NCBI GenBank assembly: GCA_002269645.1
Contig: NIVC01000322.1
Span: forward strand, 1 to 64,000
From: Macrostomum lignano
Lineage: Eukaryota
Direction of reading: 5' to 3'
Length of the DNA: 64,000 nt
Shown here: positions 1 to 64,000 of the stretch, piece by piece
How positions within the stretch are numbered: the stretch's first letter is position 1
How the letters are laid out: each line of letters opens with the position of its first letter
Position numbers and translations under genes: made by a program
Notes under the pieces: generated by a model
The model's input: only the letters and a program-made list of their open reading frames with translations
Told to the model about the DNA's origin: nothing
The model's database searches: none

Positions 1-527
1 TATTTATATAGTTATTTGAATAACTATAACTTCAAATAGTTATTTGAAGGATTGTTGTTTGTCTTTTAAAGTCAAAAATGTGTCGATATTTTTCGCCTTA
101 AAGTAGTATTATGATTTTAGCTTTATTTTTGTTTGGGATAGGGAAATCTTGTGTTGTTTTATTGGTTTAAGTTTCGTCATTTTTGTTATGGGGTATATCT
201 AGAATATATCCTCTTTTGGAACGTTGATTTTTTGCGCGTCATATTTATTTTTTAAAGGATATATTCGATTGTGTCATTTCTACATTCTGCGTCATCCAAA
301 GGCCCGTCAGGTTGTTTACAAACCTGCTAATGTAAAATTACGTATTATTAAACTTAGCCATCGTACTATTCATGTCTTGGTAAAAAAATCGAAGTGGGAA
401 AGACTTTAAGCGGTACACAAACATTATCACCGCCAGTTAAAAAAATTGTCTACAATACTGAAAAGTCGCGTCGCTTTGGTGTCAAGGTCAAAGTCATTGT
501 TCTTTTAATCGGTCGGTCTTGTTATCG

Positions 528-3500
528 TTAGTAGTAACCATTTTGCCGAAGCATCTTAACGGCCAATGCAGCGGCTCGTTCAACGCTCACAGAGACGATT
601 TTTGGCTGTTTTTATAAAATCGAAAAGTTGGTCGTCATTTTTTGTGCTTTTGTCAATGAAGAATATTAAGAAACATTATAATACTACGACGGGCAACTTA
701 CTTTTAATCTAACCAGCTGGCTTATTTTCGTTCGCAGTCGTCTGTGCGTCAAAACGCACTTTTTGTTTTTGTGAATCAGTCTCACAAGCAGTTGTTCGTC
801 TGAGCAAAACTCCAGCGCTGTTAGCAAGTCCTGCACGTCGGAGGTATCAGTTTCTAGGATTTCTTCAAACCAAGCGCTTGACTCAATGAAACTAACTGAT
901 GCATTCATTGCTAGTTTCAGAGACTTCCAGAAAGCATCAAAATTTATATAGTACCAATTTATGTACAGACATGTTACAGGGAAGAGCTCGATCAGACTCT
1001 GCGGCAGGAAATTTAAGGCCAGCTGCGTGTCATGCTCAAAACAAAACTTCCAAGCTGAGTCGCAATGTTTTATTTGCTTCCAAACTACTTCTGTATAATC
1101 CTGTTGGTCTGCTGCTTTAAACTCTAATCGAATTCCTTTACGAAGAAGTGCTTTCGATGCACCGGTACTTAATACGTGGAGAGCCTCATCAAGCTTGCCG
1201 AACTTCATATAAGACATGACTATCAGACACTGTCGGGCAGAAAATGCATAGTCGGGAATCCTCGATGCGTCTTTCAGCAACGACTGCAGCTCATGGTCGC
1301 TAGTACAGTCATTCTTGCCCAATCTCAATAGCAAACTTCGCACTGCGTCATAAAGATCTTCGTACTGGATGTTGTCCCAGTGGATTTCCGTGCTCCTTGC
1401 TTTCATCACTGGCTGCATAAGGAACGGATGAAAGTGGAAAGAGCCGTCTGGCCTGACTGGCCGCAAATTGGCCTTGAATTCGAGAATAACGTTATGAAGA
1501 TCACTAATGACTTTATTAACGACAGTAGCGATGCGTTTCTTCCCACTGTGTCCTTTCTTGAGATACAGACAGGCATTCCGTAGAAAAAAGTGATTCATCA
1601 GTTTATTTTCATCATTTGAGTTGCAGACTAAGCAGCTGTGTAGCTTTCGTAAGGCGATTCTCGTTAGGTAAATCAAACTTCCAGGCTTCCAGTCTTTTGC
1701 TGGTGTTTCATCCAGCAGATAAAATAAGAGATTCTTAGCGTGATAAGTTTTCAACCCTTGAACTTGTGGTGAGATCACTTTCTTCACTATGAACTTTATT
1801 AGCACAAACACCTGACCTTGAATGTCATTAAGGCTTCTGAACAGTTTTCGCTCCAGAAATATGGTGCTCACTCGCAACTGATGGCCCTCCAATCCCGGAG
1901 AGGCAGCCGTCACTAAATGACACGGAAATTCCGGTTGCGACAGAGTGCTCTTCAAGTCTTGCAGCACAGCTGGGTCGATGTTGCTCTTCTCATACAGTGG
2001 CTGTTGAAGTAACTCGATTGGAGGGTAACTGCAGGAGCGAACAGCCCACACGAGATCCACTGCTGGTTTCCAGTCCATTCCAAACCAGGATTGGCCGGGT
2101 TTTCAGCTGAAAAGGAAATTGGACCAAATTGAAGTGTCAATTTTTGCTAATCAAAAGACGTGTTTGCTGTAAATTGTTACTTTTTGCCCGATTGAAACAA
2201 TCTTTTTTGCCTCACCTGTGTTTGGGCAGTAGACGTGTCCGTTTTGGACTTCAATGGCATAAATTCCCAAACTTTTGTCACATTCGCAAGTCTCCTCAAA
2301 GTGAATTACGCGGTTTCTGTCAATAACAGTGACATCAATGTCCGAGCCATGGTCTGTCCGGCCGTCCAATCGCACCAGACTGCTTGACCAGCCCTCGGGA
2401 AAGCTGCCAACAAAGTGAATGTCGTGCTCAACAAACTCGCCAAAGTCTAGTCTGCTTCTCACTATGGACTGTGTGACTTCGGCTAATGCACTTTGTATCT
2501 TGGCTCTTTCTTGAATAAAACCGGCAGAGTTTAAAGTCGAGTGAAGGTTCTTGCTCAACGAAACTTCATATTTGTTGCTGTCACTGCTGCAATTAGCGTA
2601 TTTACATTGTACATTAGCACAAATAGTCAATGAAGCAACGAATATCCATAAGAATACTTACTTTGTTGCTGGATCCGTAATCGAGCTAGCCTGAGTATCA
2701 ATCTTTGATGATTGATCATCAAGCAGTTGACGCAATGCCACCACAGAATCAAGACTGCTGTAATCCGGTAGCTGATTGACAGTTGAGCTGTGTCGCATCA
2801 GTTGAACCAGAGTTTCACATTGACCTAATACGCACGCCATTACAGCAGCCGTTAATCCAGCTCTATTCTTGATACTTGGATCGCATCCTTCTTTAAGCAA
2901 CTGCTGGATGACTTCTTCTCTGCCGGCGCATGCAGCAGCATGCAACACTGACTCTCTCGTCGTGAAGAAGCGCTTTCGGGTCGGCGCCAGCGAGAACTAG
3001 CTCAGCTATGGAGTCTGAAGAGCCGCTGTAAGCTGCTGCGCAAAGAGGTGTCACTCCTCGATTATCTGATAAATTAGGATCAGCATTCGCTTTCGAAAGC
3101 ATGGCCCGTAGCAAGATTGTATATCCTTTCTGAGCTGCCAGAAGCAGGGGCGTCACATGATCAACTCTTTTTGAGTTGCTGTCCGCCCTCGATGAAAGCA
3201 GCAATTTTACTACCTTCTCAAAGCCTTTCCCAGCCGCGATGTGCAATGCGGATGCACCAAAAGTTCGCTTAATATTGACATCAGCATGAGCTTCCGTCAG
3301 CAGCTCCACGATAATTGAATGGTCGTGCCAAGCGGCCAGGTGTAGAGGGCTTTGTCCGTCATTGTCTTGCAAATCGACCTGCGCCATCCAATTAATGAGT
3401 AGTCTTACGGCTCCTTCCTGGCCGCGTTCGGAAGCCCAGTGAATCGCTGACCGACCAGTTGCATCCTTGGAGTCGGGATCAGCGCCTCTTTGCAGAAGCT

Positions 3501-3597
3501 GTTCAAGTTTTAGCACATTTCCATTGATTGCTGCCAGTCTTAGTAGTGATACTTCTTTGTCAATTGACGCAGGTGCATTTTTAGAAGGAATATCCAT
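528..3597 (-). CDS. Ankyrin-repeat (8x) + cGAS-like/Mab-21 nucleotidyltransferase (cGLR), copy 1; 4 exons, two 1-nt frameshifts (possible pseudogene or assembly error)
   Basis: Exons 3597-2662, 2586-2216, 2106-702, 605-528. Introns: GTAAGT..TTGCAG (75 nt, phase 2), GTGAGG..TTTTCAG (109 nt, phase 1), GTAAGT..AAACAG (96 nt, phase 0). Ankyrin motifs SAIHWASERG, SPLHLAAWHD, SALHIAAGKG, TPLLLAAQKG and others. NTase motif VGSFPEGW...SDIDVTVI, then PAVDLVW, CHLV...LRVSTIFLERKL and Mab-21 C-lobe LKTYHAKNLLFYLL...W...L..L. Frameshifts near 2955-2960 (+1) and 2100-2103 (-1). Confidence 0.85.
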
Positions 3598-3682
3598 AAT
3601 AATTTGTAAAACACCAAGCTTTTACCTTGCAGTGTTTATATTAGAACTCCTGCGCAATGCCAGTGCTAGCTGTTTTATATAA

Positions 3683-5004
3683 ATGGACAAACCAGTCCAA
3701 GTTGGCAAAAAGCCAGCATTGGCAAAACAGCAGACAGTTGAATCAATACTGGATTTTAAGATCTTGGGTTTTGCGCACAATTTGCGTGTGCAAATAATAA
3801 CACGAGATCTGAACTCGATAGCAGAATACTTGGCAGTACTTGACAATAGTTTTTATGCGCTAGACGTAAACGCTGTGTTTGTCCGCGTTCGTCTTGCATG
3901 GAATATGTAAGCTTGATTGCGAACTGTTGATTTTTCGTGAATATCAACCTTTGCACGCAGAACACTTTCCTCTCTATGTTTTCTCGATGTTATTAGCTCG
4001 TACTCCCGATAGTGCGAATGAAATGTAGATAAGCCTTTGATAAGCAGGATTTTGCTTGCATATCTCTATGCAACAAACAATGCTAAAGATTATAGAATTA
4101 TTATTAACAAAATTAAACACAAAGTTTATGCCTACACAGAGCTATAAATCATTTTTTCATTAGTAATAACTTTAAATAAATTTAAAACTATTTTTTGGAA
4201 AAATGTCATCAAACTTGACGTCGTTACCTATCGGATCCCATCTCTCCCAATCGCAACCCAAGTCAATCTCCATTTCCCCAAATCCCCATCCCCTATCGGA
4301 TCCCATCTCTCCGAATCCCTACTCAAGTCAATCTCCATCTCCCCAAATCCCCATTTCCTACCAGATCCCATCTCTCACAATCCCTACCCAAGTCATATTC
4401 TCATTTCTTCAAATCCCCATCCTCAATCAGATCCCCATGTTCCCAAATCCCCATCCCCTATCAGATAAGTATGTCCCCCAAATCCTTATCTCTCCAAATC
4501 CCTATCTTCCAAAATATCCATCCCGTATCAGATCCCCATCTTCCCAAATCCCTATCCCCAATCGGATTAAAGGATATTTAATCTCTCAAAATTCCCATAA
4601 CTATTTCCCCATATCGAACATTTATCCCTAATATGAGGATTTACGTATCTACAAGTTTTAAGCGCTTTCTCATCCCGCACCGCAGATATGGCATACCCGC
4701 TAAGCTGATCCAGGCCGGGGACCTGCCAGACCGAGCCCAGTGCCGCGTGCCCTTCGGTCTGCTGGACTGGCCCGACTACAACTTGAACGAGAACCTCTCA
4801 GCCATTGTAACCGGCCTGTTGAATGAGAAACCAAAGAAATCCAATCGTGAATTCATCATGTCAGTCTCGGTCGCGTGTCCTCCGTCTGACGAGCTGTTCC
4901 TACTAGATTGGAAACCGTACACCATTGCGGCAGATTCTTCAAGCACTGCTGCTGACAGGGTAGCACCGGATACGGCTGATGCTGTTGCGGCTTCTGCTAG
5001 TTAA
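3683..5004 (+). CDS. Putative two-exon gene of unknown function (about 180 aa), head-to-head with cGLR copy 1
   Basis: ATG 3683 to a phase-2 donor AT|GTAAGC at 3907; phase-2 acceptor CCGCAG| at 4685; exon 2 is 4686-5004, GC-rich and open to TAA. No recognisable domain. Confidence 0.45.
4255..4620. repeat. Degenerate pyrimidine-rich (ATCCCC-type) low-complexity intronic repeat
   Basis: Repeated ATCCCCAT/CCCAAATCC motifs; the 4203-4631 ORF is a by-product. Confidence 0.7.
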
Positions 5005-5049
5005 TTATTTACATTTTATGTATTATGGATTTTATTGCTTTTAAGGTGC

Positions 5050-8000
5050 AGTGGTATGCCCTGACTGACTGGGGTTTAGTTTATGTATGCTTGTACCATT
5101 GAGTATTTTATTCTTTAAAATACACGCGACCGCCAAGAGAAACTTCAGATTGCTTGGCCACACGAACACCACATTGGTGGCAGCGGTGAAAAGAGAAAAG
5201 CTACGCTCGCAACTAGAGAATGTTATACACAGTTATACAGCATTGGGCATTTCGATCCAGACGAAGATCCGCTCAACATTCAGATAAGTGGAACGACTAT
5301 GTGCAGGAAGTCGAGCTGTTCATGGAAGTGCAAGGAATAGCTGACGAAAAGAAGCAAGCCACATTATTGCTTTTAGCAGGGCCGAAAATCTGAAAGTTGT
5401 TGCAAACTGTAAACTATGAACAAGGCTACGAAGCAACGAAGGAAGCGCTCAGCTCTATTCCAAGGTGCAACCAACAGCGTCCATGAGACTTACAAGCTGC
5501 TGTCAGTCAGCCAGATAGAGGGAGAACCGTTTAATACCTTCTACAGTCGTCTAAAAAGTGCAGCAAAGTACTGCAACTTACACGTCGAGTACAAGACTGA
5601 AGGAAATGAGAGAACACAATAAAGCTCAGCTTCGAGGATCGTCTGCTACGCGATCTGATAGTCCTAAAGAGCACGTCAAAGCCGCTAAGGACTCTGCTGC
5701 TAAAGGAAAGCTCTGACCTCACCTTGAAGAAAGCAGTAGAAATCAGCAAGAATTTCGAAGCAACAAATACACAGGCTAAAGACATTGAAAAACCAACCAA
5801 TGAGGCGCGCAACACAGTCAGCAAAATAAACAACAGACCAACTAGCAATCTACAGTTCAAACAGACTGGCAAGCGGACATCAACTCCAAACACCAACAAG
5901 TGCGATCGAGTCTGCTACAGATGCAACAGGACAGGCCACCGTCCTTAGATTGCTTCGCTCGTGACATGGAATGCAAGCATGGAGACTAAATCTAAAGACA
6001 AGGAGCAGAATAAACACCAGAAATATCCAGATGTTTGAGCAACCGGAACAGCAAAGTGGCAACGACGAATCGAATGGCGAAGAAATCAACACTGTCGCTA
6101 TGACTGAATCGAAGGACTCAGCAGGCACAAGAACCAAAGTGAAGATCAATGGTATTGAGAGTACAGTGCTCATTGACTCCAGATCCTCAGCAAGTTTGAT
6201 CACAGGAATCAGAAAAGGAAAGACTAGTAAGGTACGACTGACCGTTGACTTAAGAAACTCAACGAGGCAACGGAAAAGCTACAATTTCCTATCCCATCTC
6301 TGGATGATCAGCTCACAAATATAGGAGAAGCAAGCTGCTTCAGCTAAATTGATGGCAAGAAAATGTTCCATCAAATTGAACTGGACAGTGAATCTAGAGA
6401 CATCTGACAAAGTTCTCAACAGGAATCCCTGGACAACCGCTATACAGGTACAAACGATTGCCGATGGGTTGGGTCAACTCGTCATTCTACGAGTATCTCC
6501 AAGCCTACATAACAAAAGTTTTGGCTGGTTTACAAGGACTGCTAAATATTCAGGATGATTTAATTGTGTATGGACAGGACGTCAAGGAGCACAGCAACAG
6601 GCCAAAGCAGGTCTTAGCAAGACTCGTGGAGAACGGCATGACCGTTGGAAAGAAAAAATGCAAATTTGGAATGAGTAAAGCCACTTTTATGGGATTTATT
6701 CTGACCGAGAAGGGAATAACCATCCAAGAGAATAGAACTGAAGCTATTCAAATGTTCAAACCACCATGCAATCCAAGTGAAGTTGAATCGTCTAGCACAA
6801 TTTGTTGCTCGATTCGTACCAAACCTAGCAACCTTGTCGAAGCCTCTGAATGACCTCACAAAGAAAGGAAAGACCTGGGAATGGGGCCCAGAACAAGAAA
6901 CTTCTTTCAACAGCATCAAAGCAGCGATGGGCTCAACGGAAACGCTCGCGTACTTTGGAACAGGGCGAGAAACACAGCTGCGAGTAGACGCTAGTCCTGT
7001 CGGTCTTGGTGCGATCTTGGTTCAGCGGCAGAAAGATGGAAATCTGCAGCCAGTTTGCTATGCCAGTAGAAATCTCACAGGCGTGGAGACTCGATACAGT
7101 CAAATCGAGCGAGAAGCATTGGCAATAAAATGGTGATGCGAGAAATTTTCTCACTTTCTCAAAGGAGCAGCCGAATTCACGGTGATAACGGATCATAAAC
7201 CTCTACTCGGGTGTTTTGCATCAAACTCAAAACCACCACCAAGAGTTGAGCGTTGGGCAATGAGATTGCAACCATTCAAATTTAACATAAAATATGAACC
7301 AGGCGACACCAACGAGGCAGATATTTTGTCGAGACAGCCGGTGAAAAAACCAAACGACTACCACTCGAGATTTCCTCTAGTGTTCATCATGAAGCGCACT
7401 GAATCGAGCGACGTAGTGCGAATTCTAAAGAAAGTGATTTCACTATTTGGACCAATGAAAGAAATCGTCTCAGACAACGGAACAAATTTCTGTTCGAAAG
7501 TCGTTGACGAATACCTTAACAGTCAAGGCGTCATTCACTCGCGGATTCCGCGTCACCCAGCAGCAAATGGGGAGGTGGAAAGATTCAATGAAACATTGAA
7601 CAAAGTCATCAGAAGGTCCAGAATTTTGAACGGATCAAGTTTTGAACAGGAGTTGCAAATCTTCTTGCACGCCTGCAGAACAGCGCCAATGAGAGCAACA
7701 GGACAAAACTTCCTCAAATGAACGACCAGACAATGTATCCTTTGGTGAAGCAGAAAGATAAAGGCGCCGACTACAAAAGAAAAATGTCCAACTATGCTAA
7801 TCGGAACGCTCGTGACTGCGACATCAAAACAGGTGACTCAGTAGTGATTGAAAGGGAAGCAAGGAACAAGCACGACAGCTTTTTTGGTACAGAGCAATAC
7901 TATGTAAGGAAGCGAGTCGGAGGACTGCTGATCCTGGAGAACAAAAGTGGCACAATCAAGAAGCGCCACGTTAACAAGGCCAGAAAGATATTCCCAGACT

Positions 8001-8320
8001 CAAAATCTGACGAGGCTCTGGTAACGTTTTCTGGTGGAGGAGGAATGAGCGACAGTCAGCGAGAAAAGAGGGACGCATCCGAAATACCACAGAGCGATCC
8101 AAGAACAATGCGCAGAAGTGGACTCCGACCAGACTGTACTGAGGAGGCCAATTCGTTTTCCTACAATGGACTGATTTTACTAAAGGTGGAGGGATGTGGT
8201 ATCCCCAGACTGACTGTTCATTTTCATTTCTCTATGTTTGTACCATAGAGTATTTAACTCTTTATAATACACGCGACCGCCTGGAGAAACTTCAGATTGC
8301 TTGGCCACACACGAAAACCT
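5050..8320 (+). mobile_element. Degenerate Ty3/Gypsy LTR retrotransposon (gag-CCHC, protease, RT, RNase H, integrase), fragmented
   Basis: LTRs about 5050-5173 and 8195-8320 (TGTGGTAT...CA; shared TACACGCGACCGCC..GAGAAACTTCAGATTGCTTGGCCACACGAA). PBS TGGTGGCAGCGGTG at 5175-5188; PPT AAAGGTGGAGGGA before the 3' LTR. Protein motifs CYRCNRTGH, VLIDSRSS, VRLTVDLR, IQDDLIVYG, VDASPVGLGAIL, YSQIEREALA, IVSDNGTNF and HPAANGEVERFN. Many stops, frameshifts and internal deletions. Confidence 0.95.
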
Positions 8321-8380
8321 CAGCATATAATACACCACACCTCACCAGAGTTTTGTTACTGTACGTAGTTGATGGATTAG

Positions 8381-8553
8381 AATCTCAGTTGAGATTTAAG
8401 ATATAGACTCAGATTAATCTCAGTCGAGATTTGAGAATAGACTAGATAAATCTCAGGTAAGATTTGAGAATAGACTCAGATACAATCTCAGGTGAGATTT
8501 GAGAATAGACTCTGATAAATAGGTGATAAATTGAGAATATACTCAGATACAAT
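8381..8553. repeat. About 33-bp tandem repeat, ~5 copies
   Basis: Unit ~AATCTCAGGTGAGATTTGAGAATAGACTCAGAT. Confidence 0.8.
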
Positions 8554-8747
8554 GGGCCGTATGCAGAAAGCTTAGTCCAGACTAGCTAGTCCGGACTTGG
8601 CTAGTTCAGTCTATAGTCTATGGTCTAGCTACCCTAGTTCTGTCTATAGTGGACCGGTCTAACTTTGTGTTTCTGCATACCAAATCCTAGTCTAGACTAG
8701 CTTTTCAAGACCGGACTACCCTAGACAGAGCTTTCTGCATACGGCCC
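8554..8747. mobile_element. MITE (194 bp), PIF/Harbinger (Tourist)-like
   Basis: Perfect 19-bp TIRs GGGCCGTATGCAGAAAGCT...AGCTTTCTGCATACGGCCC, flanked by 3-bp direct repeat AAT (8551-8553, 8748-8750). Confidence 0.85.
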
Positions 8748-9615
8748 AATGGCTGGGTCTCAAACGTTCAGTTTGCGGTTACTTCAAGGTTAGTTTCTAT
8801 TTTACGCGTGTATTTCAGACCGTCCGTTGGATGCCTGCTGCTAAGATAATATTTATTTTTAGAATTCAGGCGCAGATTTTCGATTGTGCTACTAACTCAC
8901 TCGGAATAGTAGCAAGCGAAGTTTTTTCTTAGACGGATCGTTGCTTAATTTTTTTAATTCTGTGTATCAAATATTAACATTAAAATATCGTTTCAGTCAT
9001 ATTCTAAAATTATTTGGTAAATCTTATTAATTGTTTTTTAATACTAATACCTGATTTCCTAATCTGTGCAATGAAGATCCTATTTGATAAATCATGTTTT
9101 CCCTTCTATTTGTTTTCGGATTGAATATACACACAATAGTGCTTATTTTTTACAGGCATATTTTACTAATAGTATTATTTATTAAGTTACATAAATAAAA
9201 ACCAATTAGTGATAAGTTTTGATGTCATTGATTTCTTGGTTGTATTAAATGATTTATTGAGCAAATATTTATGAACAAATTGTATAAGTAAATATTCAAC
9301 TATATGTTAATTATAAATGTCACTGATTATATTATGTTAATGCCGAAAACAGTTCCAAGTAAAAATACGTAATTCACAGCAAATTCACGGAAGGGTTGCG
9401 TGTGTACGAAATTACATGAGTAAACGATTTGTCTGATTAGTTGCAGTGATGAACATGTGTTTTGCCTTGTACGAATCGCCAATGACTGACAAATGGATTA
9501 TTAATTAGTGAACTACTTGCACCATTATCAGAGGGTCTAGTTGATGTACGAGTGCATGTCATTCTGGTTCCCTTGTGGACATTTTTTGTTTTACTAGTGG
9601 TGGACATTGTTCACA

Positions 9616-10240
9616 TATGGTGGACATCTTGGATTCGCAGGTGATTGACATTATGGGGTTCTCAGGTGGTGGACATTATTGAATTGGGTTCACAGGTGGT
9701 GGACATTATTGAATTGGGTTCACAGGTGGTGGACATTATTGAATTGGGTTCACAGGTGGTGGACATTATTGAATTGGGTTCTCAGGTGAGGGAAATTATT
9801 GAATTGGGTTCACAGGTGGTGGACATTATTGAATTGGATTCACAGGTGAGGGACATTATTGAATTGGATTCACAGGTGAGGGACATTATTGAATTGGTTT
9901 CACAGGTGGTGGGCATTATTGGGTTCACAGGTGGTGGGCATTATTGATTCGGGTTCTCAGGTGGTGAACATTATTGAATTGGGTTCACAGGTGAGGGACA
10001 TTATTGAATTGGGTTCACAGGTTAGGGACATTATTGAATTGGGTTCACAGGTTAGGGACATTATTGAATTGGGTTCTCAGGTGAGGGACATTATTGAATT
10101 GAGTTTGCAGGTGGTGGACATTATTGAATTGGGCTCACAGGTGGTGGACATTATTGAATTGAGTTTACAGGTGGTGGACATTATTGAATTGGGTTCTCAG
10201 GTGGTAGAAATTATTGATTTGGGTTCTCAGGTGGTGGACA
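9616..10240. repeat. 30-bp minisatellite, ~20 copies
   Basis: Unit CACAGGTGGTGGACATTATTGAATTGGGTT. Confidence 0.95.
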
Positions 10241-10444
10241 TGCCACACATCTGGGTTCAAAGGTATGTATGTATCCATATAACTTCATTCATCAATAAAT
10301 TTCCCCAAGTCTGATGGAGTCAGTCAGTGCTTCCTCTCAGCTTTTTTAAAGATGCCTCAATTAGAAATCGAAATCAGTCCGGAGTCTGCAGTTTGGTCAC
10401 GTGACTTTCATGTTGGAACAATTGAGATGGCTATTTTTAGCTGC

Positions 10445-13085
10445 TCACTTAATCTCCTCCAGCACCTGCAGCCCCGCCTGCAGCTCTGACTCAATATCAG
10501 CTGCCATCGCGTCCTGCTTGCGGCAGTCCTCTTGCAGGCGTTCGAGCTCGCGATCTCGCCTGGCCAATTCCGTCTCAGCTGCCTCCGCCCGCTCCAGGGC
10601 TTCCGCAAAGCGGGTCTAAGAGGCAGGTTTGGAAATTTGGAAAATTGGCTTTGATTTGAATCTGGCTTTTCTAGGAATCTCACTGACTTTCTGAGAATCT
10701 GTCTTGCTTTCGCAGAAGGCCTGAGACAAATCTGTATTTCTAAGAAACCGTCCAAATTTAATGAGAAAGCTGCCACCCCGCTCCGTTTCTAAAGAGCTTA
10801 AATGCCGATTTTAAAAACCTCCCCCTGATTCATTTCTAAGAATCTGCCTTTCTTAGTTTCTAAGAATTCGTTTCTCTGATACGTTTCTAAGAATCTGTCT
10901 CTCTGATACGTTTCTAAGAATCTGTCTCTCTGATACGTTTCTAAGAATCTGTCTCTCGGATACGTTTCTAAGAATCTGTCTCTCTGATACGTTTCTAAGA
11001 ATCCGTCTCTCTGATACGTTTCTAAGAATCTGTCTCTCTGATACGTTTCTAAAAATCTGTCTCTCTGATACGTTTCTAAGAATCTGTCTCTCTGATACGT
11101 TTCTAAGAATCTGTCTCTCTGATACGTTTCTAAGAATCTGTCTCTCTGATACGTTTCTAAGAATCTGTCTCTCTGATACGTTTCTAAGAATCTGTCTCTC
11201 TGATACGTTTCTAAGAATCTGTCTCTCTGATACGTTTCTAAGAATCTGTCTCTCTGCTACGTTCATAAGAATCTGCATCTTCGATACGTTTCTAAGAATC
11301 CGCCTCCAATCGCTTTCTAGGAATCTGCCGCTCCGTTTCTAAGAAGCTGCCTCTGACTCTTTTCTAAGAATCTATCTACGATTCTTTTTCTAAGAAACTA
11401 CAGCTCCAATTTTCCTAGGATTACTCATCCTTTTTTACCTTTAAAAACTCCCCAAATTATTGGCCCTATCTAATCTCAAACTTCACCTTCAGCTGAGCAG
11501 CAGCTGTGTCCTGCTCATCCTCAGCCTCCGAAGCTTTTGAGCAACGCTGCTCAAACTCCTTGACCTGCTCCTGCTCATCGGCCAGGGTTCTGGTCAGCTC
11601 AGCCAGGGTGGTCTCCGCCGCGTCAGCCTTCGCTTCCACTCTGTCCGCTTCTGCTTCCGTGGCTTTTAATCGTCGAGATTCTTCTTCTAGAAGACGACTA
11701 GACTCGTCCAGGCGATTCTTGGCTTCCTTGAGCTTGATCTCCAGTTCGTCTACCGTTGCTTCCTTGTCGATTGTTGTGGATGGGGGTGGCAACTCGTCGA
11801 TTTATCATTCCTTTAGGAAACTCGCAACCTAAACTAAACTAAAACCTAAACTAAAAGAATTGTCTAAACTCCCGGTAAGAATCACCCTAATCTCCCCTAG
11901 ATAATCGCCTTAATCTCCACTAGATAATTGCCCTAATCTCACCTAGAGAATCGCCCTAATCTCACCTAAAGAATCGCCCTAATCTCACTTATGGAATCGC
12001 CCTAATCTCACCTAGAGAATCGCCCTAATCTCCCTTAGAGAATCGCCCTAATCTCACCTAGAGAATCACCATAATCTCCCTTGGAGAATAACCCTAATGT
12101 CTCTTAGAGAATCGCCCTAATCTCAACTAAAGAAAAATTCTAATCTCTTCTAAAGAATGACCCTAATCTCACCTAGAGAATCGCTCTAATCTCACCTAGA
12201 GAATCGCCATAATCTCTCTTAGAGAATCATCCTAATCTCTCCTAGAGAATCGCCCTAAACTCTCCTAAAGAATCGCACTAATCTCTCCTAAAGAATAGCC
12301 CTAATCTGACCTAGAGAATCACCCTAATCTTCACTAGTGAATCGCCCTAATCTCCCCTAGATAATCGCCCTAATCTCTCCTAGAGAATCGCTCACCTGCT
12401 CATTGCTCGCCTTCTCTCTGGAGTTTCGCTCAGTCTCGGTGAGCTCAGCCTGATCCTGAGTATCAACCAGCTGCTGCTCCGCCTCGGCCAACCGCCTGGA
12501 GGCCGTATCGATCTCTCGCTCCAGCACCGCCACCCGCCTCTCCTGGTCCTCTCGCTCCGCGTCCAGCGCCTCGCGTTTCGATCGTTCCTCCTAATTGTTT
12601 GAGAGATGGCAGGGAGGAGCTTCTATATTAATAGAAGAGAAAGGGAGAGAGAGAGGGAGAGAGAGGGAGAGGGAGAGAGAGAGTTGGTGACGGAGAGAGA
12701 GAAAAAGTTGGTGACGGAGAGAGAGAGAGAGAGTTGGTGACGGAGAGAGAGAGTTGGTGACGGAGAGAGAGAGAGAGAGTTGGTGACGGAGAGAGAGAGT
12801 TGGTGACGGAGAGAGAGAGTTGGTGACGGAGAGAGAGAGAGAGTTGGTGACGGAGAGAGAGATAGAGAGTTGGTGACGGAGAGAGAGAGTTGGTAATGGA
12901 AGCGGGAGAAGAAAGCAATTTGTGAGCTCGTGAACCAAAATATTGAAAAGGAGCAACCTCAAAGTCAGCTCCAGACGAAAGCAGCTCACCTTGAGTTTAG
13001 TTCGAATCTCCTCAATTTCAGCCGTTTTATCCTCGAACTCATTTCGCATCGTCTGTACTCGATTTTTCAAATCCGCCATCGCCAT
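10445..13085 (-). CDS. TPM: Tropomyosin-like coiled-coil protein (short/cytoplasmic type, ~245 aa), 4 exons
   Basis: Exons 13085-12990, 12590-12396, 11762-11487, 10615-10445; all junctions GT-AG, phase 0. Starts MAMADLKNRVQTMRNEFED; continuous heptads; contains DELEIKLKEAK and RFAEALERAEAAE; length matches the ~248-aa tropomyosin class. Acceptor at 11763 is less certain. Confidence 0.8.
10805..11400. repeat. 27-bp intronic minisatellite
   Basis: Unit GATACGTTTCTAAGAATCTGTCTCTCT, ~16 near-perfect copies plus degenerate flanks. Confidence 0.95.
11880..12392. repeat. 23-bp intronic minisatellite abutting a tropomyosin donor site
   Basis: Unit CTAGAGAATCGCCCTAATCTCAC (minus strand GTGAGATTAGGGCGATTCTCTAG). 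Confidence 0.9.
12640..12900. repeat. (GA)n-TTGGTGACG compound repeat
   Basis: GAGAGAGAGTTGGTGACG units with variable GA count. Confidence 0.9.
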
Positions 13086-13710
13086 CTTGAGTGCTTTGTA
13101 ACTTCTTTATTTCTTTCCACAAAGATTATTTGAAGAATGCAGCAGAGGATTCCGAACTTGCCAACCTGGGCTAAGGTTAGTAGAAATAGAAAATTAAAGG
13201 GCTGGGTGGTGTTCTACTGACAATATTAACCTGCGCTCTGTGCGGCTACTATTTGAATTAGAAATGCCAAGATCTGCTTCTCTCTTCCTTTCTTACCTCC
13301 AGCAATTTTTTTCTGTGCTCTTTTCTCTCCGCTCAGTTTAGCTCTGCTGTCCGAAAGCCGGACCAAAACCCACCAGCTACGAGACCCACTCACTCTCTGA
13401 CCCCTGCCTGTAACTGGGTGGGGGGGGGGGCTACGCAGTTCTGTGCGCACATGGCATTAGCTGTAATCGCTGGTCTAAATGTAGCTCTCTGCAATTCAGA
13501 ATATAAGCCCTAATATGCTCACTCGATTACTCACACGCACTCTCTTCTTGATACTGTTTATGCATGCAGTTAATAAAATTCAGACTACAGCTCGAAGTTG
13601 AATCGGGTCAAGTTGTCTGTATCTTTATCAAGGTGAAAAATTAGTTTCATTCACTATCACAATTTACAATTAAAATACAAGACTGAAAGCAAAAAGTTTT
13701 ACAGATCCGA

Positions 13711-14310
13711 CAGTGTCTGTATGGCATTCATTACAGTGTCTGTGTGTTACAGTGTCTGTTACAGTGTCTGTTACAGTGTCTGTTACAGTGTCTGTTACAG
13801 TGTCTGTTACAGTGTCTGTTACAGTGTCTGTTACAGTGTCTGTTACAGTGTCTGTTACAGTGTCTGTTACAGTGTCTGTTACAGTGTCTGTTACAGTGTC
13901 TGTTACAGTGTGTGTTACAGTGTCTGTTACAGTGTCTGTTACAGTGTCTGTTACAGTGTGTGTGTTACAGTGTCTGTTACAGTGTCTGTTACAGTGTCTG
14001 TTACAGTGTGTGTTACAGTGTCTGTTACAGTGTCTGTTACAGTGTGTGTTACAGTGTCTGTTACAGTGTCTGTTACAGTGTCTGTTAGTGTCTGTTACAG
14101 TGTCTGTTACAGTGTCTGTTACAGTGTCTGTTAGTGTCTGTTACAGTGTCTGTTACAGTGTCTGTTACAGTGTCTGTTATAGTGTCTGTTACAGTGTCTG
14201 TTACAGTGTCTGTTACAGTGTCTGTTGCAGTGTCTGTTACAGTGTCTGTTGCAGTGTCTGTTACAGTGTCTGTTACAGTGTCTGTTAGTGTCTGTTACAG
14301 TGTCTGTTAC
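13711..14310. repeat. 12-bp minisatellite
   Basis: (ACAGTGTCTGTT)n, ~48 copies. Confidence 0.97.
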
Positions 14311-14759
14311 GACATGAATGTCGAAGAAAACCAGGAGATATGTTGTCAAATGGCTAAATTTAATAAATGGCCAAAATTTTATAATTTAAAAATCGTCTGT
14401 AGTTTATTCTTTTGATCATTACAGTTTTTTGCCGTCAACAGAATCAAATACTGGGATGCCATATCACAGAAATGTCTACTTGTAGAAACACCTAAACAAA
14501 CGAGCATTAAATTTACAAAAATTATAAAATATTGACTTCATGTCGATTTGTTTGTCAGCAGTAGAACGAGAAGGCAGGTTGGGTTAGTGGATACAATTAA
14601 AACAAAACAACTTTTGAAGAAAGCATAAAAAATCGTGTAAAATATTTTCTTCGATTGAATTTACTAACGTACGAGTATTATCTCCGTGGATATACTACTA
14701 ATAAACACTCTAAATTATATTCTTTCATTTTAATATTTTCAGTATTCTACGAGCGTATT

Positions 14760-16290
14760 TGACCAACTCCTGACTGACCTACCTGACCAACTCCTGACTG
14801 ACCTATCTGACCAACTCCTGACTGACCTCTTTGACCAACTCCTGACTCACCTATCTGACCAACTCCTGACTGACCTCTTTGACCAACTCCTGACTGACCT
14901 ATCTGACCAACTCCTGACTGACCTATCTGACCAACTCCTGACTGACCTATCTGACCAACTCCTGACTGACCTATCTGACCAACTCCTGACTGACCTCTTT
15001 GACCAACTCCTGACTGACCTATCTGACCAACTCCTGACTGACCTCTTTGACCAACTCCTGACTCACCTATCTGACCAACTCCTGACTGACCTCTTTGACC
15101 AACTCCTGACTGACCTATCTGACCAACTCCTGACTGACCTCTTTGACCAACTCCTGACTGACCTCTCTGACCAACTCCTGACTGACCTATCTGACCAACT
15201 TTTGGCTGACCTCTTTGACCAACTCCTGACTGACCTATCTGACCAACTCCTGACTGACCTATCTGACCAACTCCTGACTGACCTCTTTGACCAACTCCTG
15301 ACTGACCTCTTTGACCAACTCCTGACTGACCTCTTTGACCAACTCCTGACTGACCTCTTTGACCAACTCCTGACTGACCTATCTGACCAACTTTTGGCTG
15401 ACCTCTTTGACCAACTCCTGACTGACCTATCTGACCAACTCCTGACTGACCTATCTGACCAACTCCTGACTGACCTATCTGACCAACTCCTGACTGACCT
15501 AACCTGACCAACTCCTGACTGACCTATCTGACCAACTCCTGACTGACCTATCTGACCAACTCCTGACTGACCTCTTTGACCAACTCCTGACTGACCTCTT
15601 TGACCAACTCCTGACTGACCTATCTGACCAACTTTTGGCTGACCTCTTTGACCAACTCCTGACTGACCTATCTGACCAACTCCTGACTGACCTATCTGAC
15701 CAACTCCTGACTGACCTATCTGACCAACTCCTGACTGACCTATCTGACCAACTCCTGACTGACCTAACCTGACCAACTCCTGACTGACCTATCTGACCAA
15801 CTCCTGACTGACCTATCTGACCAACTCCTGACTGACCTATCTGACCAACTCCTGACTGACCTACCTGACCAACTCTTGATTGACCTACCTGACCAACTCC
15901 TGACTGACCTCTCTGACCAACTCCTGACTGACCTACCTGACCAACACGTGACTGACCTCTTTGACCAACTCCTGACTGACCTCTTTGACCAACTCCTGAC
16001 TGACCTCTCTGACCAACTCCTGACTGACCTCTCTGACCAACTCCTGACTGATCTTTCTGACCAAATCTTGACTGACCTCTCTGACCAACTCCTAACTGAC
16101 CTCTTTGACCAACTCCTGACTGACCTATCTGACCAAATCTTGACTGACCCATCTGACCAACTCCTGACTGATCTTTCTGACCAACAACTCCTGACCTATC
16201 CGATAAACTTATGACTTATCTGACGAAATCTTGACTCATCTGACCAACTTCTGACCGACCCCACTAATTCCTGACCAACCTGACCAACTG
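14760..16290. repeat. 24-bp minisatellite
   Basis: (CTGACCAACTCCTGACTGACCTAT)n with CTCTTT variants, ~60 copies. Confidence 0.97.
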
Positions 16291-16469
16291 CAGAACATAT
16301 TTTCTGCAGCTTCGGCATATTTTACGCAAAAAACAATGCACAAAAAATTCTTATTGATATATTCGAGTTGATAAAAAGCATGTACCTTCGGCTACACTGA
16401 GGAGTGTCAATCAAATATAAACCAATAAATGCAACATATCGAGTGGCTCTTCTAGTTATTAATTCTCAG

Positions 16470-18802
16470 TCAGGCAAGCCTGGGCGAGCCCAGCTCACCC
16501 TCCGTGAGCTCCTTGGTCCACTCGTACAGCATCTCAGCCTCAGCTTCATCCCATTCCTCCTCATCTCCATCGTCCTCAAACAGACTCTCGCGTCCTTCTT
16601 CGCCGCGAACTTCGCCCCCGGGTCCATCCCGCCTGAGCCACCTGTCCTCATCATAGTTGTTGTTGTCATGGCGATGATTGTCTATGTTGTCATGGCGATG
16701 GCTGGAGTCGCTGCCGCTGAGAAGGTACAAATCTCGCATCTTGTTGGCGCGGGACACCGCCCTGCTGGACCTGCGGCTGGTGCCGCCCGCCATGCCGCCA
16801 CCTTCGGCTGCGTGCCATTTCTGCTTGCGAGCTGCCATCCGCTGCCGGTCCTCCGCAGTCAGCCTCGGAGCCTCCACCTCAGCCAGGACCCGCAGCTGCT
16901 CCCTGCGAACCTCCTGACTGGACGGCATGGCGGTCAGCAGCGGCAGATGACGTTGAAGTCGCTGCGTCATTCGACGAGTGGCCAAAAAGTCGAAGACGTC
17001 TCGGAAGACTGTGTGCCTCGGTGCCGCCTGACTTGTCAGCTGGCGCCAGGTGTTGGCCTGCGGGGAGGGGGGATCTGACGAATGAATGACACATCTGACC
17101 AACTGATGACACATCTGACCAACTGATGACACATCTGACCAACTGATGACACATCTGACCAACTGATGACACATCTGACCAACTGAAGACACATCTGACC
17201 AACTGAAGACACATCTGACCAACTGAAGACACATCTGACCAACTGATGACACATCTGACCAACTGATGACACATCTGACCAACTGATGACACATCTGACC
17301 AACTGATGACACATCTGACCAACTGATGACACATCTGACCAACTGATGACACATCTGACCAACTGATGACACATCTGACCAACTGAAGACACATCTGACC
17401 AACTGAAGATACATCTGACCAACTGAAGACACATCTGACCAACTGATGACACATCTGACCAACTGATGACACATCTGACCAACTGATGACACATCTGACC
17501 AACTGATGACACATCTGACCAACTTAAGACACATCTGACCAACTGATGACACATCTGACCAACTGATGACACATCTGACCAACTGATGACACATCTGACC
17601 AACTGATGACACATCTGACCAACTGAAGACACATCTGACCAACTGATGACACATCTGACCAACTGATGACATCTGACCAACTGATGACACATCTGACCAA
17701 CTGATGACACATCTGACCAACTGATGACATCTGACCAACTGATGACACATCTGACCAACTGATGACACATCTGACCAACTGATGACACACCAGACCAACT
17801 GAAGACACATCTGACCAACTGAAGACACATCTGACCAACTGATGACACATCTGACCAACTGATGACATCTGACCAACTGAAGACACATCTGACCAACTGA
17901 TGACACACTAGACCAACTGAAGACACATCTGACCAACTGATGACACACCAGACCAACTGAAGACACATCAGACCAACTGAAGACACATCTGAACAACTGA
18001 AGACACATCTGACCAAATTAAAGATACATCTGACGAATTTAAAGACACATCTGACCAGTTTAAGACACATCTGTCCAATTTAGAGACACATCTGACCAAT
18101 TTAAGACACGTTTGACCAATTTAAAGACACATCTGACCAAATTAAATACTCATCTGACCAATTTAAAGACACATCTGACCAATTTAAAGACAGATCTGAC
18201 CAATTTAAAGACACATCTGACCAAATTTGAGACACATCTGACTACAATACTACAATCCGTCTACAATAACCAATCACTCCTTTCACAATGGACTGTCTTA
18301 AGAACGCATTACTCACCTTTCCTCCCATGTCAGCTCCGGTCTCATCCGTGACAGCCAACAGTCTCATGAAGTCCTTCACAGTGACAACGTCAGTCTCATC
18401 AGCCACTCGATGCTGCAGCCTCATCAATTCGTCCTGCAGCATGAGATCATAGTACTTTCTGTTGCCCATCAGCTTGGCAGACTGAGCAGCTGCATCGGTC
18501 TCTGCCCGAATCGTGCCCTTGCCAGTGACGTACTTCACCCGACAGCCGGTGTCCAGGTAGATCTTGTACAATATCCTTGGCGGAAATTCGGTGCCACCGA
18601 ATCTGAATCGAATCTTTAATTGCAACAGGTTCTGATCTTTGCTAAAGAAATCGGCCTCTTTCGGGGCGAGTTTTCTGAGAATCTCGTGAGTCAGGGAGTG
18701 CTCGGCAGCCGCGACGGTGCATTTGAGCAGGCGAAACACCTGCCGGTTTTTGTAGCCAAGCCAGGCTCGCTGGATCCTGCTGGCTGCTTGATTTCGGTTC
18801 AT
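16470..18802 (-). CDS. CXorf58: CXorf58-like protein (N-terminal IQ-like motif), 2 coding exons
   Basis: Exons 18802-18317 and 17057-16470 (AAG|GTGAGT..CCGCAG|GCC, phase 0). Motifs IQRAWLGYKNRQVFRLLK..AAE..LTHEILRKLAP, KIRFRFGGTEFPP, KLMGNRKY, DVVTVKDF and GGKANTWRQL match CXorf58 as I recall it. Confidence 0.88.
17087..18240. repeat. 20-bp intronic minisatellite
   Basis: (ACATCTGACCAACTGATGAC)n filling the CXorf58 intron. Confidence 0.97.
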
Positions 18803-18899
18803 CTCTGTCAGGGAGTTGAGGTGAGCAAATTCAGAGAATTCAATGCATTAAGGAGCAAGGCGATATTAAGTTAGCTTGGGTTCGGTGGAATTTGAATTT

Positions 18900-18914
18900 G
18901 TTGTCACTGGTAAC
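18900..18914. promoter_or_regulatory. Candidate RFX X-box
   Basis: GTTGTC-ACT-GGTAAC about 100 bp upstream of the CXorf58 ATG; fits a relaxed GTNRYC-N(0-3)-RGYAAC consensus. Confidence 0.35.
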
Positions 18915-20125
18915 GGTCTGAGCGGTCTGGCCGACACTGCAGTACACTTGGCAGTCTGTACTCTCCGATTAACTAAGCACTGTACAAGTTTCGGGGGGAC
19001 TGGCAGGTGGAAAGAATGGGGGGGAGAGAGAGAGGGCCAGGCCAGACCTCTAGCTGACGCAGCTGCCAACCCCTCCCCAGTTTCAATGTACATTTCAGCT
19101 TCACTCACGTAGAATTTTAGATTTTCTCTTACTACGCGAGAGAAAACGCTGTAAATGCTACTTAATAAAGCTACGAGTAGAGTAGTTCGCAAGTTCTTTG
19201 TTTCTGTAGATTGCAGGGACAAGCAGATTGTTAGTTACTTAAAAAACTGGTAAGAAAAACTGCGATGCTTAAGAGACTCTTAAGGAAACATCTCAGCAGG
19301 TGATCTGCTTCTCAGGCTCTTAGTTAACCTGAATGTGCAATGCAGTACTGACACTTACTAATGATAGCTGAGCTCATACTGCTCACTATTCACAATTAGA
19401 CATGATGAATATCTTCCCTTGTAGTTGAACTGCTCTGGGGGAGGCACAGGTTCGCGCTCTCCCGCTGAGAGCAAACTATATCAACTCTCTGGATGAGTCT
19501 CTGAAAGATGCAGGGGCAGGGACACAGCAGCCGGCAGTTGCTAGGCAGTGCTCTTGTCTCCCTCCACATCATTTCAACACGATAAATTCTACTGCGTTCT
19601 GTTTCTGCTTTTAAGCAGTTAAGCAACAAAAAAGTTACGGCAAGCCAGTTGCTTACCACCATTTCGGAGGAGGCAAGATACAAAGGCATCTAAGTTTAAA
19701 GGTGAGTCCAGGAATATTCGAGGCACAGATTTTTAAATAATTTAGCAGTAGTGACTGCACATGCGAGCAAAATCAATCAGAATGGAATTTCAAAGAGCTT
19801 CAAGCAGTTTTGTCAGTGGCATCTACAAATTAGGGCCCAAAAGACATGAATAGCACTAAAGGGGACAAAGCGACCCCTCTCTTCATTTGAGGATTGAATT
19901 GTACACAAAAATGGCATCCCGGTGGGTGGTCATGCCATTCACACCCGTGAGGACCAGCCCCAAAGCACATGCCTGACGATTAAAAAGTTACAAGGTCCGT
20001 GGAAGTCAACGGAATGAGCAGAATTGACGCCCCAGCGCTGGTTATGGGATCGTGGAGGATGTTACCGCTATGCAGACTGCCCACAACTCTTTTTCCCCAG
20101 ACCGACAGACCAGACACAGTGAGCC

Positions 20126-20761
20126 ATGGCAGACCGCGAGCCGGAGAGCAACGAGGACACCCTGCCACCAATGCAGACAGTCGGTTCTGTGGGCACCGGG
20201 AAGCCTTCCGCTGCCACGGCGTCGTCAAACTCGCAGCCGCCGGTCACCGGACGTCGCGGAACCATGACGTCCGGAGCTCTCGGACCTCGGCGCTCGATTG
20301 TTGGCGGCCTGCTGGGCCGGACCGCCCTGATGTCGCTGGGCAACCTTGCCAATAGCCGTCGGAGCAAGGCGCAGGAAATCCGCCTGGAAAACACCTACCG
20401 GATGCAGCCCAAACAGGAGGAGCGCCTCCGCGGCTTCCGACTCAAGCCGATTCTGACCGACACCCTGACGGAGGCCCTGGCCAGCTACCAGTACGACCCC
20501 GCAACCGCCGGCCGCAGAGCCTGCGACATCGCCCAGATGATCCGGAACCGAGTGAAGGAGGCCGGCTTTGAGCGGTACAAGTTCGTCGTGTTCGTCCTGC
20601 TGCTGCAGTGCCCGAAGAAGCCGGGCGATGCCGGCGGAGCCTGTCTTGCCAGCAGAGCGCTCTGGTCGCCTGGCGAATGCGCCGACAATTGCATCGAGGC
20701 GGAGGTGGCGGGGCCAACGGCCAGAGGCCACGCTACTCTTCATGCACTCTACTATGAGTAG
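20126..20761 (+). CDS. Tctex1-domain dynein light chain (TCTEX1D/DYNLT4-5 type), single coding exon, 211 aa
   Basis: ENTYRMQP...F...YDP...A..IR.RVKE..FERYKFVV.V...ASRALW..YYE terminal motif. Confidence 0.9.
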   Translation: MADREPESNEDTLPPMQTVGSVGTGKPSAATASSNSQPPVTGRRGTMTSGALGPRRSIVGGLLGRTALMSLGNLANSRRSKAQEIRLENTYRMQPKQEERLRGFRLKPILTDTLTEALASYQYDPATAGRRACDIAQMIRNRVKEAGFERYKFVVFVLLLQCPKKPGDAGGACLASRALWSPGECADNCIEAEVAGPTARGHATLHALYYE

Positions 20762-21067
20762 GATATTAGCGTACTGTTGGAATTTTTAAATTCATTTACA
20801 GAAAGCAAAATTTTATTGATATAATAATTTTTTTGAGGCCGAATAATAATGCTTGCAACTTCAATTTAAAAGTACACATGCCCTCAAAGTTTAATTAGCA
20901 TAACTTTTCTGTGCTTTTTGTTTAAACTATAATTTTCTGTACATGTACACGTGTGCAAAATAAAACACTAATGTCTTAAAATACTTTATTCAAACATTCT
21001 GTTCGCATCTCAACGTAGGGTATTTCAAAGATTCCAAGGCTAAATTGGAAGTTGCTGAGATGCCCCG

Positions 21068-23238
21068 GCTCAATTAGCGCCATTGCTATCCCATTGGCGC
21101 CATCGCTATCCCATTGGCGCCATCGCTATCCCATTGGCGCCATCGCTATCCCATTGGCGCCATTGCTATCCCAGGGGCACCATTGCTATCCCATTGGCGC
21201 CATTGCTATCCCATTGGCGCCATCGCTATCCCATTGGCGCCATTGCTATCCCATTGGCGCCATCGCTATCCCATTGGCGCCATCGCTATCCCATTGGCGC
21301 CATTGCTATCCCATTGGCGCCATCGCTATCCCATTGGCGCCATTGCTATCCCAGGGGCGCCATCGCTATCCAGTTGGCGCCATCGCTATCCCATTGGCGC
21401 CATCGCTAGCGCCATTGCTATCCCATTGGCGCCATCGCTATCCCATTAGCGCCATTGCTATCCCATTGGCGCCATCGCTATCCCATTGGCGCCATCGCTA
21501 TCCCATTGGCGCCATTGCTATCCCAGGGGCACCATTGCTATCCCATTGGCGCCATTGCTATCCCAGGGGCGCCATCGCTATCCAGTTGGCGCCATCGCTA
21601 TCCCATTGGCGCCATCGCTAGCGCCATTGCTATCCCATTGGCGCCATCGCTATCCCATTAGCGCCATTGCTATCCCATTGGCGCCATCGCTATCCCATTG
21701 GCGCCATCGCTATCCCATTGGCGCCATTGCTATCCCAGGGGCACCATTGCTATCCCATTGGCGCCATTGCTATCCCATTGGCGCCATCGCTATCCCATTG
21801 GCGCCATCGCTATCCCAGGGGCGCCATTGCTATCCCATTGGCGCCATCGCTATCCCATTGGCGCCATTGCTATCCCAGGGGCGCCATCGCTATCCAGTTG
21901 GCGCCATCGCTATCCCATTGGCGCCATCGCTAGCGCCATTGCTATCCCATTGGCGCCATCGCTATCCCATTGGCGCCATTGCTATCCCATTGGCGCCATC
22001 GCTATCCCATTGGCGCCATCGCTATCCCATTGGCGCCATTGCTATCCCAGGGGCACCATTGCTATCCCATTGGCGCCATTGCTATCCCATTGGCGCCATC
22101 GCTATCCCATTGGCGCCATCGCTATCCCATTGGCGCCATCGCTATCCCAGGGGCGCCATTGCTATCCCATTGGCGCCATCGCTATCCCATTGGCGCCATC
22201 GCTATCCCATTGGCGCCATTGCTATCCCAGGGGCGCCATTGCTATCCCATTGGCGCCATTGCTATCCCATTGGCGCCATCGCTATCCCATTGGCGCCATT
22301 GCTATCCCATTGGCGCCATCGCTATCCCATTGGCGCCATCGCTATCCCATTGGCGCCATTGCTATCCCATTGGCGCCATCGCTATCCCATTGGCGCCATC
22401 GCTATCCCATTGGCGCCATCGCTATCCCAGGGGCGCCATTGCTATCCCATTGGCGCCATCGCTATCCCATTGGCGCCATCGCTATCCCATTGGCGCCATT
22501 GCTATCCCAGGGGCGCCATTGCTATCCCATTGGCGCCATTGCTATCCCAGGGGCACCATTGCTATCCCATTGGCGCCATTGCTATCCCATTGGCGCCATC
22601 GCTATCCCATTGGCGCCATCGCTATCCCATTGGCGCCATTGCTATCCCATTGGCGCCATCGCTATCCCATTGGCGCCATCGCTATCCCATTGGCGCCATC
22701 GCTATCCCAGGGGCGCCATTGCTATCCCATTGGCGCCATCGCTATCCCATTGGCGCCATCGCTATCCCATTGGCGCCATTGCTATCCCAGGGGCGCCATT
22801 GCTATCCCATTGGCGCCATTGCTATCCCAGGGGCACCATTGCTATCCCATTGGCGCCATTGCTATCCCATTGGCGCCATCGCTATCCCATTGGCGCCATC
22901 GCTATCCCATTAGCGCCATTGCTATCCCATTGGCGCCATCGCTATCCCATTGGCGCCATCGCTATCCCATTGGCGCCATTGCTATCCCATTGGCGCCATT
23001 GCTATCCCATTGGCGCCATCGCTATCCCATTGGCGCCATCGCTATCCCATTGGCGCCATCGCTATCCTATTGGCGCCATCGCTATCCCATTGGCGCCATT
23101 GCTATCCCATTGGCGCCATCGCTATCCCATTGGCGCCATCGCTATCCCATTGGCGCCATCGCTATCCCATTGGCGCCATCGCTATCCCATTGGCGCCATC
23201 GCTATCCCATTGGCGCCATCGGTATCCCAGGGGCGCCA
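21068..23238. repeat. 20-bp minisatellite, ~109 copies
   Basis: (GCTATCCCATTGGCGCCATC/T)n with CAGGGGC variants; all overlapping long ORFs are artefacts. Confidence 0.97.
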
Positions 23239-23669
23239 TAGCACACAGCACATTCGATGATGCGATAGTCCTGGGCTGCAATACACAGGCCCTGCATGCT
23301 GCACAATGACATTGGAAATAGCAAGCGCTAAAAATTTCATTAGCTTGGCTAACTTGCATCGTTTAAACTAATTAATTCATCGTTAAACCTTATTTTCACA
23401 AGGATCCCACGTGGCTGTCGACCTGTGATAAATCTGTGACATCCGCCACCCCACCACGGGCTGCACTGACGCCTTGCACTGCAATGGTCTTATCAATTTT
23501 CTTATCTCAACGAACATAGCGCTTTCTAACGTTCTGCCACTGTGTCATTCCTAATGCGTAAATATACAATGTTCAAACTTTTGTTCTGAAGAACTTTTTC
23601 TAGTTTTCTTAAAGTGAAAGACGAATAACTCTCAGACCGAGGTCGGTAAGGCTCGGCATTGCCAGCGAA

Positions 23670-26600
23670 ATGAACCTGCTCCCGGAGCTGAAGAGCGCCG
23701 CCATGGACGGCAGAGTCGGCAAGGTGCGGCAGTTTCTACGGAGCAGCGTCAGTCCGGACGTCGCTGACGACCGGCAGCGGACGGCGCTGCACTGGGCAGC
23801 CGAGCGAGGCCAGTCCAGGGTGGCGAGGCTTCTCATCGAGGCCGGAGCTCAGCTGGACGCTCAGGACAGCAGCGGGGCGACCGCTCTGCACCTGGCCTCG
23901 ATGCACGGCCACCGGGATGCGGTCCGGCTGCTGCTCGAGTCCGAGGCCGACACCAGCCTGGTGACGAAGTCCAGCTCCTCGGCGCTGCACCTCGCCTCGC
24001 GGAACGGCCACCTCGAAGTAGTGCAGCTGCTGAGCCGGCAAGCCGACTGCGACCAGCAGCTTGCAGACGGAGACTCGCCGGTGCACCTGGCTGCTCAGCT
24101 CAGGCAGCAGCTCGTGCTCGCTGCTCTGCTGCTGGCAGCCGCGGATCCGAGCGCCAGGAATGCGCGCGGCCAGACCCCGCTGCACTCCGCGGCTCTCCAC
24201 GGCCAGCGGGCCGCCATTGAGCTGCTCGTCCGGGCGGGAGTCGCCGCCGACTCGCTGGCCTGCGACGGGTCGACGCCGCTGCACGCTGCGGCAGCGATGG
24301 GGCACGAGGCCGCTTCCCAGACTCTGCTGCAGCTCGGCTGCGGGCTCGGTGACCTCAACAAGGACGGGCTCAGCCCCGCTGCCATCGCCTGTCGCTTCGG
24401 ACATCGCGAGGTCTTGCATCTGCTGCTCAAGAATGCGACTCACGCCAGAGAGCTCGGAATCCGGCACGAAGGAACAAATAGACGGCTGCAGCAGCTGATT
24501 TATGATCGTCTTATCATTGAACCTCGAGCTCATAGACTGTCGCTCAGGTCGTCTGCATTCGATGAGAGGTTGGAAGCTCGTAAATCTTGTTTTACTCATA
24601 TTTATGTTAATCATTTTTGAAATGCCGATTTCCTGTTACACAGAAGCGAGCAGGAAGCTGACAGCATGCGCGACGACGAGCATCTAATCGAAGTCGAACC
24701 AGAAGACGACGGCTTCCCAGCGTGTCAAGAGAGCAGCACTAAGCTGCACAAAGCACTGAAAGATTGCGGTTTTGTTCTGAACCGAGTCAAGCTGCAATCT
24801 GCGTGCTCGGATGCTTTGCAGCATATCGTTAGAAAGCGACTGGACGCAGATGAGTACAAGGACTACCAAGTGTACATCGTCGGGAGCTACAGTGACGGCT
24901 GGTCCAACAGCCTGGTTCGACTGGACGGTCAAACTGACGCAGACTCCGACATCGACGTCTGCCTCATAGCGATCGGCATGCTGTTCCATATCAAAGGCAG
25001 CTGCAGCTGCATCAACTGTTCATTTTTTGGAGAACGTCACGCTGAAGTGGAGTATGAGAACGGTCACGTCAAATGGGGCGAATCGCGTAAGCAAATTTAC
25101 AATATTTTCGGTTTAGCGTTGCCAGAGAGTTTGCATAACGAATGCCTAAAACCTTCACTGCAGCTTCGAATCCGTCGCAGCGGTGGGCCGGATCTGACGA
25201 GAGACCGGCAGTGGATCTGGTTTGGGCCTTTCGCTGCTGTTGCTATCCAAGAATCGAAGTGCTGCAGCCAGGGTACAAAACTTGCATTGCTCCATCAGTG
25301 CTGCAGAGCCTGAGGCAGGAGATGCTGGAGTCTCCCTGTCACCTGGTGTCGGCGGCTCCACCTGGCAAGGACGGACAACAGCTGAGGGTCAGCACCACCT
25401 TTCTGGAGCGAAGGCTGCTCAGAAGCCTCACAATCGAACAGGGACACGTGTTCCTGCTCATCAAGTTCATCATTAAGAAGGTGATTGCAGCTCGCGTGAG
25501 TGGACTGAAGACCTACATTGCCAAGACCCTGATGTTCCAGCTGCTGGATGAAACGCCCGCAGTGGACTGGCACAGTAGCCTTCTAATCCAGTTAGCGAGA
25601 AGGGCACTGCTCATGCTGTTGAACTCATTGAGAGACACACCAGATCCGCGTAAATGCATGAGACACTTCTTTCTCAAAGACGCTTGGGTTTATCTGAAGA
25701 AACATCACGATGAGAAGGAAGTCATTGCGCTCGCGGTACGTAACGTAGTCGATCATCTCCCAGAAATTGTCTCGCAATACGAAAGAGTTCTGTCGCCTTT
25801 AGTGCAGGACAAAAGTTTTAATTTTCACCCGTTCCTGGTGCTGCCAATCCTGAATCCGAGGCCCGTGCCGCTGTCTTCAAGGCTGCAGTTCCACGACGTC
25901 TACGATGCGATCCGATCAATTTTATTGAAGCTCAATCTCGGACGCTACCTGCTGGAGGACAAACACGAGATGCTGAAGTTGGCAAGAAGAATTCCGGAGT
26001 ACGCTCGCTCTGCAAAATATTCGCTGATTGCGTTGATTTACTTGAAGTTCGGCAAGCTGTACGCAGCGCGAAGGGTGCTGCACTCGTGTCGATATCATCA
26101 GGTTAGCCGAGTTCTGCCCCGCTTGCGTGAGCAAGTGACTGATGCAGATGCGGAACTGGCGGTGTGGGAGCACTTGGAAGGGGTCAGCTCCATTTGGAAG
26201 CTCCTGATTCAATCTGACAAGCCTTTGGCTTTCGACTTCCTGCCAGACAGGTTAAAAGATTTTGTCTCGCTGAGCTCTGGTCAGTTTGACTGGTACTATG
26301 TGAACTTTGATGCGCTGCTCAAAAACCTGAGCATCTGGTTAGACTACGACGTCGACTTGGAGCTTTGGTTCGAAGACAACCTTCGACGCGCCAGACTTGA
26401 CGTTCAAGAGCTGCTTGTGACGCTGGAACTTTGCAATGATGACGAACATTCTTGTCCGACTGATTCACAAGCATCGGACATTAGTTTGCGGCCATCAGGA
26501 GACGAGACAGAAGGCTGAAGAGCTGATGCAGCGATTGGTAAGTGATCCTGTTTTGCGGAAATTTCAAAATTTGTGCCAGTTAGTTCTGTACTTACAGGTA

Positions 26601-27581
26601 CCTTGACTCCACCCACCAGGTCCAGTTAAAAAATCTCTGTAATTTGAGTAGCAGGTAACATCAAAGTAACATCTTTGCTAAGAGAGGTTGACAACAAATC
26701 AACCCATTGGGCTTGTCACTAAGGTCCACGAAAATCGAATGGTATTTACTATTATATTGAACATTTGGTTGTAGGCAGAACCCCATGGTAAGATGTATTT
26801 GTGTAGGAGATAGTATCTGCTCTATAGTCACAGCAAACCAAATAAAGATAATGAAACTATACATTTGCAAGAGGTTGTACGCGATTGAAAGATCGGAGGC
26901 GGGGGTTCGATTCTCGACCCAATCGGAAAAAATCTGTGTCCTTGAGCAAGACACTTAAAACTCTTGCATTGCTTCCGTTCTCCCAGCTGTAAAACGGGTA
27001 AAATTTAAATTGAGTGTGAGTGTTGTAATACCTAGCCTAGCAACTATCATTTACCCAATGCTTTTCAGCCATCACTGGCTGAAAAAAGCTCACAAAGGAC
27101 TGTGCAAGCCCTGGCTTCTACCGTAGCAGATCCCGACTGTCTCGATGAGAGAGCTGATGAAGAACCGGCAGCAAATTCAAGCTTGGTGAAGTTGCTCACC
27201 TGTTTCTCCCTGTCGCTGCTGATCTCGCTGGCAAAGCGGTCGAGACGCCGCGGATTCCGCGCGGTGTCTGAGGCGTTCCTTGAGGCAGCAATGCGGAAGC
27301 GAGCGGCCCGTCGGATTCGGGGCAGCATTTTGGGGATTTATTTCTTTGCTAAGATTGCAATATTAAGCTCGGTGTTTGTGTTTTTACTGTTACTCCTGCT
27401 CATGGTTGCCACTGGTTATATAAAGGACTCTGAGCTGGCCTCGACCATGACCTATGTGGCTATCCTGGTCATCATGATGGCCATGTTTGTGCCGGCTTGT
27501 TTGATGTGCGTCGACGCTTCCAGATCTGTTAATCGCACGGTTGAAGCTGTGGACTCTGGCTATGAAGAGCGAGCTGGATAG
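23670..27581 (+). CDS. Ankyrin-repeat (8x) + cGAS-like/Mab-21 nucleotidyltransferase (cGLR), copy 2, with predicted C-terminal transmembrane exon; one +1 frameshift near 26450
   Basis: Exons 23670-24568, 24644-25086, 25164-26537, 27069-27581. Introns: GTTGGA..ACACAG (75 nt, phase 2), GTAAGC..CTGCAG (77 nt, phase 1), GTAAGT..TTTTCAG (531 nt, phase 0). Motifs VGSYSDGW...SDIDVCLI, PAVDLVW, CHLVSAAPP..QLRVSTTFLERRL, LKTYIAKTLMFQLL. After removing 1 nt at ~26450 the frame reads LVRLIHK, as in copy 1. Confidence 0.85.
26860..27000 (+). mobile_element. tRNA-derived SINE fragment in cGLR copy 2 intron 3
   Basis: B-box GGTTCGATTC (26904-26913) followed by TGTGTCCTTGAGCAAGACACTTAA and CCCAGCTGTAAAACGGGTA, which resemble the conserved central domain of widespread metazoan SINEs. 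Confidence 0.6.
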
Positions 27582-27831
27582 TTGTGCTCAATGTTGCGGA
27601 GGGAATATCCTAGGGACAACGTACAAGCAATCTGAATCGCTTACTAATAAATCTCTAGATTATTGAAAAGTTGCATGCAAGGTTAGCGAATTTTAAAGTA
27701 CTTTTACCTGTGACACTGTTCACCTGTGCATGCGATTTTGTGGAAAATATATGCAGAGTGAACATTTTTGTTTGAATGCATCCGCCACGTTTCTCGCTAC
27801 ATAAACGGTAAATCGATATTGCTCCTGATTT

Positions 27832-30476
27832 CAGTGCACTTACGTCTCATCTGACACATCTCACCTGTACTAACTGCACTTCATCTGACACATCTTACCT
27901 GTACTTGCTGTACCTCATCTGACACATCTCACCTGTACTAACTGCACCTCATCTGACACATCTTACCTGTACTTGCTGTACCTCATCTGACACATCTCAC
28001 CTGTACTAACTGCACTTCATCTGACACATCTTACCTGTACTTGCTGTACCTCATCTGACACATCTTACCTGTACTAACTGCACCTCATCTGACACATCTT
28101 ACCTGTACTTGCTGTACCTCATCTGACACATCTTACCTGTACTAACTGCACCTCATCTGACACATCTTACCTGTACTAACTGCACTTCATCTGACACATC
28201 TTACCTGTACTTGCTGTACCTCATCTGACACATCTTACCTGTACTAACTGCACTTCATCTGACACATCTTACCTGTACTTGCTGTACCTCATCTGACACA
28301 TCTTACCTGTACTTGCTGTACCTCATCTGACACATCTCACCTGTACTAACTGCACTTCATCTGACACATCTTACCTGTACTAACTGCACCTCATCTGACA
28401 CATCTCACCTGTACTAACTGCACTTCATCTGACACATCTTACCTGTACTTGCTGTACCTCATCTGACACATCTTACCTGTACTTGCTGTACCTCATCTGA
28501 CACATCTTACCTGTACTTGCTGTACCTCATCTGACACATCTTACCTGTACTTGCTGTACCTCATCTGACACATCTTACCTGTACTTGCTGTACCTCATCT
28601 GACACATCTTACCTGTACTTGCTGTACCTCATCTGACACATCTTACCTGTACTTGCTGTACCTCATCTGACACATCTCACCTGTACTAACTGCACCTCAT
28701 CTGACACATCTTACCTGTACTTGCTGTACCTCATCTGACACATCTCACCTGTACTAACTGCACTTCATCTGACACATCTTACCTGTACTTGCTGTACCTC
28801 ATCTGACACATCTTACCTGTACTAACTGCACCTCATCTGACACATCTTACCTGTACTTGCTGTACCTCATCTGACACATCTTACCTGTACTAACTGCACC
28901 TCATCTGACACATCTTACCTGTACTAACTGCACTTCATCTGACACATCTTACCTGTACTTGCTGTACCTCATCTGACACATCTCACCTGTACTAACTGCA
29001 CTTCATCTGACACATCTTACCTGTACTTGCTGTACCTTATCTGACACATCTTACCTGTACTTGCTGTACCTCATCTGACACATCTTACCTGTACTTGCTG
29101 TACCTCATCTGACACATATTACCTGTACTTGCTGTACCTCATCTGACACATCTCACCTGTACTAACTGCACTTCATCTGACACATCTTACCTGTACTTGC
29201 TGTACCTCATCTGACACATCTTACCTGTACTTGCTGTACCTCATCTGACACATCTTACCTGTACTTGCTGTACCTCATCTGACACATCTTACCTGTACTT
29301 GCTGTACCTCATCTGACACATCTTACCTGTACTTGCTGTACCTCATCTGACACATCTTACCTGTACTTGCTGTACCTCATCTGACACATCTTACCTGTAC
29401 TTGCTGTACCTCATCTGACACATCTTACCTGTACTTGCTGTACCTCATCTGACACATCTCACCTGTACTAACTGCACTTCATCTGACACATCTTACCTGT
29501 ACTTGCTGTACCTCATCTGACACATCTTACCTGTACTTGCTGTACCTCATCTGACACATCTTACCTGTACTTGCTGTACCTCATCTGACACATCTTACCT
29601 GTACTTGCTGTACCTCATCTGACACATCTTACCTGTACTTGCTGTACCTCATCTGACACATCTTACCTGTACTTGCTGTACCTCATCTGACACATCTTAC
29701 CTGTACTTGCTGTACCTCATCTGACACATCTTACCTGTACTTGCTGTACCTCATCTGACACATCTTACCTGTACTTGCTGTACCTCATTTGACACATCTT
29801 ACCTGTACTTGCTGTACCTCATCTGACACATCTTACCTGTACTTGCTGTACCTCATCTGACACATCTTACCTGTACTTGCTGTACCTCATCTGACACATA
29901 TTACCTGTACTTGCTGTACCTCATCTTACACATCTCACCTGTACTAACTGCACTTCATCTGACACATCTTACCTGTACTTGCTGTACCTCATTTGACACA
30001 TCTTACCTGTACTTGCTGTACCTCATCTGACACATCTTACCTGTACTTGCTGTACCTCATCTGACACATCTTACCTGTACTTGCTGTACCTCATCTGACA
30101 CATCTTACCTGTACTTGCTGTACCTCATCTGACACATCTTACCTGTACTTGCTGTACCTCATCTGACACATCTTACCTGTACTTGCTGTACCTCATCTGA
30201 CACATCTTACCTGTACTTGCTGTACCTCATCTGACACATCTTACCTGTACTTGCTGTACCTCATCTGACACATCTTACCTGTACTTGCTGTACCTCATCT
30301 GACACATCTTACCTGTACTTGCTGTACCTCATTTGACACATCTTACCTGTACTTGCTGTACCTCATCTGACACATCTTACCTGTACTTGCTGTACCTCAT
30401 CTGACACATCTTACCTGTACTTGCTGTACCTCATCTGACACATCTTACCTGTACTTGCTGTACCTCATTTGACACA
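27832..30476. repeat. 34-bp minisatellite, ~78 copies, two main variants
   Basis: TCATCTGACACATCTTACCTGTACTTGCTGTACC / TCATCTGACACATCTCACCTGTACTAACTGCACT. Confidence 0.97.
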
Positions 30477-30959
30477 TGGAAAAGCAAAAGCTATCATAGT
30501 TAATTACAGATTTCAGACTGAATTACCTGTTCCAGCCAATTTCATCGGATAAACACAATTATCCATCCCAATGCGAGCCGTTATATTTCATGCTTTTTTC
30601 AAAATGATAGAAAAATGCAATTAAAGTGCTTTACAGTAGAGCATTAAGTAAATTAACACTAAAACTTTGGTTAAAGTGTCAAAAAGTATTTTAGCTCAAT
30701 TCAATCCAGTCAAAACATGAGTTGCGGTTAATTTTTTTGATTTTGGATACAAGTACGGAAATTAAATCTTTGCATAAATATTGAGTAAACTGCACTCACC
30801 AGAGAAGATTAGAGTAATTTTTTTAAAAAGATTTGAAAACTGTTTTATAATCGTGTCAGCAATGAATGATTGTTAACTAATTAATGAAAAGTAGTCATGT
30901 TGAAATAAACAGTCAGAATTCCTGCCGCACAGCAGCTGATCTTGTTGGAAATATCGATT

Positions 30960-31912
30960 GAGTCTAGGTCAAGCGGGTCAGGGATCGGGTGGGTCAGGGA
31001 TCAAGTGGGTCAGGGATCGGGTGGGTCAGGGGTCAAGCGGGTCAGGGATCGGGTGGGTCAGGGATCAAGTGGGTCAGGGATCGAGTGGGTCAGGGATCGA
31101 GTGGGTCAGGGATCAAGTGGGTCAGGGATCGAGTGGGTCAGGCATCAAGTGGGTCAGGGATAAAGTGGGTCAGGAATCAAGTGGGTCAGGGGTCAAGTGG
31201 GTCAGGGGTCAAGTGGGTCAGGGATCAAGTGGGTCAGGGGTCAAGTGGGTCAGGGGTCAAGTGGGTCGGGATCAAGTGGGTCAGGGATCAAGTGGATCAG
31301 GGATCAAGTGGATCAGGGATCAAGAGGGTCAGTCAGGGATCAAGAGGGTCAGGGATCAAGTGGGTCATTCAGGGATCAAGTGGGTCAGTCAGGGATCAAG
31401 AGGGTCAGGGATCAAGAGGGTCAGGGATCAAGAGTATCAGTCAGGGATCAAGTGGGTCAGTCAGGGATCAAGAGGGTCAGGGATCAAGAGGGTCAGGGAT
31501 CAAGAGGATCAGTCAGGGATCAAGTGGGTCAGTCAGGGATCAAGTGGGTCAGGGATCAAGTGGGTCAGGGATCAAGTGGGTCAGGGGTCAAGTGGGTCAG
31601 GGATCAAGTGGGTTCGGGATCAAGTGGGTCAGGGATCAAGTGGATCAGGGATCAAGAGGGTCAGTCAGGGATCAAGAGGGTCAGGGATCAAGTGGGTCAT
31701 TCAGGAATCAAGTGGGTCAGTCAGGGATCAAGAGGGTCAGGGATCAAGAGGGTCAGGGATCAAGAGGGTCAGGGATCAAGAGGGTCAGGGATCAAGAGGA
31801 TCAGTCAGGGATCAAGAGGGTCAGGGATCAAGAGTATCAGTCAGGGATCAAGTGGGTCAGTCAGGGATCAAGTGGGTCAGGGATCAAGTGGGTCAGGGAT
31901 CAAGTGGGTCAA
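30960..31912. repeat. 16-bp G-rich minisatellite
   Basis: (GGGTCAGGGATCAAGT)n with variants. Confidence 0.95.
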
Positions 31913-32152
31913 AGATCTTTGAATCAAAGTCGCCAGTAACAATTATGCTTTTTACGAGCATGCAATTCAGTAAAAACCGAGTCAATAAACGAGCGTAACT
32001 ACCAGTGGCCGAGGAAGATAGGAGAGCAATGACCTCAGTGATATCAGCCATAAAAATCTGCCCCATACCGGCTTCGGCAGAAACCAAACTATCAGTAAAT
32101 AATAACTCTTTGCTGCATTAGTTTTGGTTGGTTTAAAGTGAATTTGAGGTCA

Positions 32153-38797
<6,645 letters not shown>

Positions 38798-41734
38798 GGA
38801 AGAACTTCTACCCGAGTGCATTCTGTCTGCTGATTGATTTCCTATTAAAATAGACTTTGATTTGAAATCGCATAAATGGAAAAAAAATACAATAAAATAT
38901 TTCAGACATTACCAGAGAAATAACATTCTTATTATATAAGGCCAACTACTAAATCCATAATTTTCTCTTAATGTTGTCATATTTTAAACAGTAATTTTTA
39001 CAAGTATCTAAACATATTTCTGTTAGGACTAGACGCGTAACACATTTAAAATTAATATGCAAAGGAAAATTAGAGTTGAAATCTATCAATAGCTGTTTTT
39101 AGCTTTGCTTCTGAATGGATGGTTAATTTCATTGAAAAATCTAGACATTTGTTTTTTCCACTGAATAAAAAAGGAAAAAATGCAGAAATCTTTTCAACCT
39201 AAATCCAGAATAGCTTTTAGTTAGGATTTTTCTTAATACTAATACGTATAAAAATGCATGATTTACTAAAGCTGAATGCCTCGCTCATGTCTAACACTGT
39301 GTGTCTAAAATTGAGGAAAGCGGTCAGTACCAACTGGGCATGTCGGCATAAACAGGAATATTTCTGGCAATTCTAAATGTTGAGGAAGCGCGACTATGCT
39401 ATAATAAAATCTAATTAACGTACTAGTAAGTCTTCATTTAAACTACAAAGCAATATGTTTGTAAGTCTAATAACTGCCTATATTTAAGAAAGACAACTTT
39501 GGTAGCATTTACCAGTAATTTGATTTAATGGGTAGACTCCAAGCAGAGCGCATTTTTAAATGATCTATTGTTTCCACGAAAACTCTTTGAAATATCGCGC
39601 TCTGCAGATGCAGGGATTCCCCGAGCGATATTCAAGATCGATATTCGGAACATTCGGAACGATATAACTTATTTAAAGCAAACTTAGCCTTTATTATATT
39701 TATCTTAGCATGTAGTACAGTGCAGCCATTTTTTATTTCTTAGTGGCTCAAAAACTTTGAGCAACCGTCTCTATTTTAAGTACATTACGTTTTTTGCTAT
39801 TACCTATTAGTAATATTGCAATAGGACAATTATTTAGACAGTTGGTCTTTATCGCTCCGTCTGAGTGGCGGCTATGTTTAAAAATCGCAAAAGACTTTTT
39901 GTTTTAAAAATAGAACGTACTATCATTATGCCAGCTAAACTACTTGCTATCGAGTATATCATATTCGATATGCTACTAAGTGTTACCTTGGCTTTTTTCC
40001 TAGAGCTGGGGCTATTTTATCATATCAATATTGTTATCATTAAAATCTTTTTAATTAAAAAGATTATTATTTCTGTTAATGTTTAAAATCTAGGGTCTAG
40101 AGATCTAGAGAGATCTAGAGATCTAGAGTCTATTTTCTAATGCTTAAAATCAAATAAATAGCTATTATAAAAATTGTTTTGCATTATAGTATTAATGATC
40201 AGACTTATGTTTTATTAATTGAAATCTATTTAATATAAAAACTTATTCCATAAATAGCTAATAAAATTTATGGATTAATGTAGACATTTAAATTTCTTTT
40301 TAAAAACTAATTTCTTAGAAAATGTAGGTAATCTTTAGCCTATCGAGATTAGGATAAGATTGGTTAAGAAATAATATTAAGATATTAACAGATTATATTG
40401 TTTGATTTTCTGTTTGAAATTGAAACTTTTAGTAACAATTTAATGCTGAAATTTACTTTGTTATTTAGGAAATTGACCATTGTTCACCTTCATTGTAATA
40501 TTTTCATTAAGGTTTTCATTTTAATTTATTTTCCTAAATATTTTATCTTAATGCCAGGAGAAAAAATTTTCTCAATTCAATAAAAATCTCTGTAAAAGTT
40601 TCTTGAACTATAAGCTATTTCAAGCATATTGTATATAGCTCTAAAGAGGCAAATTGTTATTTATCTCATTGATACCTAAAGATAACAAGAATGCTTTATA
40701 TGGATATAAATCAATGGTTAAATAGGGTATATATGCCTTGAAATCTCTCATATATGTATATACTCATTACATCCTATGCCTTAGGGACATAATTGTGAAT
40801 TATATCTCAAAAGCATATCAGAACTCATTCACCGCCAGACTGAATTTGTGAACTTCTTGGCATGACCTGCAACCACTCAGCCCTTCTGTATTTTAGCTAG
40901 AGGACCCCACTTCGATGCCCATGTTTTTTGGGCTCATTACTAATGCTAATAATTACAGGAAGGATGCTGGGACACCCTGGTGCAATGCGTTTGGCGACAT
41001 TGTCTCACAACCAGAGCGCTGAGGCAATTCCGATGCATGCACATGCTCACAGAGGGTGTGCAGCAGCCCTTTGACTTTCCAGAACCGTGTCACCCCCTTT
41101 GGGCCAAGTTATCATGCACAAGTCCCAAATTAATGTAGCCACCCTGCACAAAATCAAAACATGGCGTCGCATGTGGCGCGAGTTCTTGAGACAGCCACAG
41201 TTTGCTTGCATGTGTGCCGTCCCGCCTAAGCCACTGAAAGGAAGGGTTGGTTATAACGAGAAACGATGATTTATTAATGTTGCATAAAATCAGGAGAACT
41301 GGGCGCGCGTGCTGCAGCAAGTTGTTTTTAGGCTAACCTACCCAGCTATAGCAGAGCAAATATTAGAATTCAAGGCTGCCTTGGAGAGTGTCCAGAATCA
41401 GAATAAAAGAAGTATTGAGGACAAGTTGCTATGCAAACACATGTTCCCTGTGTCTCCCTATGCCTGCTTCACTTCTATGCATTATCAGTGTAGACATATG
41501 CAAACTGTCTTGTATTACTAATCAGTACCGTGTTGTATTACTAATTGCCATATGATCGATATAGGCATCTGTGTAGCCGTATGCGTATTAAATTTGAGCC
41601 CCAACCCGATCTATTGAGCCTATTGATAAGATATTTGCTTTCACTAATTATACTTGGGCGATTTCTGCTGTATGAAGAGGTCTGTATCTTGATTCCCGAT
41701 CCCACTAAAACAATTTGTGTCCTTGTGCAAAACA

Positions 41735-41805
41735 CTAAACTCTGCATTGCTTCAGTTCACCCAGCTGTAAAAAGGGTGCCAGCATTAGCTGGGGTAATTG
41801 AGGGT
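41735..41805 (+). mobile_element. SINE central-domain fragment related to the one at 26860-27000
   Basis: CTCTGCATTGCTTCAGTTCACCCAGCTGTAAAAAGGGT resembles CTCTTGCATTGCTTCCGTTCTCCCAGCTGTAAAACGGGT at ~26960-27000. Confidence 0.5.
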
Positions 41806-42214
41806 GTGTCTGGCGACCCCCCAGTCCTTGGAGAGTCGGCGCAATTGACCGAATTCAAGATTGAAGTTGTTGAAGATTTTATCAAAACCAATTTCAGATT
41901 TCAGGGATTCAGCAGTCTTATTCAACTTCAATAAATTCCTTAATTCAGTGTTGCAAAGGGAGAGCTTGTTTTGACAAGATTTAAATGCATCAATTGAGGC
42001 TTTTGTCCTTGTGAATTTATCTAGCAAATCTCATTGTAATCTGCCTTTAGTCTCTGTAGTAATTATAATCACCCAGATTTAAATGCAGCCTTTTTATAAT
42101 CTTACCTTTGTATCTGGTAATTAAAATCTGTACTCGTTATTGGAGAAGCAGTTTCTCCTGATTGCTTATTTGTTTTGATAAGATATTTGATGAGTCTGGT
42201 TCGACTGGGTCAGA

Positions 42215-43340
42215 TTATTAATCCATTCTAATTATTAGTAGAATTATTATTATAAGCGATAGTTTAGCAATCCATTATAATTATTAGTAGGATTATTATT
42301 ATAGGCGATAGATTAGCAATCCATTCTAACTATTAGTAGTATTATTATTATGGTATAAGCGATAGATTAGCAATCCACTATAATTATTAGTAGGATGATT
42401 ATATAAGCGATAGATTAGCAATCCATTCTAACTATTAGTATAATTATTATAAGCGATAGATTAGCAATCCACTATGATTATTAGTAGGATGATTATATAA
42501 GCGATAGATTAGCAATCCATTCTAATTATTAGTAGGATTATTATTATAAGCGATAGATTAGCAATCCATTCTAATTATTAGTAAGATTTATTTTAAGCGA
42601 TAGATTAGCAATCCATTCTAATTATTAGTAAGATTTATTATAAGCGATAGATTAGCAATCCATTCTAACTATTAGTAGTATTATTATTATAAGCGATAGA
42701 TTAGCAATCCACTATAATTATTAGTAGGATTATTAATATAGGCGATAGATTAGCAATCCATTCTAATTATTAGTAGGATTATTATTATAAGCAATAGATT
42801 AGCAATCCATTATAATTATTAGTAAGATTTATTATAAGCGATAGATTAGCAATCCATTCTAACTATTAGTAGTATTATTATTATAAGCGATAGATTAGCA
42901 ATCCACTATAATTATTAGTAGGATGATTATATAAGCGATAGATTAGCAATCCATTCTAACTATTAGTATTATTATTATAAGCGATAGATTAGCAATCCAC
43001 TATGATTATTACTAGGATGATTATATAAGCGATAGATTAGCAATCCATTCTAATTATTAGTAGGATTATTATTATAAGCGATAGATTAGCAATCCATTCT
43101 AATTATTAGTAAGATTTATTATAAGCGATAGATTAGCAATCCATTCTAACTATTAGTAGTATTATTATTATAAGCGATAGATTAGCAATCCACTATAATT
43201 ATTAGTAGGATTATTAATATAGGCGATAGATTAGCAATCCATTCTAATTATTAGTAGGATTATTAATATAGGCGATAGATTAGCAATCCATTCTAATTAT
43301 TAGTAGGATTATTATTATAAGCAATAGATTAGCAATCCAC
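42215..43340. repeat. About 48-50-bp AT-rich minisatellite upstream of tubby
   Basis: AAGCGATAGATTAGCAATCCATTCTAATTATTAGTAGGATTATTATTAT variants. Confidence 0.95.
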
Positions 43341-43396
43341 TCCCTCAAATCCGAACTCCAGAGCTGCCCAGCAGTAGCAAATCCCAGATCAGTGAC

Positions 43397-46300
43397 ATGT
43401 CAGACCCCCAGCTGAGGCAGCAGCTCAATCAGCGTCAGCTCGACCTGGCCCAGCAGAAAGCACAGAAACGTATCGCAATGTCTACAGCAATTGTTCAGCG
43501 CAACAGCTCCGCTGCCAGCATGCAGGGCTCTCGCCCCGGCAGCGCCACGGCTGGCAAAGAGAACGAAAGGTCGCCTCTGCTATTGCCGATTCTGGGCCTG
43601 AATGCTGGAGAGCGGGCTTCCCACTTTGGTGAGAATTTGTTGTTTTACTCCAATTACCATTTTTCTTCTCCTGTCTTTAGTTCACTTTCCTGTTGCTGCA
43701 ATCTTCCTAGGCCTTATCCTCCATTAGGTTTCTCTAATCCCCTTTTAGATATCTTTAATCCCTTTTCGATATTCCTGATCCCCTATTCGACATACCTAAT
43801 CCTCTATTCGATATCCCTAATCTCCTGTTTGATATCCCAAATCCCATATTCGATGTCCCTTATCCCTCATTTCTTTTCCATCCATCTCTCTAATCCCCTT
43901 ACCTAATCCCTCTAATCCCCTTCCCCTTCCCTCTAGTCCCCTTCCCCATCTCTCTAATCCCCTTTCTCCATCTTCAAAACCCGTTTCCCCACCTCTCTAA
44001 TTCCTTTCCCTTTCTTTATCTCTCTAATCTCCTTTCCCTATCTCTCTATTCCCCTTTCTTCATCTTCATAAACCCGTTTACCATCTCTCTAATCTCTTCC
44101 CCTTTCCCCATCTCTCTAATCCCTTTTCCCCATCTCTCTAATCCCCTTTCCTATCTCTCTAATCCCCTTTCCCCATCTCTCTAATCGCCTTTCTCCATCT
44201 CTGTAATCGCTTTTCCCATCTCTTTACTCACCTTTCCTCACCACTTCAACACAGTCTCCCTCATTCCCAATATCCTCTTTAATTAAATCTCCCTGATCCC
44301 AATTTCCTATCCGAGCCATCAGCAGTGATTACGCAATCAGAAAACTAAACTTCCCAAATCCCCATTATCACCTTCCAGCTTACGACGGTCCCCAAGCATT
44401 TCAAAATCCTGACGGTCCATCGCCAACGCACCAACTGGAAGCCGTGGCAGCGAAAATGAGCTCACTGGAGCTGTCCGCCAGCCCCAATGCAGCTTCCTGC
44501 TCCAACAGCATCATCAACAAACCAGCACTTAGCGGTGCTGACAGCAACTTTAACAGTCCGCAGCATCGAATGCTCAGCAGCTCAAATGCTAGCAGTGCGA
44601 ATGGAACTCCGAGAAGTGTGAGCTCACTTTAATAATTGCCTGTCCGTGTATTCCGGTAGGGGCATTATGCAAAGCTCGAATCTTCACACAAACTTGAAAC
44701 TCCATAAATTCGATATTCACTAATTAGATTATTCACAACCTCAAATATGAAAACTTAAATATTCACAAACTCGACTCTTCACTAACTCGACTATTCACAA
44801 ACTTGACTATTCACAAATATGAATATTCACAAATTAGACTATTCACAAACTCGACTATTCACAAACTCGACTATTCACAAATTCGACTATTCACAAACTC
44901 GACTATTCACAAACTTGACTATTCACAAATCCGACTATTCACAAACTTGACTATTCACAAATTTGACTATTCACAAATTCGACTATTCACAAACTTGACT
45001 ATTCACAAACTTGACTATTCACAAACTCGACTATTCACAAACTCAACTATTCACCAATTCGACTATTCACAAATTCGACTATTCACAAACTTGACTATTC
45101 ACAAACTTGACTATTCACAAACTTGACTATTCACAAACTCAACTATTCACCAATTCGACTATTCACGAATTCGACTATTCACGAATTCGACTATTCACAA
45201 ACTTGACTATTCACAAACTTGACTATTCGCAAACTTGACTATTCACAAACTCAACTATTCACCAATTCGACTATTCACGAATTCGACTATTCACGAATTC
45301 GACTATTCACGAATTCGACTATTCACAAACTTGACTATTCACAAACTTGACTATTCGCAAACTTGACTATTCACAAACTTGACTATTCACAAACTTGACT
45401 ATTCACAAATCCGACTATTCACAAACTTGACTATTCACAAACTTGACTATTCACAAATTCGACTATTCACAAACTTGACTATTCACAAACTCGACTATTC
45501 ACAAACTCAACTATTCACCAATTCGACTATTCACGAATTCGACTATTCACGAATTCGACTATTCACAAACTTGACTATTCACAAATATGAATATTCACAA
45601 ATTAGACTATTCACAAACTCGACTATTCACAAACTCGATTTCACAAATTAGACTATTCACAAACTCGACTATTCACAAACTTGACTATTCACAAACTCGA
45701 CTATTCACAAATTCGACTATTCACAAAGTCGACTATTCACGAATTTGACTATTCACAAACTCAACTATTCACAAATTCGACTATTCACAAACTCAACTAT
45801 TCACAAATTCGACTATTCACAAATTCGAATCTTCACAATTCAAAACTTCAAAGCCCGAATCTAAGATTGCATGTATAGTATGCTTAAAGTATAGTTTTTT
45901 GTTTCAACATTTGTAGCAACTCTTGTTTTATCTGCTTGACTGCATGAATGACTATCTAGAATTTCGATAGTGAAAATGAATGTATTTTGTTATATTGGAG
46001 TTGAAAATCATTATTTAGATTTAGTGCCTCTATTAGTGCTTCTTGTGTTTATATTGATTTATGCTTGCGTGTAAATAGTTCACTGGCTAAGTTTGTTAGT
46101 AACTTGATTGTGGGTCAGGGTTGGGTTCAGTGGGTCAGGGTCGGGTGTAGTGGGTCAGGGTCGGGTGTAGTGGGTCAGGGTCGGGTGTAGTGGGTCAGGG
46201 TCAGGTGTAGTGGGTCAGGGTCGGGTGTAGTGGGTCAGGGTCGGGTGTAGTGGGTCAGGGTCGGGTATAGTGGGTCAGGGTCGGGTGTAGTGGGTCAGGG

Positions 46301-49300
46301 TCGGGTGTAGTGGGTCAGGGTCAGGTGTAGTGGGTCAGGGTCAGGTGTAGTGGGTCAGCGTTGGGTGTAGTGGGACAGGGTCGGGTGTAGTGGGTCAGGG
46401 TCGGGTGTAGTGGGTCAGGGTCAGGTGTAGTGGGTCAGCGTTGGGTGTAGTGGGTCAGGGTCGGGTGTAGTCGGTCAGGGTCGGGTGTAGTGGGTCAGGG
46501 TCGGGTGTAGTGGGTCAGGGTCGGGTGTAGTGGGTCAGGGTCAGGTGTAGGGGGTCAGGGTCGGGTTTAGGGGGTCAGGGTCGGGTGCAGTTGGTCAGGG
46601 TCGGGTGTAGTGGGTCAGGGTCGGGTGTAGTGGGTCAGGGTCGGGTGTAGTGGGTCAGGGTCGGGTGTAGTGGGTCAGGGTCGGGTGTAGTGGGTCAGGG
46701 TCGGGTGTAGTGGGTCAGGGGTACCAGTAAATTTTGAGGTCAATGTTGTGATTCAATTAGCGTACGAACCATCTTAGTCAATGAATTCAATAAACGGAAC
46801 GCTTCATAAACAGACTTTCATTTCCTACAAAACTTTAAAGCATGAGCAGTCATCGGTGCGGCAGAGCAGAATGCCGGTGAGTGAGTCGGGCAATCTGGCC
46901 AAGATGGCGCACATGAGACGCTGCAAGTTAAAAACTTCCACCCGTGCGGATTTTCTGCGCGAGCAGCAGTTGCTGGAGGTGAATGCTGAGAATAGAGTGC
47001 CAGGCAAGACAAAATGGATTGTTGTGCAGCAGCGGGATCAGCAGAGTGAGCAGCTAGAGCAGCAGGAGCAGCATGAGCAGCAAAATGAGCGACAAAATGA
47101 GCAGCAGAAGCAGAAAAATGAGCAACAAGAGCAGCAGAAGCAGCAAAATGAGCAACAAAAGCAGCAGAATGAGCAGCAGAAGCAAAAAAATGAGCAGCAA
47201 GAGCAGCAGAAGCAGCAAGAGCAACTGAATGAGCAGCAGAATGAGCAGCAGAAGCAGCAAGAGCAACTGAATGAGCAGCAGAATGAGCAGCAGAAGCAGC
47301 AAGAGCAACTGAATAAGCAGCAGAATGAGCAGCAGAATGAGCAGCAGAAGCAGCAGCAGAAGCAGCAAAAGCAACTGAATGAGCAGCAGAAGCAGCAAGA
47401 GCAACCGAATGAGCAGCAGAAGCAGCAAGAGCAGCAGAATGAGCAGCAGAAGCAGCAAGAGCAACTGAATGAGCAGCAGAATGAGCAGCAGAAGCAGCAA
47501 GAGCAACTAAATGAGCAGCAGAAGCAGCAAGAGCAGCAGAATGAGCAACAGAATGAACAGCAGAAGCAAGAGCAGCAGCAGAAGCAGCACAACCAGCACT
47601 AAAAGCAGCAGAATGGGCGCCAGGAGCAGCAAAAAAAATATATCAACTAAATTTTAAGCATTTTTGGGCGAAAGAGAAGAGAGGTAGAATGAAAGAGAAT
47701 GAGCAGGGAGAAGAGAGGTAGATAAGAGATAAGAGAGGTAAATAGTTATAGAAGAGAGGTAGGTAGATAAAAGCAGCAAAAGCAGCAGAATGAGCACCAG
47801 GAGCAGCAAAAGCAGCAGAATGAGCACCAGAAGCAGAAAAAACGGCAAAAGCAGCAAAGCAGCAGAATGAGCATCAGGAGCAGCAAAAACAGCAAAAGCA
47901 GCAAAAGCAGCAGAATGAGCATCAGGAGCAGCAAAAACGGCAAAAGCAGCAGAATGAGCACCGGGAGCAGCAGGAGCAGCTAAAGGAAGCAAAACAAAAG
48001 CAGCAGTAGCAGCCGCCCAATGAGCTGCGCAATCGCACCTCAGCTGGCTCACAAGAGACGCCGCAAGCTGAAGACGTCCACCACGGCAGAAGAAACCGCT
48101 CCCAGCAGCTGTTGGAGCTGCACGATGAAGATGCAGCGGTAGTGAACGATACCAGCAATATTGAGGTCTCTTCCTAGTTGATGTCTTTGTGCCACTTTAC
48201 TCTGATTTTTTAATCGCGCACACAGACTACCTTCTGCTTTCCTCACGTCGCTAAATAAGGTGTCGTGTTTAACTTTTTAACTTGAAACTTTTGCTTTCGT
48301 GGAGTTTCTTTTCATTTTTATATATAGTAACTAAAAGACTGGAATACCGGTCAAACCTTAGAGATTTAGTATATTGTGAATAGCCCAAGTTTAGTGGTGT
48401 TCCGGGTCGTCGCCATGAATTTTATGGTGGGGGGACAAAGCAATGAATTTTACATGTACATGTACATGACTAAATTTCTACATGTACATTTTTTTAAGAT
48501 CGGTGTTGTCAGCGCTCATTATAGCGCCGCAGACACTCATTTTAGCGCCACAGGCACTCATTTTAGCGCAAGAGGCACTCATTTTAGCGCCACAGGCACT
48601 CATTTTAGCGCAAGAGGCACTCATTTTAGCGCCGCAGGCACTCATTTTAGCGCAAGAGGCACTCATTTTAGCGCCGCAGGCACTCATTTTAGCGCAAGAG
48701 GCACTCATTTTAGCGCCGCAGGCACTCATTTTAGCGCCGCAGGCACTCATTTTAGCGCCACAGGCACTCATTTTAGCGCAAGAGGCACTCATTTTAGCGC
48801 CGCAGACACTCGTTTTAGCGCCGCAGACAGTCAATTTAGCGCCGCAGGCACTCATTTTAGCGCCGCAGGCACTTATTTTAGCGCCGCAGGCAGTCATTTT
48901 AGCGCCGCAGGCAGTCAATTTAGCGCCACAGGCACTCATTTTAGCGCAAGAGGCACTCATTTTAGCGCCGCAGGCACTCATTTTAGCGCAAGAGGCACTC
49001 ATTTTAGCGCCGCAGGCACTCATTTTAGCGCCGCAGGCACTCATTTTAGCGCCACAGGCACTCATTTTAGCGCAAGAGGCACTCATTTTAGCGCCGCAGG
49101 CACTCATTTTAGCGCCGCAGACACTCATTTTAGCGCCACAGGCACTCATTTTAGCGCAAGAGGCACTCATTTTAGCGCCGCAGGCACTCATTTTAGCGCC
49201 GCAGACACTCATTTTAGCGCCGCAGACAGTCAATTTAGCGCAAGAGGCACTCATTTTAGCGCCGCAGGCACTCATTTTAGCGCAAGAGGCACTCATTTTA

Positions 49301-52300
49301 GCGCCACAGGCACTCATTTTAGCGCAAGAGGCACTCATTTTAGCGCCGCAGGCACTCATTTTAGCGCCGCAGGCACTCATTTTAGCGCCGCAGGCACTCA
49401 TTTTAGCGCCGCAGGCACTCATTTTAGCGCCGCAGGCACTCATTTTAGCGCAAGAGGCACTCATTTTAGCGCCGCAGGCACTCATTTTAGCGCCGCAGGC
49501 ACTCATTTTAGCGCCACAGGCACTCATTTTAGCGCAAGAGGCACTCATTTTAGCGCCGCAGGCACTCATTTTAGCGCCGCAGACACTCATTTTAGCGCCA
49601 CAGGCACTCATTTTAGCGCAAGAGGCACTCATTTTAGCGCCGCAGGCACTCATTTTAGCGCCACAGGCACTCATTTTAGCGCAAGAGGCACTCATTTTAG
49701 CGCCGCAGGCACTCATTTTAGCGCCGCAGGCACTCATTTTAGCGCCGCAGGCACTCATTTTAGCGCCGCAGGCACTCATTTTAGCGCCACAGGCACTTAT
49801 TTTAGCGCCGCAGGCACTCATTTTAGCGCCGCAGGCAGTCAATTTAGCGCCACAGGCACTCATTTTAGCGCCGCAGGCACTCATTTTAGCGCCGCAGGCA
49901 CTCATTTTAGCGCCGCAGGCAGTCAATTTAGCGCCACAGGCACTCATTTTAGCGCCGCAGGCACTCATTTTAGCGCCGCAGGCACTCATTTTAGCACCAC
50001 AGGCACTCATTTTAGCGCCCTGAAACAAAATTATTGCTTTACACAACGGGTCATAAGGTGAAGTGGGGGGAACAAAGCATTGCCATGTCCCCCCCCCCAT
50101 AGCTTTTACTGGGGGACTGGGGGCAGATGTGCCCCCTGTCTCCCCCCCCCCTTGGTGGCGACGCCCCTGATGTTGTTTATAATCAAAATTTTCTAATTTA
50201 GTTCTCATATTACTTCACTTACTTTGCGTTCCCTAACATTCTAACAAATTCTAACTATTTTGTATACATTATATAAAGAGGTAAATAAGTACAATCTAAT
50301 TCAACCACTTATCTTAATAAGCTATAGGAAATGAAATTTTCAAAATTTATCACTATGAAGGCTTAACATTTGTAGATTATGTTTACAGCTTAACTTGATC
50401 AACCTTAATTGGTGGCATACTTTGTACCTAATATTTTTTCTCTATCTTCTGTTTGCTAACTGTTTGCCTGCTTGATGCTGGTGGCAGCTGTGAAGGCACT
50501 GCAGTACTGGCTTGAGTGTGAGAGACTGCTGCAGAGACTAGCTAGATATGTTAACTGAAATCTAACATCTTTTCTTGGTCCTGCGATTGAGCGGAAAAAG
50601 TGGGACAGATAACTACTGATTAAGTAGATAGAAAGGTAGATAGTTAGATAAAAGAGGTAGCTAGAGAAAGAAGAGAGGCCTAGATAGAGATAAGAAAGGT
50701 AGATAAAGAGAGAGAGGAGAGGGTTAGATTGAGAGAGAAGAGCGATAGAGAGGGGAGGGGTAGATAGAGAGGAGGAGAAGTAGATAGAGAGGAGGAGGGT
50801 AGATAGAGAGGAGGAGGGGTAGATAGAGAGGAGGAGGGGTAGATAGAGAGGAGGAGGGGTAGATAGAGAGGAGGAGGGGTAGATAGAGAGGAGAGGGGTA
50901 GATAGAGAGGAGGAGGGGTAGATAGAGAGGAGGAGGGTAGATAGAGAGGAGGAGGGGTAGATAGAGAGGAGGAGGGGTAGATAGAGAGGAGGAGGGGTAG
51001 ATAGAGAGGAGGAGGGGTAGATAGAGAGGAGGAGGGGTAGATAGAGAGGAGGAGGGGTAGATAGAGAGGAGGAGGGGTAGATAGAGAGGAGGAGGGTAGA
51101 TAGAGAGGAGGAGGGGTAGATAGAGAGGAGGAGGGGTAGATAGAGAGGAGGAGGGTAGATAGAGAGAGGAGGGGTAGATAGAGAGGAGGAGGGGTAGATA
51201 GAGAGGAGGAGGGGTAGATAGAGAGGAGGGGTAGATAGAGAGGAGGGGTAGATAGAGAGGAGGGGTAGATAGAGAGGAGGGGTAGATAGAGAGGAGGGGT
51301 AGATAGAGAGGAGGGGTAGAAACGAGAATGTAGGTAGATAACAAGAGAAGAGAACAATTGCAGTAGACGCAGATAAGAAAAGTATATAGAAATTTTTAAA
51401 AGCGGTCAGAAAAACTTTTGAGCAGTAATTTTGCCAGTCAGCAATAAAAACAGACTCAGCCGCACACTCTTACAGCACAGATTCCAATGCAGTGCTCAAA
51501 CTTCAAACAAACCTCCCCCTATCTGCCCACCAACCCGCAGTCGCTACGGCTTCAGCCTTTTCACCAGACCGACATCCCGGATCTGGGCGACTTCGCCCTT
51601 CAACCAGCGGGCAGAGACGCGGCCGGATCGCTGAAGTGTCGCATCAGCCGACACTCCCGCGGCATGGACGGGTCCCGCTACCCGACCTACTATCTGCATC
51701 TGGAACGCGACGATGGCAAACGAAGCTTCTTGCTGGCCGCCAGAAAGCGCAAACGTTCGTCAACATCAAACTACTTGATCTCCTGCGATCCCACCGATTT
51801 AAGTCGACGCGGCGAGGGCTACGTTGGAAAGTTGAGAGCAAATTTTCTTGGGACAGCGTTCACCGTGTTTGATTCAGGATTGTCGCCGAAGAAGCTCACT
51901 GCGGCCAAGTCACCGGAGGCTAGTAGGAGGGAGCTGGCTGGGATCACCTACGAGACTAACGTGCTGGGATTTCGCGGCCCCAGGAAAATGACTGTGGTCC
52001 TGCCAGCGATGTTGGAGGCTGAGGAGGGCGACTGCGTCAGGGTGGACATCAGACCGAATTCTGAGGAGGAGGGGCTGGTTGAGAGGCTGAAACGGAGGGA
52101 GATGTCGCATCTGATGGAGCTGCATAACCGAACTCCGGTTTGGAATGAGGGTGAGTTGCTGGGATCTGGGACTGACTATTGGGATCTGGGACTGATTGTT
52201 GGGATCTGGGACTGACTATTGGGGTCTGGGACTAACTGTTGGGATCTGGGACTAACTGTTGAGATCTGGGACTAACTGTTGAGATCTGGGACTAACTGTT

Positions 52301-55300
52301 GAGATCTGGGACTGACTATTGGGATCTGGGACTAACTATTGGGATCTGGGACTAACTGTTGAGATCTGGGACTGCTTGTTGGGATCTGGGACTGATTGTT
52401 GGGATCTAGAACTGATTGTTGGGATTTGGGACTGGTTGTTGGGATTTGGGACTGCTTGTTGGGATCTGGGACTGATTGTTGGGATCTAGAACTGATTGTT
52501 GGGATTTGGGACTGGTTGTTGGGATTTGGGACTGATTGTTGGGATCTGGGACTGATTGTTGGGATCTAGAACTGATTGTTGGGATTTGGGACTGGTTGTT
52601 GGGATCTGGGACTGATTGTTGGGATCTAGAACTGATTGTTGGGATTTGGGACTGGTTGTTGGGATTTGGGACTGATTGTTGGGATCTAAAACTGATTGTT
52701 GGGATCTGGGACTGGTTGTTGGGATTTGGGACTGATTGTTGGGATCTAGAACTGACTATTGGGATCTGGGACTGATTGTTGGGATCTAGAACTGATTGTT
52801 GGGATTTCTTGAGGTTTTGTGATTCAGTGAGTATGTGAAATCTCGTTAGCTGGCTTTTTATTTTATCTCATAATTTCAGCAGCCAATCACACAGGGGCAA
52901 CTATTTTGCATCAGCATTATGCATGGCTTATAAATATTATATCTATACATATATTGCCGTATTACTGTATTATCTGTGCGAAATGAGATTTGAATAAATT
53001 TGCCTGCTTAGAGGATTTGAGCGAGTTTCGAGAATTTTCTCTCTCTGCTCGCTCATGCGAAGTTTAGCTCCCTAACCTAAGCTTTGGGGTCGTTATGGGC
53101 AGAGTTGAGTGTGTCTGGAGACTGACGGGGGCGGGGCCGCCCTGATCCTGGGTGTGCTATGGATTAATGTTTATCGCAAATCTTTGACTGACCTGACTGA
53201 ACTATTCTTTTGGAAATATTTTTTTAGCTGCAAATTTCCCGTGGATGGCTAAAGTGATGGCTGAGACAGTGGGCACATTCAATTGAGACAGTGGACATAT
53301 TTAATTGAGACAGTGAGGACACATTCACTAGAGACAGTGAGGACACATTCAATTGAGACAGTGAGGACACATTCAATTGAGACAGTGAGGACACATTCAA
53401 TTGAGACAGTGAGGACACATTCAATTGAGACAGTGGACACATTTAATTGAGACAGTGGACACATTTAATTGAGACAGTGGACACATTTAATTGAGACAGT
53501 GGACACATTCAATTGAGACAGTGGACACATTCAATTGAGACAGTGAGGACACATTCAATTGAGACAGTGGGCACATTTAATTGAGACAGTGGACACATTT
53601 AATTGAGACAGTGGACACATTTAATTGAGACAGTGGACACATTTAATTGAGACAGTGTGGACACATTCAATTGAGACAGTGGGCACATTTAATTGAGACA
53701 GTGGACACATTTAATTGAGACAGTGGACACATTTAATTGAGACAGTGGACACATTTAATTGAGACAGTGAGGACACATTTAATTGAGACAGTGGACACAT
53801 TTAATTGAGACAGTGGACACATTTAATTGAGACAGTGGACACATTTAATTGAGACAGTGGACACATTCAGTTGAGACAGTGGACACATTTAATTGAGACA
53901 GTGGACACATTTAATTGAGACAGTGGACACATTCAGTTGAGACAGTGGACACATTTAATTGAGACAGTGGACACATTTAATTGAGACAGTGGACACATTT
54001 AATTGAGACAATGGACACATTTAATTGAGACAGTGGACACATTCAGTTGAGACAGTGGACACATTCCATTGAGACAGTGAGGACACATTCAGTTGAGACA
54101 GTGGACACATTCAATTGAGACAGTGGACACATTCAGTTGAGACAGTGGACACATTCAATTGAGACAGTGGACACATTCAGTTGAGACAGTGAGGACACAT
54201 TCAGTTGAGACAGTGGACACATTCAGTTGAGACAGTGGACACATTCCATTGAGATAGTGGACACTTTCAGTTTAGACAGTGGACACATTCCATTGAGACA
54301 GTGAGGACACATTCAATTGAGGCAGTGAGGACACATTCAATTGAGACAGTGAGGACACATTCAATTGAGGCAGTGAGGACACATTCAATTGAGACAGTGA
54401 GGACACATTCAATTGAGGCAGTGAGGACACATTCAATTGAGACAGTGAGGACACATTCAATTGAGACAGTGGACACATTTAATTGAGACAGTGGACACAT
54501 TTAATTGAGACAGTGGACACATTTAATTGAGACAGTGGACACATTCAATTGAGACAGTGGACACATTCAATTGAGACAGTGAGGACACATTCAATTGAGA
54601 CAGTGGGCACATTTAATTGAGACAGTGGACACATTTAATTGAGACAGTGGACACATTTAATTGAGACAGTGGACACATTTAATTGAGACAGTGTGGACAC
54701 ATTCAATTGAGACAGTGGGCACATTTAATTGAGACAGTGGACACATTTAATTGAGACAGTGGACACATTTAATTGAGACAGTAGACACATTCACATGAGA
54801 CAGTGAGGACACATTTACATGAGACAGGGGACACTTTCAGTTGAGACAATTAAAGCTCTTTAACTTTGCTGCATGTGTTTATCAAGATCCAAGTCTAACG
54901 CTTTCTTCCGCATCTCTGTAGCTATTCAAAAGTTGATAAATTATACTCTCTACAGTTTTATAACACCCTATGCCCAGTGCATGTATACTCCCATTCATTG
55001 TATAAGCTTAAGCTTATTAAATAAATATGATTTATAATGCCTTCGGGTGGAACATAAAATAACTATCATACTTTATTATAGTAATCGGATGCATCCATTT
55101 TTGAAATGATTGAGTGCTTTGTCGCAGTTAAGTTAACCTGCAGACTCAATTTCAAGCCTTGAATCACAATGCGCAGTCTGATTATATTGTCGTATGAACC
55201 TTTACAGAGACCCAGTCCTATGTGCTCAACTTTCACGGTCGGGTCACTCAAGCGTCGGTTAAAAATTTTCAAATCGTTCGCGACAACGATGGTGAGTCCA

Positions 55301-56008
55301 TTTGGGTAACCAGCTAATGACCTTTGAGTTATTGACCAACTAATGACCTTCATGAGCTAATGACCAACTAATGACCTTCATGAGCTAATGACCAACTAAT
55401 GACTTTCATGAGTTAATGACATTCATGAGTTAATGACCAACTAATGACCTTTATGAGTTATTGACCAACTAATGACCTTTATGAGCTAATGACCAACTAT
55501 AATGACCTTTATGAGTTTATGACCAACTATAATGACCTTCATGAGCTTATGACCAACTAATAAACTTCATGACTGAATGAGCAACCCAATGACCTTCATA
55601 GAAGCTTTATGATCAATTCAATGACCTTCACAGAGGTTCAATGACCAACCTTATGACCTTCATAGAATCTCAAGGACCAACCCAATGACCTTCATCAAAG
55701 CTTTATGATCAATCCAATGACCGTTTTAGAGACTCAATGACCTTCATAAAAATGAGACAGTGGACAAATTTAGTTGCGACAAGAAATTTTATCACAAGCA
55801 CCTTTATTTTTTTGCCACAAGATTTTATTTACAATCTTTGAACTCAAATAGCCCCTCATCATTAAAATTCGCAGTGGACCAAATCGTGATGCAGTTCGGC
55901 CGAATATCAGACGACTTGTTCACCATGGACTTTGCTTATCCGCTGTGCCCTCTGCAAGCCTTTGGCATTGCTCTGTCCTCGTTTGACAGCAAACTGGCTT
56001 GCGAATGA
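43397..56008 (+). CDS. TUB: Tubby/TULP family protein, 5 exons, ~430 aa
   Basis: Exons 43397-43628, 44379-44617, ~51541-52150, 55208-55291, 55875-56008; phase-compatible, sum 1299 nt. Motifs [59 protein letters not shown] and [25 protein letters not shown]. The exon-3 acceptor could be 51540, 51555 or 51567. Confidence 0.95.
43700..44300. repeat. Pyrimidine-rich degenerate intronic repeat
   Basis: CATCTCTCTAATCCCCTTTCCC-like units. Confidence 0.7.
44760..45835. repeat. 16-bp intronic minisatellite
   Basis: (GACTATTCACAAACTT)n variants. Confidence 0.95.
46115..46720. repeat. 20-bp G-rich minisatellite
   Basis: (GTGGGTCAGGGTCGGGTGTA)n. Confidence 0.95.
46781..48142 (+). other. CAG-rich low-complexity block with a 273-aa Q/E/N-rich ORF (46781-47602) and a duplicated basic motif; coding status uncertain
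   Basis: GAGCAGCAGAAT/AAGCAGCAA repeats at 47035-48010, flanked by [12 protein letters not shown] and [12 protein letters not shown]. Tubby splices in frame without this block. Confidence 0.35.
48402..50169. mobile_element. hAT-like non-autonomous element (~1.77 kb) whose interior is a 21-bp minisatellite
   Basis: 14-bp imperfect TIRs (CCGGGTCGTCGCCA vs reverse complement CAGGGGCGTCGCCA, 12/14); 8-bp flanks GTGGTGTT/ATGTTGTT (6/8); GGGGG(G/A)ACAAAGCA near both ends of the array. Confidence 0.65.
48530..50020. repeat. 21-bp minisatellite, ~70 copies
   Basis: (CATTTTAGCGCCGCAGGCACT)n with CAAGA/CCACA variants. Confidence 0.97.
50720..51320. repeat. Purine-only (GAGGAGGGGTAGATAGA)n repeat
   Basis: 17-20-bp units, almost entirely A/G. 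Confidence 0.9.
52160..52806. repeat. 20-bp intronic minisatellite starting at a tubby donor
   Basis: (GGGATCTGGGACTGATTGTT)n. Confidence 0.93.
53262..54845. repeat. 22/24-bp intronic minisatellite with a higher-order block duplication
   Basis: (GAGACAGTGGACACATTTAATT)n; the variant pattern at ~53460-53760 recurs at ~54480-54780. Confidence 0.95.
55310..55745. repeat. About 28-bp intronic repeat
   Basis: ATGACCTTCATGAGCTAATGACCAACTA variants. Confidence 0.85.
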
Positions 56009-56219
56009 TGCCGGCTTTTGCCATGTGGGATGCTGTTATCGCGTGATTCTGCAGCTCTGCTTTTAATCTCTTTTTTGATCGAATTTCTTTTTGGGCAATT
56101 TTCTTGTAATAGGTCTGGCATTTCGATCTGTGCTTGCTTTATTTTCCTGTCGATCAGCTGTTTCAGCCACTCTTCTCACGTTCTGTCTCGTCTCTCATTC
56201 AATATAATGTTTTAAGCTC

Positions 56220-56590
56220 TCTTGTCTACTTCTCTCCCCTCCCTTATCTACTTCTCTCCCCTCCCTTATCTACTTCTCTCCCCTCCCTTATCTACAATAC
56301 TTTTCCTCTCACCCTTATCATTTTTTTATCTCCCTTATCGACTTTTTTCTCTTCCTCATCTACCTCTCTTCTCCCTTATCTACTTCTCTTCCTTATCTAC
56401 TTCTCTTCTTTCCCTTATCTACTTCTCTTCTCTTCCTTATCTACCTCTCTTCTCCCTTATCTACTTCTCTTCTCTTCCTTATCTACCTCTCTTCTCCCTA
56501 TCTACTTCTCTTCCTTATCTACTTCTCTTCTCACCTTTATCTACTTCTCTTCTCACCTTCATCTACTTCTCTTCCCACCCTTATCTACTT
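56220..56590. repeat. CT-rich repeat in tubby 3' region
   Basis: CTTATCTACTTCTCT units. Confidence 0.85.
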
Positions 56591-57369
56591 CCCATTTTCT
56601 GCACTTTCTCGTCTTTAATATATCGTGTATTTCATTTATTTTCATAATACTAATTTTAAAAATCTCTCAAAGATTTAACAATTTATTGATGAAGCTTGTT
56701 AAATTTTTAAGCAATTAGCAGAACAGATGATTAGCAGCAATCTTGGCACTGCTTTTTTGTACAAAACTTTTTATTGTCTTACTTTTGAAAAATAAAGTCA
56801 ATCAAATGTTTTTTCATGTTTCAGAATCAACGTTTTATTTGAAATGTTTATCGTTATAAATTAAGTTAATTTTTTATTTAACGAGTGCACTTCTCTGCAG
56901 CAGCTAATAGATTTAAGAAGTTGTAAATATTTATTTGTTTAAAATTTGTCTGTGTTAAACACGTTTTATCGTTTGTTTGTCTTCTGCTGTATTATGAGTC
57001 CTATCGCTTTCTTTGCATAAATTCAGCTGGTTTGTCGCATTGTTTTACAAACTTGAAAACACGGGAGCACACATTTTTTTTAAAATGAATAAAAATATAT
57101 AAAAATATGTATATATGACTTTTGATTTTTGTTTTGTACTGAATTTTAGCAGAGAAGAAAGATTCAATCATTTGTTTGTAAATTTGTTATTTGTTAATTT
57201 TTTAATTTTTTGGATTCGCTTACAGTCTACTTTTAGTAGCCACTAGAAAAATGGAGGTGTTTTTAATAGAATGCTCGTATTTGTGATTCTAGAATTTTTT
57301 CTAAAAAACTGGCTGATTATTTAGATAGTGGGAGATTAGGTATTGGGAGTTTAAGGAGTGTGGATTAGA

Positions 57370-57890
57370 GGAGGCATTAAGGAGAGGGCATTAGAGGAGG
57401 GCATTAAAAGAGGCCATTAGGGAGAGGGCATTAGGGAGAGGCAATTAGGGAGACGCTATTAGAGAGAGGGAATTAGGGAGAGGCCATTAGGGAGAGGGAA
57501 TTAGGGAGAGGCCATTAGGGAGAGGCCATTAGGGAGAGGGAATTAGGGAGAGGCCATTAGGGAGACGCTATTAGATAGAGGGAATTAGGGAGAGGCCATT
57601 AGGGAGAGGGAATTAGGGAGAGGCCATTAGGGAGAGGGAATTAGGGAGAGGCCATTAGGGAGAGGGAATTAGGGAGAGGCCATTAGGGAGAGGGAATTAG
57701 GGAGAGGGAATTAGGGAGAGGGAATTAGGGAGAGGCCATTAGGGAGAGGCCATTAGGGAGAGGCCATTAGGGAGAGGCCATTAGGGAGAGGCCATTAGGG
57801 AGAGGCCATTAGGGAGAGGCCATTAGGGAGGGGGCATTAGAAGAGGGCATTAGGAGAGGGAATTAGGGAGAGGCCATTAGGAAGAGAGAG
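57370..57890. repeat. 14-15-bp minisatellite containing TTAGGG
   Basis: (ATTAGGGAGAGGCC / ATTAGGGAGAGGGA)n. Confidence 0.93.
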
Positions 57891-58574
57891 CATTTCGGAG
57901 AGGGCAATCATGAAGATTAATCATATACATGTAGCTCTTAAGGGTTAAGTAATTTCTTCTCAAGTGAGAGGTAATTGCATTTTGATGCAGGTCGCAGCTT
58001 CAATGCAACTCCTAAAGCTCAAAAATGTTTATATAGACTGCTAAAGTATAGACCAGAACTCTCTCTGATGATGAAGAACAGACACTAGACCCGCCCTTAC
58101 AGAGCTACAAAAAAGAATTATATATAAATGCCGCTGTTATACAATAAGCCAAGACAGACTTAAGTAAAAGTGGAATCATTTCAACCGAGATGAATTTTTT
58201 TGAAGAGAAAACATGAATAAAAGTTCCTTTGTCTACAATGGAAATAGACATAGAAATTGAGTTAGACCGAGTGTGCTCAAAGTGCGGGGCTTGTTAAATG
58301 TGACGATTGTTCAGGTTTTTTTAGTCTGTTGTCTGCTGCGGCCTGTTAATTGCAGACCTGAGGTGGGGACTGACCCAGGGGCAGAGGGGTCAGGCGTGAA
58401 TCTAGCTTCTCTTACCTCAGCAGATAAGAACAGACCCTGCTCTGACACGGGGGTAGCCAAATGAAGAATAAGGGGCAACACTGTACAGTATATTTAATCG
58501 CTCATTTAAACTGCTTTGGCTATTTCGAATGCTTTAGTCTATAGAGAGCTGTCTCAGCGTAGATACACCTGGGC

Positions 58575-61500
58575 ATGGACGAACCGCCTTCAGACGAGGG
58601 TCGACAGAGGCTTGAGAAATGTTTGACCATTCTGTCAAAGAATGTACCAGTGACAGATCAGCTGCTTGAGCAGTTGGAGGAATCTCAGTTGATATCGCAG
58701 CAGAATGGAGTGAAATCGGTGAGTTGCGGGTTTTATCTATACCAGTGTTAGGCTTAGCAATCTCTGTGCGTTTGCAGTCTCCGGCCGGAGATCGCAAGAC
58801 AAATGTGACTCTGCTTTGCAATCTCCGTGCGTTTGCAGTCTCCGGCCGGAGATCGCAAGACAAATGTGACTCTGCTTTGCGATCTCCGTGCGTTTGCAGT
58901 CTCCGGCCGGAGATCGCAAGACAAATGTGACTCTGCTTTGCAATCTCGAGTCCCGGACAACGCAAAGCGTAACAAAGGAATTTGAGATCTCTGGGGGTAA
59001 AAATGTACATGAGCGATGTTACAGCCTCGGGGCTAAAACTCTGCCAAATAATTATTGGTTGCATGTGCAGGAACTCATACAGCCTTTATATGCAAACAGC
59101 TAATATACTCAGCAACAATCAAAAGTTCCACCCCACTAAGCGAGATATTGCGAGTGACGCAACTTACGGCACGCGCAAAGCTTATTGCCACTTGGGGGTG
59201 GCTTGGGTCTGCTTAATGGTCCAGGAGGACAACGCGCCGCCACACCAAAGCCGATGCTGTCAGTCAACTAAAGGAACAGCTACAGCTGCGCACTCTGCGC
59301 TGGCCTTCCCGGTCCCCAGACATGAATCCCATCGAGCATGTCTGGGGACTTCCTAAAACGCAACATTCGAAAATAGAATCCACCATGTATTTTGCGGAGA
59401 GCTCTGCGTCATGCTATTGAAACGTGAACATGCTTCGGAGCAGCTTCCCCAGGACTTTCTGCGCCGCCTCATCCTTGGGATGCCAGTCAGATTCTAACTG
59501 AATATTGCATAAAAAATTTATGATTTTGTGCCACTGAAGTTTACTACGAGTATTGATATTCAATCAACTTTCCCTTCATCGCGGCGGCTTTATAGTTGCG
59601 TAACTTGAGGGTTGAATTGTGAGTGTGAAGTTTTCGCAATTTGGAGGGTGGAACTTTTGACTGTTGCTGAGTATATATCTGTACCTAGCAGAGGTGAGCT
59701 CTAGATGCTCAGTGTATTTTAATAGCTATTTAATTAAGAATTTAGAAGGCTGCAAGTGTGACTGAGGTACTTGCAGTTTCAAATGGAGACAGACATGGAA
59801 AAGGCGAGTCTAAACCAAGTGTTCTTTTGCGAGCTCGTATTGAAGGAGTACGTCGAAATTCCTGGAGACTTGCCGGCCAAAGTTAGGGACAATTTGAAGC
59901 GCAAAATTTGAGAGAAAAGTAAAGTCTTTTGTGACGAATAAAGGCAGGAAGACGTACGGTTTGTGTAGCGGTTAAATTTGACAATCTAGAGCCAGCAGCC
60001 GACTTCCCTTAGCGTAAATTGCAGATTTGGTATGTTGAATTGAAGGTTAGGTTTGGATTGGTAGCTGCCTAATTTTAGTGCGACTAAAGCAATTGAATGC
60101 CACGGCTAAGGGCCCGCGAGAAGCGGAGCGAAAACCCAGGAGTGAAGAGAGAGACTGCAAGCGTATATTTAATTGGTAGGTAAACAGATAACAAACAACA
60201 ACACCCCTAATCCAAAACCCAGACAAACCCCCCACGCGGCGCGCAATGTATATGTACAAATTAATCGATAAATTATATCGTGCAAGAATAACATACGCCA
60301 GTACATGTACATAGGTAGAACTATTTTACGAGAAAGAATAACGATATGAATGAAATACAAATAGTTAGAATAAATACATACGAGGCTACAAAAACAAAGC
60401 AATTAACTGTAACATTAGCGCAATAAAAATGCGTATAGAATATTGTTAAAATAAATTAAAGAATACAAGTGGTACGGTATGCATGCGAGATAAGGAAATA
60501 CGATCAGATGATTCTACGAATTACACTGTCACAAGTGAGAAACCGCAAGAAAAGGCGCCCAGAACAGCAGCGCTTTACGGAGGATGAAGTCAGGGAAAAG
60601 ATCAAAACACTGCACGTCGTGTTAAATGGGAATGAAGAGCACCACTGGCCTCTTTACCGCGCGATTTTACAATGAAAAGTAACGGGAGGTTTTTGGGTGG
60701 GGAGATTCTTCATGGGGGATCGATTTTTATACATGTACCTAAACTTCGATAGAGGCATGGGGGTCTATTGAAAATTAGGTATATAAAAGTTTTTGGGGGT
60801 CGAAAGGGGATCAAGTGACCAACAAAGAACAATGACCATATAACCAGGGCCTTTCATTCACCAAATTATATAGTATTAGGAAACGTTTGAAATTTTTCCT
60901 AACAGTAGTTTTACACCCTTGAAACACTTTCACTTAGACTTTTTGTTCCAAAATATCATTTTAGTACATTATTGTTCTTTGACCCGGACATCACAATCTG
61001 GATAGCTCGTATCTCAAAGCAAACCTTAGTTTTTTCGGCAGGATGTTTCAACCTAGCTTGTGACTTCCGGGGGGAGACCCCCGGAACCCCGGAGACCCCG
61101 GAGAACGTAAAGCAGCTAACACAATACTATCCGAAAGTACAACACCGGGTAATTAAACACCTAGTAGGACCTCTGTGACTTTATAGTGAGCCATGCTTTA
61201 AAGGCAAGCATGAGGCGAAATTAGCACTATTCTTTTGATTTTGTGGGATTTCAGATCATGTACTGATGCGACAACATATATATATACAGCACAGAGACAG
61301 ACAGGGAGAGAGATGGAGAGAAATTGATTTAGGACTTGGAATGGAATAGCGAGTGATCCCTTAATCCCTAAGTCTTCTGTAAGTTTGTCAGATAGTGCAT
61401 AGATACATGTACATGCGCGTTGCTGCCAATAGAGAGGGGGCGGTTATTATTGCTTTTATTTCTTCAATGTTCGGAGGGGAACGCTGGAGGGGAAATGGAA

Positions 61501-64000
61501 ATGGGAGCCACAGACTGACATGTAAAAATACTGCAAAATAGAATACAGCACACGATTAATTTTATGCAGATATTTTGGCACAATCACAAGGACATACATA
61601 TGCATGTACAGACGCAGATATACAGACAGATAGGCATATCAATTAAACCGATACAAACCTGCAGACACAGACATACAGAAATATTGGCACAGACATACCG
61701 ATACACATACAGATAAACACTAACACTAACATGCAGACAAGAAGACAGACAGGCAGACACACACACAGACACTGACAACAGACACACAGACAAACAGACA
61801 CACAGACAAACAGACACACAGACAGAAAGACAGACAGACAGACAGACATGCAGAGGCATGCAGGCAGACAGATACACTGATACAGACTTGCAGACACACA
61901 GACATGCAAACACAGAAACACACTATATTTGCCAGCAGCCTACCAAACCCAACCAATCAAGTCCATTCAAGCTGATCAAACGTCGCTCTGCAATTCCTTC
62001 AGAGAGTCGCAGCAGCCCCTCTAACCCGTCGGCAATCCGATCCGAATCTGTTTGTCTCCATGGCAACGTTGGAACCGGATCGACTTCACCAGCTGGCCCA
62101 CTGCCTGAGAATTGCCGGCCACCCCCTGATGGCGGAGCTGCTGCTGCAGACAGGTTATTGCGGACACTTCAATCTGCTTTTGGTCCCTGTGCCTGCGCAT
62201 GCAGTGCTTGGGCACGGGAGCTTTTATCAAGAACTTGAGCAGCTTTTGTTCTATATAGAAAAATAGTGTTTGCTCAGTGTCAGGGACTTCCCCCACGAGA
62301 CACCTGGACTGGAGCGGAGGTTAAAGCCCTTTGAAGCCTTCGTCTCTTGTCTTGTGAATTTCTGGTCTTGTGAATTTCTGGTCTTGTGAATCTCTGGTCT
62401 TGTGAATCTCTGTTCAACTGTGAATTTCTGTTCAATTGTGAATTTCTGGTCTTGTAAATCTCGGTTCTTATGAATTTCTGATCATGTGAATCTTCGTTTA
62501 TGTGAATCACTGTTCTTGTGAATCTCTGTTCTTGAGGAAATTTGGTCTTGTGAAAGATGGCTCTAGAACTCTCCATTCCCCTATTATGCCACTGAGGTAT
62601 AGATTTGATCTCCAGTCCGGATGGCTAATCCAGCGGTCCATGAAAGCAGCAGCAATAGTAGTGAAGAAACGCGGAAGCAGAGCAGAAGAGAAGTTCTCAT
62701 ATTTCTTTCTCTCCTCTCCTTTTTGTGTTTTTCTTTCTCAACCAGGAATTACTTTTAAAGAAGCCTTTAACGGCGCCACCCCCTGGGCACCCGCAGTGAC
62801 GTCCTGGGACTCCAAGGACCCCGGCGCAGCCGAGCACACGAACTCGCTGCTGTTCGGTACATCCAACCGCCTGCCTCAGTCTGTCGCCGATAGTCTCGTC
62901 GACTCGCCCGAAGCTCAGTCGGATCTCGCCGAGTTCCTGTCCGAGAGGCGGCTGCTGACCTGGTGCCGGGAGATCCTGTTTGACCCAGCTGGTGCTGACG
63001 TCATGAGCCTGCGGCGTCAGCACGCTGAGGAGTCCTGGCGAGCTGCTAGAGATGTGCGAGAGAAGACCGCTGCTATGGCTGAGCTGCAAGCTGAGGTGAG
63101 TTCGATTCACATGTACAGTCACTGATCACTGCTGCTGCATGTACAGTCACTGATCATTGATCACTGCTGCTGCATGTACAGTCACTGATCATAGATCACT
63201 GCTGCTGCATGTACAGTCACTGATCACTGATCACTGCTGCATGTACAGTCACTGATCACTGATCACTGCTGCATGTACAGTCACTGATCACTGCTGCTGC
63301 ATGTACAGTCACTGATCACTGCTGCATGTACAGTCACTGATCACTGCTGCATGTACAGTCACTGATCACTGCTGCTGCATGTACAGTCACTGATCACTGC
63401 TGCTGCATGTACAGTCACTGATCACTGCTGCTGCATGTACAGTCACTGATCACCGCTGCTGCATGTACAGTCACTGATCACTGCTGCATGTACAGTCACT
63501 GATCACTGCTGCATGTACAGTCACTGCTCTCAGAGACACCAAACTACACCCAACTCTGAACTGATGCAGCTAACCCAGGCTCAAGCTGCCGTTACCGAGC
63601 GAGACCAGACCATCGCCCAGCTGGAGTCGCGCCTCTCAACACTGGCCGCAGCGGCAGGAGCCGCGGATGATGTCAGCGAGCTCCGCAGTCAGCTAGAAGT
63701 GTCGCGGCGTCACCAGGCAGCCAGCGAGAGCCAGGCCCAGCGAGCGACGGCCCGTCTGGAAGCCTACAGCGCCGCCTTTGATTTCGTGCTAGCGGAATCT
63801 CGACAGTTCGAAGCCGAAGCCGCCGACCAGGTGCCGTCGATTTCAACCGATGGCGAAGCTACAGAAGGCGGCTTCGTTGAGAACCTTCGTCAGGAGCTGG
63901 ACGACAGTCATCGATTAGCGTCGTTTCAATCGGAGTTCGCTGGACGATTCCTGGCGACCTGTCGCGCTCTGCTTGAGGAGCGGCGCCAGGTGGTGCAGCT
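58575..64000 (+). CDS. Probable CARD (death-fold) + long coiled-coil protein, 3'-truncated by the window edge
   Basis: Exons 58575-58718 (TCG|GTGAGT, phase 0), 62003-62153 (TTCAG| .. ACAG|GTTATT, phase 1), 62746-63095 (CCAG| .. GAG|GTGAGT, phase 0) and ~63534-64000. Spliced N-terminus RQRLEKCLTILSKNV..LLEQLEESQLIS..TRRQ..LFVSM..L..CLRIAGHPLMAELL has CARD-like spacing. Downstream exons are heptad-rich. Confidence 0.55.
58757..58946. repeat. 61-bp tandem repeat x3 with a 14-bp perfect palindrome
   Basis: TCTCCGGCCGGAGA starts at 58778, 58839 and 58900. Confidence 0.9.
59215..59536 (+). mobile_element. Tc1/mariner transposase C-terminal remnant (frameshifted)
   Basis: QEDNAPPH, then in a shifted frame WPSRSPDMNPIEHVW, then DFLKRNIR; possible right end TTTTGTGCCACTG at 59524-59536. 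Confidence 0.85.
61590..61915. repeat. CA/GACA-rich low-complexity tract
   Basis: Interspersed ACAGAC/ACAC units. Confidence 0.8.
62345..62555. repeat. About 18-bp intronic repeat
   Basis: TCTTGTGAATTTCTGG variants. Confidence 0.85.
63112..63526. repeat. 25-28-bp repeat filling an intron
   Basis: CAGTCACTGATCACTGCTGCTGCATGTA. Confidence 0.93.

What the first reader, a model, noticed from the sequence alone, without database searches (positions are those of the whole stretch)
23670..27581. Predicted membrane-anchored ankyrin-cGAS-like receptor (ANK8-cGLR-TM), hidden by splicing and one frameshift
Seen: the cGLR reading frame, after removing 1 nt at ~26450, runs LVRLIHKHR...ELMQRL into a consensus phase-0 donor TTG|GTAAGT (26538). 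The hydrophobic ORF at 27102-27581 is preceded by a phase-0 acceptor TTTTCAG| (27068) and is open from 27069. Joining gives ~1075 aa ending in 2-3 TM-like segments (LVKLLTCFSLSLLISLA; ILGIYFFAKIAILSSVFVFLLLLLLMVATG; MTYVAILVIMMAMFVPACLMCV). Paralog copy 1 has a GTAAGT donor at the homologous codon, so this donor is probably real. Known: cGLRs (Mab-21/cGAS family) make cyclic dinucleotide second messengers and the characterised ones are soluble. Inference: a sensor(ANK)-cyclase-membrane-anchor protein in one chain is an unusual architecture for an animal innate-immune receptor.
Basis: partly seen in the sequence, partly recalled or inferred. Interest (0 to 1): 0.88.

Follow-up and report, generated by a model that had tools for sequence, protein, structure and literature searches.

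The report
Flatworm ankyrin-cGAS-like gene with membrane tail
This stretch of Macrostomum lignano (flatworm) DNA holds a four-exon gene for an ankyrin-repeat, cGAS-like enzyme that ends in a membrane-anchoring tail; an RNA-based paralogue in GenBank has the same layout, but a one-base frameshift may break this copy.

Summary
The window is Macrostomum lignano DNA.

- **Gene model.** Exons 23670-24568, 24644-25086, 25164-26537 and 27069-27581 join through GT..AG introns. With one extra base (C26447) removed, they give a 1075-aa protein.
- **Domains.** It has 8 ankyrin repeats, a cGAS/Mab21-type nucleotidyltransferase core with an intact GS / DxD / D catalytic set, and a tail with three hydrophobic segments, two of them strong.
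- **Decisive support.** GenBank PAA55664.1 (1073 aa), a paralogue from the RNA-seq-based Mlig_3_7 annotation, has the same four exons, the same phase-0 junction and a homologous tail.
- **Frameshift.** UniProt models of this same gene from another assembly read in frame (CNDDEILVRL) and carry the exon 3-4 join. The frameshift is therefore either an assembly error or specific to this copy. If real, this locus makes an 898-aa soluble protein.
- **Fold.** An AlphaFold2 model of the 69%-identical paralogue core matches only cGAS, MAB21L1, MB21D2 and Sp-cGLR1.
- **Novelty.** Ankyrin-cGLR fusions, and M. lignano cGLRs of this family, were already catalogued (Li et al. 2023). I found no description of the C-terminal membrane tail. 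It is a new variant of a known kind.
- **Untested.** Enzyme activity, ligand, membrane topology and immune role.

The parts
23670..24568 (+). Exon 1: start codon and 8 ankyrin repeats (aa 1-299 plus 2 nt, phase 2 donor AG|GTTGGA)
   Evidence: Ank_2 E 8e-53 and six Ank hits. The AF2 model of the paralogue, 91% identical in this exon, shows 8 helix pairs. Exon 1 is 96% nt-identical to L003 exon 1, starting one base before the ATG.
24569..24643 (+). Intron 1 (75 nt, GT..AG, phase 2)
   Evidence: Splice sites read. Copy 1 has an intron of about the same size in the same phase. P0003 and P0046 join at the same place.
24644..25086 (+). Exon 2: N-terminal half of the nucleotidyltransferase core, with G380-S381 and D402-I-D404
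   Evidence: GS and DxD are invariant in the 20-sequence family alignment A1.
25087..25163 (+). Intron 2 (77 nt, GTAAGC..CAG, phase 1)
   Evidence: P0003 reads HVKWGES|PSNPSQ across it. P0046 has its intron at the same position.
25164..26537 (+). Exon 3: third catalytic Asp (D465), the Mab-21_C lobe and a family-specific helical extension of about 200 aa; ends at donor TTG|GTAAGT
   Evidence: D147 of A1 is invariant. Mab-21_C scores 14.3 bits here and 25-32 bits in paralogues. The family profile hits cGAS and Sp-cGLR1 in PDB. Foldseek result.
26447..26447 (+). Extra C that shifts the frame (gaaCatt); without correction the protein ends at TGA 26516-26518 (898 aa)
   Evidence: P0001, P0002 and P0003 read CNDDEILVRLIHKHR with no gap. 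Copy 1 and P0046 are in frame here.
26538..27068 (+). Intron 3 (531 nt, GTAAGT..TTTTCAG, phase 0); holds a dispersed repeat at 26900-26997 and an AATAAA at about 26843
   Evidence: RNA-based paralogue models P0011 and P0046 have an intron at exactly this codon, and P0043 has one 5 codons later. The repeat is 82% identical to L003 2450-2544.
27069..27581 (+). Exon 4: 170-codon tail and stop TAG 27579-81
   Evidence: It is the only open frame, with exon-like GC and codon use. It is 100% identical to P0002 residues 858-936 and 36% identical, in register, to the tail exon of P0046.
27183..27233 (+). Hydrophobic segment 1 (aa 944-960, LVKLLTCFSLSLLISLA), weak
   Evidence: KD 1.78. The homologous segment in P0046 is FILVKLFICLCSLSPLVFLA, KD 2.45.
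27234..27326 (+). Polybasic linker (aa 961-991, 12 K/R against 2 D/E)
   Evidence: Conserved in P0046 and P0045 (KSRRYGF..RKH.ARR.RGS).
27327..27416 (+). Hydrophobic segment 2 (aa 992-1021), strong
   Evidence: KD up to 3.04.
27447..27512 (+). Hydrophobic segment 3 (aa 1032-1053), strong
   Evidence: KD up to 2.77.
27646..27651 (+). AATAAA, 65 nt after the stop: candidate polyadenylation signal
   Evidence: Read directly.
702..3597 (-). Paralogue copy 1 (ANK-cGLR, about 45% identical in exon 3): exons 3597-2662, 2586-2216 and 2106-702, with donor AAA|GTAAGT at the homologous codon. It has two frame breaks of its own (about 2958-2949 and 2071-2067). Its last exon is not in the window.
   Evidence: Mab-21_C E 3.4e-7. 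No tail homologue in 1-706. No close database counterpart.

Best explanation
The region is a four-exon Macrostomum lignano gene from a large lineage-specific family of ankyrin-repeat cGAS-like receptors.

- **Product.** The intended product is about 1075 aa. It has eight N-terminal ankyrin repeats (a protein- or ligand-binding or regulatory module). It then has a cGAS/Mab21-fold nucleotidyltransferase with a complete catalytic set (GS, DxD, D) and a family-specific helical extension. A last exon supplies a weakly hydrophobic helix, a strongly basic linker and two strong transmembrane-type helices.
- **Mechanism.** The most likely mechanism is a membrane-tethered cGLR. The enzyme sits on the cytosolic face of a membrane, held by the C-terminal helices and the basic linker, and makes a nucleotide second messenger there when activated.
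- **Shown.** Gene structure, domain content, conservation of catalytic residues, the fold of a close paralogue, and the existence of the same architecture in an RNA-based paralogue model.
- **Inferred.** Use of the 26537^27069 junction at this locus, membrane insertion and topology, catalysis, the activating ligand and an immune role.
- **Frameshift.** The extra C at 26447 is more likely an assembly or copy-specific lesion than a feature of the gene.
For: - **Organism and family.** All 43 hits are M. lignano ANK/Mab-21 proteins.
- **Same gene in another assembly.** P0001 and P0002 carry CNDDEILVRL in frame and the join ELMQRL|PSLAEKSS.
- **RNA-based paralogue.** P0046 = PAA55664.1, 1073 aa, has the same four exons, a homologous phase-0 last junction and a three-segment hydrophobic tail. 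The Mlig_3_7 annotation is RNA-seq-guided (PMC5730564).
- **Conserved intron position.** P0011 has its last intron 26 residues after 'LIH', exactly as in copy 2 and copy 1. P0043 has one 5 codons later.
- **Catalytic residues.** They are invariant in the 20-sequence family alignment.
- **Sequence link to cGAS.** The family profile hits only cGAS, Sp-cGLR1 and MAB21L1 in PDB, best E 1.8e-5.
- **Fold.** The AF2 core model has pLDDT 88.6 and pTM 0.89. The 50 best Foldseek hits listed are all cGAS, MAB21L1, MB21D2 or Sp-cGLR1, with E down to 1e-7, target-normalised TM 0.40-0.58 (mostly 0.5 or more) and mostly about 360-430 aligned columns.
- **Exon 4.** It is the only open frame and has exon-like composition. 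Tail conservation gives a crude dN/dS of about 0.23-0.25.
- **Literature.** Relatives were catalogued and cloned as cGLRs by Li et al. 2023.
Against: - No transcript evidence could be obtained for this locus. No NCBI (RNA-based) protein matches it, which suggests low or no expression or a different assembly.
- The window sequence as given is frameshifted. The neighbouring paralogue has two frameshifts of its own, so both could be young pseudogenes in a birth-and-death family.
- The window protein alone is below the Pfam threshold for Mab-21_C and has no PF03281 hit.
- The structure was predicted for a 69%-identical paralogue, not for this protein.
- The tail is only 36% identical between the two paralogue groups, and synonymous sites are saturated.
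- No topology predictor was available. The basic loop lies between segments 1 and 2, which makes a simple three-span topology with a cytosolic enzyme awkward.
- Li et al. cloned five M. lignano relatives, but the main text names none of them as active (0 mentions of Macrostomum).
Confidence: 0.72

Rival explanations
1. The frameshift is real at this locus. This copy then encodes an 898-aa soluble ANK-cGLR that ends ...CNDDEHSCPTDSQASDISLRPSGDETEG. It lacks the last conserved helix and the membrane tail, or it is a young pseudogene. The TM-anchored form would be made only from other copies.
For: - The window sequence has the extra C at 26447, and the stop at 26516-18 lies only 19 nt before the junction.
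- Copy 1, 20 kb away, has two frame breaks of its own and no database counterpart.
- No RNA-based NCBI protein corresponds to this locus.
- M. lignano is a neopolyploid with many near-identical duplicates, so redundancy would tolerate the loss.
Against: - Three independent database models of this gene are in frame at the site.
- Downstream of the shift, the frame-0 sequence still matches the paralogues (LVRLIHKHR..ELMQRL against LVQLVQRHR..EQLMQES). Exon 4 is fully open and identical to P0002 over 79 aa. Any lesion is therefore very recent.
- PacBio-based assemblies of this genome are known to contain broken ORFs.
Confidence: 0.35
2. Exon 4 is not part of the cGLR mRNA. It would belong to a separate small membrane-protein gene (for example starting at Met 972, MRKRAARR...), reached by spliced-leader trans-splicing at the 27068 acceptor. 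The cGLR would end by read-through or polyadenylation within intron 3.
For: - 38.8% of M. lignano genes are trans-spliced, and about 7% of transcription units are polycistronic.
- There is an AATAAA inside intron 3 at about 26843.
- P0001 and P0002 stop at ..AAMRKRA, just before the strong TM helices.
Against: - The RNA-based model PAA55664.1 joins the homologous exons in one CDS. The pipeline that made it cuts units at trans-splice sites.
- The part of exon 4 upstream of the first Met is conserved as protein between paralogues (SLAE[KR]S..RT..AL, hydrophobic segment 1, basic linker).
- Intron phase and position are conserved across the family.
Confidence: 0.05
3. The protein is a membrane-anchored Mab21-fold scaffold rather than a signalling enzyme, by analogy with MiD49/MiD51. 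The nucleotidyltransferase fold would bind a nucleotide or partner without making a second messenger, and the ankyrin repeats would recruit other proteins.
For: - Only the C-lobe is recognisable by sequence, and PF03281 is not hit.
- MAB21L1 and MB21D2, which have no established product, match the fold about as well as cGAS does.
- None of the five M. lignano relatives cloned by Li et al. is mentioned as active in the main text.
Against: - GS, DxD and the third Asp are invariant across the 20 aligned paralogue sequences despite only about 40% overall identity. That argues for selection on catalysis.
- From my own knowledge, MiD49/51 have lost these residues.
Confidence: 0.15

Closest known systems
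Macrostomum lignano PAA55664.1 (BOX15_Mlig031018g1, hypothetical protein, 1073 aa)
   Same: It has the same four-exon structure and the same order of 8 ANK repeats, cGLR core and tail. The last intron is at the homologous codon in phase 0. The three hydrophobic segments and the basic linker are in register. Protein identity is 91% in the ANK exon and about 69% in the core.
   Different: It is a distinct locus with different neighbours (flotillin and F5/8 type C genes). Its tail is only 36% identical, its intron 1 is about 1 kb against 75 nt here, and it has no frameshift. It is unannotated beyond 'hypothetical protein'.
Animal cGAS-like receptors (cGAS, Drosophila cGLR1, Sp-cGLR1); ANK-cGLR fusions catalogued by Li et al. 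2023
   Same: It shares the bilobal nucleotidyltransferase/Mab21 fold and the GS + DxD + D active site. ANK repeats fused N-terminally are a listed architecture. M. lignano members of this family were in their catalogue and in their cloning set.
   Different: Sequence identity to solved cGLRs is only 10-16% in the Foldseek alignments. There is an extra helical extension of about 200 aa after the Mab21 C-lobe. There is a C-terminal hydrophobic tail, and I found no description of a transmembrane cGLR in the papers searched. Product and ligand are unknown.
MiD49/MiD51 (MIEF2/MIEF1) and ITPRIPL1: membrane-anchored members of the Mab21/cGLR superfamily
   Same: A Mab21-type fold tethered to a membrane. 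They are listed in the same superfamily by Culbertson & Levin 2023.
   Different: Their anchors are N-terminal and single-pass, and MiD proteins lack the catalytic residues (both from my own knowledge). Here the anchor is C-terminal with 2-3 segments, the catalytic set is intact and ANK repeats are present. The window protein is not a member of these subfamilies.
STING (the membrane-resident receptor of cGLR products)
   Same: It is a membrane-embedded component of cGLR signalling with multi-helix anchoring.
   Different: STING is the receptor, not the synthase. Its TM domain is N-terminal with 4 helices. No homology was detected. Whether M. lignano has a STING was not tested here.

Membership tests
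cGAS-like receptor / Mab21 nucleotidyltransferase superfamily | Bilobal cGAS/Mab21 fold (NTase N-lobe plus helical C-lobe) | tested here: met
   The AF2 model of the 69%-identical paralogue core has pLDDT 88.6 and pTM 0.89. The 50 best Foldseek PDB hits listed are all cGAS, MAB21L1, MB21D2 or Sp-cGLR1, with E down to 1.1e-7 and target-normalised TM 0.40-0.58. The window protein itself could not be folded because the spliced sequence was not accepted.
cGAS-like receptor / Mab21 nucleotidyltransferase superfamily | Catalytic GS motif, [DE]h[DE] dyad and third acidic residue | tested here: met
   G380-S381, D402-I-D404 and D465 in the window model. The corresponding columns are invariant in the 20-sequence family alignment.
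cGAS-like receptor / Mab21 nucleotidyltransferase superfamily | Pfam Mab-21 (PF03281) and/or Mab-21_C (PF20266) above the gathering score | tested here: inconclusive
   The window protein scores 14.3 bits (E 0.046) for Mab-21_C against a cut-off of 24.1, and has no PF03281 hit. Copy 1 scores 30.8 bits and paralogues P0009, P0011, P0017 and P0029 score 25-32 bits. The family profile against PDB gives Sp-cGLR1 at E 1.8e-5 and cGAS at 1e-4.
cGAS-like receptor / Mab21 nucleotidyltransferase superfamily | Ligand-activated synthesis of a nucleotide second messenger | not testable with these tools
   This needs purified protein and a nucleotide-product assay. Five M. lignano relatives were cloned by Li et al. 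2023, but the main text names none as active.
Ankyrin-repeat proteins | Tandem 33-residue ANK repeats | tested here: met
   Ank_2 E 8.1e-53, Ank E 6.1e-41 with 6 stretches. There are 8 helix-pair repeats in the AF2 model of the paralogue.
Integral membrane / C-terminally anchored proteins | Hydrophobic helices long enough to span a bilayer | tested here: met
   Kyte-Doolittle 19-residue maxima are 3.04 (aa 990-1026) and 2.77 (aa 1027-1057), with a weaker 1.78 (aa 942-961). P0046 has matching segments at 2.45, 2.30 and 2.96.
Integral membrane / C-terminally anchored proteins | Actual membrane insertion and defined topology | not testable with these tools
   No TM-topology predictor or experiment was available. 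The loop between segments 1 and 2 has 12 K/R, so it is probably cytosolic. Whether segment 1 spans the membrane is open.
MiD49/51-type membrane-anchored Mab21 proteins | N-terminal single TM anchor and a degenerate catalytic site | tested here: not met
   There is no N-terminal hydrophobic segment, the anchor is C-terminal and the catalytic residues are intact. The defining features themselves are recalled from the literature.

The most novel reading that the evidence does not exclude
M. lignano has evolved membrane-integrated cGAS-like receptors. At least two paralogue groups (this gene and Mlig031018) would tether an active ANK-cGLR to a membrane through a Macrostomum-specific C-terminal helical hairpin plus a basic linker. 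Nucleotide second-messenger synthesis would then be confined to a membrane surface, possibly next to its receptor or a membrane-bound pathogen structure. That would be the first cGLR that is itself an integral membrane protein. A further, unverified gene model (P0018) places a signal-peptide-like segment and a TM helix N-terminal to ANK-cGLR, hinting at repeated membrane anchoring in the family.
Probability: 0.45. Interest if true: 0.68.

Novelty: new variant of a known kind. Interest (0 to 1): 0.52.

Why it matters
The cGLRs characterised so far are described as soluble cytosolic sensors, and their products diffuse to membrane-bound STING. A cGLR that is itself anchored in a membrane, and that carries ankyrin repeats, would show that the synthase side of the pathway can also be compartmentalised. 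That would raise testable questions about which membrane, which ligand and which receptor.

It also shows that a flatworm lineage has a large expansion of ANK-cGLRs, at least 40 database proteins, in a phylum where most members are reported to lack immune cGLRs. M. lignano is transgenic-tractable, so localisation and knock-down experiments are feasible.

In practical terms, the finding flags an unannotated or mis-assembled gene and a single-base problem at 26447 in this assembly.

Tried and rejected
1. A word-index protein search with the 199-aa tail returned nothing, although P0001 shares 108 identical residues. I treated this as a sensitivity failure, not as evidence. The exhaustive HMMER search later found P0002 and P0045.
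2. Exact look-ups of P0001, P0004, P0045 and of the window ORFs 25142-26518 and 27102-27581 found nothing on record. No second genomic or transcript copy of this locus could therefore be fetched.
I used the closest intact paralogue instead.
4. The full-length AF2 model gave only ankyrin/DARPin matches in Foldseek. I repeated the search with the core alone.
5. A search for a copy-1 terminal exon in window 1-706 gave only chance-level matches. Whether copy 1 has a TM tail cannot be told.
6. A search for a database counterpart of copy 1 found none closer than 42%, so it could not be used to calibrate the assembly's indel error rate.
7. ARAGORN found no tRNA in the window. The tRNA-like motif in intron 3 is a dispersed repeat.
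8. The weak Pfam match of the tail to Cation_ATPase_C (E 0.005, 17 bits against a cut-off of 27.3) was rejected as hydrophobic-composition noise.
9. I considered exon 4 as an independent trans-spliced gene and rejected it as the main reading, because of the PAA55664.1 model and the conservation upstream of the first Met.


Full report
**What is there.** The window is genomic DNA of the free-living flatworm Macrostomum lignano. A search with the cGLR-plus-tail protein returned 43 proteins, all from that species and nearly all annotated as ankyrin-repeat or Mab-21 proteins. On the plus strand, four open segments join through canonical GT..AG introns.

| Part | Coordinates | Note |
|---|---|---|
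| Exon 1 | 23670-24568 | Ankyrin repeats |
| Intron 1 | 24569-24643 | 75 nt, phase 2 |
| Exon 2 | 24644-25086 | N-terminal half of the NTase core |
| Intron 2 | 25087-25163 | 77 nt, phase 1 |
| Exon 3 | 25164-26537 | Rest of the core and helical extension |
| Intron 3 | 26538-27068 | 531 nt, phase 0, GTAAGT..TTTTCAG |
| Exon 4 | 27069-27581 | Hydrophobic tail, stop TAG |

An AATAAA lies 65 nt after the stop.

**The frameshift.** Unedited, it stops at TGA 26516-18 and gives 898 aa. Removing one base gives a 1075-aa product. Database models of the same gene read CNDDEILVRLIHKHR (P0001, P0002, P0003). That pins the lesion to an extra C at 26447 (gaaCatt).

**The paralogue in the window.** Copy 1 lies on the minus strand at 3597..702. 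It is about 45% identical in the exon-3 region. It has introns in the same phases and AAA|GTAAGT at the homologous codon. It has two frame breaks of its own, in a (GA)n run near 2950 and an A-run near 2070. Its last exon is not in the window, and no close counterpart exists in the protein database.

**Is exon 4 part of this gene?** Four lines of evidence say yes.

- **Composition.** Exon 4 is the only open frame of six (0 stops against 4-11). Its GC is 0.525, like exons 2-3 and unlike intron 3 at 0.395. It has a positive codon-usage score only in frame 0.
- **Models from another assembly.** UniProt models P0001 and P0002 contain ELMQRL|PSLAEKSS and continue into exon 4. These look like ab initio models: they skip or read through other introns. 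They are therefore weak evidence for splicing, but good evidence that other copies are in frame.
- **Conserved intron position.** Paralogues from the NCBI Mlig_3_7 annotation come from a genome-guided RNA-seq assembly that is cut at trans-splice and poly(A) sites (Wudarski et al. 2017, PMC5730564).
  - P0011 has its last intron at the same place: 26 residues after the 'LIH' motif, phase 0, followed by an 11-aa terminal exon.
  - P0043 has a phase-0 intron five codons later, followed by a 23-aa exon.
- **A full-length paralogue (decisive).** The 90% cluster of P0004 contains PAA55664.1 (BOX15_Mlig031018g1, 1073 aa).
  - It maps to locus L003 as four exons with introns at the same positions. It joins ...EQLMQES|QSLAERS... 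at the codon homologous to 26537^27069.
  - Its 175-aa last exon aligns in register with the window's exon 4. The shared elements are the SLAE[KR]S..RT..AL start, hydrophobic segment 1, a basic linker (KSRRYGF...RKH.ARR.RGS), and hydrophobic segments 2 and 3. A short C-terminal tail keeps an N-x-T. Identity is 36%.
  - A crude dN/dS is about 0.23-0.25, but synonymous sites are saturated, so this is only indicative.

An exhaustive HMMER scan of 1.84 billion representative proteins with the exon-4 peptide found only M. lignano models of these two paralogue groups, plus one repeat artefact. The tail is therefore lineage-specific and has no known family.

**Is it a cGLR?** The evidence supports this, though the window protein's own Pfam score is weak.

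- **Pfam.** The ANK domain is unambiguous (Ank_2 E 8e-53). The window core is below threshold for Mab-21_C (14.3 bits against 24.1). Copy 1 and several paralogues pass at 25-32 bits. PF03281 is not hit by any of the proteins scanned.
- **Family profile.** A profile of 20 family cores hits only cGAS, Sp-cGLR1 (8gjy, E 1.8e-5) and MAB21L1 in the PDB.
- **Catalytic residues.** The alignment has an invariant GS, S-D-x-D and a third Asp. In the window model these are G380/S381, D402/D404 and D465.
- **Fold.** The spliced window protein was not accepted for folding. I modelled the core of the 69%-identical paralogue instead (pLDDT 88.6, pTM 0.89). Its 50 best Foldseek matches in the PDB are all cGAS, MAB21L1, MB21D2 or Sp-cGLR1. 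E reaches 1e-7, target-normalised TM is 0.40-0.58, and most alignments span about 360-430 columns.
- **Other structure.** The full-length model shows eight ankyrin helix pairs and a disordered linker before the core. About 200 residues after the Mab21 C-lobe form a family-specific helical extension.

**How it probably works.** The best-supported reading is a membrane-tethered cGLR. The ANK repeats would bind a ligand or partner, or regulate the enzyme. The catalytically competent core would make a nucleotide second messenger. The tail would fix the protein to a membrane.

The loop between segments 1 and 2 has 12 K/R and 2 D/E. By the positive-inside rule it should be cytosolic. With a 940-residue N-terminal domain and no signal peptide, the simplest topology puts the enzyme and the basic linker in the cytosol. 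Segments 2 and 3 would form a hairpin, and segment 1 would be peripheral or re-entrant. This is inference, since no topology predictor was available. Activity, ligand, membrane identity and immune role are all untested.

**Rivals.**

| Rival | Confidence | Main reasons |
|---|---|---|
| The frameshift is real here, giving a soluble 898-aa protein or a young pseudogene | about 0.35 | For: broken copy 1 next door, and no RNA-based model for this locus. Against: three in-frame database versions, and intact conserved sequence downstream of the shift. |
| Exon 4 is a separate trans-spliced gene | about 0.05 | Against: the PAA55664.1 model, and protein conservation upstream of the first Met. |
| A non-enzymatic scaffold like MiD51 | about 0.15 | Against: invariant catalytic residues. 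|

**What is known already.**

- Li et al. 2023 (PMC9980059) list ANK-cGLR as one of the minority architectures. [quoted passage not shown]
- Their tables include M. lignano ANK-cGLRs (PAA67649.1 and PAA58690.1 with Ank_2).
- They cloned five M. lignano proteins of this family (Table S3, rows 89-93). The main text does not mention the species.
- Their domain table uses CDD/Pfam and holds no TM calls. 'Transmembrane' appears only for STING.
- Searches for Macrostomum with cGAS, cGLR with ankyrin, and cGLR with transmembrane found no description of a membrane-anchored cGLR.
- The broader superfamily does have membrane-anchored members (MiD49/51, ITPRIP-like; listed). Their anchors are N-terminal and their sites degenerate, which I state from my own knowledge.
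- The architecture itself already sits in GenBank as an unremarked 'hypothetical protein'.

I therefore rate this a new variant of a known kind, of moderate interest.

**Verdict.** The integrity of this particular copy and all functional claims remain open.

Noticed in passing
window 23669-24492 vs L003 6000-6823: The ANK exon is 96% nt-identical between this gene and paralogue Mlig031018, beginning one base before the ATG. Exons 2-3 are 72% identical and the tail exon gave no nucleotide-level match (36% aa identity). This mosaic suggests gene conversion or exon exchange limited to the ankyrin exon.
   Followed up: partly
window ~21050-23240: A long tandem array of a 20-bp unit (cgctatcccattggcgccat) lies about 430 bp upstream of the gene's ATG. 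It creates spurious ORFs of 400-520 codons in several frames.
   Followed up: no
window ~27850 to beyond 28200: A second tandem array (unit of about 50 bp, catctgacacatct[c/t]acctgtact...) starts about 270 bp after the exon 4 stop.
   Followed up: no
window 26900-26997 (intron 3): A dispersed repeat with a tRNA-like box-B motif (ggttcgattctcgaccc), 82% identical to L003 2450-2544. ARAGORN calls no tRNA, so it is probably a tRNA-derived SINE fragment.
   Followed up: partly
window 3597-702 (minus strand): Paralogue copy 1 has two frame breaks, at about 2958-2949 in a (GA)n run and at about 2071-2067 in an A-run. It has no in-frame stops otherwise and no database counterpart closer than 42%. It is either an unannotated gene hit by assembly indels or a young pseudogene.
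   Followed up: partly
window 7182-7721 (+): ORF with an integrase core domain (rve, E 4e-10): a retroelement remnant between the two cGLR copies.
   Followed up: no
window 20126-20761 (+) and 51487-52215 (+): ORFs matching the Tctex-1 family (E 6e-13) and the Tub family (E 8e-47). These are probably exons of neighbouring host genes.
   Followed up: no
P0018 (UniParc UPI0007A359CB, 1151 aa, not in window): A paralogue gene model with a signal-peptide-like segment and a strong TM helix (QVIGYIIIFGVLGHVLIGLLICCGLCCCPCC) N-terminal to ANK-cGLR. It could be a second way of anchoring this family to membranes, or a chimeric gene prediction.
   Followed up: no
P0049-P0051 (JGI metagenome contigs and an NCBI 'Kangiellaceae bacterium' MAG contig): Proteins 39-42% identical to copy 1's core occur on short environmental contigs, one of them binned as a bacterial MAG. 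They are probably flatworm or other animal DNA in metagenomes (contamination of the MAG).
   Followed up: no
P0047 (UniProt A0A1I8G2H1, 870 aa): This model of the Mlig031018-type paralogue ends at ...LELCED, the position homologous to the window's frameshift site. It may be coincidence, or this short stretch may be prone to assembly or indel problems.
   Followed up: no
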